Shown here: positions 1-64,000 of the stretch, one piece after another
Position numbering within the stretch: position 1 is the stretch's first letter
Layout of the letters: each line of letters opens with the position of its first letter
DNA from: Sphyrna mokarran
Lineage: Eukaryota
Direction: 5' to 3'
NCBI GenBank assembly: GCA_024679065.1
Contig: JAGIQG010000028.1
Span: 16,306,001-16,370,000, forward strand
Length of the DNA: 64,000 nt
Translations under genes and position numbers: made by a program
The notes under the pieces: model-generated
Told to the model about the DNA's origin: nothing
The model's database searches: none
The model's input: the letters and a program-made list of their open reading frames with translations, nothing else

Positions 1-320
1 GAATTTATAACAGAGAACAAGGAGATGGCACAGCAATTAAGCCACTACTTTGGTTCTGTCTTTAGTTCTGGATGAAGACACAAATAACTTCCCAGAAATT
101 CTAGGAAATGAAGAAGAAATTGGAGGAAGTAGTGCTGGAGAAATTAATGGTGATAAATCCCCAAAGGCCCAATAATTAACACCCGACAATACTAAAGGAG
201 ATGGCCATGAAAATAGTGGATGTGTTGGCTGTTATCTTCCAAAGTTCTGTAGGTTCTGGAACAGTCCCAGCAGATTGAAGGATAGCAATTGTAAGTCTGC
301 TATTTTAAAAAGGAGGGAGG
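1..320 (+). mobile_element. Degenerate CR1 LINE ORF2 fragment (5' part of an element split by Rex1)
   Basis: Translates with stops to VIFQSSVGSGTVPAD*RIAIV..LF*KGGR, homologous to [30 protein letters not shown] in the young CR1 at 25700. Confidence 0.8.
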
Positions 321-1613
321 GTGCCTTAATACCTATAAGCTGGTGGCTCTGACATCCATCATCATGGAGTACTTCAAAAGGCTAATCATAGTACGAATCA
401 ATTCCTGCCTTCCTGGCTGCATAACTCACTACAGTTTGTCTACCACTGCATCAGATCCAGAATAGATGCCATCTTCCTGGCCCTGCACTCAACCCTGGAA
501 TACCTAGATAACAAAGACATCTGTGTAAGACTTCTATTTATTGACTACAGTTCAATCTTCAACACCATCATTCCTACAAAACTCATCTCCAAATTCCGGG
601 GCATGGGCCTCGGCACCACCCTCTGCAATTGGATCCTGAACTTCCTGACCTACAGACTACCATCAGTAAGGACAGGTGACACCATCCTCAATATTGGTGT
701 CCTAAAAGGCTGTGTTGTCAGCTCCCTACAATACTCCTTATACACAGATGACAATGAGACCAAATTCCCCTCCAACTCTATTTTCAAGTTTGCTGACAAC
801 ACTACCATAGTGGGTCAGATCTCAAACAATGACATGACTGAATATAGGAAAGGGATAAAGAATTTGGTGAACTGGCAACAATAATCTCTCCCTCAATGTT
901 AACAAAATCAAGGAGATTGTCCTCAACTTCAGGAAGTGTGATGAAGAACATGCTCCTGTCCACATGAATAGAGACAAAGTAAAAAGGTTGAGAGCTTCAA
1001 GTTTTGAGGTGTTCAGATCACCAAAAACCTGTCCTGATCCCCCCATGCCAACACTACAGTTAAGAAAGCCCACTAACGCCTCTACTTTCTCAGAAGACAA
1101 AGGAAATTTGGCATGTCAGTTATGAGTCTCACTGATTTTTACAAATGCATCACAGAAAGCATTCTTTCTCATGGTATCACAGCTTGTATAGCTCCTGCTC
1201 TGCCCAAGACTGCAAGAAACTACAAAAGGTCGTGAACAAAGCCCAATCCGTCATGCAAACCAGTCTCCCATTCACTGATTCTATCTACACTTCCCACTGC
1301 CTCAAAAAAGCAGCCAGCATAATTAAGGACCCACGCACCCCAGATATTCTCTCTTTTCCACCTTCTTCCGTTGGTGGAAAGATACAAAGTCACATACCAA
1401 GCAACTCAAGAATGGCTGTCATCAGACTTTTAAATCATGTATCTTGCCTCAAGTTGATCTTTCTCTACACCCTAGATATGACTGAAACACTACATTCTGC
1501 ACTCTCTCATTTCCTTCGCTATGAACGGTATGCTTTGTCTGCATAGCACACAAGAAACAATACTTTTCACTTCATATTAATACATGCAACAATAATAAAT
1601 CAAATCAAATCAA
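321..1613 (+). mobile_element. 5'-truncated Rex1/Babar-type non-LTR retrotransposon
   Basis: RT motifs VALTSIIM, VRLLFIDYSS.FNTIIP, LCNWILNFLT, GCVVSSLQYSLYT, KFADNTTIVGQISNND (ORF 603-884) and C-terminal KKLQKVVNKAQS (ORF 1145-1546). Ends in aataataaat(caaat)n. Frameshifted. Confidence 0.85.
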
Positions 1614-2230
1614 CAAGGAATTACAGACTGGCGGCCCTAATATCAGCAATAGGGAAAATGCTGGACTCCATCAAAGTATGTGACAACACGATATTTAAAA
1701 CAACGGGATTGTCAACATGCATTTATGAAAGGGGAATCACATTCAACAAACTACTGCGGTTTTCTGAGGACATCACTTTGTTGAATAGATATAGTTGAAT
1801 CAATGGATGCAGTGTATTTGAATTTTCAGAAAACTTCTGATAGAGTCCCATACAAAATTAAAGCACGTAATTCACATGAATTAAGAATCAATTAGCAGAC
1901 AGAACACAGTGGGAATAAGTAGGTATTTTTCAAAGTGGCAAGTGGTGTCTAGTGGGATTATAGAAACGTAGAAATTTCTGACAGGACTGAACAAACTGGA
2001 CACAAGGATGTTATTTCCTACAACAAGGGGACGCAGTCTTAAGATACAGCATAGGACATTTCGGACTGAGGTAAGGAGAAGCTTCTTCACTTCAGAGAGT
2101 AGTGAACTGTGGAATTCGCTACCATCAAGGGCTATAGGGCAGCACAAGAGTACAGCATTGACATGGGGGAATCAGCCATTCTCATAATGAATGGTGAAAT
2201 AGTTTATGAAAGCTGAATGCCCAATCTATC
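1614..2230 (+). mobile_element. Degenerate CR1 LINE, resumed after the Rex1 insertion, internally deleted
   Basis: Resumes at an NYRL.AL.SAIGKML.SI motif, then DAVYLNFQK..D.VP and the CR1 C-terminal FFT..VV.LWNSLP, then tail ttctatatttcta. Confidence 0.75.
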
Positions 2231-3479
2231 TCCTGTTTTCTATATTTCTAAACATCAAAATCTCTCTTTATAGCAACTCATATTCATATCTTGACATCAC
2301 ATCTTGCAATCTTTCCCAGAGTCCTGATCACAGATAAGCCACCTTTGACCATTTTCTTGTATTTCAATAATTTTCATTTATTTACTGCCTATACTATAGT
2401 AAATCTTCCCAAAGTACTCTAAACGATCCAACATCCCTCAATCTTGATCACTTAATTTTCTTCTGCATCTCGCTTGGGAAAAAAATCCTCATCGTAATCA
2501 CTTCCAACTGCACTTTCAAGCTGTCATTTGTTTCATCTTTAGGCCTTCTGTTCATCACAATGTAACAACTAATCAGCTCTTACATTTCCACTTCACCTTT
2601 AATGCTCTGATCCCAGTAAGAGGTATGCTCTTCCTTCGGCAGTTCCAAGTATGCCACATTTATCCCAAGTCCAACGGATGAAGCATATTTGATTTTGACT
2701 TTCTTAGCCAATTACCAGCAGATTTAGATGGATTAAATCTAAAGCCCATGAAGCTCGACTTACCAAATAGATTCAGCGCTCCACAATCATCCTGAACAAA
2801 GAAAACCTCCAGTATGCATTTCCAGCACCCAATTCCATACTGCAAAACATCTTTTTAATCACTCCCCCTCCCACTACAAAACATCTTTTCCATCCCCCCT
2901 ACCATTTTCCCTCCAAACTATAAACCATCTTTTTAAACCCCCTTCTCCTGCCTGCTTGACCCTCAATTTCAACGTGTGCAAGTAGTTCTTGGACCTTTTT
3001 CTACCCAAGGGTTAAAACAATCATTCAACTGTCTCCTGCTTCTCTCTCTTCCCCCAGCACATCAAGCCAAAAAAATTCCCCCAGGAGCATCCACCCTTTC
3101 AGCAATCTTTCTTCCAGTTCCTCTCTCTCCCTGAAAGCTCCCCCTCAGATCACATGTCCACATGACCCAACACTTGCTCCCTTAACCCTTTTAAACTGCC
3201 AACTACTCAATCTCTCTCCCTGGCCCACACTTCTCAGGTACTTCTTCCATTTTTTTCAACCCATCATCATTACATTCTCTCAAAAAGCCTGTGAGACTAC
3301 TCTATTCTTATAAATTATCACTCCCATCTCCAAAGTCCTGAATGTATCATCGCTTCCAAAATGCCATCCATCTTTCTCAGGCTGAATTGATTGGGGAAGT
3401 AAAATAAAAAATAGGATAAAGAGAATGAGTTTGAGAACAGACCAACATTAGACATATAAAGAAATGCAAAAATTCTCTG

Positions 3480-5092
3480 CCAGATTATAAATAGTGAAAC
3501 ATTATTAAAAGGAGGAATACAACCAATAAACAACAAAAAGATCTTTGCAAAAAGGTACCAAATGAGTAGTGTGTTCGTGTTTACCAAGAAAGATGCTGCC
3601 GGTCAGAATGAAAGAAAAGGCAGTTGGCGCATTGGATGGGCTAAAAAAATTATAAAGAAAGGGTATTAGGTAGTTGTATTAATCAAGCTTGATAAGCCAC
3701 CAGAACCAGAGAATCCATCAAGGATACTGTGAATAGTGTGCGAAATAAGGATCACAATTGCAAAGGCACTGGATATATTCTTCCAATCTTCCTTAGATAC
3801 AGGGGTAATGCCAGAGGACTGGAGAATTGTAAATGTTACATCTTGTATAAAAAGTTTAACTATAAATCCTATAAATACAAGCCTGTCAAATTAACCTCAG
3901 TGGTAGGCAAGTTTTTAAAAATAATAATAATCTAGTACAAAATTAAGTCATCTAGATTGATTAAGGAAAGCTTTGACAAAGACTTGTTCAAAGCAAATCA
4001 TGTTTAGCAAACTTGATTGAGCTTTTTGATGAGGTAACAGGTTTAATGAGGGTAATGTGGTTGCTATGTTGTACATGGATTTCCAAAAGCCTTTTGATAA
4101 AGTTCTTGTCAGCAAAGTTGAAGGTTATGGAATAAAACAGGCAGCGATATCATGGAAGTGACTAGAAACAGAAAATGGTGGAGAAATCTTTTTTTGAAAT
4201 TGGAGAAAGTGGTGGTTCCCCAAGGATCAGTACTATTTTTCCTCAAAATACATCAATGGATTAGAAGACAACTGCAATTTTGGCAGATTCCACAAAATAG
4301 TAATAGTCTTCAGAAAGGCATAGATCGGCTAGTGAAATGGACATTCAAAATTTAATGTAGATAAGTGTTAATTTATTCATTTTGATCAGAAAAATACGGA
4401 GGTTAGATAAAGAGTACAATGTAAAGAGGTTGCAGAAACAGAGGCCTGGAGTTTTTATGTACAAAACATTGTAGGTGTCAGGCTGAGAAAATTGTTAAAA
4501 GACGTAAAGGATCTTGGGTTTTATAGAGTACAAAAGCAAAGCTTATGATAAATTTTTATAAACTGCCAATCAAGTATCCAATACTGGGCACCACACTTTA
4601 GTAAGGATATGAAGGCTTCAGAGAAGATGCAGAAAATGTTTATGAGGTTTATTCTAGGGATGAGGGACATCAGTTAAGTGGAGAGATGGAGAAGTTTGGG
4701 TTGTTCTCCTTCAAGAAAAGGATGTTAGAAAGGAGATTTGGTAAAGAAGTTTAAAATCATGAGCTTTCTGGATAGAGAAAAAGAAATTACTTCCAGTTAC
4801 AGAACAGTTGAGAAGACACCCATTCAAGGGGATTGCCAAAAGAACTGTGGCAACATGAGGAAAAACATTTTTACACAACATGCAGTCGGGATCTAGAATG
4901 CACTGCCCAAGAGCTTAGTGGAAGTAGATTCAATCATTGTTTTCAAAAGGAAATTGAATAAGAGTTTGAAGAGAACATATTTCAAAGGCGATGAGGAACA
5001 GACAGCAGAATGGGAATAGTTATTTGCTTTTGCAAACAGCTAGCATGGCACAATGAGCCAAATAGCTTCCTTTTGTGCTGCAAATATTCTGT
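3480..5092 (+). mobile_element. Old CR1 LINE ORF2 remnant with 3' end
   Basis: Scattered motifs YKPVKLTSVVGKFL, YMDFQKPFDK, VPQGSVL and 3' tail gcttccttttgtgctgcaaatattctgtga. Many stops and indels. Confidence 0.8.
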
Positions 5093-5274
5093 GACTAACT
5101 ACACGTTTGAATCTTTTCAATCGCCATGATAGAGCACTGAAAAATAGATCTAATCAAATTCACAAACAACATCCTCTGTAATTGTGACCATAATACATTT
5201 TCCCTTCTAGTTCTATCTGCAGCCATTGCTACAAAAACCACACCATCTTTCTCCAATGTTTCTCCACCACTAAA

Positions 5275-5595
5275 GAACTGTACAGCATAAGATCAGGCCC
5301 TTCGGCCCACCAAGTCTGCTGACACAGATGCTTCTCTAATCTGTTTTCTTGCCTCTACATTGTCCATAATTCTGTGCCTATTCATGTATCTACCCAAATG
5401 CCTCTTGAAAATTGTTATAGAATCTGCTTCCACATTCTCCTCCGGCAGTGCATTCCAGGCATTCACCACCCTCTGTATGTAAAACTTGCCCCTTACATTT
5501 CTTTTAAACTTTCCATCTCTCACTCTCGACCTATGTCTCTTGAGTAATTGATCCTTCGACCATAGGGGAAAAAAAAACTGACTATCCACTTTATC
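5275..5595 (-). mobile_element. CR1 LINE 3' fragment
   Basis: ORF 5293-5589 carries RGKFYIQRVVNAWNALPEENVEADSITIFKRHLGRYMN, the CR1 ORF2 C-terminus, followed by the gggccgaagggcct tail motif. Confidence 0.85.
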
Positions 5596-5629
5596 TCAGA
5601 ACTCTCACAAAGCACTAACCTCCAGCCAT

Positions 5630-5875
5630 TTCATTCCCCCATTGGCAGCAGCTCCTTCAGGCATTTATGCTCTACATTCTGGAATCCTTTCTCAAAAGCT
5701 CCCGTCACTTCTCCACTCTTTCCTCCTTTAAGAGCCATCTCAAAATTGACTTCTATGACTAAGCTTTTGAATGCATTATATTCCTTGTGTCTCTGGGATC
5801 ATACTTTGAATGATTCTGCCTGTGAAGTGCCTTAGAATGATTGTGTGTATACATACAATTTATTGTTGTAAAGCC
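5630..5875 (+). mobile_element. L2-like LINE 3' end remnant
   Basis: G.SSF...A..FWN.F..., FK..LK..F...AF pattern and tail cctgtgaagtgccttag. Related copies lie near 16400-16760, 32950-33400 and 56020-56280. Confidence 0.55.
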
Positions 5876-8664
5876 ATCAGCATTTTGCTAGAGATATCCT
5901 TAACTGGAAATTTGGATTTTTGGTGTTACAAGCAATTGAAAGTTTCAAAACCTTACCTACGAAAAAAAAGGACTGCACAGCTTCAGTGGTATTCCTGCTA
6001 ATTCATTGCATGTTAAGCTTCACAAATCTGTCTGCAGGCACAGAAGGTTTTTTTCAACTCTCATGGTATCTTGCAAAAACTTCATACCAATCTCCAAGCA
6101 GTTTTTGTATGAGAGGCAGAACACAAATGTAACTTCATAACTTATCAAAGCTGATTTCTGCTCCCCCCCAACCCCCACAATGTTCAATCAGCCTCGACCA
6201 TGGCCAAAGTTTACATTGCCTCCAGCAGATGTGCTCAACTTTCATTTGCCATACTGCTCAAAGTAAAAGCAAACCACTGCAGTACTTCACTAAGTATAAT
6301 CATGGATCAATCCAACAGATGGCCAGGGTTGCCAACGCCCTTTAGGGCATAGTATCTGAAGGAGGAAGAGATAAATTATTTATGTATTCATTCATTCATA
6401 GGATAAAAAATCATAGTTACAGAAATCTGATTAAATTTGGGAGCCCAAAGTCTACAGTGTGATGCATTCACTCCTTTCTGTTCCAATAGTGGACCTCATA
6501 TGGACAACCTCAAATGAGTGCTGTGGACTTCAAGTCCCACAGGAGCCAGACTGGGACAATTTGAACCCCATAGGGCAGTTCCAGTTCATAGACAGAGGGA
6601 ACTTTTCTTTCAACAGCCTGGGATCTTAAACACAAAAGGCCAGCGTCTCATTCACTGGAATACATTTTTAAAATAAATACATATTATGAATAAAAAATAA
6701 AACAGCCAAAAGTTCCAGATGATCATTGGCTGACTGGTGATGATTTAACCACATCCTCAGGTGAGATGCAACATTGAGAAGGCGTGGCCTTTATAAATAA
6801 CTCCAACTGGTACAACAATTGAACCTAACCTGTCTGCAACCCAAACCAGCCAACTGGGCTAACAGGCTACCACAGTATTAATATATAAAATTGAACATTC
6901 TTATTTTACCTTGCTGCTTAAACAACATCAATCCACTGCAACTGGTGACAGAATTTATGTCATGGTTACATCCCAGTCTGCTTTTTTCTAGCTTAACTTA
7001 ATTTTCCTCTTCTGCCCTGTGTTCCCTCCAAAAGTCTTGATTTCCTTTGCATTCAGAATTCAGTTGTTGGTCCATGCACCAATTGATGTAAATTACTGAA
7101 AGCTAACTTAAGAAAAATATATTTAATTGATGTCAATTACAAGGTAAAATAAAAATGTTAAGATTACATCCAGTAAGTTTCTTCAATGCCAAGTGAGATC
7201 CACAAACCAAAGAAGTCACAGTTTCAGTTTGTGGTATTTGCTAAGTTACCTAATCAAAGACAATAATGGGTGTTGCATTTTGTGTCAACATTCCTGAATT
7301 AATAAGACGAAAAAGACAAAAAAATTGTCAGCCCAGTTATGGAAATGTATGTCAGCAAATGCGAGCTAAGCACAAGACTTGAACTGGTTGTGATGCACCT
7401 GGTGTTTGAATAGCCTGTTAAAATTTCTTCAAGGCTTTCTTTCAGGGAAGATACAGAAGGAAGAAATTCAGCAAGAAGAACGAGTACCTTTAAAATAAAT
7501 TACCAATAATGCAAAACCATTTGTGGCAAATTCATATTTCAAATCAATTCACTGACTGAAAAATTTTACAATTTATCATCTCTTTTCCCACCCCAAATCC
7601 TGAAGACATGACTTTTTACTGGGATACAGTTCCATGAATGCACAGATCTCCAGCATTTCATCTGTCTGGTCCTTCTTCACATGGAAAACCAGACAGCAAA
7701 TATCATGACAGTTCCAGAGAGCAAGACAACTAAGCCCAACATGGCTATTTCACTCAACAGGTTCATGCTATTTCCAGCATGAGTCACTGGGTAGAAATCA
7801 AGAGTTGGACTGTTTGCTGATTTATTTTTTCTTTGCCAAAGGACACTGGAGCCAATAATATCCCAAATGATACCGCACGTGTAATCAGCTAGCTCAGAGA
7901 CTGAGAGTTAACTGGATCAGTGTGGCTCAGCAACAAGGCCTTCGTCATCAGGACCGCTGACTGAAATGTACTTAAAACGAATGTCACTTCCCTTTCCGAA
8001 TCTTTAGCCCTGTATTCTCAACTCCAACTGCATACCTTTCAGCATGATTTAATCACATCATCTCAAGCCTTAAAATACTCAAGTCAACTATTTAGTTTCA
8101 AAAACTCCCACTGTGAGCTCAAACCTCACCCTTTCAGCTCTGCAACTGATGAGACTTAATACTCATCAATTAATTTGATTATCATGAATGGTATTGTTGT
8201 TGACCTTAATCCTTTTATCACTGCTAAACAACACAACAAAATAGATTCAAATTTTTCAAATTTTCCCTGTAGTCCCCAATAAATATTTAAATCAAATATA
8301 TTTCCATGGTTGTTGTGTTGATAGAAATTATTTTGTAGAGGTTGGTAAGCTGCAGTTTTCTTATATTTACAATAAAATATCAATTTATGTATCTATGGAA
8401 AAGGCAGAATTCTAGAAGAATCAGAGATTAAATTTTCTTTGTCCCAACTCAGCTGTATTATTTCTCAAGTGAAACAAAACACAAAATGTGCTGGCCCATG
8501 AATAACACTGCTATATTTCTGCCATCATCTCTAATAATTTAATAAATTTTCTTTGTTCCAGTCTCTTGCAACGTTTTTCAGTGCAAATGGTCACTTTCTC
8601 AATTATTCCAAGAAACATGCATTTTATTTATTCTTACTTCTAATTTTTTTCTGGTTAAATTTGT

Positions 8665-8870
8665 GGGGATCAGTTAGCTCGATGGATAATGCATGGTGAG
8701 AATGATGCCAACAGCATGGGTTCAATCACCGTACTGGATGGGGTAATTAATGGAGGCCTGCCTCCTTGGAGTGGTGCCCTCAAGCTATATAATCACTTTT
8801 CTCTTTCTCTCATCTCTCACTAACAGAGAGGTGTGCATACGGTCCCTTCTGGACTTTGGTTAATTACCTT
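8665..8870 (+). mobile_element. tRNA-derived SINE
   Basis: A-box-like gttagctcgatgg and B-box gggttcaatcacc. Reverse-oriented relatives lie near 6715-6870, 23035-23222 and 63520-63640. Confidence 0.6.
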
Positions 8871-10689
8871 ACCTTGCTTCTGGTTAAAATTACAAATTAA
8901 GGAAACAATAAACCTAAGTGGTAATTTTTGAAATACTTTCTAAATGCACAGTAGTTTAAATAAATAACACAAATTTGACATCATGAGTGAATCTGTGCAA
9001 CAACCCTATTGCAAATCATGTGATTTATCACTTGTATCTTTAATTACGACAAGGAACTTATTATATACCAGGAGTTACTTACAACTCCAGCTCCCACTGC
9101 AAAAATCTTGCACAGCTGGTATTAACTCATAGTAAATACATTAGATCGCAAAGAAAGACTCTACAAAAAAAGTCTCTGTTTTCTTGCAACCAGCAAGTTA
9201 TTACTTGCATCAGACCCAACATTTCCATAGGGGATAGCATGGGAAATACGATAAATATTAACCAACATTATTTTCATACAATCAAATGTAGCTTATAAGC
9301 CAAATCAATAAAGTTTGAATTACTCAAGAAAACCACCTGATCCTTCCAGCCATGTTATCAACTTGCAAACATATCCTTTGTAAAATTATTGTACTGTGCA
9401 TACATATTCATGTGAAATTAGTAAATTTATTACCATGAGGCAACTGAAGAACATAATTTTAGAAATATACCAGCAGACTGCTGAGGATTTGCTTTTTATT
9501 AAAAGTGTTTTAAGTGTCTGAGTACAAGATGGAAAAGTTGTGTTGTGTACTTTGTCCTCTGTCAAAGTAATATTTCTTTAATTGATATAGCATTGTCAGT
9601 AGCTTGAGTAGGTGGTGGTACATGTTCCCCACAAGCCTTTGTTTTTTATGCAGTGATGGTGTCTCACAATGTTGTCAATTACTGAACTACCTGTTTTCAC
9701 GCCTGTTAATAAGGGAGTGGCAACAGAGGGGAAACTGGAGATGATGATCAAAGAGGTATGCATAAAGGAAAAACTTGTCATATCATAACAATACTGTAAA
9801 AAGATTAATAGATGTAATCGGTTTGTCCCTTTTTCATTCATCAACTCAACATACCTACCTTCTCATATCCTTCAAAGTCTTCTTCCTAAAAATGCAGCAG
9901 ATTTATTCTCAAAACCAATAAAAGAGAACAACAATCAAAACAAGGAAATGTTAATTTGCAAGTCTTGTAATCAGGATACATACTGTACACCTGAGTATTT
10001 GTACATAATATAAATACCTAACCAGTGATGAAAATGCTGAATGTTTGTTATGTTGGTAATTTAAAAAATGAACAGGGCAATAATATACATCAGTTATCAA
10101 AATACAATAAATATGGCTTCAGCAAGAAAAATCCAAGATGGCAGATTTTGATCTGATCCTTCTAAAACAAGGTACTACCAACAATATATGCCGTGCATCA
10201 TCTGATAATTTGAAAGTATAAAATTCTCGCAGAATCTGGATTTTTTTTTAAATTGGCAAGTGTTCATATATTGAGAAATTGATTTTACTTTAAATAGAAG
10301 AAAATATAGTGCATGAGTACAGCAATATTCAACAAAAGGATCAGACCGATACCAACTTACAGAGCATATGCATTTTCATAGTACAGGTAAGCACTTCCAC
10401 TTGGTGAAAGTGGGGTCAGTGAGTCAGGTCTTCTGCATCACTGAACTAGGAAATTCCAACATTACTGTCTAGTTTTACAACACAGTACGCCATCATCTAT
10501 GAGATCAGAAATCCAACAAAATGCATCAGGGTGATCATTACACTGACAGAGGGGGAACTCTAGAAATAGCACTTGGTCACTAGAAAAGCCATGTTCAAAC
10601 AAAGACACACGATCTCTAAGTATAGCTCTGTACTGTTCTTCACCTTGCACTGCCATTTTTAATAGGCCATTTGGAAGATCAAGAGAACA

Positions 10690-11000
10690 GAAAGACTCAA
10701 ATCCATACAGTCTGACACCAGATGGACCACCTGGCTAGAGATGGCACTGGAAACTACAATGACAAACACAGACCTCCGATCCTGCAAAGTCCTCCTCATT
10801 CAGATTTGGAGGTTTGTGCCAAAATTAGGGAAGCTGTCTCACAGACTTGTTGGGCAACAGCCTAACGTTGTCATACTCTCAGAATCAGAAATTTACAAAT
10901 AATGTTCCAGACATCATCATCACCATTCCTGAGGATGTCCTGTGTCAGTGGCAGAATGGACCCAATACAGGTGGTGGCACAATGATATACAGTCGGAACA
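10690..11000 (+). mobile_element. LINE 5' fragment with start of an APE endonuclease domain (second CR1/L2-group family)
   Basis: Frameshifted IWRFVPKLGKLSHRLVGQQPNVVILSES...VPDIIITIPE...GGGTMIYS resembles the APE N-terminus (PD.V.L.E, R.DR..GGG). Confidence 0.7.
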
Positions 11001-12889
11001 CCAACTCTTACCTCATAGAATCTATGAATTAAATTTTCAGTTTTTCCCATTTGTTTTCTTATCTAAAATGGCTGCATCACCTGATTCATAGCTAGTTAGA
11101 TCTGAACATGAATTTTGCATCTAGATTACAAGCTCAGCAAGCCAATGTGTCAGCAAGAATTCTTTGATTACAGACATTGAAATAAAATTATTATATTTCT
11201 ATTTTGCTACATGAGAATTTATGAAATAGTCATCATGGTCTTGTCGATTCATCTTAAATAGATATTGACAAAATCGCATTATTATTTTGATCAACAAAAT
11301 AATTAAAAGGGGTTAAAATTCAAGGTCTTACTGGAATTCTGAAGCTTGCTCAGACAAATGGATTCCTCCAGCAATATTTACATATTTTTGAAAAACTCAG
11401 ATACATGGTTCAAAATTAAGTCTACAAAACCAGACAATATTGAGCTCAAACAGATACTATGTACTTCAAAATAATGTTCCTATATGTCTCTTTGTATATT
11501 AAGTGCACATAAATCGATGACTTGTAACCTACAAAATCTGATTCACGATATAATGCACTCAGATTGAAGATATAATGGGGCTCCCATCGGCATTTCTGTC
11601 TGCAATTTGCCATAATCAGATTTAATTGTTAGATCTTTGTTATTATCTACGCAAAAGGAGAAAGCAAAGACATAATTCAGATCTTAAATCATGCTTGTCC
11701 ATTCATGGAATCTTACCAACTATTTGAATTGGAAAATGGGCAAAAAAAAAAAAAATTTCAATCATCTTTTTCACACTGAAAAAGAACAAAGGATAAGTAG
11801 TAAAAGTTACAAATTCCAGTTGATTTCTTTTCACCCAAATTGACTTGCATATTGTATGCTTGTAAAGTTAATAAAGTTTTGCAGCATTCTTTGACACTTC
11901 TATTTAAAGATACAAATCTACTGCCCTGGCATTGATTAACAGTTGTCATTGCTCTGCTTGAATTGTAATCAATAGAATATATACATGCTCGTGTGCTAAC
12001 CAAGGGCAACAATTCATTCTGCTTCTGCGACTTTGCAGCTTGCCAACTCATTAGTGCTGTTCCAAATGGAATACTTAATTAAAATATTACTAACCATCTC
12101 TGAAATGAACTGGCATAAAGGGACACAATATTGCATGTGACAGATTTTGAATTGTAATAGTATGATTATCAGAGGAAAATACTGAACAAAATCCTAAAGA
12201 TTATTTTTAAATAAAAGAGCAGAAAATACAAAAGAATGATAGATTGACGAAAGGCTCTCCTGTCCTGTATTTTATTTTTTCTTCATATTGGCAGTTGAGT
12301 TCAGTCACTGGAAACGCATCATGTCAGCAAATTGCTAGCTGAAAACATGACGTGTTAACAGGTCGGTATAATTCGAACATTCTATTCCCATTGGCTTATA
12401 GATTCATCCCTCTGCAAAAGATTATGTCAGTAGGGAACACTTCATTAAAAAAGCAATTTTACCTAAACTACGACAGACATTGTTATGTGTCCTACCTTGC
12501 AGAATAGAAGTGAAGGCAATTCATAGCCTTGTCAGTGGGTCAACCAGATATCAGTACAGACTTGAATACTCACAAATAGCAATCTATTTTATCAAAAACA
12601 TCTACAGCTTTTAAAAAAATATGCTTTTTTAAAATATAAATTATTTATAATCAAAGTATCTATTTATCGTACAAATTTTCAGCCAGAACAATCAAATAGA
12701 TTTAGAATTATAGTAACCATAATCAAAATGAAATGTATCAGCCATATTCTTAATTATTTGAAGTTTAAACACATTTTACCGATTAAACATATGATTTAAA
12801 ATACCTTTAACATTAGGCCAAAGTATTTGACTGAAAAGGACCAGATTAAGAATGATGAGCAGCACATTCCATTTAAAAACATCCTCATG

Positions 12890-13225
12890 AAAAAAGGCCC
12901 AGGTTCCATTTCCAGTCTATGTTGAGTTAGTTGATCTCAGCTGGAGTGCTGCAGCTGGTTATAGAGCCCATGGGCTGGAGAGAGGAAAATCAGTCAGCTT
13001 CTGCTTGTGATCATCTATCCAGTGAACCAGCGCTAAGTGCACATGTGAAAGGCCAGTAAGAACTGACACAGCCTTAGCTTTGATGTTGAAATATCTGCTA
13101 ACATTCATTATCTGAACTAAGAAGATGAAAAATGAGCAATAGTGCAAGATATCTGAAGGAGACTATACCTGGGAAAACATTCCCAAGCAAAACTCAACGT
13201 CTTCAAGATCCAGAGGTGTAAAAAG
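12890..13225 (+). repeat. Ancient SINE-like dispersed repeat
   Basis: ccaggttccatttccagtctatgttgagttag...gaaaatcagtcag. Diverged copies recur near 7230-7490 (+) and 7600-7960, 35870-36140, 39470-39640, 47910-48120, 51200-51580 (-). Confidence 0.5.
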
Positions 13226-15674
13226 TAGGAAAAAGGCAAAGTAAAAATGGATGCCACATCTTGTAAAGTCTACATTCTTCAAATATTATTTACTCTGCTT
13301 ACACCATATTACAACTTAGCTGACAAATTATAAGCATATGACTAAAAATAGTGAGATAACACTGCAGGAGGAACAACTACGACCTCCCACTCCTGCATTT
13401 TATTAATACCAAAGGCATCCAACTATTGTAGCAACGTACTCAGACTTGAAACATAATACAAATTCCCCAGATTGCAAATAATTTAGTTTCAGGAGCTATA
13501 ATAACAGATGGATAGGTTTATAGTATGTGGAAAATAAACCCATATTTATACTTAATTCTGTGATTTCCATACATGGTAGGAACACATTCCAGATATGAGA
13601 TAGGAGCCTCTTACTGAGCAGCACCATTTGTCAGGACAAATCTTTCAAATGGGGGTTACTCTCCTTCCCTAACAGCACTATGGATGTACCTACAATCACA
13701 TGGGCTGCACTGGTTCAAGTCAGTAACTCTCCAGCACCTTTGAAGGGCAATTAGGGATAGACAAATGCCTAGCCAGCAATGCCCACATCCCATGGAAGTC
13801 TTTAAAAATATGCTGCTGCTAAATCTACACAATGCCATGATATCACACTTTTGCATGTAGTACCAACTGAAACTCTGTGCTGGTGCTTGAGCAGCAGCCA
13901 TGAAAAAGGTGAAATTAATCTTAATACTTTTCTGGATTGCTACATTGCAAGACAAGGAACATAATCTGTTTTACTGCTCTATTTTAATAATGTCGAAAAT
14001 ATGATCCTTTGATGAACAAACTCTGTCCAATGGATCTGGTGGCATTCCATTTTAATCCAGTTAGATCCCTGTTGGCAAATTCATTGTGCCAGGATTTACC
14101 TCTGCTTTGCAGCCTTCTCTGCCAAACAAAAATTAAGCTGACAACTTGATTTCACTTAGTCTCTGTGAATCCTATACACTCAGTCCATTTTCAATTTGAA
14201 TATTGATAATTATACTAGGCGGATTTAATGCCTCAACCACCAAAGTCCATATGTCCTTTGATTTTCAAGTACACTATGCAGAGAAGGGCAGCAAGTTCAC
14301 TCATGTTTGCTCAATCTTTCTTTTCTGAGGATGACTCAAAAAGTAACAAAACACAATATAAATGACTGTAACAGTACAAGGAAGTAAGGATTACCCTGAA
14401 GCAGATAATTCAGGATATCTTCTTGCATTATTCTGTGGGAAGTCTACCTGCTGTCCCTCAGGAGAGACATTTTCAATTTTTTAAGCAAGTGAAGGTCTAG
14501 CGTATACCTGCTGTCAACCAGCACTTCAGTTGCTTCAGCAGTCCAGCTTTTGAAGTGTTGGGACTTCCACAACAGGAAGGGAGACTTGCTTGGAGGAATC
14601 AAGTTTAACATAGAACATTACAGCTCAGTACAGACACTTCGGCCCTTGATGTTGCACCGACCAATCTAATGACCCTCTAACATAAACTATTCCAATATTA
14701 TCCATATGCCTATCCACTAACTATTTGACTTACATAGAACTGAGTGTTGGTAACGTCTTAGATGTTTTCGATGCTAATAAACCTTTCACACCTACAACTG
14801 TGAAAGGATCCAATGAGTTTTCAGCTGCATCCAACTTGACATAGCAGCATTTCTTAGGCTTGCATTGTGCTTGCCCGCCTTGTTCCAATTAGTACATCAA
14901 ATCTGTGCAGCTGTTCCTGTCAGGACATTTCCTGAGCTGAATGCAAATTTTAAAGTTGTGATATTATATTACAAGACAAGTATTTTGTAAAGGATCATGA
15001 ACAGATCCTAGGTGAATCATTCCATATTGCGCAATCATCAAAGCCTTCACTAAGTACTAGGGCACAAATGCTGACTCAATTATGGAGGCACTTGGACTTC
15101 TTGAAACAGGCAATATGTACCATGAGTTAATGCAAAAAGCACGTATTATACAGTCATAATAGAGTTCAGGCAGATGCTTCATGCTGCAGGTAAAATTTAA
15201 ATTTTGCCCATTTTACTTGCAATCTTTAAACAGCATATCATGGTGATGAAAGAGCCTCCTACCACATTGACAGACAATTATGATTGCACTGATTGAAGTG
15301 TAGTACAATTTGGTGTTACCCCCAAATAACTAAAATGACGTGCTTTTTCTTCTGTTTGGTCATGCTAAAAAATAGCTTAATATATCTGTTAAAGGTTATT
15401 GGTGGCTTTTGAAAAAACAAAAAGAATCTGACAAGGCAGGACAAGTTAACAGAATGTGTGATCGTCTGCCTGGTTAACTGATCCTGTTGAAATACTTAAG
15501 CCTTCATGCCAAATTTCTGGCAGGAAGAGGTCTAAAGCAAGGCACAAGGAGCTCTGGGGAAAATGAACTGCTATAATGACACAGATCCTAGGGCTTTTTA
15601 GGATACAGAAGCTTGAGACTATGTAGCATTTTTTATAAATGCACCCAGAATCAATTAAAAAACTGTAAAAAGGC

Positions 15675-16075
15675 AGACTTGCATTTATGTATCTTCTTTC
15701 AAAACCTCAAAGCACGCAAAACACTCTATAGCCAATGAAACATATTCTTGAAGTATAGTCACTCTTGTAACATAGTGAATGCTGCACCCAATTTGCACAC
15801 TGCCAGCTGCCATCGTGAGATAATGACCAGATAATCTCAATGATTGAGGAATAAATATTAGCCAGAACACTAGGAATAACAATCCAGCTCTTTTAAACAA
15901 TGCAGTAGTATTTTTTATGAGGACACAGCCTTGGTTTAACATCTTGTCCAAAAGATGATACTTCTGTCACGTACTGGAGTGTCAGCCTCGACATTTGTGC
16001 TTAGACTGTGCCAGAAAGTTGTTAAATTCAAGTCCCACTCCAGAGGTGAGAGTGCTCCCAACTGAGCCACAGCTG
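15675..16075 (-). mobile_element. Deu-domain SINE (DeuSINE/SacSINE1-like)
   Basis: Reverse complement has tRNA head cagctgtggctcagttgg, central gtatcatcttttggacaagatgttaaaccaaggc...gtgttctggctaatatttattcctca resembling the Deu domain, and tail ataaatgcaagtct. Confidence 0.7.
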
Positions 16076-18279
16076 CTACATGTTTTTGGTGATAATAATG
16101 TTATATATACACCACAAAGTGGAGAGGATACAAAATGGAAAATGCTAATTGTCTTTTCTAACTTTGTATGACACTCCTATATTTTCTCCTCTGGACTCAT
16201 TGGCCCATGAGTCTCCAGTTGAGTTCGGATTTAATATTCAATTTCTATTTCAGAGATTTTTAAAGTCAATGCATGATCAGAGGAACCACAGTTCTTGGAA
16301 GTCTCCATTTACAGATCATTACTGGTCTAGGAGCAAATCCTGAAATAAACCAAAAACCCATGTCCCACTTCCCTTCCTGCAAATCAACCAAATCCATTGC
16401 TCATTATCATTTAGCAGCTAAATGATTCCCGCCACCTTCTCTCAACTAAGTGAATTAACTTCAAAATCCTTCCTTTTGCCTTCAAACTGATGGCCTTGCT
16501 CCATCCTTCTTTCAACCATGCACCATACCTCTGATATTTGCCATATTCCCCCACACCTACCATATACTCTCAAATTTTTTTGAGCCAAATCCTTTGGCAT
16601 TCCCTCTCATCCCAATTTAAGACGTCTCCTTAGAACTGACTTTAAACATGTCTTTGGCAACCTTGCTCTAACCATTTTCATTGTGCTGCTCACTTTCTAT
16701 CCAGTTTCCTCTGTAAAGTGCCTTGGGATGTTTCATCATGTCAGGGATGCTGTATCGATAGAACTGGCTAGAAATACATGTTTCCAATAGGACAAACCAG
16801 TATCATCTTACACTTTGACACAATAGTGCGCTGAATACAAATTGGGCCTGAAATCTAAAGACACTTAAAATGTTCAGTACAACCACTGTGCAAAAAAAAT
16901 GCAGATTAGATGGGATATTTCTCACTGCGGTTTGTTATACTTCAAATCAGAAACTCCAAAATGTCTTATGCAGTCCATCTGAATCATGAGTTTTGCAAAT
17001 TGAATTTGGCTAGGGTAAACATGAGATATTTCACTTCAAGTACGATTCAAATGATCCACTAGGGAGCTTCCATCAAACAAAATTTATTTAAGAATCCTGT
17101 TAATATCTTTTTACCTATTACAAACAAGAAAAAAAACAACCATGATATTGCATAACCTTTGACAAAGGTATGAAATATTCCAACCAAACAAACCTCCTTA
17201 AAACATACCCTTGCCTCAGATTTAGAACAGAAAATATGAAGTTCATATGATGCTGGAACTTAGTCCTTTGGTTGGAGAATTGAAACCGACTTCCCAGCCT
17301 CGTAACTTCCAGCAGCCCTCCAGGGAGAGATAATGCCACTGCTGGCCTCTAGCTTTCAATCAGCAAACCACTGCAAGAGACAAAATTCTCATTCTAGGAA
17401 GGCAAAAAGATCTGTTTCTGCCAGCCAGTAGAATCTATAATACCAAGGAGAGAGAGAGAACAAAACCTGCTGCAACTTTATAACCAGGACAGCTTCTGAC
17501 ACTGAACCAAAACTACACGTGAATTCTTGGATTCTTCTGGGGAGGAATCATCTGACTTTGACTTGTCAATCAATCTTCTCCATAACAATTAAAAAGATTG
17601 TAAAATCCTGGACACTGCATGAAGTCCAGAGCAAAAATAAACAAAACTTCATGTAAATAATTGAAGCAGCAATAAAAAGGACTGCTAAGTAGGCAGCTGG
17701 TGCCACAATGAACCCAACAGGCCTACCTACAAACTGCAGAGAACATGATTTTTAAAGATGTCTTAAAGGCACATGAGCTTCATAAATTCAACTGAGGATC
17801 AAAGGCCCAACTTTTGGCATTTCTGTAATCACTGCATGTTTCAGTTCTCTTTACCTGTGTAGAGTCCACACCATTTCTTTGCTTGTTACTGGTTCAGGCA
17901 TGATTCAAACGTACTCCTAGACAATGATAGGTCTTAATATTTTAGTAGCTATACTTTCATACCAAATGAAAAAGCATGAGAAAATCAGAACTAGCTTTCA
18001 TAAAAATAAGATAGTCATTAATAAATCCAACATGAAATTCAGGAAAAACATCTTTACTAAGAGAGTAGTCAGAATGTGGAATTCACAATCAGATTGAGTA
18101 GCTGTGAGCAGCAGAGGTTTGATAAATACAAGGAGGAAAAAGAAATAGAATATGCTTGATTATAGTTAGATAACCAAGCAGAAGATTCTTCTGCAGCATT
18201 AAAAAACAACAGGCAAGTTGGACTGAATGACTGTTTCTATTTCTTTAAATTTATTCAAACAAACATAGGGCTGAAGAGC

Positions 18280-18850
18280 AAAAGTATTTCATTCAAACCT
18301 ACTCTACCATTCGATAAGATCACAGCTGATCTGGTTGTGACCTCAATTCTATTTTACCATCTACTCCCTCTCACCCATACCCCTTATCTATCATTGAATT
18401 TATTCAAAGGTAATTTGATGACTCAGCCTCCAGTGCTTTCTGGAAAAGAGAATGCCCTATACTAACGGCTCTTCAAGTTATCCTCATCCTGATCTTAAAT
18501 GGAAGACGACTTGTTTTTAAACTATGCCCCTAGTTCTAGTCATTCCCACAAGAGGAAATATACTCTAAGCATCCTTTCCCTATCAAGTTCTTATATTTCA
18601 GTAAGATCATTTCTCATTTTTCCAAATTCTGGTGAGTATATGCTCAATCTGTTTAACCTTTCCTCATAAGATAAGCTCTCCACCCCAGGGATAAGTTGAG
18701 CATACCTTCTTTGAACTTCTTCGAACAGCATTTACATTCTTTTTCATATAAGATCACAACTGTATACAGTACTCCAGATGTGGTCCCACCAATGATCTAT
18801 ACAGCTGCTACAAAACTTCCCTACTTTTATATTCTGCTTCCTGTGCAATA
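18280..18850 (-). mobile_element. Old CR1 LINE 3' fragment
   Basis: Reverse strand contains VGPHLEYCIQLW.Y-type motif (gtgggaccacatctggagtactgtatacagttgtg) and CR1 3' sequence. Confidence 0.7.
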
Positions 18851-18859
18851 ATTTGGAAT

Positions 18860-19280
18860 GTGGGGTTTTGTTGCTCTAATTTATCCTGAGAAAACAATGA
18901 CTAGCTGACTTTCTAAACCACTGCTGTCCATGTGATGTAGATGCATTCATAGCGCTGTTAAGGAGGGATGCCAGAAATTTAACCTAGTGACCATAAATGA
19001 CAGACAATAAATATATTGTCCACATGAAGACTGTGACAGACATGGAGGAAAATTGAAGGTAGTGGTGATCCCCTTATCCGTCGAGGCAGTTGAAGCTGCA
19101 GGTTTGGAACGTACTGCTGAAGAAGTCTCGCTGAGTTGTTGCAGTGCATCTTGCAGCTGGTACACACTGTAGCCATGATGCAATGGTGAAGGAAGGTGGT
19201 GGCCAAGGTGGCAGTCAAGCAGGCTTTTTTGTCTTGAACATTCACAATTTGTGAACTGATTGTCCATCATCCTCCAGCTG
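18860..19280 (-). mobile_element. 3' fragment of the second LINE family
   Basis: QDKKACL...LHH...VCT..KMHC.NS.RLLQQY.PN (ORF 18979-19245), homologous to 23320-23620 and 31960-32290. Confidence 0.7.
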
Positions 19281-19802
19281 CTCTTTCACTTGTACATTAG
19301 GTAAAGAAGTTGATGCCTGGCTAAGATACTATATCAAAAACCGCCGTCAATATTTATATAACCTTACATACAAAAGGCCTTGAGCTTACAGATCAGAGAA
19401 CACATTTATGCCACATACTGACAACTGAGGTATGGAGAAGTTATTAAGAGTGGTTAAGACACACAGCTTCAAAGGAGTCAGTTTTCAGAATCCAAGCACA
19501 GCACAGCAAAGGATTCAACTACAAAGGAAACCTAAATAGAGGCCCCAGTGAGACAGAAGAAAACACCACAATTTATCAGTCAAGGTTTTACCCATGCAGT
19601 TGTGTGTGAGCGATTCCTATCAACTACTTGGCAGCTAAATACTGTTACACTTGATTAGTGAGCCATTTAATATGGCAAACAGACATTCAGTTATAAACCT
19701 AACTTGTCATAGACCAATATCCATCCATTCCATAGACCCTAAAACTCAGTTTAGTCTTAGTTTGAGCAGAAATTTTTAAATCAGCATCAACATAAATGTA
19801 AT

Positions 19803-19939
19803 GAAGTAGAGATGCCGGTGTTGGACTAGGGTAAGCACAGGAAGAAGTCTCACAACACCAGGTTAAAGCCAAATGCGTTTATTTGGAATCACAAATTCCA
19901 AATAAACCTGTTGGGCTTTATGGTGTTGAGATTTCTTAC
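19803..19939. repeat. Imperfect palindromic element, probable Penelope-like terminal remnant
   Basis: aagaagtctcacaacacca...gtttatttggaat pairs with attccaaataaac...tggtgttgagatttctt. One arm recurs at about 50712-50790. Confidence 0.6.
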
Positions 19940-20569
19940 AAATATAGTGGTGGAATTTTCCCTCTGGAGTATGCCAAGAAGTCTGAACAATGGATGACAT
20001 TACCACATCAGTAAGTAAAGAAAATAATATTCAATTCTGCCTTTGCAATGATCAAAGTTACAACCTGAACAGTTTTGGGTTAATATTGTTAAATAGCTCT
20101 TTCCAAAAATCTTTCATGAATACACCATTTTTTACCTCCTTCAGTGATAATTAGGCAATCTTAGGTAGAACACAGGCTCAACATCCACTGCAGCAGTGAG
20201 ATATTTCAACTTATTGCACTAGAAATCCTTGAGGCACTAGTTAAGATTACCAATACATTACCATTTGTGTGAAATTGTGCAGAATAGAAATGATGAAGGC
20301 TATCCCAAACTTACCCCTCAGAAGATTTAGAACTGACAGGAAACATTCATCTCATTGGAATGGATGGGATTTGAATAAAAGTTACAGCAAAGGAAGGCTA
20401 CTTCCCAGGTTTTCTTTAATAATCATGTATAATTAATCCTACTTTCTTTAATCCTACTCTAACTCCCTTAAATCGCCATCACAAAATCAGATTAGTTGAT
20501 CATTAACACATTGCCGTTTGTGGGAGTTCACAGCATGCAAATTTTCTACCATCTACCTATCATAAGCAC

Positions 20570-21990
20570 ATTTTTTCTTCTTCATCTTTATTTTTATCTC
20601 CTTTGTCATTCAGGGTACTTTGGATTTGTTTGCCCTAGCTTTTTCTTTTGAAGGAATATACCTCAACTGCATAAATCATCTCTTCTGTGAAGGTAGCTCA
20701 TTGAACAGCATAGTTATTCCTGCCAACCTTTTGACACAAATTTATTTAGCTCAGATCCATTCTTGTTCTAGAAGTTGGCTTTCCCCTGTTAATTTTTCTC
20801 ACTCTAGATGGTTCTGTATCCTTTTCCATAGTCAGCCTAAACTTTATGACACATTACAGTCCCTTAAAATGTTTTCCTACTGACACTTCACTAAGATGGC
20901 CAAGTTCATTTCCAACAACGAGATCCAGTGTGCCTCCTTCCTCACCAAATTGAAAACATACTGAAGAAAATTTTCCTGAATGCACTCTTAGAACTCTTGC
21001 CCTCTCTCTGTTCTTCACACTACTAGTATTGTAATGATAGCAATGCAATTGATATAAGTTTATGTTTAAGGGGAATATTTAAAAATTCAGCTTTATTCTA
21101 CAGGCAGTCAGTATGTCTGGAGGGAATGCAGCTTGGATTTTGGGACAGAAAGACAATTACTCATTTCAGCCTTGCAAGTATTTATTTTAAGTAAAGCGAA
21201 CCAACTTCTGCTTATTCAAGTTCCCCTGGAATTCCTGATAAGTGATTGGCAGGCTCATGTGATGATGTGGCTAGTTGCAGCTGAAATCTGGTTAAAGTTC
21301 GAAGGATTTTATAGGTTTCTGGGACTCTATCAATCATTCTCTGAAAACAAGTATGTCTGGGTTTGCTAACTATTTATTTAAAAGTGGATTTAATTTATGC
21401 ATGATTATGATTTATTTGGAACTGGGACAGTCATAAGCTAGCAAAAAAGTTGTTTCTTTTCATTTTTAAATATTGTTCAACTGATAATGGTTAAGCTGAT
21501 TTATTTGTTAGGGTTATATTTAAACTGCTATTAAATAAAGTTTGTTTTATTCTAAAAGACCCCTACGCTGTCAATAGAATCACTCGGAGTAAAACATCCT
21601 ACCCTCACATATATGCCAAATATTGAAATTGCTGGGGGTTTGGTCTGGTTTCCTAATATAACTTGGGATTCTGGCCCAATGCCCTAACATATCCCAGTCT
21701 ACATTTAGATAGTTAACATCCCCATTATAACCACTGTATCATTTTTGCTAATTATTTCCTTCCTCCATATCTTTTCCACTAGTTGGTGGCCTACAGTCCA
21801 CACCAAACAGTGTAATTGCACCTTCATTCTAACCAAATCAATTGTCCTTGACCTCCAGAGGACATCTATCTCCAGCACCGCACTGCTTTCCCTAATCAAT
21901 ACCACTTTCCCACCTTCATTTCTTTCATTCCTATTTTTCCTGCATATCTTGTATCCAGGGACTCCGGTTTTTAAATCCAAGACAACTCAA
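20570..21990 (-). mobile_element. Old CR1 endonuclease region interrupted by a solo LTR
   Basis: GYKICRKNR...GGKVVLI...VVIMG (ORF 21705-21980) continues beyond the insert as TLDLVVGNELGHLSEVSVGKH (ORF 20854-21048). Confidence 0.7.
21030..21689 (+). mobile_element. Probable solo LTR (about 660 bp)
   Basis: Starts TGTAA, ends TAACA, has an internal AATAAA near 21534, is flanked by TAT on both sides, and interrupts an otherwise colinear CR1 endonuclease sequence. Confidence 0.6.
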
Positions 21991-22039
21991 TTCTGTTTCT
22001 GTTAATTTATTTGAATTTAAGATTTCAAACAGGGTACTT

Positions 22040-24066
22040 TTGAGCAATTGAACCAATGGTCAAGAACATCCTTGGCTGTGGTGTTAAAGACTTCTGCTCC
22101 AGAACAAACTGCTCTTGTCAAGTAGTACCCAAACAGTGACAATACAGGCATCTAACCTACAAAGTGGAAAATTGTCCAGATATGTTCTGTCCACAAAAAG
22201 GAGAAATCCAACCCAAGCAATTGTCAACCTATTAGTCTTTACTCAAATTATAAGCAAAATGGTGAGAAGAGTCGTTGACACTGTTGTCGATGATTATTCA
22301 CTAATATGTTGCTCACAATTCTCAGTTTAGGTTCTACTCAGAGCAGTTGGTGCCAGGCCTCCTAACAGTATTAATCGAATCATGCAGAAGCAAGCTGAAT
22401 TCTAGAGATGAATGGAGTAATTGCCATCAAATAACAAAGTGGCATTTTATAGATAATGGAAACAAGAAACCATAATAAACCTGAAATCAGTGGGAACGAG
22501 ACGGGGGAAACTATTCACTAGCTGGAGTTATTCCTAGCTCACAGGAAGATGATTGTGATTTCTACAGGCCTATCAATTGAGTCTCAGAACATTATTGCAC
22601 AAGGTCCACAAGGCAATATCCTTGGCCAAATAATTTGAACTGCTTCATCAATGAGATTCACTGCACCAAAAGGTCAGAAGTGCAGATGTTTTCTGAAGCT
22701 TGAACAGTGCTCATTTCTATTTTCAACTCCTTGGATAATGAAGCAATTGTACATATTTGTAAAACCTGCACAACGTTTGGACTTGAGTTGATCAATGGCA
22801 TGTCACACAAGTTCCAGGAAATGACTGTCTCCTCAAGAGCAAATCCAATTACCTCCCCTTGACATTCAACTGCAATTACCATCACTGAAACCCAACATTA
22901 ACATCCTGCGGGTTTTCTAATGACCAGCTATTTAAATATTGTAGCTACTAAAGGTCAGAGACTGGGTATTATGCAACAAGTGATTCAAACATTTACAAGG
23001 TACAAGACAAAAGTAATTAGCCATAGTTTTTGAAGGGCCATACGCATCTCTTTCCTATTGGTTATATAAAGCTCAAGGGGCACCACTCCACAAGTATGTG
23101 ACAAGGCAAGGAGGCAGACATTCATGATCTACCACAGCCAGTCCAGGGATTGAGCCCAAGCCACAGACATTATTCTGCTTCATACTCTAGCCATTTGGCC
23201 AATTGAGTTAAGCAAACCCCACTGTTTCTTAGCCTCCACAAGTCAAGAGGAAGATGAAATATTATCCATTTGCCTGAATGATTGTAGTTCCAACAGCACT
23301 CAGACGTTCAACATCATTCAGGACAAAGCACCCCACTTGAGTGACACCTCATTCACCATCTGAAACATTTACTTCTCTTCCAATGGTACACCATGTCTGC
23401 AGTGAGTGCCATCTGAAAGATGCATTGCAACAACTCCCTTTGACAGCATTTCTCAAATCTGTACCTCTGCCATCTAAAAGGACCGGGACAGCAGGTACAA
23501 GGGAACATCACCACCTCCAAGTTCCCTTCCAAATTTTTCATACCATTCAGATTTGGAAGTATATTGCCACTCCTTTGTGGAAAAATTTACCTAACAGGAA
23601 GCACCTTCACCACACAGATCCAGCTGTTTAAGAAGGCACAGTGGTAGAATGGTGAGCACTGCTGCTTCATAGTACTAAGGAGCTAGGTTCAATTCTGGTC
23701 TTGGGTGACCATGTGGAGTTTGCACATTCTTCCCGTGTCTACATGGGCTTTCTCCAGGTGCTCTAGCTTTCTTCCACAGTTCAAAGATTTATGGATTAGG
23801 TGGATTGGCCATGCTAAATTGCCATTTAGTGTCTCAAAATGTGTAGCTTGATGGATTAGACAGGGTAAATATGTGGACTTACAGGGACAGAGTGGTGTGG
23901 TGGGCTCTGTTCGAGAGTCAGTGAAGATTTGATGGGCTCAATGGCCTCCTTCTACACTGAAGGCATTCTATGGTTCTATTCTAATGCAGCTTATTAAGGC
24001 CAACTGAGGAAGGGCAATAAATGTTGACCTTATCAATGATGTAAATATCCCATTAATGGATAAAAG
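22040..24066 (+). mobile_element. Degenerate LINE (second CR1/L2-group family), RT through 3' end, with two nested SINEs
   Basis: NPSNCQPISL.SIISKMV, QFRF, GPQGNILG, CFIN motifs and tail gggcaataaatg...atcccattaatg. Interrupted at about 23035-23222 and 23635-23982. Confidence 0.7.
23635..23982 (+). mobile_element. HE1-type V-SINE
   Basis: tRNA head (ggttcaattc), V-domain gtggagtttgcacattcttcccgtgtct...ccaggtgctctagctttcttccacag, and CR1/HER1-like tail gatgggctcaatggcctccttct...ttctatggttcta. Confidence 0.85.
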
Positions 24067-24069
24067 GAG

Positions 24070-24778
24070 AATGGACAAAACTATGGCAAACTGAGCTCAA
24101 GATGGACAAGCAAGAAGTAATCAACTTCAGATTCAAGGAAGATCTACACTGAAGAGGAACAAAGATAGTTAGCAGTTCACAAATCATCGCAAGTAAATAG
24201 GCATAAGAAAAACAAAGATAATTAAGGAATGTTGGCCTTTGTGTAAAAGGGATAGGGAAACAAAGTTTAAGTTGTACAGAGCCTTTGTCAGTTCCCATCT
24301 GGAGTACTACATTTGTTTGGTGCACCTCATCGTGGACAACGGAGAATCACCAGAACGATATCAGAGCTCAGAGGATTAAATTACAAGGGCAGGTTGCATA
24401 AATGTCATTTTCATTTACTTTGAGAATAGACAAGTACAAATGTGACCTGATCCTGGTGTTTAAAATGTTTAAAGGATTTGACTTGATTGACTTGAAGGAA
24501 CAATTTCCTCTGGTGGGGAAATTAAAACAAGGCAACATAACATTATATTCAAGAGCTAGGCTATTCCAGAGTAAATGAGAATTTTTTTTTCCACAGAATG
24601 GCAGCAGAAATCTGAAATTCTTTCCCAAAGGCTATGCCTGCTCTGAAAATTGGAGCTCTTGAGCCCAAAATTTTTGTTAGGTAAAGATATCAAGGGTTAC
24701 GAAGCAAATGAATGTAAATGGAGTTGAGGTACAAATCAACCATGGTCTAATTAAATGGTTGATCTATGGTTCCTTTAT
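24070..24778 (+). mobile_element. Old CR1 3' portion
   Basis: LYRAFVSSHLEYY..VW.P motif and CR1 3' sequence, heavily mutated. Confidence 0.65.
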
Positions 24779-25479
24779 AGCAGCCTTATAAGCAGATCAG
24801 AAAGCCAGAGACACCTCACCCTTTAATCACTCAATTACAATGCGATAAAAAACAATGTTTTTGCAAGCTTTTTTCCAAAATGAAAATACAGACTTCCCAC
24901 TCGTATTTTCATTTTATATAGCATATATCCTAGTCCAACTGGAACCACCACGAAGATCCACCAGTCTTTGTCAATAACTTGAATTCCGTTACGATCAGGC
25001 ACTCAGAACTTTTGTTTTATCGACTCCAAATACCCTATCATGGAGCCGAATTTTTGGTTCTGGCTAGTGAATTGAATCATCTGCAATTTGCATTTCCAGA
25101 TGAAAAAAATTCACAGCTGCTGTGAGCTGGAGTTGTTTCAATGGATGAATTCTGGTAGCAATTTAACTTTGTGTATACAAGTCATAAATTAAAAATACAT
25201 TTATTTATTCCTTTAAAATTACAGACTAATACATCAATAGGATTTTTAGCATTGCAGTCTACAGGTCACCCCTAAGTACATCATACATCTCTGGAACTCT
25301 GATGAATTAATGCCATGGACATCTCCAAAACCCAAAATTGTGGCAATGTCTAAATCAGTCATATGGCTCTCTTGTGATTGTCTTGTTTGTGCTCCATCTA
25401 TGCTCCAGTTAATGCCTCACTCATTCTCAGTTATTGGCTCAGGAACTCTTCACTCTCACTTTGTTCCTTCTTTCTAAAG

Positions 25480-27468
25480 GTGGACTAAAAAAGTTAATTC
25501 GCTGGTTAAAAGAAAAAAAAGGAGGCTTATGTCAGGATGAGGCTTGAAGGCTCAGTTAGTGCACTGGATAGCTATAGATTAGCCAGGAGGGAGCTAAAGA
25601 GTGAGTTGAGGAGAGCTAAAAGGGGATGCGAGAAGACTTTGGCTGATAGGATTCAAGGAGAATCCTAAAGCTTTCTTTAGATATGTTAAGAATAGAAGAT
25701 TGGTTAGGGCAAGATTAGGGCCAGTCAGAGACAGCGGTGGGAAGTTGTGCGTGGAGCCTGAAGAGATTGGAGAGGCACTGAACAAATATTTCTCTTCGGT
25801 ATTCACGCAGGGAGATGTAAATGTAGTTGTGGAGAATACTGGGATACAGGGTTGTAAACTGGAAAGTATTGAAGTAGATAAGGAGGATGTGCTAGGTATT
25901 CTTGAGGGTTTGAAAATAGATAAGTCCCCTGGGCCGGACGGGATTTACCCTAGGATTCTCTGGGAGGCGAGAGAGGTGATTGCAGAGCCTTTGGCTCTGA
26001 TCTTCAGGTCGTCGTTGGTTACGGGTATAGTGCCGGAAGACTGGAGGATAGCGAATGTTGTCCCATTGTTCAAGAAGGGGAATAGAGACTTTCCTGGGAA
26101 TTATAGACCGGTGAGTCTTACTTCTGTTGTGGGCAAAGTATTGGAAAGAATTATTAGGGATAGGATTTATAGTTATTTAGAGAGAAACGAATTGATTGGG
26201 GATAGCCAGCATGGTTTTGTGAAGGGTAAGTCGTGCCTTACTAACCTTATTGAGTTTTTTGAAAAAGTGACCAAAGAGGTGGATGGGGGTAAGGCAGTTG
26301 ATGTGGTATATATGGACTTTAGTAAGGCGTTCGATAAGGTGCCCCATGGAAGGCTTCTGCAGAAAATGCAGACGTATGGGATTGAGGGTGATTTAGCTAA
26401 TTGGATTAGGAATTGGCTAGCTGATAGAAGACAGAGGGTGGTGGTTGATGGAAATTATTCATCATGGAGTTCGGTTACAAGTGGTGTACCTCAGGGATCT
26501 GTTTTGGGGCCCCTGCTGTTTGTAATTTTTATAAATGATCTGGATGAGGGTATTGAAGGATGGATTAGTAAATTTGCGGATGACACCAAAGTCGGAGGAG
26601 TGGTAGATAGTGAAGAGGGGTGTTATAGTTTGCAGAGAGACTTGGACAAGTTGCAGAGCTGGGCCGAGAGGTAGCAAATGGAGTTTAATGTGGAAAAGTG
26701 TGAGGTAATTCACTTTGGCAGGAATAACAAATGTGTAGAGTATAGGGCTAATGGTAGGACTCTTAATAGTGTTGATGAACAGAGGGATCTTGGTGTATAC
26801 GTGCATAGATCCCTGAAAGTTGGCAATCAAGTCGATAAGGTTGTTAAGAAGGCATACGGAGTCTTAGCTTTTATTGGTAGGGGGATTGAATTTCGGAGCC
26901 GCAACGTCATGTTGCAACTGTACAAAACTCTAGTGCGGCCGCACTTGGAGTATTGTGTGCAGTTCTGGTCCCCACATTATAAGAAAGATGTGGAGGCATT
27001 GGAGAGGGTACAGAGGAGGTTTACCAGGATGTTGCCTGGTATGGAGGGCAGGTCTTATGAAGAGAGGCTGAGGGATTTGAGGTTGTTTTCGTTAGAAAGA
27101 AGGCGGCTAAGAGGAGACCTTATTGAAACATATAAGATGATTAGATGTTTAGATAGGGTGGACAGTGATAGCCTTTTTCCTAGGATGGAGAAAGCTAGCA
27201 CGAGGGGACATAGCTTTAAATTAAGGGGTGGTAGTTATAGGACGGATGTCAGAGGTAGGTTCTTTACCCAGAGGGTGGTAAGGGTATGGAATGCCCTGCC
27301 TGCTGCAGTTGTAGATGCGCCAAGTTTGGTGGCGTTTAAGAGGTTAGTAGATAAGTTTATGGATGAAAAGGGAATGGTTTAGGTTAGAGGGTCATTGCTT
27401 TTTCCTAATTGGTCGGCTCAACATCTAAGGCCGAAGGGTCTGTTCTGCGCTGTAATGTTCTATGTTCT
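25480..27468 (+). mobile_element. Young 5'-truncated CR1 (HER1-like) LINE with nearly intact reverse transcriptase
   Basis: ORFs 25700-26674 and 26678-27382 are one frame split by a single TAG (26672-26674). Motifs [68 protein letters not shown]. Tail tgtaatgttctatgttct. No endonuclease or ORF1. Confidence 0.95.
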
Positions 27469-28199
27469 GTCATTTAATTCGTCCATTTCCCATCCAATTG
27501 TATTTGTTCTTTTGATGATGCTACCAAATCTATACTCACTCAATCATGCAACTTTGGCACACACAGCATTTATTCCTCTCAAAGTGGTGGTACCTCTACA
27601 TTCTTCAATGGAGGAATGAAAATGTTATATTACTAGATTGACAAATATATAATTTCTTCATGTTGCTTGCAAGTCTAAATATCAATTATAACATCTGACC
27701 TTGGTTAGCTCTGTTCTTTAACCCACAGCTTAACTACATTTTCTGTTCTCAACAGAATTCTCACATTTCATACACTGCTTCTAGATGTTAATGTTGTAGA
27801 GTGGTGGTTACAGTTTGGTTGAAGAGATTTTCATGCGTAATCATACATAGGTCAACTGTAATTCTTTAATGATTCTTAGAACTATTTATAACTATACGAT
27901 CAAGGGTACAGGCTACGAACTGACTCAATGTACACATGGCTCTGTCCAATACTCAGCTGACCCTGTGTGCAGATCGTGTGCACTCTTACATTACCGTATG
28001 AGTGATGCTGTTCTCGATATGGTCCAAACTCTTTTACTGCGTTCCCTCTCCCCCCTCTTCTAATCCTTATCCATATATATTTGAAATTATATAGCTTACT
28101 GTCTGTTTTACATTATTACTAATTTATACATTTACATTGACATTAATATATTATTGTCATCTTCATCTTCCCCTTTGAATTCAAAGTTTAGGCCATTTT

Positions 28200-29950
28200 A
28201 GGCTTTCCATAATTTATTTGCAATACTCTAGCACAAATAACCTCCAAACTTCTGCAAGTTTGGAGGTTATTCTAGTATCTGGCTATGTTTTCATCCATTC
28301 ATGTTGATCAGCACTCGGTTGATTTTGTTGCATTAGTCAGTGGTTGCTAATCTAATTTATTTCTTGCTAGCAGATAAACATTGCTTTCCTCCTTGTTGTT
28401 TCTTTCAACTTCTGCAGTAATTGTGGGTAATCAAAATGTCCACTGGCGGAAGATGAGCACTAGGCAGCTGCTATCACGATCCAGCATCTTTTGTAGATTT
28501 GGAACGCTGACAAGGAATTGCAGTACACGTTTGACATTGACCTACTGTACTCTCACTAGAGCCAGAGGTCATCAGATTGATCAGGATACTCTTTTTGTTG
28601 GAGTACTCAGGGGGTTAGAATTCTATATGATTAACAATGTTAATCTTGACATCTTCTGTCATTGAGAGGGTCCAGCACCACACACACACACCAGTCTTCA
28701 ACAAGGAGAAAGGCTGGCTGTGGACAACATACATCCACTTGAAGATTTGTTTGCTACCATATCTTAGTAGTTCCAGGATGACGATTATAACTGGAAGCTA
28801 GACTTCTCCAGGCCCATATTGTGTTATGTCCATTGTTCAAAGCCAGAGGTCTTTTGGCCACAATTCTTTGTCTGATAGAACAGATGCGCTGGCTCCTTGG
28901 TTGGATTAAAAATGCATGAAATAGTCATTGATTGAAATGTCCACATTCCAAAGTGAGACACCAAGGTCTCTAAATCACCCAAAAATCATGCCATGTCTCT
29001 TCCAGGCTTGACCATTTGGATAATCTTTGGGCCTTCTGTGCATTTCAAAGATTTTGCCTTGCACAGTTTTCCATAGTGTCTAATCCTGTTGCACTGAAAG
29101 CAGTGGGCTACAATTGATGGACAATGATCTTGTCTGTAGGGATGCTGTGCTCCACTGCGATGGCACGGTAGCTTTACTGGCCAGTTCAGCTACTACCTTC
29201 CATTTTTTGGAGTGTCCTCATGTCTTTGTTCCTCAACTAGCTCAACTGTGGACTGGCCTCTGCATCACAGTACATTTTCTCTCCTTTGAATGATTCTGTG
29301 CTACTCAGAGTTGTGATGAGAATGTCGAATGATCTGGATTGCCTTTTCCAGGGTCAGACCTTCCTGTACGTATTTGAGATCTGAGTACACATCATCCATT
29401 ATTCCTTCCACTACTCTGTCTCTGATGAGTTCAGATTTTAAGTCTCTGCATTCACAACCTTTTGCAATCTTATTCAATCATTTGTAAATGAATTGACAAG
29501 TTCTTCTGGCCTTTTGGACTTGCTTATTAAGTTTAGATCTTTTAAACTGTTGCTCAGAGTAAAGAAACATTAAATTTTAAAAGCAAAATACTGTAGACAT
29601 TGGAAATCTGAAATAAGAACAGAAAAACTGGAAAAAAACTGACCAGCTCCAGCAGCATCTGTGAAGAGAGAAACAGAGTTAATGCTTTTAGTCCTCATAA
29701 CTCTACTGAAGAGCCATATGGATTCAAAATGTTAACTCTGTTTCTCTCTCCATAGATACTGCCAGATCTCCTCAGTTTTCTTCCATTTTCTGTTTTTATT
29801 TTATATTAAATTATTTTAATACTTTTTCATATTTAACAGATGATTTATTGATTTATCTTACAATAATGTAATCTGCAGTCAGGCTGACAAAATAAAATAA
29901 TGTTAATCACTGTGCTTCTGACATTTTGTCTAAACCTCAAGCAATGCTGG
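28200..29950 (-). mobile_element. Decayed Gypsy-type LTR retrotransposon (gag, protease, part of RT)
   Basis: Minus strand gives gag motif GCECRDLKSELIRDRVVEGIMDD (about 29390-29460), intact zinc knuckle CFQCNRIRHYGKLC (29061-29102) and degenerate protease WNVDISIN...GASASVLS (about 28875-28950). Confidence 0.8.
29580..29800. repeat. About 220-bp hairpin element (Penelope-like terminal inverted structure or MITE) nested in Gypsy gag
   Basis: aacagaaaaactggaaa...gcagcatctgtgaagagagaaacagagttaa is the imperfect reverse complement of ttaactctgtttctctctccatagatactgc...ttccattttctgtt. Relatives near 33410-33535, 46240-46500 and 48450-48590. Confidence 0.7.
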
Positions 29951-29954
29951 ATCT

Positions 29955-30128
29955 TTTTTTAATTTACTCATTCGTGGAGCATGGGCATTGCTGGCTGGCC
30001 AGCATTTATTGCCCATCCCTAGTTGTGCTCGAAAAAGTGGTGACGAGCTGCCATCTTGAATCACTGCAGCGCATATTCTGTGGGTTGACCCATAATGCCT
30101 TTAGGGGAGAATTGCAGGATTTTGAGCT
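29955..30128 (-). mobile_element. 3' tail of the second LINE family
   Basis: Reverse of ctagggatgggcaataaatgctggccagccagcaatgccca, also seen near 13730-13800 and 57655-57715. Confidence 0.7.
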
Positions 30129-31019
30129 AGCAAAAACATTCTTAGGAATCTTTTACTGCAAAGCCTTCAATTATGTGACTGATTTAGGCCTTTGATTAAT
30201 CTGAATTGATTTGCAAGTATGGACTTCTGATCCATAGTTAGTGTAGGTTCAGTTTCTCAATTTTAAGATGGCATCACCATTTACTTGGAGGCAAAGGGAC
30301 TTCCTGTGCTTGCCAGTTTTGATGGCTCCACTTAACTTGGGAAAAAATGACAGCCTGTAGAGTTCACATACTTAGTAATTATATTTCAAGTCACTAATTC
30401 ATCAAATTTTGGCTTTTGCTTGCCTTTAGCTAAATTTCTTCTTTTTAAAAAAAAATCAAGATTCTCGTGTAGTTTCTGAGTCACCTGGATTCCCTTCCCA
30501 CTTTATTTTTACAACTCCTGTATTACTGTATTTCCTGTTTTGATTCTTCCCAAGTTCAAAATGCACCATCCTTCGATTTTCTCTCCATCTTTGCATACTT
30601 TCCATGTCAAAAGCAAAATTCATTTTAAAATAAGCTGTTCACTTTTTGCCAGTACCTCCAAATTGTGCAACTCCATATCTGAGTCTTCTTAGCCTTTTGC
30701 AAATTTACCTGATTTTAAAACAAGAACCTAGCATCACCTATCCTTTACTTCTCAATACATCTCAATTTCACTTTTTGATCTTCAAATGATTTCACAATAG
30801 ACATTTCCTTAAAAAATTCAGATAAAGCCACACAGCAAAATTTCAAGTTTGAGAAATAGATGTCAGTAAAGTCACTTTTGCTTCTGATTCTACACTTTAA
30901 ATAATTATTTTGAGTTGTAACAAATTCCTATTTGTGCTAATTGCTGAAAACAAAAATTTATTTGAAGCAGTTATAACTGATGAGATCCAAATGTGTTCTG
31001 TTCGGAAGAGTAAGATTAT

Positions 31020-31560
31020 AAGAATACAAGAAATAAGAGTAGGAGCTGGCCTTTTGGTCCCTCGGATTTGTTCCATCATTCAACAAAATCTCAGCTCAAC
31101 AGATCTTGGCTTTAATTTTACTTTCCTGCCTGCCCACTCACACCACTCCCATTGCCCTAATAACCTTTGACTCCCTTGTAGATCAAAATCAGTCAAACTA
31201 CATATTTGATGACCTAGCCTGCACTGCTTTCTGGGGTTGAATGCTAATGATTAACAACCCTCAGAGTATAACCTTCTTCTCTTAGAATTAGTAGAAATCC
31301 AGGAGACTGACAAAGCACTCCATTCTTCCTCATCTCAGTTTTAATATTTTTAATCTGTGACCCCTAGTTCTAGATTCTCCCAGAAGGAAAATCCTCTCAG
31401 CAGCTACCTTGTCAAGATTTCTAAGAATCTTACATGTTTTAATAAGAACACCTCTATTCTTCTAAATGCCAATGAATATTGGCCTAACCTGTTCAACCTT
31501 TTCTTGCAAGATAATCCTTTCATCCCAGTCCAGTGAATATTCTCTGAACTGACTCCAGTG
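31020..31560 (-). mobile_element. Old CR1 3' fragment
   Basis: Starts with reversed CR1 tail aagaaataagagtaggagctggcc and is similar to 18280-18850, 45235-45670 and 63640-64000. Confidence 0.65.
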
Positions 31561-34500
31561 CAAATGGCCTCAAAGATCTTCAGTCATGACAGTTCTGATT
31601 TACACCAGAATCGTTAAAGTATCTAAGAGAAAACTGAGGCTTTTAAAGTCCCTGAAGCTTCAGTTTGGGTTTACGCAATCTAATTTTGATGTACTTGGAG
31701 TCTTCCATGGGCAAATCATGAACATACAAGTCAAACAATTAAATCAAGGCAGAAATGATAAGGTAACTGATTGACAGTGCATAAGATATGAATTGTGGTC
31801 ACAACTAGATCAACAACGATCTTGCAGAATGGTGGAGCCGACTTGGCGAGACAAATGGCTTACTCCTGCTCCTAATTCGTACATACATATGTTTGCAAAA
31901 TTTCATTTATGAATCAACCAGCAGTTGCTAACATAACTAGAAGTTGTTTGTATTTACTTGCAGCAATTTACCAAGACCCCTTTGACAGAATATTCCAAAC
32001 TCCCACAATTTCTAATATCTGAAAAGGACAATGGCAGCAGACGCATAGGACCACCACCATTTGCAAGATCTGCTCTAAGTCACATATGATCCTGACTTGG
32101 AACTGTGTCATCATTTTATCACGACTGTCACGTCAAAAACTTGGAACTTCCTCTGAATAGCACGTGGGTGTTTGTATGCCACGTGGACTGCAGCAATTCA
32201 AGGTGGATTCACACCATCTTCATGAAGGAAATTGAGGTCAGTAATAAAGACCATTCTTGTCAGCAACACTAACACTCCATGATGCAAATAAAAATACATG
32301 ACACCCCAACTAAAATGGTTAGGAGTTGGAACTTGTACCCCAAGTGGGAATGTGCAGAATGTCCTAAGAGCCATGAATTATGGACTAGAATTTTGAGAGA
32401 GATAAAGATCATCCATCCTTCTGCATTATGAACACTTCAGTTTCTTTGGACTCTAAGTCACTTCATTGATTTCCTTTTGTCTGAACTACAACGCCACACA
32501 CCAGTTCAGTGGAATTGGGTATATCTGTTGGCTCTAGAGAATAACCCAAAGAGATTTATGTTCTGTACCTTTAAGATACGCCAAATTTTAATGACACTGG
32601 CCTGTTTCAGACATTTTTTTCTCCTCCACATGAAAATTTCTAACTGGCAATTCTTCAAATGACTTTATAGATTTTATTCTGATTAATCAATTTGAACGAA
32701 GGATCCAAGGGGTTTCTGCTACACAACAGCTTGTGATGATTAACAGGGATAACTTGAATGGTAACTAAAAACTTCCATTTGGTTATTATCAGAATACCTT
32801 TAGAATAAATTATAGCTAGAGAACCAAAGATTGGGAAGGCTATAGCTGTTGCCTTTAGCTCCTATTACAAACTATGTTCCCTAGCCACCTATATCAACCT
32901 TCTCCTCGCTGCCACTTTAGGCTGAAACAGACCACTTTCAAGTTAACATTTTGCCCCCCAATCCATCATCAAAAGTCCTATTTTTATTTCACCCATCACT
33001 GTCTTTGCCTCAGCGTACCTGCTCTTGAAACCTTTATCCATGTATTTGTTACCCTTAGCAGCTATTTTAATACCCTCCAGCCAATCTCCAGCTTTCTACC
33101 TTCCATAAACTTCAGTTCACCCAAATACTGTTTGCTATATCGTAACTGACACCAAATGTTATTAATCAATTACAACAATGCTGAAGAAACTTCATTATTT
33201 TCTGTTTCTTAATGAATTAATTTTAAAACTCTCACCTTCCTGATTCAATTCATCTAAGGCCTTGTCCTTTTCTATCATTTTGACCTGCTTTGGTCCCAAA
33301 ACCATCCATTAACTCTATACTTCCCCCCATCTCTACGGCTCATCCTCTTCAGTTCTTTTCACCATGCTACTTGGTAGCATGGTTTTCAGGTATTGAGTCC
33401 CATTCCGATGGGAGGTTACCAGTGAAACGTTAATTCTGTTTCTCTCTCTACAGATTCTGTATCAAAATCTGACTGAGCACTTCCAGTATTTTCTGTTTTT
33501 ATTTCAGATTTTCATAATTCCTAGTATTTAGCTGTGTATTAGAGGATTCAGCACCTTTATTTTTAACAGTATTTTACTGAGATTCAGGTTTACCCTACAG
33601 CAAAGGTAAATATTTGTCACCAGATTACAATTCTTTTCAATAGTCAGCTGCAGTTTCAAGTCACAACCTCTGAATACACAAATTAAACCATGGGACTAAC
33701 AATGCAATCATTTATCCCAATCTATCTTAAAACACACCATATGCTACATTTTTTAAAACATATATAACAGCTTTGCTAACACCTTGGCTACAAACTATAA
33801 AATCAGTGAAAGGATACGTAAACTTGGGGTGTTGTATAATCAAATTATAACACTTACAACAACCTATTAAGGGAACTGCTACTTTAATTTGATACCCTTT
33901 TTTAAAGTAACAAGATAAACAAATGACCAATCAGTATATTACTGAAGCCAGGTTTAATCAACTATGCTTTCTCAATCATAAATGCATAGACAAATGTATA
34001 CTTTAATAAAAATTAGATAATCCTTATGAAAATTAAAGTTTTAATATTTATTAAGTGCTGTGTATGCTTGTGATAATCAATATCAAATTCAGAAGCTCCA
34101 TTCAATATATATGTACACTCCAACCTCCCCTTTTTTTCCAGGCTTGATTCAATTATCCAACATAACTAATAATTTTCCAAGTGCAAGATTCCTAATTTGT
34201 AATGAAATCAGTACATATCAACTAACTCCAACAGGAACATCCTAAAACTCTGTCCAATGCAACAAATCAGTAAGGTTTACATATTCAATTCTTAAGTCAT
34301 CAAGGACCTGACAGACTTTTGCTAATGCAGTCATCCTTAATACCGGGAATATCTATATGCTGGTGAGGAAAATCAGAAAAGTAGTGCTTTGGAACTAAAA
34401 GCAGGCCAGCCCTAAATGGAACTGCCAACACATTATCTCAATCTAAGGAACTTGGCACTGCATTTCCAGAACATTCCCAAATAAAAGCCTCAAGGGAACT

Positions 34501-35040
34501 CTGATAACTTTTGAAGATCATATTCTGTACAGGCAACACTCTGGATTATTATTAAAACCCTGATTCAAAAGTATTTTCATGATGGAGTACCAGGTAGGTC
34601 ACCAAAACAACAAAAAGAAATTCACTCAGGGTAGGAAAAGCACTTAGTCAGCATCCAGAGCCATTTTTGTACACTTCTTGATGAACAGTGAAAGATTATT
34701 AGCAGAACATACAAACAGATTACCTGCATTTGTAGTTATGGATGAATGTGCATGCATATTCAGGTCTTAGTTAGCTGAGCTCCCAGTTTTAAAGAATTGC
34801 ACTGGTTTCAAACTGTTTCCACCTGTGAAGCTTCCCTGCTCACATCCAAACTTATAATCTTTTTCTGCTCTTTTGAGAAATCAAACCACTTGTTTAGATA
34901 CTATCTCTTTCACTTGCCATTCTTACAAAAGCAACTGCCCAATTTGAAGCAAAGCTTCCAGCTGAGAAAAACAATTCCTGAAATATTACAAGGCCACTTA
35001 TAATTGGGCAGAGTCAGATAAAACTAACACTTCACAGTAC

Positions 35041-35159
35041 CTCATTTGTGTTCCAGCGGTGTCTTTCCTTTGGTAAAGCAGAGCATTTCGGTAGACATTC
35101 GAGTAACTTCTTGGGCAAAAATATTTTCACATGACTGCCATTGCTGTTCCCATGATCAT
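35041..35159 (-). CDS. CAMTA1: Internal coding exon of calmodulin-binding transcription activator 1 (equivalent to human exon 3; start of CG-1 domain)
   Basis: Minus strand reads cttcgtttcAG|AT GAT CAT GGG AAC AGC AAT GGC AGT CAT GTG AAA ATA TTT TTG CCC AAG AAG TTA CTC GAA TGT CTA CCG AAA TGC TCT GCT TTA CCA AAG GAA AGA CAC CGC TGG AAC ACA AAT GAG|GTactg. It is 119 nt with canonical AG/GT, phase 1 in and phase 0 out. The peptide differs from recalled human DDHGNSNSSHVKIFLPKKLLECLPKCSSLPKERHRWNTNE at two positions. Not in the ORF track. Confidence 0.95.
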
Positions 35160-35489
35160 CTGAAACGAAGTGAAATGGTATAAATTATTAATTGATCCAG
35201 AAACTTATGGCCAATGAAACACTAAGAAAAACAAGTACAAGTTAAAAATTTTATGGTAAAAAGAGGTCAGGAAGAAATTTTAAACATCTGAGGAAGAAAT
35301 AACATGATTGGTGCAACTCAAATGTGAAATATTTTTCTCAGTTCTTAGAATATTAAATACAATTTATTCTATCACTTAAATAAATGTTTGATTACAAAAA
35401 GGGGATAGTTACATTCTTTTTCTCCCCATCCCAACCACCAAAGTTTCTGACATCCTAAATATCAGCATTGGTTAATGTCAAAATCCAAC

Positions 35490-35832
35490 TCGATATTTGA
35501 TCACAAAACCTGGGCTAACAGCAGTGCAGTACTTAAGGAAAGATGTATTCCAAAGGCGCCGTCTTTCAAACGAGACATTGAATCAAGTGCTTAACTAGTC
35601 TCTTAAGTGGACTGAAGTTCCTTATACTATTTGGAAAAGAATAGTTGAGTTCTTACCACGAGTTGGCCACATCACTGTATTTTGTTCATACACTGTTGAT
35701 GGTCAAGTCTTACTGCGCAAAAGTTGTAGTAAAACACAACAGTCAGTGACTAAATTTTAAAACAGAAGTATTTCACTGGCCAGGGACTGGAATGAATAAA
35801 GTACAGCATGTAAATGCAAATATTTTTCTTTC
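35490..35832 (+). mobile_element. Deu-domain SINE remnant next to the CAMTA1 exon
   Basis: cagtgcagtacttaagga...ggcgccgtctttcaaacgagacattgaatc...ctatttggaaaagaatag...tgtaaatgcaaatattttt. Same family as 15675-16075 and 42960-43220. Confidence 0.65.
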
Positions 35833-36265
35833 TCTTCCACTGAAGGTGCTCGCTTTTGTTGAGGTACAGTTGTGTGCCAGATACCTTCCATCACTTCACT
35901 GAAGTAGTCCTTCCACTACTACTACAAATCTAGACAGCCTGAACTAAAACCCGTCTCAGCAAGCTATTCAACAATGCAAGCATCACAGCTAAACTTGATC
36001 CTGTCCCCTTTGATAGCCCAAAAATTATCAGAAAAGATTGCCAGATGGTGTTCAAAAACACAAGTCCCAGTCAATTTTTGGCTTCCTAATCCCAGGGACA
36101 CAGAGGCCAATTGTAGCATCTCTATTTCTGGCAGCAATTAACTCAAGAGGCCAGAAATCATATCATACAGTATTACAGAACATTGTGCATATAGTTTATC
36201 AATGGTCCCATTCAGACGTAGAACATATTTAAGCAAAGAAAAACTTCAAATTTTGACACCAAGCA

Positions 36266-37354
36266 AGAACATAGAACATAAAACACTACAGCACAAACAG
36301 GCCCTTCAGCCCACAAGTTGCGCTGATCACATCTATACCTACCAAGCCATAGACCTATCCATAACCCCCTATCCCATATTAGTTCCCATATACTCATCCA
36401 GAAGTCTTTTAAAAGACCCCAGCAACAGCAGCCGATTCCATTCACTCACCACCCTCTGAGTGAAAAACCTATCCCTAACATCTCCTCTGTATTTGCTTCC
36501 CTGCACCTTAAATCTGTGTCCTCTCGTAGCAACCATTTCAGCCCAGGGAAATAGCCTCTGAGAATCCACCCTATCTATTCCTCTCAACATTTTATAAGCC
36601 TCTATCAGGTCGCCTCTCAACCTTCGTCTCTCCAGGGAGAACAGTCCCAGCTCCCTCAACCTATCTTCATAAGGCATGCCTCCCAATCCAGGTAACATCC
36701 TTGTAAATCTCCTCTGCACTCTCTCAATAGCTTCCACATCCTTCCTATAGTGAGGTGACCAGAACTGCGCACAGTATTCCAAGTGGGGTCTGACAAGGGT
36801 CTTATAAAGCTGCATCATTACCTCCCGACTCTTCAACTCAATCCCTCGATTAACGAAGGCCAGTATACCATACGCCTTCTTGACCACATCCTCCACCTGC
36901 GAGGCCGATTTAAGAGTCCTGTGGACCTGGACCCCAAGATCCTTCTGCTCTTCAACACAGCTAAGACTCCTACCCTTGATACTGTACTCCTTCATCCCAT
37001 TATTCCTGCCAAAATGGACCACTACACATTTATCCGCGTTGAAGTCCATCTGCCACTTCTCCGCCCAGTCTTGCATCTGTCTATGTCCCACTGCAACTTT
37101 TGACATCCCTCCAGATTATCCACAACACCACCGACCTTTGTATCGTCAATGAACTTACAAACCCATCCCTCCACTTCCTCATCCAGGTCATTTCTGAAAA
37201 TGGCAAACAGCAAGGGTTCCAGAACAGATCCCTGGGGCACTCCACTGGTGACCGACCTCCATGCAGAAAAAGACCCATCCACAACCACTCTCTGCCTTCT
37301 GCCAGCAAGCCAGTTCTGGATCCACAAGGCCAAAGCCCCTTAAATCCCATGCCC
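36266..37354 (-). mobile_element. Young 5'-truncated CR1 LINE (subfamily distinct from 25480)
   Basis: ORF 37022-37333 ([18 protein letters not shown]) frameshifts into ORF 36369-37106 (WAEKWQMDFN, YKTLVRPHLEY, FFTQRVV). Short deletion after WNRL. Tail tgtagtgttttatgttctatgttct. Confidence 0.93.
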
Positions 37355-38499
37355 TAAGCTGACAAGAAATGCATTCTCGAGGCCAAAATTAAAATTATAC
37401 AACAGCATAAATTTATGAATTTCATTTTCAGACGTAGAAACCTAGAAACAGCTCTCTAACTGTTCTAATTCTGCATTGCAGTGTTCATAAACCTGTTTAT
37501 ATTACTGTGCTATTTCCATCATCTGGGGAATACCCTTTCATTCATGCAAAGCATTTTGGGTAGACTGGCATCATTTTGATTATTTAACTTTGGAATTGTA
37601 ATAAAACTTCTCACAAATAGAAGCTTTTCCACAAATCAAAGTTCTGCATAAACACCAAGCAGTTCAAGTAAAAGAAATGGCTGTTAAATAACTACATAAT
37701 AGCATATACTGTAGATCTTGGATCACCTGGGAAAATAACAGCATAGGCAGAAAGTCTCTCAAGGATGCTCCTGTGTCCTGGGATGGTTGCCAGAATATAT
37801 ATTTTTTAAATTGCCACTTACTCCTTCTATACTTTCAGCTTCAATTAATCTTCAATTTTACAACTCTGGCAGTGTTCTACATGATGGTATCTTGGCCTTT
37901 CAGCTTAGTTTCTCATTTTAAAACGAGTATTGTTACTCGAGTTTTCTAGTAATTGATGACAAAATTATAACTTAATGACTGTAATGACATTACAGGATGT
38001 TTACCTCTTTTACAGAAGTTTTAATCATTATGACATCAAAGGCAGATATTATTAAATATTAGTAAACTAACTCACAAAATGCCACCATTTAAATATTACA
38101 ACATGCAAGAAAATGGAAATGTTTTCTCAAAAGATCTTCTTTCTCTTCCCATGAAGTCTTTGATTCATTACTGGGCTACAAGTCAGACAAAAATACAGTA
38201 ATTAGAGGAGGCAGGCACTCTGGAATTATTTAAGAGATACTTAGATGGGCACATGAACAGAATGGGAATGGAGGTATATAGAAAACTGATTTAAAATAAG
38301 GATCATGAGCTTGGGAATTCCTAGGGAAGTGTGTAAATTGTCGATAATATTGATTTATATTTTTTATCCTACAGGCACTTTGGTCCGCCTTGTTGTCTAA
38401 CAAAGGGCATACATGCAATGGGTCGTGAGGGGATGCTCTTTTTTCAAGAGCATCCTCGTACTTCATGTCATTAGTGTACGCTTGACCTGGACCATTTGA

Positions 38500-38810
38500 T
38501 GGGCAACACAATAGTTCAGTGACTATTGCTGTGCTGTGCAGATACATGGATTTGGGCCTGTGTCTGTGGGAGTTTGCGTATTCTCCCCGTGCTTGCGTGG
38601 GTTTTCTCTGGGTGCTCCGGTTTCCTCCCACATCCCAAAGATGTGCTCTTAGGCTGATTGGCAGAACAAATTCTCCCTTAATTGTCACAAAGCATAGATC
38701 TATAAACACAGACAGAGATCACGGATAGAAGTGGGAACATCGAGGTGGTGGCGTGGGCTCGTTGGGCCGAAAGGCCTGTTTCCCGTGCTGTTTTGTTCTT
38801 TGCTTTTTAA
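38500..38810 (+). mobile_element. V-domain SINE variant with CR1-type tail
   Basis: gggagtttgcgtattctccccgtgcttgcgtggg...gggtgctccggtttcctcccacatcccaaagatgtgc and tail gggccgaaaggcctgtttcccgtgctg. The head lacks a clear B box. Confidence 0.75.
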
Positions 38811-38935
38811 TAGGCATTCTTCACGTACGAGCCTAGGTGATGACTACTAAAACTATTTGGCCACATGACCAACACAACCAACCAATTTTGTCATTGCTCA
38901 TTTCCACATATGCTCTAACTAGCAGGAATCAATAA

Positions 38936-39455
38936 AGCATGGTGGCACAGTGGTTAGCACTGCTGCCTTTCAGCAGCTGGGATCTCAGTTTAATTCCCAG
39001 CTTGGGTCACTCTCTATGTGGAGTTTGCACATTCTCCTTGTGCCTGCACGGGTTTCCACCAACTGCTCTGATTTTCCCTCAGTCCAACAATGTGCAGTTT
39101 AAGTGCATTAGCCATGCTAAACTGCCTCTTTGTGCAGGGGGTATTTATTTCAATAAAACCCAATTTATGTTAGTTTCAATCTAATGGGCACAAAATCCAC
39201 AGTCCCTCGTCAGTTAGAATATTACAGGAAAGTTGGGAACAGGAAAGATGAATATGGTGCTAAACAAAATGTCTATATTATGAACTTCCACAGATTTTAC
39301 AAAATTTGCTGAGATTTAGTAATGCATTAATTAGAGGGATTAGCAGAATAAACGAGAGATTATAGGGATAGGATCTTGGTGAGACGGTTGTTGGTGGAGA
39401 CTCGATGGGCCCAATTGGCCTGCTTTGCACTGTAGGGTTTCTATGATTCTATGAA
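38936..39455 (+). mobile_element. HE1-type V-SINE split by an insertion of about 190 bp
   Basis: 5' half (ggtggcacagtggttagcactgctgcc...catgctaaactgcc) to about 39140. The 3' half resumes near 39330 (ttagagggattagc...ctatgattctatga), colinear with the copy at 47615. Confidence 0.8.
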
Positions 39456-40467
39456 ATAGGGACCTGAAACAGAAACAATGGCCGATTTTGCAGCTATAGG
39501 TCAGGGGCTAGGAGGCCAATTATATCATTTCAACTGACATTACAGCTGACATCAGCTAGCTCAGCACAGACCAGGAATTAGACTTGGGACCTCGCGCTCT
39601 AATGGCTCAGTTACATGCTGGTTTTACCACCTGAGCCATCCAGGGAATTTTGATGCAGTAATTTAATCTCATAGTTCAGGTTACTATTATAAACAATTAC
39701 TGAATCTCTCCATTAAATTACCGCCTTGTAACTCACTTCCAGTTATTGATTATCTTGTGTAGTGTATTTCCTGGCAAACTGTTTTTTCAAAAAAAAAATC
39801 TTGCATTACTCCACAATAAAGAAGCTGAACGTCTGAGGTACCACATGATAAATGTGTACCCTTTCATCTAAATTACTACACCTTTACTATGCTCAGCATT
39901 TCCACCATTCCATGGTTAAAAAGGAAAAAACCTTTAAGCAGACTATATATTATGAAGAACAACAAGTAGCTGTCAGCAAGTTTAAAGCTTTTGTGATTTG
40001 AGACATCATCAGAAGTCAAGGTTAATGATCTATCACTCTATTCCTCATCTAAATATTTCAATGGTTTTGAATCATTCAAGTCTTAGCTATTCAAGACATT
40101 ACAACCCTTTAAAGTTTAAAAGTGATAAGATTTTGTACAGTCCTTCGCTACTGTCAACAAGCAATTTTCTTAGAACAAAGTGCTAAAGTAAGTCTCTTAA
40201 AATGTTCTTGGTAACAATAGCATGAGCTCCCATATAGATTTATTTAATTCAACAGCATAAATTTTGACCAGTATTTTGGTGATGACTTTGGGAATATTTT
40301 CCATTTCAGCACCCAGTATTAGCATCAAGCACTTCTAGTAAAGGACACTATATGTTAGTTGCAGAGTAAAAGTTCCAATATATTGTGCTATGAAGCATTC
40401 CCAAAGCAAGTACATAAAGTTTCCTTTACTCCATACCTTGATCACAATGTTATTTCCACATATATAA

Positions 40468-41260
40468 TCCATAGAACTATAAAAAGGTTATGGCACAGAA
40501 AGAGGCTATTCAACCCACTTGCAATGGCTAAAAGGAAAAAAAACTAGATTTTTAAAAAATTTATTTATCCAATTCAATCAAATCAAGTCCAATTCAGAAT
40601 CTCAACAAGGGAGACATTCCTGATCTAAGCTGACAAGACAGGGCTTTCACCTCCTGTCTTGGTCTTGATCTACATGATCCAGGCTGACTGGAGCAGGCAT
40701 TGCACCTCCTTCAAGGCTTGATCTCATTTGCATCTTAGCCAAAAGGCTGAAATGCTGCTTTTAAAAATTGCTTCAAATGAAGCTAAAGAAAAACTAGATG
40801 CCCATTCTAATTTCACCTTCTAGTACCTGGTTTGTAGCATTGCAGATCACAGCATTTTATTTAAGATTTAGGTACCTTTTAAATGAGATTAGGATTTCAC
40901 CAGCTGGCGAATTCAGACATCTACCATTTTCTGGGTAAATATTTTTTTCCTGACGTCCTCTTTAATCCTCTGACTAATCACCTTAAATCTGTGCCCCCTG
41001 ATAATTGACCTTTCCAGTGTGCAAAAACAAGTCTTTCCTGTCTATTCTATCTAAGCTTCTCACAATCTTATACCCCTTAATTAAATCAGTTCTTACCCCT
41101 CTGTCTTTGTTGGATAATACAGTCCAGAACTGGCAGAGACTTGTCCATATCCATCAGCAACCACTTTATAACTGTTCAAATTCATTTTACATTGCACCCT
41201 TGCATCCAATAGACCAGGAAGACTTCCATCCCATCTGTATGAGCTCGATTTAAGGAGAAA
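40468..41260 (-). mobile_element. Old CR1 3' fragment hosting a short insertion
   Basis: Reversed CR1 tail catagaac...ggcacagaaagaggctattcaaccc and ORF2 end (caccttaaatctgtgcccc, as in the CR1 at 36505). Confidence 0.65.
40549..40781 (-). mobile_element. Short TSD-flanked retroposed element with U2 snRNA 5' motif
   Basis: Flanked by gctaaaaggaaaaaaactagat (40527-40548) and gctaaagaaaaactagat (40782-40799). Minus strand has GCCTTTTGGCTAAGAT (40732-40747, U2 nt 12-27) and an A-rich 3' end. Confidence 0.65.
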
Positions 41261-42959
41261 TGCAAACCATTCGTTCATTTTATCAGTTAGCCCCATAGGA
41301 GTATCTCTTAAGCATTCAATACCATTAAATGGTTTGATGCAAACATAAAAACAAATTTAAAGTACGCTTTCCTCACTTACCTTTTTATAACTATGCAAAA
41401 AATGACTTGATATTTTCAAAAGTTTAATTTCCAATTAAATGTTGTACAAGATCTGAATCTGCATGAATTATACAGCAGAATGCCTTATCACTGATAACTT
41501 GTTTCAAAAATTGGCAAAAGGGAATTTACTTTGTAACTAACAAATAGATTTGCTACTGATGGAAAATATTCCAATAACCTAATTTGAAAATACTTCTGCG
41601 ACAAAAGCTATGGCAAAAACTTGTCTAAGTCTTATAGTATTTTACAGTGTTCTATAAAAAATGATACTGTTGTAGCTTTTTCTTCTTATTTTGTCTTCAT
41701 CTTCCACGCTCATGGACAATGGAACAGCATCATCAAAATTCCATAAAGTAATTAGAACAGCACCACTAGTAACTCCAGTATAAATACAACATTATTTGGT
41801 TTTGAGCATTGTGGATCTGGAATATTTCACGTTCAATCCATGAACCAAGTGAGCCAATCTCACTTGGTAGAGAACTATGATCAATCTCAATACTCCTGGG
41901 AAACAGCAAAGAAACTGAAGCACAAGGTGATGCACAGGGTTCACTGTCCTGAAAAATAGAGAAGCCTATTCATTACACTATCACCACTGTTCAAATCCCA
42001 TCTCTGAAAGTTATGATAGTGGACTCAAATAAAATTAGTAATTTACGGGCTGGTTCAGGAAAATAATCTTGAAAGTTTCTGGACTGTCTTGAAACCCAAA
42101 TTGAGTTTATCAAAATTCTTCAGAAAAGTAAACCTGCCACCCATAGCTTGTCCAGTTTCCATGACTCCAGTCCTACACTAAGTTGTTAACTTTTAATGTT
42201 TCTAAGGCAACTGGTAATTGGAAAAAATGATACTTGAGCTGTGATGTCCACTTCCAAAGAGTAAAAGAAAACAAACCAGTGATGCTAATTGCAAATCTTT
42301 GAAGACATCATTTGAAAACAGCTGGGCTGTGATGCTCCAATCTATCCCTGCATGCCCCTTTCAAATATCAAACTAACACTCATGACGACCTATGAAGAAT
42401 GTCACTTTGGGCATGGTATCATAAGAATATCATACTCATTGAAATATATCCCTATATGAATCCAAAGACAATAAAAAACAAAATTAAATACAAAAAGGCA
42501 AAGTTCACAAGCATAGCAGGCCAACAAATGAAATCTTCATAATGCCATGCTTTGCATACATAAAAAATTCTAGCTAACTTACTCTCTTGCTTAATGTTCC
42601 ATACAAACATAGGCAGCTGTCTTACAGTATTGCAACTAACCACCAATAAATTTAAATTTTCAATGAGGATGCCTTAACACATCCATTGAATGAATCATTT
42701 TAAATCAATGACAAGTGTGACAACCATAACTAAAAATAAAACGTCTTCCGTGCAGAACCCAAATATAGCATTGCTGAATAATTTGCGCATTGGAGTGATC
42801 ACAAAATCATTGCTTTTTCTCTGGGTTCAATAAACAACTGGACAGTCACTCTACACAAAGATTAAGAAAAACTGACATGCTTGAATTAAGTACCTAATCT
42901 AACTTGCATTTCTATAATGAAGAAATGCTACATTATCAGAGATGGCATCTTTTAAATGA

Positions 42960-43220
42960 AATTGAAAAATAACTTGCATTTTTATACATTTCTTCCTCTC
43001 AAAGTCCAAAAGTATTTCTCATCCAATGAAATGCAGACTTAAGAACAGTTACAATTATAATTTACATAAATGCAGCAGCCAACATATGCACAAGATTCTA
43101 CAAGCAACAATGAGATAAATTATCACAATGTACTTTGCTAGCATTAGCTGAGAAGTAAATATTGGTCAGGACATGAGGCAATATCTCATGCACTTATTTG
43201 TGGGAAAAAAAGCCATCTGT
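42960..43220 (-). mobile_element. Deu-domain SINE remnant
   Basis: aacttgcattttta...atgcagcagccaacatatgcacaag...aaatattggtcaggaca aligns with 15675-15900. Confidence 0.55.
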
Positions 43221-43329
43221 AAACATAGAAATTAGAAGCAGGAGTTAACCATCACCTCAAGCAACAACATTTACTCCAGGTTTTGAAATCAACAATTATC
43301 AAGAATGTGACAATAATTGACTAATAGAT

Positions 43330-44640
43330 TGCGTCTACCAGTTTTATCTCCACTTGGAAGATTGGGTCTGGTTTATGTTGAATTTACGGATCTTAAACTA
43401 TAATGGCAGAATCCGGACTTTGGTTAGGAAACTAGGAAGAGATTGGGGAAATAGATCAGAGTACCCAACAGGTAGCTCATGGCCCTTCAGGCAGGTAAAG
43501 GGGTGTGAGAAACTTAAAAGGAGGACCAGATCACACTTGCCTTTGATGATTAAAAAGCTCAGCTTTTTTGAAGCCATTCAAAAGCATGAATTAGTTCCTT
43601 GAGAAGGGATAGGGAGGTTGGAAAGAGATGGGCTGGGGAAAGAAAAATACAGTGAAGGATCAAAATGGCATTCTGGCAGTCAGAAAGAATTTAAATGTGG
43701 TGCCACATAAGGTCTCTGAAAAACATCTCAAAATACTTCACATACAGTTAGAGGCCATTCTTCTGCAGGAATGATGTTGTATAAGGAGCAAATGAACTGG
43801 AATATCCATTAGACTGTTTTTATGGTACTGGTTAAGGGCCGAGAGGGTTCTTTGTCCAAGTGAACATTTTCAAATGCTGTCTTGGGATTGTCAAGCCTTA
43901 TCCACGACAAATAGGCTGACAGTGGATAAACCATTTGATCTGGATGGTTGGCATCCTTGGTTACTAAAAGACGTGATTAAAAAAAGTTTGTTGTAATTTT
44001 GCAATCTTCCTGAAAGTGAGATAGGTGTCCAAGGATTGAAAATAACAAATATGACAACCTTATTAAAGAAAAGGTTTTAGAACATTCCTAGTAGCTACAA
44101 GGAGGAAAGGGAAATTCAGCTGAACATTTATAAATGCTTTGGTTAGGCTAAAAATATTGGTCACCACACTTTGGGAAGGGTGCAAGTGTCTCCTCAAGTG
44201 TGCAGCAGATGTGCCAGCAATGAGAGCTTTTTAACTACAACATCAGGATGGAGATGGTAGGGTTATTCTTCTTGGAGCAAAGGAGATTAATAGGAGATCT
44301 TTCAGAGTTGTGTAAAATTATGACAGGTTTATTTCTGGTTAAAAAAAATTCCTTTCTGGCAATGCAAACATATGATGCTCACTACATTACCCTTAATCGT
44401 ACACATATTTGGGAAAAATACTGATTTTTGGACACTAAAGGAAGATGAGAAATGTTTTTTCCCCCAAACACAGCAAGTGACAATGACTTGGAACTTGCTG
44501 CCTACAAGATTGGTAGAAGCACAGATAGCCAACAATTCCAAAGAAAATTGAATGGGCACTTGAGGGAAATAATCTTGCATGACTACAGTGAAATGGTGTG
44601 GACTTGGTGGCCTCTTTCTGTGCCCAATGATTCCATCAGA
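43330..44640 (+). mobile_element. Very old CR1 remnants (endonuclease linker to 3' end)
   Basis: Patches such as LNLYKCFVR..WSPHF and a CR1 3' end (acagatagcc...ttccaaagaaaattgaatgggcacttgagg, ggcctctttctgtgc). Confidence 0.5.
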
Positions 44641-45234
44641 ACAGCTAAATAATTATCAAGTATCAAAACAAGTTCTTGCTGGCGTTTATGTTCCACGCGT
44701 GCCTTCTCTCAATCTTCAAGTGATCTGTCAGCATACCATTCTATTCCTTGTCTTTTCCCTCTGAGGTGCTCATCTTGCTTCTCTTTGAAGTAAGGCGACA
44801 AGTTTTAATTTCTCCCCATTCTCTGGATAAATAAACTTTGCCTGAATTCTCCATTTGATTTATTGGTAATTACTTTTGTGGTCTTGTGCAGCACATTGAT
44901 AATGTCCTTGCCAGAAACTCTCGATTGGAGTCCCACTCCAGAACCTGTTGGCTAAGAAAAGTGCATTCATAGCAGGCTCAACGTTTTGAAGGATTTGCAG
45001 GTTGGTACTCTAACACATGCCAATTGCAGGTAGTACAAGTGGTGGATATTCCTGGTCAACACTGATGGAAAGACAATCAGAGTCCCTACCCACACAATTC
45101 ACAGCTTCAGACTATAACATCTTGCCACAGCATCTCCGAAACCATGGGGAGCCTGGTTGGATAGATTTAGGACCTGACTCTTTACCCTACCCCTGTTGGA
45201 GATCATGACACTGCTGGTCAACACTCTTGACGCA

Positions 45235-46850
45235 CAGAACATACAAACTAGGAGGAAGAGTCCAACACTCCGTCTTTGAACTCAGCCTGCCATTCAAAAA
45301 GATCATGGCTGATCTGACTGTAACCTTCACTCCCTTGCTCATCAAGAATCTACTTCTGCCTTGAAAACATTCAGATTTTACTTCTACTGCCTTTTGAGGA
45401 AGGGAATTCCAAAGTATCTCTGCTCTCAGAGAAAAACAATCACCATTTTAAATGCGAAACCCCTTCTTTGTAAATAATTACCCTAGTTCTACATTCTCCC
45501 ACAAGACACATCGCCCCACATTCACCCTTTCAAGATTCTTCAGAACTTCATACGTTTCAATCAAGCTGTCTTTTACGCTTCCCAACTCCAGTAGATATAA
45601 GCCTATAACCAATCTTTCCTCAAAAGTTAACCTCGTATTAGTTTAGTAAACCTTCTTGAGCTACTAATGCATTTACGTTAAAGAAGGGTGTAAATGTATT
45701 AGAGCTACAGAAGTAGTAACCATCAGGTCACCCATCAGCCTTCTCTTTTCTAGAAAAAAAGAACAATAGCCTGTTCAATTTTTTCTGATAGGTCTCAGTT
45801 CTGGTATATCAGTGCCTCAATATTCTTTCTATAATATGGAGACCAGTATGACTTCAATGTTGCTGGTTTTAGTGATACAACCTGCATTGCTACTTTTAAT
45901 GATTTATATATCTTTACCTCTTGACTCCTCTGTTCCTCTGCTCTATTTAGACATTTTCCAGAGAGTATGTGACTTACTCATTTTTATCAAAATGTATCAT
46001 TTCATTTCTCATTGAAGTTCATCCACCAAATACATGCTCATTCTATAAGTTTATTCACAACTTACTGGATTTTAAACACAGTCCTCCATTATTCTAACTA
46101 TATCCAACTTGCTTTAATCTGCAAATTTTGAAGCTGTACTTTTAACTTAAGAGTTCAAATAATTTTATGTAAATACAGAATGACAGTGGTCCCAACACTG
46201 AATGTTCTGGAAAATCATTTCTACCATTAACCACTAAAATACAAACAAAATACTGCTAACATGTAACAGTTATAGCTATTTGGAGGAAGTGAGACAATTT
46301 TGCACCTTTCTCAGCCTTCTTTTTCATCATTTACACTTCCTTTGTCCAATTATACACACTCCACCTCTCCTCACCCTGAACGTAAATCTCGTCAGATTTA
46401 GGGCCATCTAAGATTTCTGGAACAGCAAGCTTGTTTCACATTCAAATGGTTCTACCAGGGCGCTGTCACAGCTGATGAGATTTTGCAACATTTTCTGTTT
46501 TGCGTCCACTATTTACCAGACTGAGTAATACCTTCAACACCTACTCTCTCTGTTTGGTCATCAGCTTGCTATTATACTGCTATATGTCCTCTGATCCCAT
46601 CTATGCTGACCTTAGTTATTATGCAGTACCTTAAAGACTTTTTGGCAATGCAAACATATGGTGCTCACTGCCCCTTAATAATTCTTTCTGGTAATTTTTC
46701 AAAATAATTCAGAAAGTTTGGTCAAATATAACATTTCCTTTTACAATCCATGCTGATTATTCTGCGATAACTTTTCAGTTTCTCGATGTTTTGCTCTAAC
46801 ATCTTTGAGTCAGGATTCCATTATGATTTGAGTGCCTCATTCGAATGGTG
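45235..46850 (-). mobile_element. Old CR1 fragments with nested hairpin element
   Basis: Reversed CR1 tail near 45235-45310, reversed gtgttgggaccactg (VLGPL) near 46185-46199 and reversed D.QK.F.KV region near 46625-46670. Confidence 0.55.
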
Positions 46851-47614
46851 ACACTTCTGACAATACAATATTTCATTAATAATTCACTGAAGAGTCATCT
46901 TAGATCATGTGTTCAAATCCTCCAAAAAGATAGCCACTTAGTGAAATCACCTATTCTATTATTTTCTTCAAATTTTTATATTTTAATATTTGCATTTCCA
47001 TTACCACTTGTTAATTATTATTTTTTGAGAAGAACTGTTTTATGATTGATGAAAAATATCTACTTAATACACTCAAATTTGCAGCCTCAATCTTCACATG
47101 AATACAAAAAATATGACACCTATGCTTGATTATTAAGCAAGATTCAAGTGTTTAGTTAATGAAAAGCATAAAGCAAATTCATAAGCATTTGCACATTTCC
47201 CTGCAGAATACAGTGTGGATTCAGGTTCCAAATTCTTCGAATTCTAAAGTCAATTTGGAATAAAATCCTTAATGTGAAATTGCTGCCAGAACAATATAGT
47301 TACATCTTCTAAGTCATTGTGGAAAATATTTTATATTTCAGTATGAAAAACGCTACCTGTGAATAATCTGATGGTATATAATCAGAAGTAGCTCAATCCC
47401 TACCACTATAAATTATCACAGATGAAACAAAGTCAAATTTGATCTTTTTCAATCAAGGTTACTAATTGTCTGGTGCATTTAGTATAAAAATAAGTTTTTA
47501 TTTTGCCAGTTTTCTCCTATATTGCCCAATCATTGTTCTCATCAGCGCCTAGAAAAAAAAGTGGGATTTTAACTCATTCAAAATCTTACATGGAGTTGGA
47601 AGGTTATTTGTGAG

Positions 47615-47910
47615 CAGGAAACAGTGGTTGGCACTGCCTACTCACAATGCCAGGGACCAGGGTTCAATTCCCAACTTGAGTCACTGTGTTTGTCGAGTTT
47701 GCACATTCTCCCCGTGTCCGCATGGGTTTCCTCCAGTTTCCTCCCACAATCAAAAGATGTGCAGATTAGGTTGATTGCTCATGCTAAATTGCCACTGAGT
47801 GTTAGAGGGCTGGCAGGGTAAATATATGGGGCTACAGGGATAGCAGTTGGGTGGAACTGTGGTCAGTATAGACTCAAAAAGCCAAGTGGCCTCTTTCTGC
47901 ATTGTAAGGA
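47615..47910 (+). mobile_element. HE1-type V-SINE, near full length
   Basis: cagtggttggcactgcc, B box gggttcaattccc, V-domain gagtttgcacattctccccgtgtccgcatgggtttcctcc, tail ggcctctttctgcattgtaagga. Confidence 0.85.
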
Positions 47911-50900
47911 AAATCCAAACCTAACCAGATGTCCACCCACATGCACATGTATCTTTCAGCTGGAGCCACCAGGTAGCAACAGGAACAGAAATTCTGAGTA
48001 AAATTTTCTTACCTAGACAAGCAACTCCTAAAGTTCCTGGGTTTAGGTCTATAAAGTTTGTGAGAATCAAGCAATTTAACATGTGACCTTCCAGATCATT
48101 GGGTACTGCTGAGCGACACAGAAATCATCAAACACCCAAAGTGCTTTGCTTCCAATAACTGCCAGGGAAATGCTAGCTTCATCAACTTTAAACCATATAA
48201 TAAATGTCAGTTAGAAAGTTAAATTACCAAAACTATCCAATAACAAGAATAGCTTAAAGATTGACTTGACTTTCAAAAAGTCATTTAGCAATGATTTCCA
48301 CTTTTTGTATTTATTTCCAAATAGCATTGATACTTTCAGAAAAGTGCACATGTATTGACCAACAAAACAAATTTCAATAATCTGAATTATTTATTTTCTA
48401 TATCATCTAGTAGATTAAATCAAGTAAGCCAATTTCACCAATACAAGAAATATGGAACACTCAGGTCAAGCAGCATCTGTGAGCAGGGGCAAAAAACCAG
48501 AGCTGAACACAATGAAACATTATTGTTTTCCTCTATTTACAGATGCAGTCTGACTTGAGTATTTCTACTATTTTGTGTTTTTATTCAGATTACCATTGCA
48601 TATTATCTTAAATAACAAACTTCACTGCTCTGAATTTAGATAACTAGTACAAGTCCCAAGTGACTTTCATGGGTGAACCCTTCAGTTACTGGTGAGTTGG
48701 TGAAAGCAAATAGTAAATGAATCAATTACATTTTCTGCTACTTGCCAGTTACTTAAATCCTGAATCAAATCTATGCCAAATTAAACCAAATTAGCCACAG
48801 GCATTATTTCAATAGACACACAAGACAAAGGATACTGACTGAATAGCTGTCAGTGCATTCCCAAATTAGAAGCCAAGATGACTCAATAACGGTGTTATGA
48901 CCATTAAATAAAGCTGTTAGAAACACTATTTTGGAACGCTCCAACACTGGAAATGTATTAACAAGAACTGAGCTGGGAAAAGTGTCAAAAATTTGAGAAA
49001 CATAGATTGCTAAAGTAACAAAACTTCAAAACATCAAAGCCCCAAACCAGCTGCTACATTTATCTACTTGACCGATTGATATAAACTAGATTCTACTGTC
49101 TGTACATCCAAAAGATAGGAGTATTGTTCTGTCCTAATAGAGAGGACAAAGCATAAAATTCAAATGAGACTAATCAAATACTAAAAAGAATAATCAGGTG
49201 AAATGTATTCAAAGAACAATCATGCTGTGGAATAAATAGCCCAAGTGAGCCACTTAAACTATTACATATAATTACATCATACTTGCAGCATAAAAAGAGT
49301 CAATTCTGCCCAATTGGTTCTGCCTGTTGTTTACCCACATTAGGCTGTCCATACCCTTCATCTCACCCCATCAACTCATCCTTCTTTTCCTTTCTCCCTC
49401 ATGTATTTCCAAGTAAACAGTATCAATGGATTAATGAGATTATAAATACATTTCTACTTCTTAAAACTAAAAAGATAGAGAAGTTAATTGGGAGGGGGTC
49501 ATCTCTGAAAAGGGCACGTCAGGCACAATGGATTTCTCATCATACCCAAGACATCATAATTATGCACTTGAAATACTTGATTTTAATTTCTACTGAACTC
49601 AGTTGAATAATCATCTTCTATTCTTGTGTACAGTTGCAAAAACAGGTGACAATTCTGCCATAATTGATGCAAATCTCCTGCTGGTCACAGCATGCTAAAA
49701 TAGTTTGTCTTCTCAAAACTACTGAGTGACCCTTATCTACTGGGAAGCATTCCTGCCTGGACATTGGATATGAATAAGATCAAAGAATTAACAGCATCCA
49801 TGGCAATGCACTTATGCAACATTGTTAGTTCAGGTGAAAGGAAGAAAGAATGATCGAAATGTTGTCATTGTTAATTGTTGTCTTGAAAGTTCATTGTTCT
49901 TTGTATATGAAGCACAGATCACATGCTCTACTGCAATAAATGCTGTCTGGTCAATTTTGGTGGAAATGCATTCCTTAAATTCCAAACAAACATTTATATA
50001 TAATGGTTGCTCTCATTATGAATGACCCAGATTTTGTAGTCAGCAACTCTCAGCTAATCTCAAAGAAAATTGTACACCAAGAACTAGCAATCTTTGTGGC
50101 ACCATGGATTTCACTTATTCTGACATAAATTTCATTTGAATGTCGGTTTTAGGAATCTAGTATTCAGTAGCAATGCTATCATGAAATGGTTAACCTGGCC
50201 CAGGTTAACCAGCCAATCATACTGAAGAATTCTCAAAGACAAGTTTTATTGTTCACTTTTTATACATTTAAGTGAAAAAATTGACTTGTTTATGGTAGAA
50301 ACTGAAATATCAAAACTTTTTTTTGAAATATCAATGGCATTTCAGAATGGAAAAATTTAATATCCCACAAATATAAAATTAATTTTTTAGGACCATAGAG
50401 GTTATTCAGCAGGGATTATGACTTAATGCTTCAATGAAAATACAGTTACATTTTCATTCAACAAGGCATGATGCTTTCCATGTTTTTTTTTAAAAAACCG
50501 ACACTAATATCTTAACAATTGAAACTCACATCGAATCAATGATTTTCATCTGCAAGGACTTCAATAGCACATCCTTTGTAGTGTGGAATCACTTGACAGA
50601 AACATGAGGATTTCTTCATTTAACTATGCTTGTGTAAATATCAAAGTTGCTGTCGGTTTTAGAGTAGCAATGGTGGATACTGACAACCACAAACTTGGGG
50701 CCAATATGTTTAGTAAGAAGTCTCACAACACCAGGTTAGAGTCCAACAGGTTTATTTGTTAGCACAAGCTTTTGGAATGTCGTTCCTTCTACAATTATGC
50801 AGTCCTTTCTTTTCACTCTGGGCTCCAAGTTGTATTCAGAGATCATAATGAGATAAGCAAACACCCTTGCACATTTTGTTAACTCAAAACATATGCCACA

Positions 50901-51699
50901 TTTCTAGACACACTTCAGCAGTTTAAAATTTAGATTACTTATTAATAGATTGCAATGTATTTAATTTACATTTATTTAAACTTAAGTTAAATTGTACTCT
51001 ACAATTCAAAGCAAAAACCCATCATATAAAAGATGATGATGCAAATTTATCAGCAGCAACGTTATTAACTTCAAATCAATACTGGTCCATCACACAACGG
51101 TATAATTATCAAGAGAAATGATAGCCAGTGCAACTAATCAGAGACAGCAGCGTCAGCCCACAATTTCTCTACTCACTTTTCTTTTAATGCCAATTTTTTT
51201 AAATAAGACATGGATCTGTTGCTGGGTGATATAGTTCTGTGGCATCTGATCACTTGCCAGTATCCCTACATACGGCCATTCTTCATGTGTGAATTTAGAC
51301 ACTGAGCACAGGCAGGCTGTTCAATAAAATGGAAGATGGAATCTTTGGTGAGCCTAAACTAGTCCTCACCTGTCCATATGTCTATGCCCCCAAAAATGTA
51401 ACTCAATTTCCAGGTGAGCACACTATTTGTTTACATGCCCTTGATATGAGATTCAAAACCAATTGAAACGCTGCATCACTTCCCCAGGTCAAGTCAAATA
51501 TCTCAACATTGACCAATAATCAAATCTGGGTGTTTCCCATTTTCCATGGCTCAACTGTTCAGTTTTATCGAGTTGAGCTGAGGAGCAGACTCCAGCTGAT
51601 TTCAATCTTACCTCTGCTGAAAACCGGACTCCAACAAGAACTTACGTAAGTCACTTCAGAAAGGCACAAGAGAATAAAATGGACATGAAAACAAAAAAT

Positions 51700-52112
51700 A
51701 TTTGACTTATTGTCACGTGTTAGCGTACAGCAAGAAGTATTGTTTCTTGTACACTATACAGTCAAAGCATATCATTCACAGAGAAGGAAACAGAGTGTAG
51801 AATAGTGTTACAGTCATGGCTAGGGTGTAGGAAAATATCAAATTAATGTAAAATAGGTCCATTCAAAAGTCTGATGGTAGCAAGGAAGAAGCTGTTATTG
51901 AGTTGGTTGGTACATGATTTTTGTATCTTTTTCCCCCCAACAGGAGATGATGGAAGAGAGTACGTCCAGGGCCCTTAATTACGTTGGCAGCTTTGCCTAG
52001 GCAGCGGGAAGTATAGACAGAGTCAATGGTTGGGAGGCTGGTCTGCGTGATGGATTAAGATACATTCACAACCTTTTCTAGTTTTTGTGGTCTTAGGCAG
52101 AACGGGAGCCAT
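51700..52112 (-). mobile_element. Rex1-type LINE 3' fragment
   Basis: Reverse-complement homology to 1190-1610 (gtcatggctagggtgtag, ggtccattcaaaagtctgatgg). Confidence 0.75.
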
Positions 52113-53109
52113 GAAGGCGGGAGTGGGGAGAGACAGACAGATTTAAACACATTAAATGAAACTGAAACATTGTCCTGGCCAACATTTGTATCTCAAACAA
52201 GACCTACAACATATAACCTGATCATTTATTTCATGGATACCAAGACTTGATAGCCAGAGTCATGAAAGTTGTTGTATAAATGCAAGTTATTTTCCTTCAT
52301 TCAGAAGCTGGGAGCCAACAATATTGGACAGTAAGAACAAGGGTGATGGCTGTGCAGCAAGTGGTGTGGAATAAGATATGGGCATCGGAATTCTGAATGA
52401 AGTGCACAGAAAGTGGAGGGTGAAAAGTCAATTAGAAGAGTACTCAAAGTTGTAGAGGTGACAAAGAGTTATGACGCATGCATACACCTACATACGCAGA
52501 GTTCAATAATTCTTGCATTAAATAGTTGTTTGAAGAGGAATATTTAAGGGGATGTGAAACAAGCAAGTTGGATCACGTAGAGAAAAATGATGCTATTTGG
52601 CAAACCAAATGACACATTTCTGTGCTTCAGCAGACTACAATATATGATATTTTGAATAACTGAACAGTCGATTAATTTGCTGCTGTAATATCTGATCCCA
52701 AGATTAGGAGTAAGATAATAATAGATTTTACTTTAAAAAATTTACAGAAAGCACCAGCATTGTTTCAATTTAAATGGCACACTAATAGGTAAATGATACT
52801 CTCAACAAGACAGAAACATTGAATATTAAGCTGCTTTGCACTTGGTTTTAAACTATAATTCTCATCTCTAAACTGCAATTCCATTTGACGAAAAATATTT
52901 GGACCTTACCCAGGCACAGCCCTTACACATTCACCCTATGCCTTCCAAGTTTTAATACTTTTTTCCTCGGCAAGTCTTGAAAAATGAACTCTACAAAAAC
53001 ATTAACTGCCAATACCTAATGGTCTGAGAAATAGGTTCTACCTTTGACAGCTAATCTGTGCTCAGTTAGCATATTTGATTTGTCAGTTGTATTGGGATAC
53101 AGTAAAAAA

Positions 53110-53640
53110 TATGATTTCGTGAACGCTACACAGACAAAACATACCATTCACTGAGTACATAGGGGAGAAGGAAAGGTGAGGGTACAGAATATAGTGCTAC
53201 AGTCATAGCTAGGGTGTAGAGAAAGATTAAGCTTAATATATGGTTGGTCCATTCAAAAGTCTGATGGCAGCAGGGAAGAAGTTGTTCTAAAGTCAGTTGG
53301 TACACGATCTCAAGACTTTTTGTATCTTTATCCCAATGGAAGAAAATGAAAGACTATGTCCGGGGTTTGTGGGCTCCTCAATTATGCTGGCTGCTTTTCC
53401 AAGATAGCAGAAAGTGTAGACAGTGTCAATGGATGGGAGGTTGCTTTACATGATGGACTGGTGTACATGTACAATCCGTTGTAGTTTCTTGTGATCTTGG
53501 TCAGAGCAGGAGCCATATCAAACTGTGATAGCATCCTTTTCACATGTTACTATAGTGTATCTGTAAAAGATGGAAAGAGTTGTAGCTGACATGCTGAATT
53601 TTTTTTAGCCTCCTCAGAAAGTAGAGGTGTTGGTAGGCAT
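53110..53640 (-). mobile_element. Rex1-type LINE 3' fragment
   Basis: Same 3' UTR and ORF end as 51700 and 59135. Homologous to 1070-1560. Confidence 0.75.
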
Positions 53641-53689
53641 CTCAGTCGGGGCAAATGTAGAGCTCATAACTGGCACTGCCACCATGTAA

Positions 53690-54580
53690 AGTGAAAAGAA
53701 ATATGTTGAGCTGGAGGAAAGTTGATATACATTGTGAACCAAGAACAAGATTGTCACACATTTACAAGCATTGTGAACTGAAGAGTGTAAGCAGAACTTC
53801 AAAAGGACATCAACAAGTTGGTGGAATAACAGACAGGTGACAGAAAGTTCAACGCAAAGAAACAGGAAGCGATTCATTTTAATTGGAAGAATATGGAGAG
53901 ACATTGTAAAATAAAGGGTACAACTCTAAAGGGATCAAAGATTAGAGGATACATGTGTATAACTCATTGAAAATGGCAGGACTCATTGAGAGAATGGTTA
54001 AAAAAATCAATATCTTAGGCATTATTAATACAGGTGTAGAGTACAAAAAACACGGTTATGTTGAACTTGCATAAGACACCAGTTTGGCCTCAGTTGGAAT
54101 CCTGTGTCTTGTTCTGAGCAGCGCATTTTAGGAAAGATGTGAAGGCGCTAGAGAGAGTGCAGAAACGATTCACGAGACTAGTTCAAGAGATAAGTGGCTG
54201 TTTTCTTTGCAGAATGATTGAGAAGACATTTAATAGAGGTTTCAAATTCATGAGGGGTTTGTATAGATTAGGGAGGAACTGTTCCCACTTACGAAAGGAT
54301 CAAGAATGAGAAGGTATAAATTTGAAGTAATGTGCAAAAGAAACAAAAGCAATGAGAAAAAAATTTTCACACAAGTAGTTAAAGTCTGGAATGTACTTTT
54401 TGACAGTATAGTGGAGGCAAGTTCAATTAAAGAATTCAAAAGAGAATTGACAGTTACTTGAAAAGAAACTATGTACGGTTATGGGAGAAGGCAGAGAATG
54501 ACACTTACTCATTCAAAGAGTCGGTGCAAACACAATGGGCTGAACATTCTGCTGCGCTATAAAAATTTTAGTGATTCTGT
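53690..54580 (+). mobile_element. Old CR1 RT C-terminus and 3' end
   Basis: LQKDINKLVE, MLNLHKTPVWPQLESC, KDVKALERVQKRFTRLV, FTQVVKVWN motifs. Confidence 0.75.
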
Positions 54581-56019
54581 TATGTGAACTCTCACTATTG
54601 ATCATAATCTATTGACTCCTACTGGAAAGCAAAGGTGCACAGACATTTGTGAGCAGAACCAGGCTTGAAACAAAATATCCCCAGGATTGAAGAATAAATA
54701 TTTGGCCCAGATAACAGAATGAACACCACCCATGGAATTATACTATTACAATAGTTTGAAGATCCACAACAATCGGGAGAAATTCAACACATTTCTCTGC
54801 ATTACATTTTGTCTATCATTTGTCCATCTACCTGTCTTTTTGAAGCTCTACACCATCCTCCTTACATTCTGCAATATTTCCAAGTTTTATATCTTGTGCA
54901 AATTTTGAAATTCAAGTTTTAAAAGTACATTTGATTTAAAATAAAATGTAAAATGATTACACTACCTATCAGTCTTAAAAATCAAGTCCTATTTTTGTCA
55001 AACTAAAGCATATTTATAATATAATGGCTGATCATCCATTCAATTGCACTGTACTTAGAATCTCAAGCAAGTGCAGTCTTCAGACTTAGGCAGACATATG
55101 ATTGAAATGTTTCTGTGCCGTACAAGTTCAAGATCTAGGACACAAAAATAAGATACATCACCATCACTGGCAGGAGGATGTAATTACAGTATGACAAGCT
55201 TACATATTATGTAATTTCCATTATAAATGTCAGATAAGGAAATTGTAATGCAAAAAGCTGACAAGAGTGTGGCAAAAAAAAACCTGACAACAGGAAATAT
55301 GTTTTCTGGACTAAAGTGTTTCTGGACTGAAGATCTTTGATAATTTATAAATTGATCTCCAGGAACTGCACATGGAAAGACTAAACAAAGTGCAATCTTC
55401 AGATGAATCAGAGAGGGAACATGGGATAGAAATTGGGCCAGAATGCAAAATGTAATTCAGTCCCTATTTTAGTGCTACAAATTTTGCCTTTGTTTCCATT
55501 ACACATTCCAAACAGGGCCAGATTGCAGAAGGGATATAACAAATGAGTCAACATAGGGAGGTACAAGATAATTAACCCAAAATCTCTGCTATATAAAGAC
55601 TGGGCAAGAACGGGATCAAGCTAGTTCTCAACACTAGCACAGTCTCACAACCCTGACAGTACAGGTTCACATAAAACAAGATTGTCATTCGGGTAAAGTA
55701 GCAAATGGTGGCTGGCACCCCAAAAACTATATTCCAGTGTGAATGAATAAATTTGGAATACAATGGACATAACTGAAGCAAAGCATGTTTCCATTTATTC
55801 AACTGACTAAAAGCAGGGATAGAAATAGTGTTCTGCCCTTGGCAAGAAGTCACTTCTAGGGGCACTCATTCAAATGAAAAGGAAACATTGACACTATATA
55901 CCTTTACAAATTAATCATTTAGTTTCCAGTCCAAATATATAAAGAAATTTTAATGAAAAAAGCAAATAAAAATTAAATCATAGTACTAACAGAATAAAAT
56001 ACATTATAACATCATGCAT

Positions 56020-56280
56020 TGCATTGGAAGGTTGGGAGTTTCAGACTGCTATCTCAAAACTAAAAGACTGAAGGGGATCTGTTCCAGAATTCCCCTCAGT
56101 AAATCTCTCTGCCTCTTCTCCTTTAACACGCTTCTTAAAATCTACTTCTTTGACAAAGCTTTTTGTCATCTTCCCCAATATGAGCACTGGGTAACGCATT
56201 GTCGTTATTTGTTGTATAATTCTTCTATGAAGCACCTTGGGACATTCTGCTATAGTAAAGGATCACTATAAAACAAATTA
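56020..56280 (+). mobile_element. L2-like 3' end remnant
   Basis: SFNTLLKIYFFDKAF (ORF 56014-56271) and tail ctatgaagcaccttgggacatt. Confidence 0.6.
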
Positions 56281-57354
56281 TAGTGGTAATCTCTAGAAAA
56301 ACTGGCTCCTTGTTGAGATACAGTTCTATGAACAAAAGTCATTTATCAGTAACTCATCCATATGGTGATCATTCTTCAGGTACAAGTTGAAACACTGAGT
56401 ATAATTGAGATTTTCGACTGTGAAGAGCATCAAAGCACAAGTCTGATCTTGTCCCCACTTAGCACCTATAGAAAACTGATTGGTAATAAGAATCATAAAT
56501 TTATCTTTCCTATGATGGGGATATCAAGCTGTGTGCAGGTCGCCGGTACTGTTCTGGGTGACAATAGTTAGCTTATCTCAGACCAAGAGTCCAAATCCTA
56601 AGAATGAGTACAAATTGCTTTTCTTCTTTATTCAACATGCTACAAAGCAAGTCAACAGTTTTTTTCCGCATTTCTTCCTTAATGACATCTTTGCACGCTT
56701 TTTTGTTGCTTCAGGATTGTCTAATATTATATATACACATCTAGAACAATAGGTATCCAAAAGTGATTACAAGGCAGTAATCTCATTAAGGGAGCTCAGG
56801 TCATGACATAAACTTCATGAGAGGAGCTGAAGTAGTTTATAATTGTCACCAGAATGAAAAACAAGAAGTGCACTGCAGAAACCATTTTTTTATTGCAGAG
56901 CTTGTAAAAGTCGTTTGTTCAGTTATCTATATACTCTATTTTTGATTGTGGGCATCAGAAAAGCACAAGTAGGATGCACCATGTAGTCAGAACACAATTT
57001 TATGTGTACTGACAAATGATCGTGATGGAAGTATTTTTGTGCTGGTCAAATTAAATGACACCTAGAGCTGAAAGATTAAACATTTTTCCACTTTCAGCAA
57101 CAAGCATTCCCAATTAAAGCAGAGGACAGCATACCAATATTGCTTAACAACGATTCTTCACCTCAACCTCAAAGGACTGCCCGGAAAGCATCCATTTGTT
57201 TCTCACTATGCATACGCTGCAAGAGCGAGACAGTTAATGCATTATTATTCAATGTCAAATTGTAGACTGTTTGGTATTATGAATTCATAGCCATTCAAAA
57301 CTGAGATATAGATACTTCAAGCTCATTTTAGACTCAAATTCAGCAGCCGAATTT

Positions 57355-57718
57355 AGGGGAGATGATGGCCTGGTGATATTATTGTTAGACTATTAACCCA
57401 GAAACTCAGCTAATGTTCTGGGGAGCTGGGTTTGAATCCTTCCATTGCAGATGATGAAATTTGATTTAATTTTTTAAAAACTTGGAATTGAAAATCTAAT
57501 GCTGACCATGAAACTGTTATTCATTGTCAGAAAAATCCACCAGGCTCATGAGTGTCTTATAGGGAAGAAAATCTTCATTTCGTTTGGCCTACATGTAGTT
57601 CCAGAACCACACCAATGTGGTTCACTCCTAACGGTTCTCTGAACAAGGACAACTAAGGATGGGCAATAAATGCTGGCAAGCCATTGGCATCTATATCCCA
57701 CGAATGAATTTAAAAAAG
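57355..57718 (+). mobile_element. tRNA-derived SINE sharing the 3' tail of the second LINE family
   Basis: Head gatggcctggtgatattattgttagactattaacccaga, B box gggtttgaatcc, tail gatgggcaataaatgctggc...atcccacgaatgaatttaaaaaa. A diverged copy lies near 41960-42270. Confidence 0.7.
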
Positions 57719-59134
57719 GCAGACTGAGGCTTTCAGCCCATCGGTGTGGGGTGTATTCGAACCATGAGTCGAAAACACTGAGGAGCATGTGTAGAATAAA
57801 TGCTAACACCAAAAACATACATGATGCTTATGTAACGATTATGTCAAATCACATGATCAAGAAACAAGAGGGAAAAGAAAAGCTCCAACCTTTTGCAGAA
57901 AGTTTGAATGTGCAAAAGAAAAGTAATTGTCTTGAGAAACTCAAAACTCCTCTTATTTTGGCAATACAGAAAGTCCCCAAAACCCTTGTGGATTCGCCAA
58001 CCACACAACAAAAATTATTTGCTTGGTCACAAGCAAATAATCCAGCAAATATTACACAGAGGATGCTGGACAGGCAAGGAAACAGATCCTCAAAGGAAGG
58101 ACAAAATAAAAAAAGTTAAGATTCATCAAGATATCAGGACATTGCGAAAGCAACAAATGCAAACTGAGAGACAATCCTGAGACCAGAGAGTACCAAGGAC
58201 AGAACCAAAGCAGAAGGCAGGAACAATTCCAGGTTTCAAAAGCACAGAGGCCACATTATTACTGAGAACTAGTTAAAAATGCAGAAAACTCACAACCTGA
58301 GAAAAAGGTATAGAACTGCTTCGATAACTCCCAAGGGTTCCAATCTGTAATTGATCTCCCCGTAGGGCTCACTGCATACCAGTTTCTTTGGTAACAAGCA
58401 GTGGCCTGCGTAGGTGGAATTAATTATCTGAGCACTTTACGAGGTAGACACTAGGAAAGCTCTGCAGAACTGTGTCCCAGTTGGGACTTGTGTATGTACG
58501 CCATAGAGTAGTGACTTTATTTTGTGTAAATACAATTTCTTTTCAGTAGGGCTTTCTGAGTTATTATAAACAAACTCAAAAACATCTGGTCAATACATTA
58601 CTTGATGCAGGAGGTTCTATTGCTGATGACATGGTAGCAAGACAGAGGATTGATGAGACAGCAACTTATGAAGAAACCTTACAAGCTTTCAACCCTTCAA
58701 TATTTATCAGAATTTATTAATAGAGGGCTAAATTTAACACAAGAAAACAAAGACAAAGTGAAAGCATGAATTCATTCACCAATGATCTCTCAAGGGTGAC
58801 AGAAAACTGTAACTATGGAATCTTAAAAGGATGGGTGAACTCACAACAGGGTCAGAGCCAAGGCCCTAGATGAAGCATTATCAGGTGTTTAACAAACAAA
58901 AGAGGATTTAGCATTTTGTAAAAGCAGTACAGATAGCAAGGCAAACTGAATTCAGGAAATAGAATTGAGCATTTATTTACAGGGAAGGAGGCATCCAGTG
59001 AAGATACAGCAAGACCTGTTTGTCAGCCATAAAAGTTAATTAGTATTAAGTATTAAATTCCAACTGGATGGATGCTCCACAGAGTTTAAAATTAGTCACA
59101 GAAGCAGGAGTTTCTGTTTTATTAGATAAGTCAA

Positions 59135-59700
59135 ATTGTTTGATTTGTCATATGTATTAGTATACACAAAAGTATTGTTTCTTGTGCACTATATAGACAA
59201 AGCAAGCATACATAGAGAAGGAAAGGAGACAGTGCAGAATATACTGTAATAGTCATAGCTAGGATGTAGAGAAAAATCAATTTAATGCAATTTAGGTCCA
59301 TTCGAAAGTCTGATGGCAGCAGAGAAGAAACTGGTCTTGAGTTGGTTAGTATGCATCCTCAGACTTTTGTATCTTTTTCTTGACTGGAAGAGTATGCACG
59401 GGTGCCTTAATTATGCTGGCTGCTTTTCTGAAATAGTGGAAAGTGCAAACAGAATCAATGGGTGGGAGGCTGGTTTGGCTGATGGACTGGACTTCGTTTA
59501 CAACCTTTTGTAATTTCTTGCAGTCTTGGACAGAGCAAGAGCCATACCGAGCTGTGATACAGCCCGAATGCTTTCCATGGTGCATCTGTAAAAGTCGGTG
59601 AGTTGTACCTGACATGCCAAATTTCCTTAGTCTTCTAAGTAGAGACATTGTGAGCTTTCTTAACTATAGTTCAGCATGGAGGAACATGAACGGGTTGTTG
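59135..59700 (-). mobile_element. Rex1-type LINE 3' fragment
   Basis: ORF 59346-59648 LRRLRKFGMS...GCITARYGSCSVQDCKKLQKVVN...RKAASIIK. Confidence 0.85.
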
Positions 59701-60211
59701 GTAATCTGGACAGCTAAAAACTTGAAATGGGTGGAACAGATAACAAAACAGCCCACAGCTATCAAACTGCCAGGTCCTGGTGGGTCAATCTTTAAGGTGA
59801 AAGACCAACTCACGGTAAAGGTTAAATTTAAAGACCGAGAAATTCTCAAACTTCTCTGTGGATGTTCCAAATCAAGAATGCTCTTCATTGAGCAGTAAGA
59901 CATGCCTAAAGCTGAAATTAATCTATAAAGTGGAAAAGATTGCTAATAAGAGCAATAGCAGTACATTTCAAAACACATTTCCAAAATGGTTTACAGGCAT
60001 AGGGAAAAATACAGTACCATATCACCCAACAGAATGATGCTAAACCAATTTGCCTCTTTACAATGAAAAATCTCTCACCCACTGTTGGGCAAAGTCAAGG
60101 GAGAAATTCAAAAGATACAGCATCAAGGGGTTACCTCACTAATCGCTATGCCAACAAAATTGTGTTAAGGAATGGTTACGGTACCAAGGTCAAATGGCTT
60201 TATAAGCATTT

Positions 60212-60525
60212 AGAATGATGGAATATCTACAGTGCAGAAAGAGTTATTTGGCCCACCCAATCTGCAATCATAATACCGACAGGCTCTATCCCCATAACCC
60301 CATGTTACCCTGCTAATCCTCCTGATACAAAGGGCAATTTAGAATGGCCAATCCACCTAACCCGCACATCTTTGGTGTGTGAGAGCAAACTGGAGGTCCC
60401 AGAGGAAACCCATGCAGACATGGGAGAACATCCAGACTCTGCACAAGTAGCAACCCATGGCCGGAATTGAACCCACATCCTGGGTGCTGTGAAACAGCAG
60501 TGATAACCACTCTACTACCATGCGT
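60212..60525 (-). mobile_element. HE1-type V-SINE
   Basis: Reverse strand: catggtagtagagtggttatcactgctg, gggttcaattcc, ctcccatgtctgcatgggtttcctctggg, aggtggattggccattctaaattgccc. Confidence 0.85.
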
Positions 60526-63500
60526 TCTATGGATTCTATGAACCCAGGAACATAATTGAGCTTCAAAATTTTTTGCAAGTCAACCAAATTCAGCAGAGAT
60601 CAACGAGCTCTTGAGACAGCTGCTGAGACATGATCAACATTGGTGCTGGAAAATGGACCAGAAAATGTTTTTGAAAGGATTAAACAATTTTTAATTTCTT
60701 CTTAAATCTTGGCATAGGACCAACACACAATTATCAACCCTAGTAAACCGCAATCCAAGAAGCAGAAGTAGGCTACTTGGCCGATCTAATCTGCCCCATC
60801 ACTGAATGAGTTCATGACAGTTGCAGCAGATGCATCATCTGCAGGTCTGCAATATTTCAATGCAGAAAGACTGCAAGTATAGATCAACTTACTATACTCC
60901 TGAGTCATTAACAGAAGCAGAACAATAATACACAATGATAGAAAAAGCACCGGCAGCAACATGAGCGTGTGAGAAACTCAGTTATGGCTTTGTGTTTCAA
61001 AATACAGACAATAAGCCACCAATCACCCTTCCGAATATGCACAAAACTTCAAAGATGCCACCCAGAATCCAGCAGTTCAGATCAAGATTGATGAGATATG
61101 ACTCCATTGCCAAGTATGTGCAAGGGGAGTAACGATACAGCATCACATATACCATTAAAAAGAAACAAACAAGAGGATTTACATTTCATCGAGGAGTACA
61201 CATATACATCCTTAACACTCAGCACTTAGTGGAAAAAAAAGATGCAGGAAATAAAACAGGTCAGAAATGAGGAGAAGAATTTCTCCAAATCCAAGATTAT
61301 TACCAGGCTTCCCACAAATCTAACATCACGGCAATACTCTGAACGGAACAAACACCCCACAGTCAATGGCAAGTTACTCGTCTTCAATGAGAGAACATTT
61401 TGACTTGATATCTTTTATGGTCATCTAGCAGTAACAATATGTCAGCAGAGCATAGCAATCAGTCTAGTGGCCAGAAATGAATTCTAATCATTTTATTTGT
61501 ACAATAAACAGTCAAGAACAAGAACCTCCACTATTACATTTTATTTTTCCCAACAAGGAAAATGTGGGAATAGATTTATTTGAATTTAGGAGGAAAACCC
61601 ATCCTTTTTGCCACAGATTACTATGCACATGGTTGAAGCAAACAGAATGCACACTATCGCAGTCAGTCATCCAACCATTCAAGATAATTTATGCAAACAT
61701 TTGCCAATGAACTATTTCACAATTTGACAAACTAATATGAGTTCATGATTTTATACACCCAGTTCACCATTATCCACAAACGAATGGAGATGCTGAGAAA
61801 GAGGTACAAACCATCAAAACTTTATTGAAGAAAACAAAGACCTTACTCTAGCTCTTAAGTTATCAAACCTCACCACTGTAAAATGGTTTCTTGCCAGAAT
61901 TGTTAATAAGTAGGAAATTGAGAACACAGCTTTCATCTTTGAAACAGAAATTTGAAATCATCATGAGAAAGTGAAGCAACATGAAGAAGAACAGAACTAT
62001 AATCACAGAGCATGCAAAATACCACTGCTGAAGCCCAGGGAGAGATATGGGCCCCAGACCAACAGAAGGAAGGTGCAATCATTGAAATGGTTCCACAACT
62101 AAGATCATACAGGATCGAGGCAGACCAGTAAGGAGAAACTACAGCTTCAAACATAGGAGAGAAACAGTCTGTAATCGAGGGAGCAGCAAATATTGTGAAG
62201 ATGGGTTGATGTATTCAGCCCGAGGCCTGAACACTTGCAGCAGGTAGTCTGCCAGGGAGGAATGAAGAGACATTGCTTGCTGCTTGGAGAAGTGGGGAGT
62301 GATGGTGTGGAAAGAGGAAGACATTGACAGTCAAGATTTAGCAGAAGAGTAGATGATGCAACAATAGGACCCAGGACAGCTGGAGTGTTAAGACAAGGCA
62401 GAGAGTGATAATCATGGTACTTTCAAAGTCATTTTGAACTGCTCCTCAGCATTTCAATTTCCTAACCATCCAGGCCCAGATAAGAATTGGTGAGCAAATG
62501 AGTGAAACAGCTTTTTGGGCTCTCCCTTGCCCTCACCTGCACCCATTGTGAGTGTGTGTCACTGAATGGGAATGAGGATAAGTGAGGAAACACTGAGGCT
62601 GGGATTAAGCCAGATATTCATTCACACAGTCTCTCAAATCTTTATCTTTATTAATTTGTTTTTTTAACTTATCAATTTATTGCTTTGGCAGTTTTTAATG
62701 CTCTTGCAAGGTGTTTCATTTCTTCATATCTTAATTTCATTTTATTGAAATTCAATATTTAATGTAGTATTTGTCTGAAATTTGTTCATTGGTCCCTTGA
62801 GTAAGAAAAATATTGAAATGCAGCTCCTCATGCAAAAATGTTGGGCAAAGCAGACAAAAATTATCAACTGCACATAGTAGAGTTCTCAAAATGCGCTACT
62901 AACTCAATTACTAGAAGATTTAAAAATTCCATCAAAACCTGTAATTCAATTAACATATGCACAGCTTCCAAAAGGTATACTTCAACCATCAGTAGTTACT
63001 CAGTATGTGAAAATATTTTGCCATGCTGGCTGTATTACAAACCCATTGTACCACGGGCAGTGCAATAAATACTTTTCAGTGGCTAGTTGTGTCCACTGAT
63101 CGTAAATTCAGTGTATATTGTATAAAAAAAAGTATACTGGGATTGTTACTTTTAGTTCCTTTAAGATGATGAGAATAACAGAAAAACAAGAGTACCCAAA
63201 ATTTGGTAGTAACCAACTTCAAGAATGAAAACGTATACAACACAGAGTGTAATAGAATAATGTTTCAAATAGTTTTGTTCTGCAAGTGTCTTATCAGAAG
63301 CAGGATAATTGAATAGACAAATAGTAGTTTCATCATAATGACTCTACTACTTATTTTTATGATATTGGTGGAAAACAAAAAAACATACAAAGTTTCTTGC
63401 CTTCACATCTTCTGTCAAAAGGATAGGTCAGTTGCAATTATGTCTTACCAACTGGCATCATGACAATAGAAATTACTAAGGATAACTCACCCAAATAAAG

Positions 63501-63639
63501 TAAAATCACCATAGTTCTAGATGACCATTGGCTGCTCTAACTTTAAAGAGAGAGCTAACTGGTGGTGATTTAACCTCAGGGTCACCACATGTGGGGCAAG
63601 GTTGAGAAGGCAGGGCCTTCATGAATAACCCCAGCCAAT

Positions 63640-64000
63640 AAGACAGGAGCAGGATTAGACCATTCGGCCCATTGAGTCTCATCCGTCATTCAAACATGGT
63701 TGACATTTTTCTCAGCCCCATAATCCCTGACCCCCTTATTAATCAAGAATCTATTTCTGTCTTAAAGACACTCAATGACCTGGCCTCCACAGCTTTCTGT
63801 GGCAAAGAGTTCCACAGATTCACTACTCCCTAGCTAAAGAAATTCCTCCTCATCTCTGTTTTAAAGGATCATCCCTTTAGCCTGAGGTTGTGCCATCTGG
63901 TTCTAGTTTTTCCTAGTAGTGAAAATATCCTCTCCATGGTCCACTCTACCCAGGCCTTGCAGTATCCTGTAAGTTTTAATAAGACCCCTTCTTATCGTTC
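63640..64000 (-). mobile_element. CR1 LINE 3' end running off the window edge
   Basis: Minus strand FKTEMRRNFFS*GVVNLWNSLPQKAVEARSLSVFKT followed by tail atgggccgaatggtctaatcctgctcctg. Confidence 0.85.

Follow-up and report, generated by a model that had tools for sequence, protein, structure and literature searches.

A U2-headed, SINEU-like SINE family in Sphyrna mokarran and its association with a Keno-like Tx1 LINE

SINEU elements are short, non-coding SINEs with a head derived from U1 or U2 and a poly(A)-type tail, of which Kojima 2015 found none beyond crocodilians (PMC4494074). Their partners are Tx1 (Tx1-Mar) families, which carry U1/U2 heads themselves and have no tail in common with the SINE. 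For SINEU-3, tandem copies sandwiching a target-site duplication (TSD) have been reported (PMC4494074). The transcription of SINEU was left open by Kojima, because the promoters of snRNA genes lie outside the RNA (PMC4494074). In PMC8010984, avian, crocodilian and mammalian genomes are given for SINEU and SINE28 jointly, with Kojima 2015 cited for SINEU, and the accessible parts of PMC5381603, PMC5753468 and PMC5786205 name no further SINEU host. The primary data on SINEU in the literature searched come from crocodilians only, and no SINEU from a cartilaginous fish is reported among the literature matches listed, a scope outside which lie Repbase, Dfam and subscription journals.

Another kind of element associated with U2 is Keno, a U2-specific member of the Tx1 clade with an AP endonuclease (PMC4494074), whose 3' flank starts at U2 nt 39 (PMC6136364; PMC4640811). 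The same insertion site is used by Utopia, which has a restriction-like endonuclease and TSDs of ~20 bp in its reptile families (PMC4640811). In R2-type co-transcription, a promoter-less element is carried within the transcript of its target gene (PMC4494074).

The locus described here lies in a window of 64,000 nt from Sphyrna mokarran (the whole stretch of DNA analysed; contig JAGIQG010000028.1, positions 16,306,001 to 16,370,000). It holds a truncated copy of a SINE family which, as far as sequence comparison can tell, is on balance probably a SINEU-type element, mobilised by the genome's own Keno-like LINE and transcribed from U2 genes. The comparison is made at the level of class features (a U1/U2 head, short length, absence of coding sequence, a poly(A)-type tail and amplification as a unit). 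Like SINEU-1, especially -1J, -1E and -1F, the elements are non-coding and shorter than 500 bp, with a U2-derived 5' head, partly duplicated U2 pieces, a poly(A)-type tail and subfamilies with renewed heads, and their tandem copies sandwich a TSD as in SINEU-3 (PMC4494074). Their probable partner is likewise a Tx1 family with U1/U2 heads and no common tail. Crocodilian SINEU favour Mariner-N4 as a target (PMC4494074). The copies here appear dispersed, with a few at the Keno site of U2 and a single one preceded by promoter-like DNA. They also have two hairpin units and a predicted fold-back arm, neither of which the accessible text on SINEU mentions (PMC4494074).

The partner LINE has the domain order of Keno and occurs at the same site, with the same 3' flank from U2 nt 39. 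Unlike Keno, the SINE is non-coding and without a tail in common with the LINE, and the LINE of this genome is mostly dispersed. Utopia shares the insertion site and its ~20-bp TSDs (PMC4640811) are comparable to the overlap of U2 nt 39-58 seen for the LINE here, whereas the LINE beside the SINE has an AP endonuclease. The proposed model resembles R2-type co-transcription, with U2 as the target and a non-autonomous element as the passenger. The family would extend SINEU beyond crocodilians, and would point to repeated origins of snRNA-headed SINEs in genomes that have U2-targeting Tx1 elements.

The truncated copy and its family

In a preliminary description, made from the sequence of the window, the insert was placed at 40549-40781 between imperfect direct repeats, within a CR1 tail. 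The repeats are indeed there, at 40527-40549 (23 nt, the TSD on the element's 3' side) and 40782-40799 (18 nt, the TSD on its 5' side), and differ only in homopolymer lengths, the former being longer through homopolymer expansion; the limits of the insert had to be corrected to 40550-40781. The outermost 6 nt at the element's 5' end (40782-40787) fit the family consensus too, a microhomology common to TSD and element, so that the homology of the window copy spans 40560-40787, with 94.3% identity to the 30-copy consensus. The copy (40550-40787, minus strand) belongs to subfamily Y. As it covers only positions 77-305 of a consensus of ~300 nt, it is 5'-truncated by ~76 nt and lacks both the head of U2 nt 1-40 and the fold-back arm. 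Reverse transcription would have stopped at position 77, and the end would have been joined via the 6 nt of microhomology. At its 3' end, the family-specific tail and the A-rich end described earlier were found at 40550-40598 (minus strand).

Translation of the flank supports the interruption of a host element, since the decayed end of a LINE reverse-transcriptase ORF (ORF2) is present at 40800-41100 on the minus strand, and its 3' UTR continues at ~40460-40526. We presume this host LINE to be a CR1. The window copy itself is a dead, truncated, ordinary insertion without sign of function.

The element is not confined to the window. It forms a dispersed family, and 22 nt of its tail have 451 exact matches in the genome (control 0). 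Searching the same genome yielded 2542 candidates at first look, a figure that is not a copy number; 40 of these were scored, with 43 matches. From 30 aligned copies, a consensus of ~300 nt was derived, and the copies examined are short (<500 bp), non-coding and A-rich at the tail. When the first 30 tail matches on contig C1 were taken in order of position, 23 began within the first 31 nt of the element, and three of the remaining 7 had the rest of it nearby as a separate match. Complete copies begin at U2 nt 1-7, most of them within a few bases of nt 1, and their flanks are unrelated. A TSD was detectable in 11 of these 30, compared with 5 of 870 pairs of mismatched flanks, so relatives bounded by TSDs do exist. 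Thus, the earlier view of a non-autonomous, U2-related SINE is supported, as the element is multicopy with TSD-bounded copies and its consensus keeps and extends the U2 match.

Near-full copies numbered 90 before and 87 after the removal of duplicates. These 87 fall into Yg (41), Ya (29), O (16) and one mixed copy, with 89-91% identity to their own consensus, and at least three subfamilies are recognised. The junction of head and body in subfamily Y recurs in 552 exact matches in the genome (control 0). Because one junction recurs to this extent, and because there are subfamilies, the element is amplified as a unit from source copies and is not the sum of independent chimeras. Contigs of four sequencing runs, from four studies of four other organisms (4 of the 22 runs listed), cover the body as well, with 60-244 contigs per run; they carry no information on expression. 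No common target motif was evident on reading the flanks of 60 copies; most copies appear to sit at dispersed AT-rich sites and few at U2.

SINE-SINE tandems with one duplicated target in common were seen in L016, L020/L113 and L092, and in the mixed pairs Y lies upstream of O in four of four (L016, L020, L188 and L203). Junctions within trains repeat the TSD in L016, L020/L113, L092, L176, L188 and L224, and do so in neither L123 nor L127. Recutting of a single site, pairing with the older head and template jumps are candidate origins of the trains. Two rearranged loci were also observed: L024:1402-2018 has a SINE copy between two inverted pieces of a second copy, and L132:617-2358 (oriented) has U2 nt 14-39 followed by an internally deleted Tx1 piece and a SINE from position 31.

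U2 pieces, folding and the fold-back arm

The U2 motif by which the element was first recognised is real: over 40750-40732, 18 of 19 positions agree with host U2 nt 9-27, and nt 12-27 are matched exactly (40732-40747). It had been placed ~30 nt from the 5' end of the insert. It is not the head of the element, however, and belongs to a second, internal U2-derived piece (U2 nt 4-27; 40730-40756, minus strand), which is predicted to form an extended stem-loop I. The real head was missed, being situated upstream of the truncation point. In complete copies it consists of U2 nt 1-40 (subfamily Y) or 1-37 (subfamily O), and positions 1-40 of the 30-copy consensus match host U2 nt 1-40 at 38 of 40. 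The consensus runs from the U2 head through an arm (45-72), a small hairpin, the second U2 piece (nt 4-27) and two hairpin units to another small hairpin, the tail and the A-rich end. An Rfam scan detected U2 in all four family loci scanned, and no family other than U2 matched the body. On the window region alone, the scan left U2 undetected and gave chance snoRNA and miRNA matches only; U1 homology was sought in the SINE body and none was found.

An internal promoter of the snRNA type was considered for the body. It has an exact octamer motif at consensus 131-138 (window 40726-40733), which is retained in 62 of 87 copies, an unremarkable figure (rank 27 of 245). Among the host U1 genes, 9 of 14 loci carry the octamer, at -205 to -208; none occurs in exact form in the 1500 nt upstream of the main host U2 gene, and the upstream elements of host U1 and U2 are too dissimilar for a PSE to be defined. 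On these grounds, an internal promoter is not supported. A classical Pol III SINE with a tRNA, 7SL or 5S head was also discarded, as the head is U2 with a T4 run and 5S lies upstream of one copy only.

The two tandem units are as first described. Unit 1 (40676-40723, minus strand), the start of which resembles U2 nt 25-31, has an outer stem, an internal loop and an inner stem. Unit 2 (40622-40670, minus strand) repeats the outer arms and internal loop of unit 1 around a different, complementary inner stem. As consensus units, they fold with z -3.5 and z -3.0, respectively, each with 1 of 200 shuffles as good. The motif shared by the units gives 5 matches at one mismatch or fewer against 0.72 expected, a number reached by 0 of 100 shuffles; among the 5, only the two exact ones are the units. 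Small predicted hairpins lie at 40769-40784 (consensus 80-95) and, degraded in this copy, before the tail at 40599-40616, both on the minus strand. The whole consensus folds with z -5.3 (0 of 200 shuffles). Single copies fold more poorly, with z -2.19 for L016 and z -1.83 for the window copy (9 of 200 shuffles, i.e., weakly better than shuffles), and for consensus positions 107-272 the reverse strand folds as well as the sense strand.

The arm at 45-72 is G·U-rich and is predicted to fold back over the U2 head. Of its 28 positions, 24 are able to pair with U2 nt 11-38 (0 of 2000 shuffles), while its identity to antisense U2, 15 of 28, is not significant alone (371 of 2000 shuffles). Nine of the 13 changes in the arm are A-to-G or C-to-T and preserve G·U pairs on the U2 strand; the other four make up two small internal loops. 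RNA editing or CpG decay could contribute to this bias. Subfamily consensuses differ from one another at 10 of 166 paired positions and at 19 of 128 unpaired ones (Fisher p 0.017). Six of the 10 changes in stems disrupt the drawn pair, mostly at the edges of loops. This loop bias gives modest support, because the structure was derived from the same consensus.

If the arm paired with U2 nt 11-38 in this manner, it would mask the bases that we assume, by the U2 numbering adopted here, to pair with the branch point. Such masking of the head is a prediction only, from the modelled fold. The arm suggests selection on the parasite's RNA for concealing a splicing signal.

The Keno-like LINE and its U2 landing sites

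The genome has a full-length, frameshifted Tx1-type LINE (L143) with a ZCCHC3-type ORF1 domain, an AP endonuclease, a reverse transcriptase (RT) and U2 nt 7-58 at its head. A zf-RVT domain was found in L144. Pfam matches were obtained for 5 of the 7 frameshifted pieces of L143 and L144, and over the two loci the AP endonuclease, RT and zf-RVT stand in Tx1 order. Same-strand U2 pieces occur at the junction in 19 of 25 LINE 5'-end loci, a proportion obtained with a query that contained U2 nt 7-58 and may favour U2-headed loci. In L149-L173, at ~1400-1560, the U2 heads of the Tx1 5' ends reach nt 33-35, 51-53 or 57-58. In L170, a U1 piece, below the cut-off of Rfam, is joined to U2 nt 29-52 at the Tx1 5' end.

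The LINE tail is followed by U2 from nt 39 onward in L105 and L106 (2 matches, control 0) and in L052. None of the 24 other (non-query) top 3' ends has U2 beside it; the LINE is therefore mostly dispersed, a Keno-like family of relaxed specificity. Close to the U2 site, a second Tx1 family was observed at G000:C949 ~17393438-17393607, where U2 nt 46-191 comes after a 3' end of Tx1 type that differs in its 3' UTR and has an ORF2 end 76% identical to that of L105.

The SINE shares these sites. In L103 and L104, its tail and A-run pass into U2 from nt 39 onward (2 matches, control 0); in L051 and at C949:17.390 Mb, U2 resumes after the SINE at nt 42 and nt 40, respectively. All four of these U2-flanked copies have one head, not two. 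They may have inserted into U2 genes or pseudogenes without ever serving as sources, and since the U2 part of L103 is only 76% identical to main U2, it may represent a different U2 type. U2 targeting is rare, because U2 was the 3' flank of 0 of 60 other SINE copies and of 0 of the 24 non-query LINE 3' ends. In L029, U2 nt 18-56 precedes the SINE head.

SINE and LINE are also neighbours. The SINE follows directly after the LINE's A-tail in 4 of 25 LINE 3'-end loci, and a pattern of LINE tail plus U2 head has 11 matches (control 0), all 11 of which run on into the SINE body; one of them is already among the 4 of 25. LINE-SINE trains comprise up to four elements. One such train, at L143:3983-9529 (G000:C760 ~34.171-34.176 Mb), consists of a Tx1 3' fragment, the U2-headed full-length Tx1 LINE of ~5.3 kb and a SINE. 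The link to Tx1/Keno raised in the preliminary description is thus supported by common insertion sites and by adjacency.

The host U2 genes form an array of four tandem genes with ~8-kb spacing and 99.5-100% identity (G000:C949 17326629-17351148). The copy at C949:17.390 Mb lies near this array and has a single head, promoter-homologous DNA upstream and U2 flank downstream. It is the only match in the genome to a promoter-head-body pattern, and it is decayed: its identity to the O consensus, 89%, is towards the low end of the 86-94% spanned by subfamily O. None of the other 39 scored relatives extends upstream into a U2 promoter, and an intact, near-consensus source gene with promoter was not found in the genome. 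A second SINE copy, 13 kb before the array, has ~40 nt of U2-upstream-like sequence, which 0 of 1000 shuffles equal against two of the U2 upstream sequences and 16 and 40 of 1000 against two others.

Mobilisation, transcription and the alternatives

The U2 heads, the common landing sites and the copies within U2 together indicate that the SINE likely borrows the LINE's enzymes and the U2 promoter. Mobilisation by the Keno-like Tx1 LINE is very probable on this sequence evidence; the case for a Tx1-clade LINE, made from the shared U2 site and adjacency, is circumstantial, as it is for SINEU (PMC4494074). Given mobilisation by that LINE, it is likely that source copies would be transcribed by the U2 promoter. 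A structured body would have occupied the Keno site within a U2 gene, and the external U2 promoter would then have made an RNA consisting of U2 nt 1-37/40, the body and an A-tract. The ORF2 protein of the LINE would have reverse-transcribed this RNA from the A-rich end, without a tail in common. With relaxed specificity, most landings would be at dispersed AT-rich sites, a few at U2 and many directly upstream of an older U2-headed element. The family makes the transcription of SINEU testable, as it offers copies within U2 at the Keno site, one of them with promoter-homologous DNA, and a U2-headed partner LINE.

A wider reading is tentative, and we would not count on it. It would see here a vertebrate SINE lineage parasitic on U2 genes, with sources at the Keno site, the U2 promoter, a branch-point-hiding arm under selection and an origin independent of crocodilian SINEU, and would answer how snRNA-headed SINEs are transcribed. 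If it is true, the hidden branch-point bases would keep the chimeric RNA from acting as a faulty U2.

An account with another origin of the head, unlikely but by no means negligible, accepts a Keno/Tx1-mobilised SINE and holds that template switching onto U2 snRNA both supplied and renewed the U2 head, that transcription read through from flanking promoters or upstream LINEs, and that the U2-hosted copies are dead ends. Template switching with flanking transcription is what Kojima proposes for SINEU (PMC4494074). The varied U2 positions at which the LINE heads end, the one U1-plus-U2 chimera and the different junctions of O and Y (U2 nt 37 against nt 40) agree with it, as do the 5S rRNA copy directly 5' of the L103 SINE and the frequent position of SINEs just downstream of LINE copies. 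However, the single fixed junction with its 552 exact matches ends at the Keno site, most copies begin within a few bases of U2 nt 1 in unrelated flanks, and the C949 copy has its single head directly behind promoter-homologous DNA, all of which speaks against this account.

It is improbable that another LINE, carrying the SINE's 3' tail, was the main mobiliser and that Tx1 came to lie beside the SINE by homing to U2-like heads and not through partnership. The Tx1 family and the SINE indeed have no common tail, and Tx1 lies upstream of the SINE in most adjacent pairs; in some pairs, the duplicated target of Tx1 includes the first bases of the SINE head, so that Tx1 came second there. Yet in L103 and L104 the end of the SINE coincides with the Keno cut site, in L156 the SINE immediately precedes a Tx1 head, elsewhere it stands upstream of older SINEs that share its duplicated target, and 0 of 30 loci selected by the tail extend into a LINE in place of the body.

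More improbable still is a functional host gene for a variant snRNA or other non-coding RNA as the source, with the dispersed copies as its processed pseudogenes. Strong modular folding with loop-biased subfamily change, the body in contigs of four other organisms and one copy behind U2 promoter-like DNA would suit such a gene; the A-rich tail, the three or more subfamilies and the tandem trains with the LINE would not, no near-consensus copy with a promoter was found in the genome, and the Rfam scan linked the body to no family except U2.

That the element is what remains of the 3' UTR of a Keno-type LINE, an option raised at first which its A-rich end and its occurrence at the Keno site would suit, is hardly credible: complete copies begin at U2 nt 1-7 in unrelated flanks, no LINE sequence lies upstream in longer copies as part of the element, and alignment of the body to the LINE 3' UTR of L143 gave no significant match (85 of 300 shuffles as good) and nhmmer of SINE against LINE no match, so that SINE and LINE have no common 3' tail and the proposal is contradicted for the Tx1 family found here.

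As to the other end of the LINE, a weak gapped alignment of the SINE body to its 5' region (1 of 300 shuffles, in one of four tests) was not confirmed by nhmmer and was set aside. The first predicted hairpin of the Tx1 5' UTR (L149-L173) has outer arms that by eye resemble the window units at 40622-40723; a tight pattern for this resemblance matched only 3 of 25 LINE 5' ends and did not recover the two units in the window, so that the resemblance is no more than a lead.

Some further U2-related arrangements were observed. At L103:1884-2078 (minus strand), the U2 head of the SINE has a 5S rRNA copy (65.5 bits) immediately on its 5' side, and a divergent U2 3' part comes after the SINE. L052 and L111 (G000:C1548 ~101.854 Mb) hold a divergent, fragmented U2 type, 81% identical to the main gene, with nt 38-186 and then nt 1-45 interleaved with Tx1 3' UTR fragments. 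U2 copies starting at ~nt 26-41 were seen in L046, L057, L058 and L060; those in L046 and L060 pass into DNA resembling the U2 3' flank, and are possibly retroposed read-through from the Keno site.
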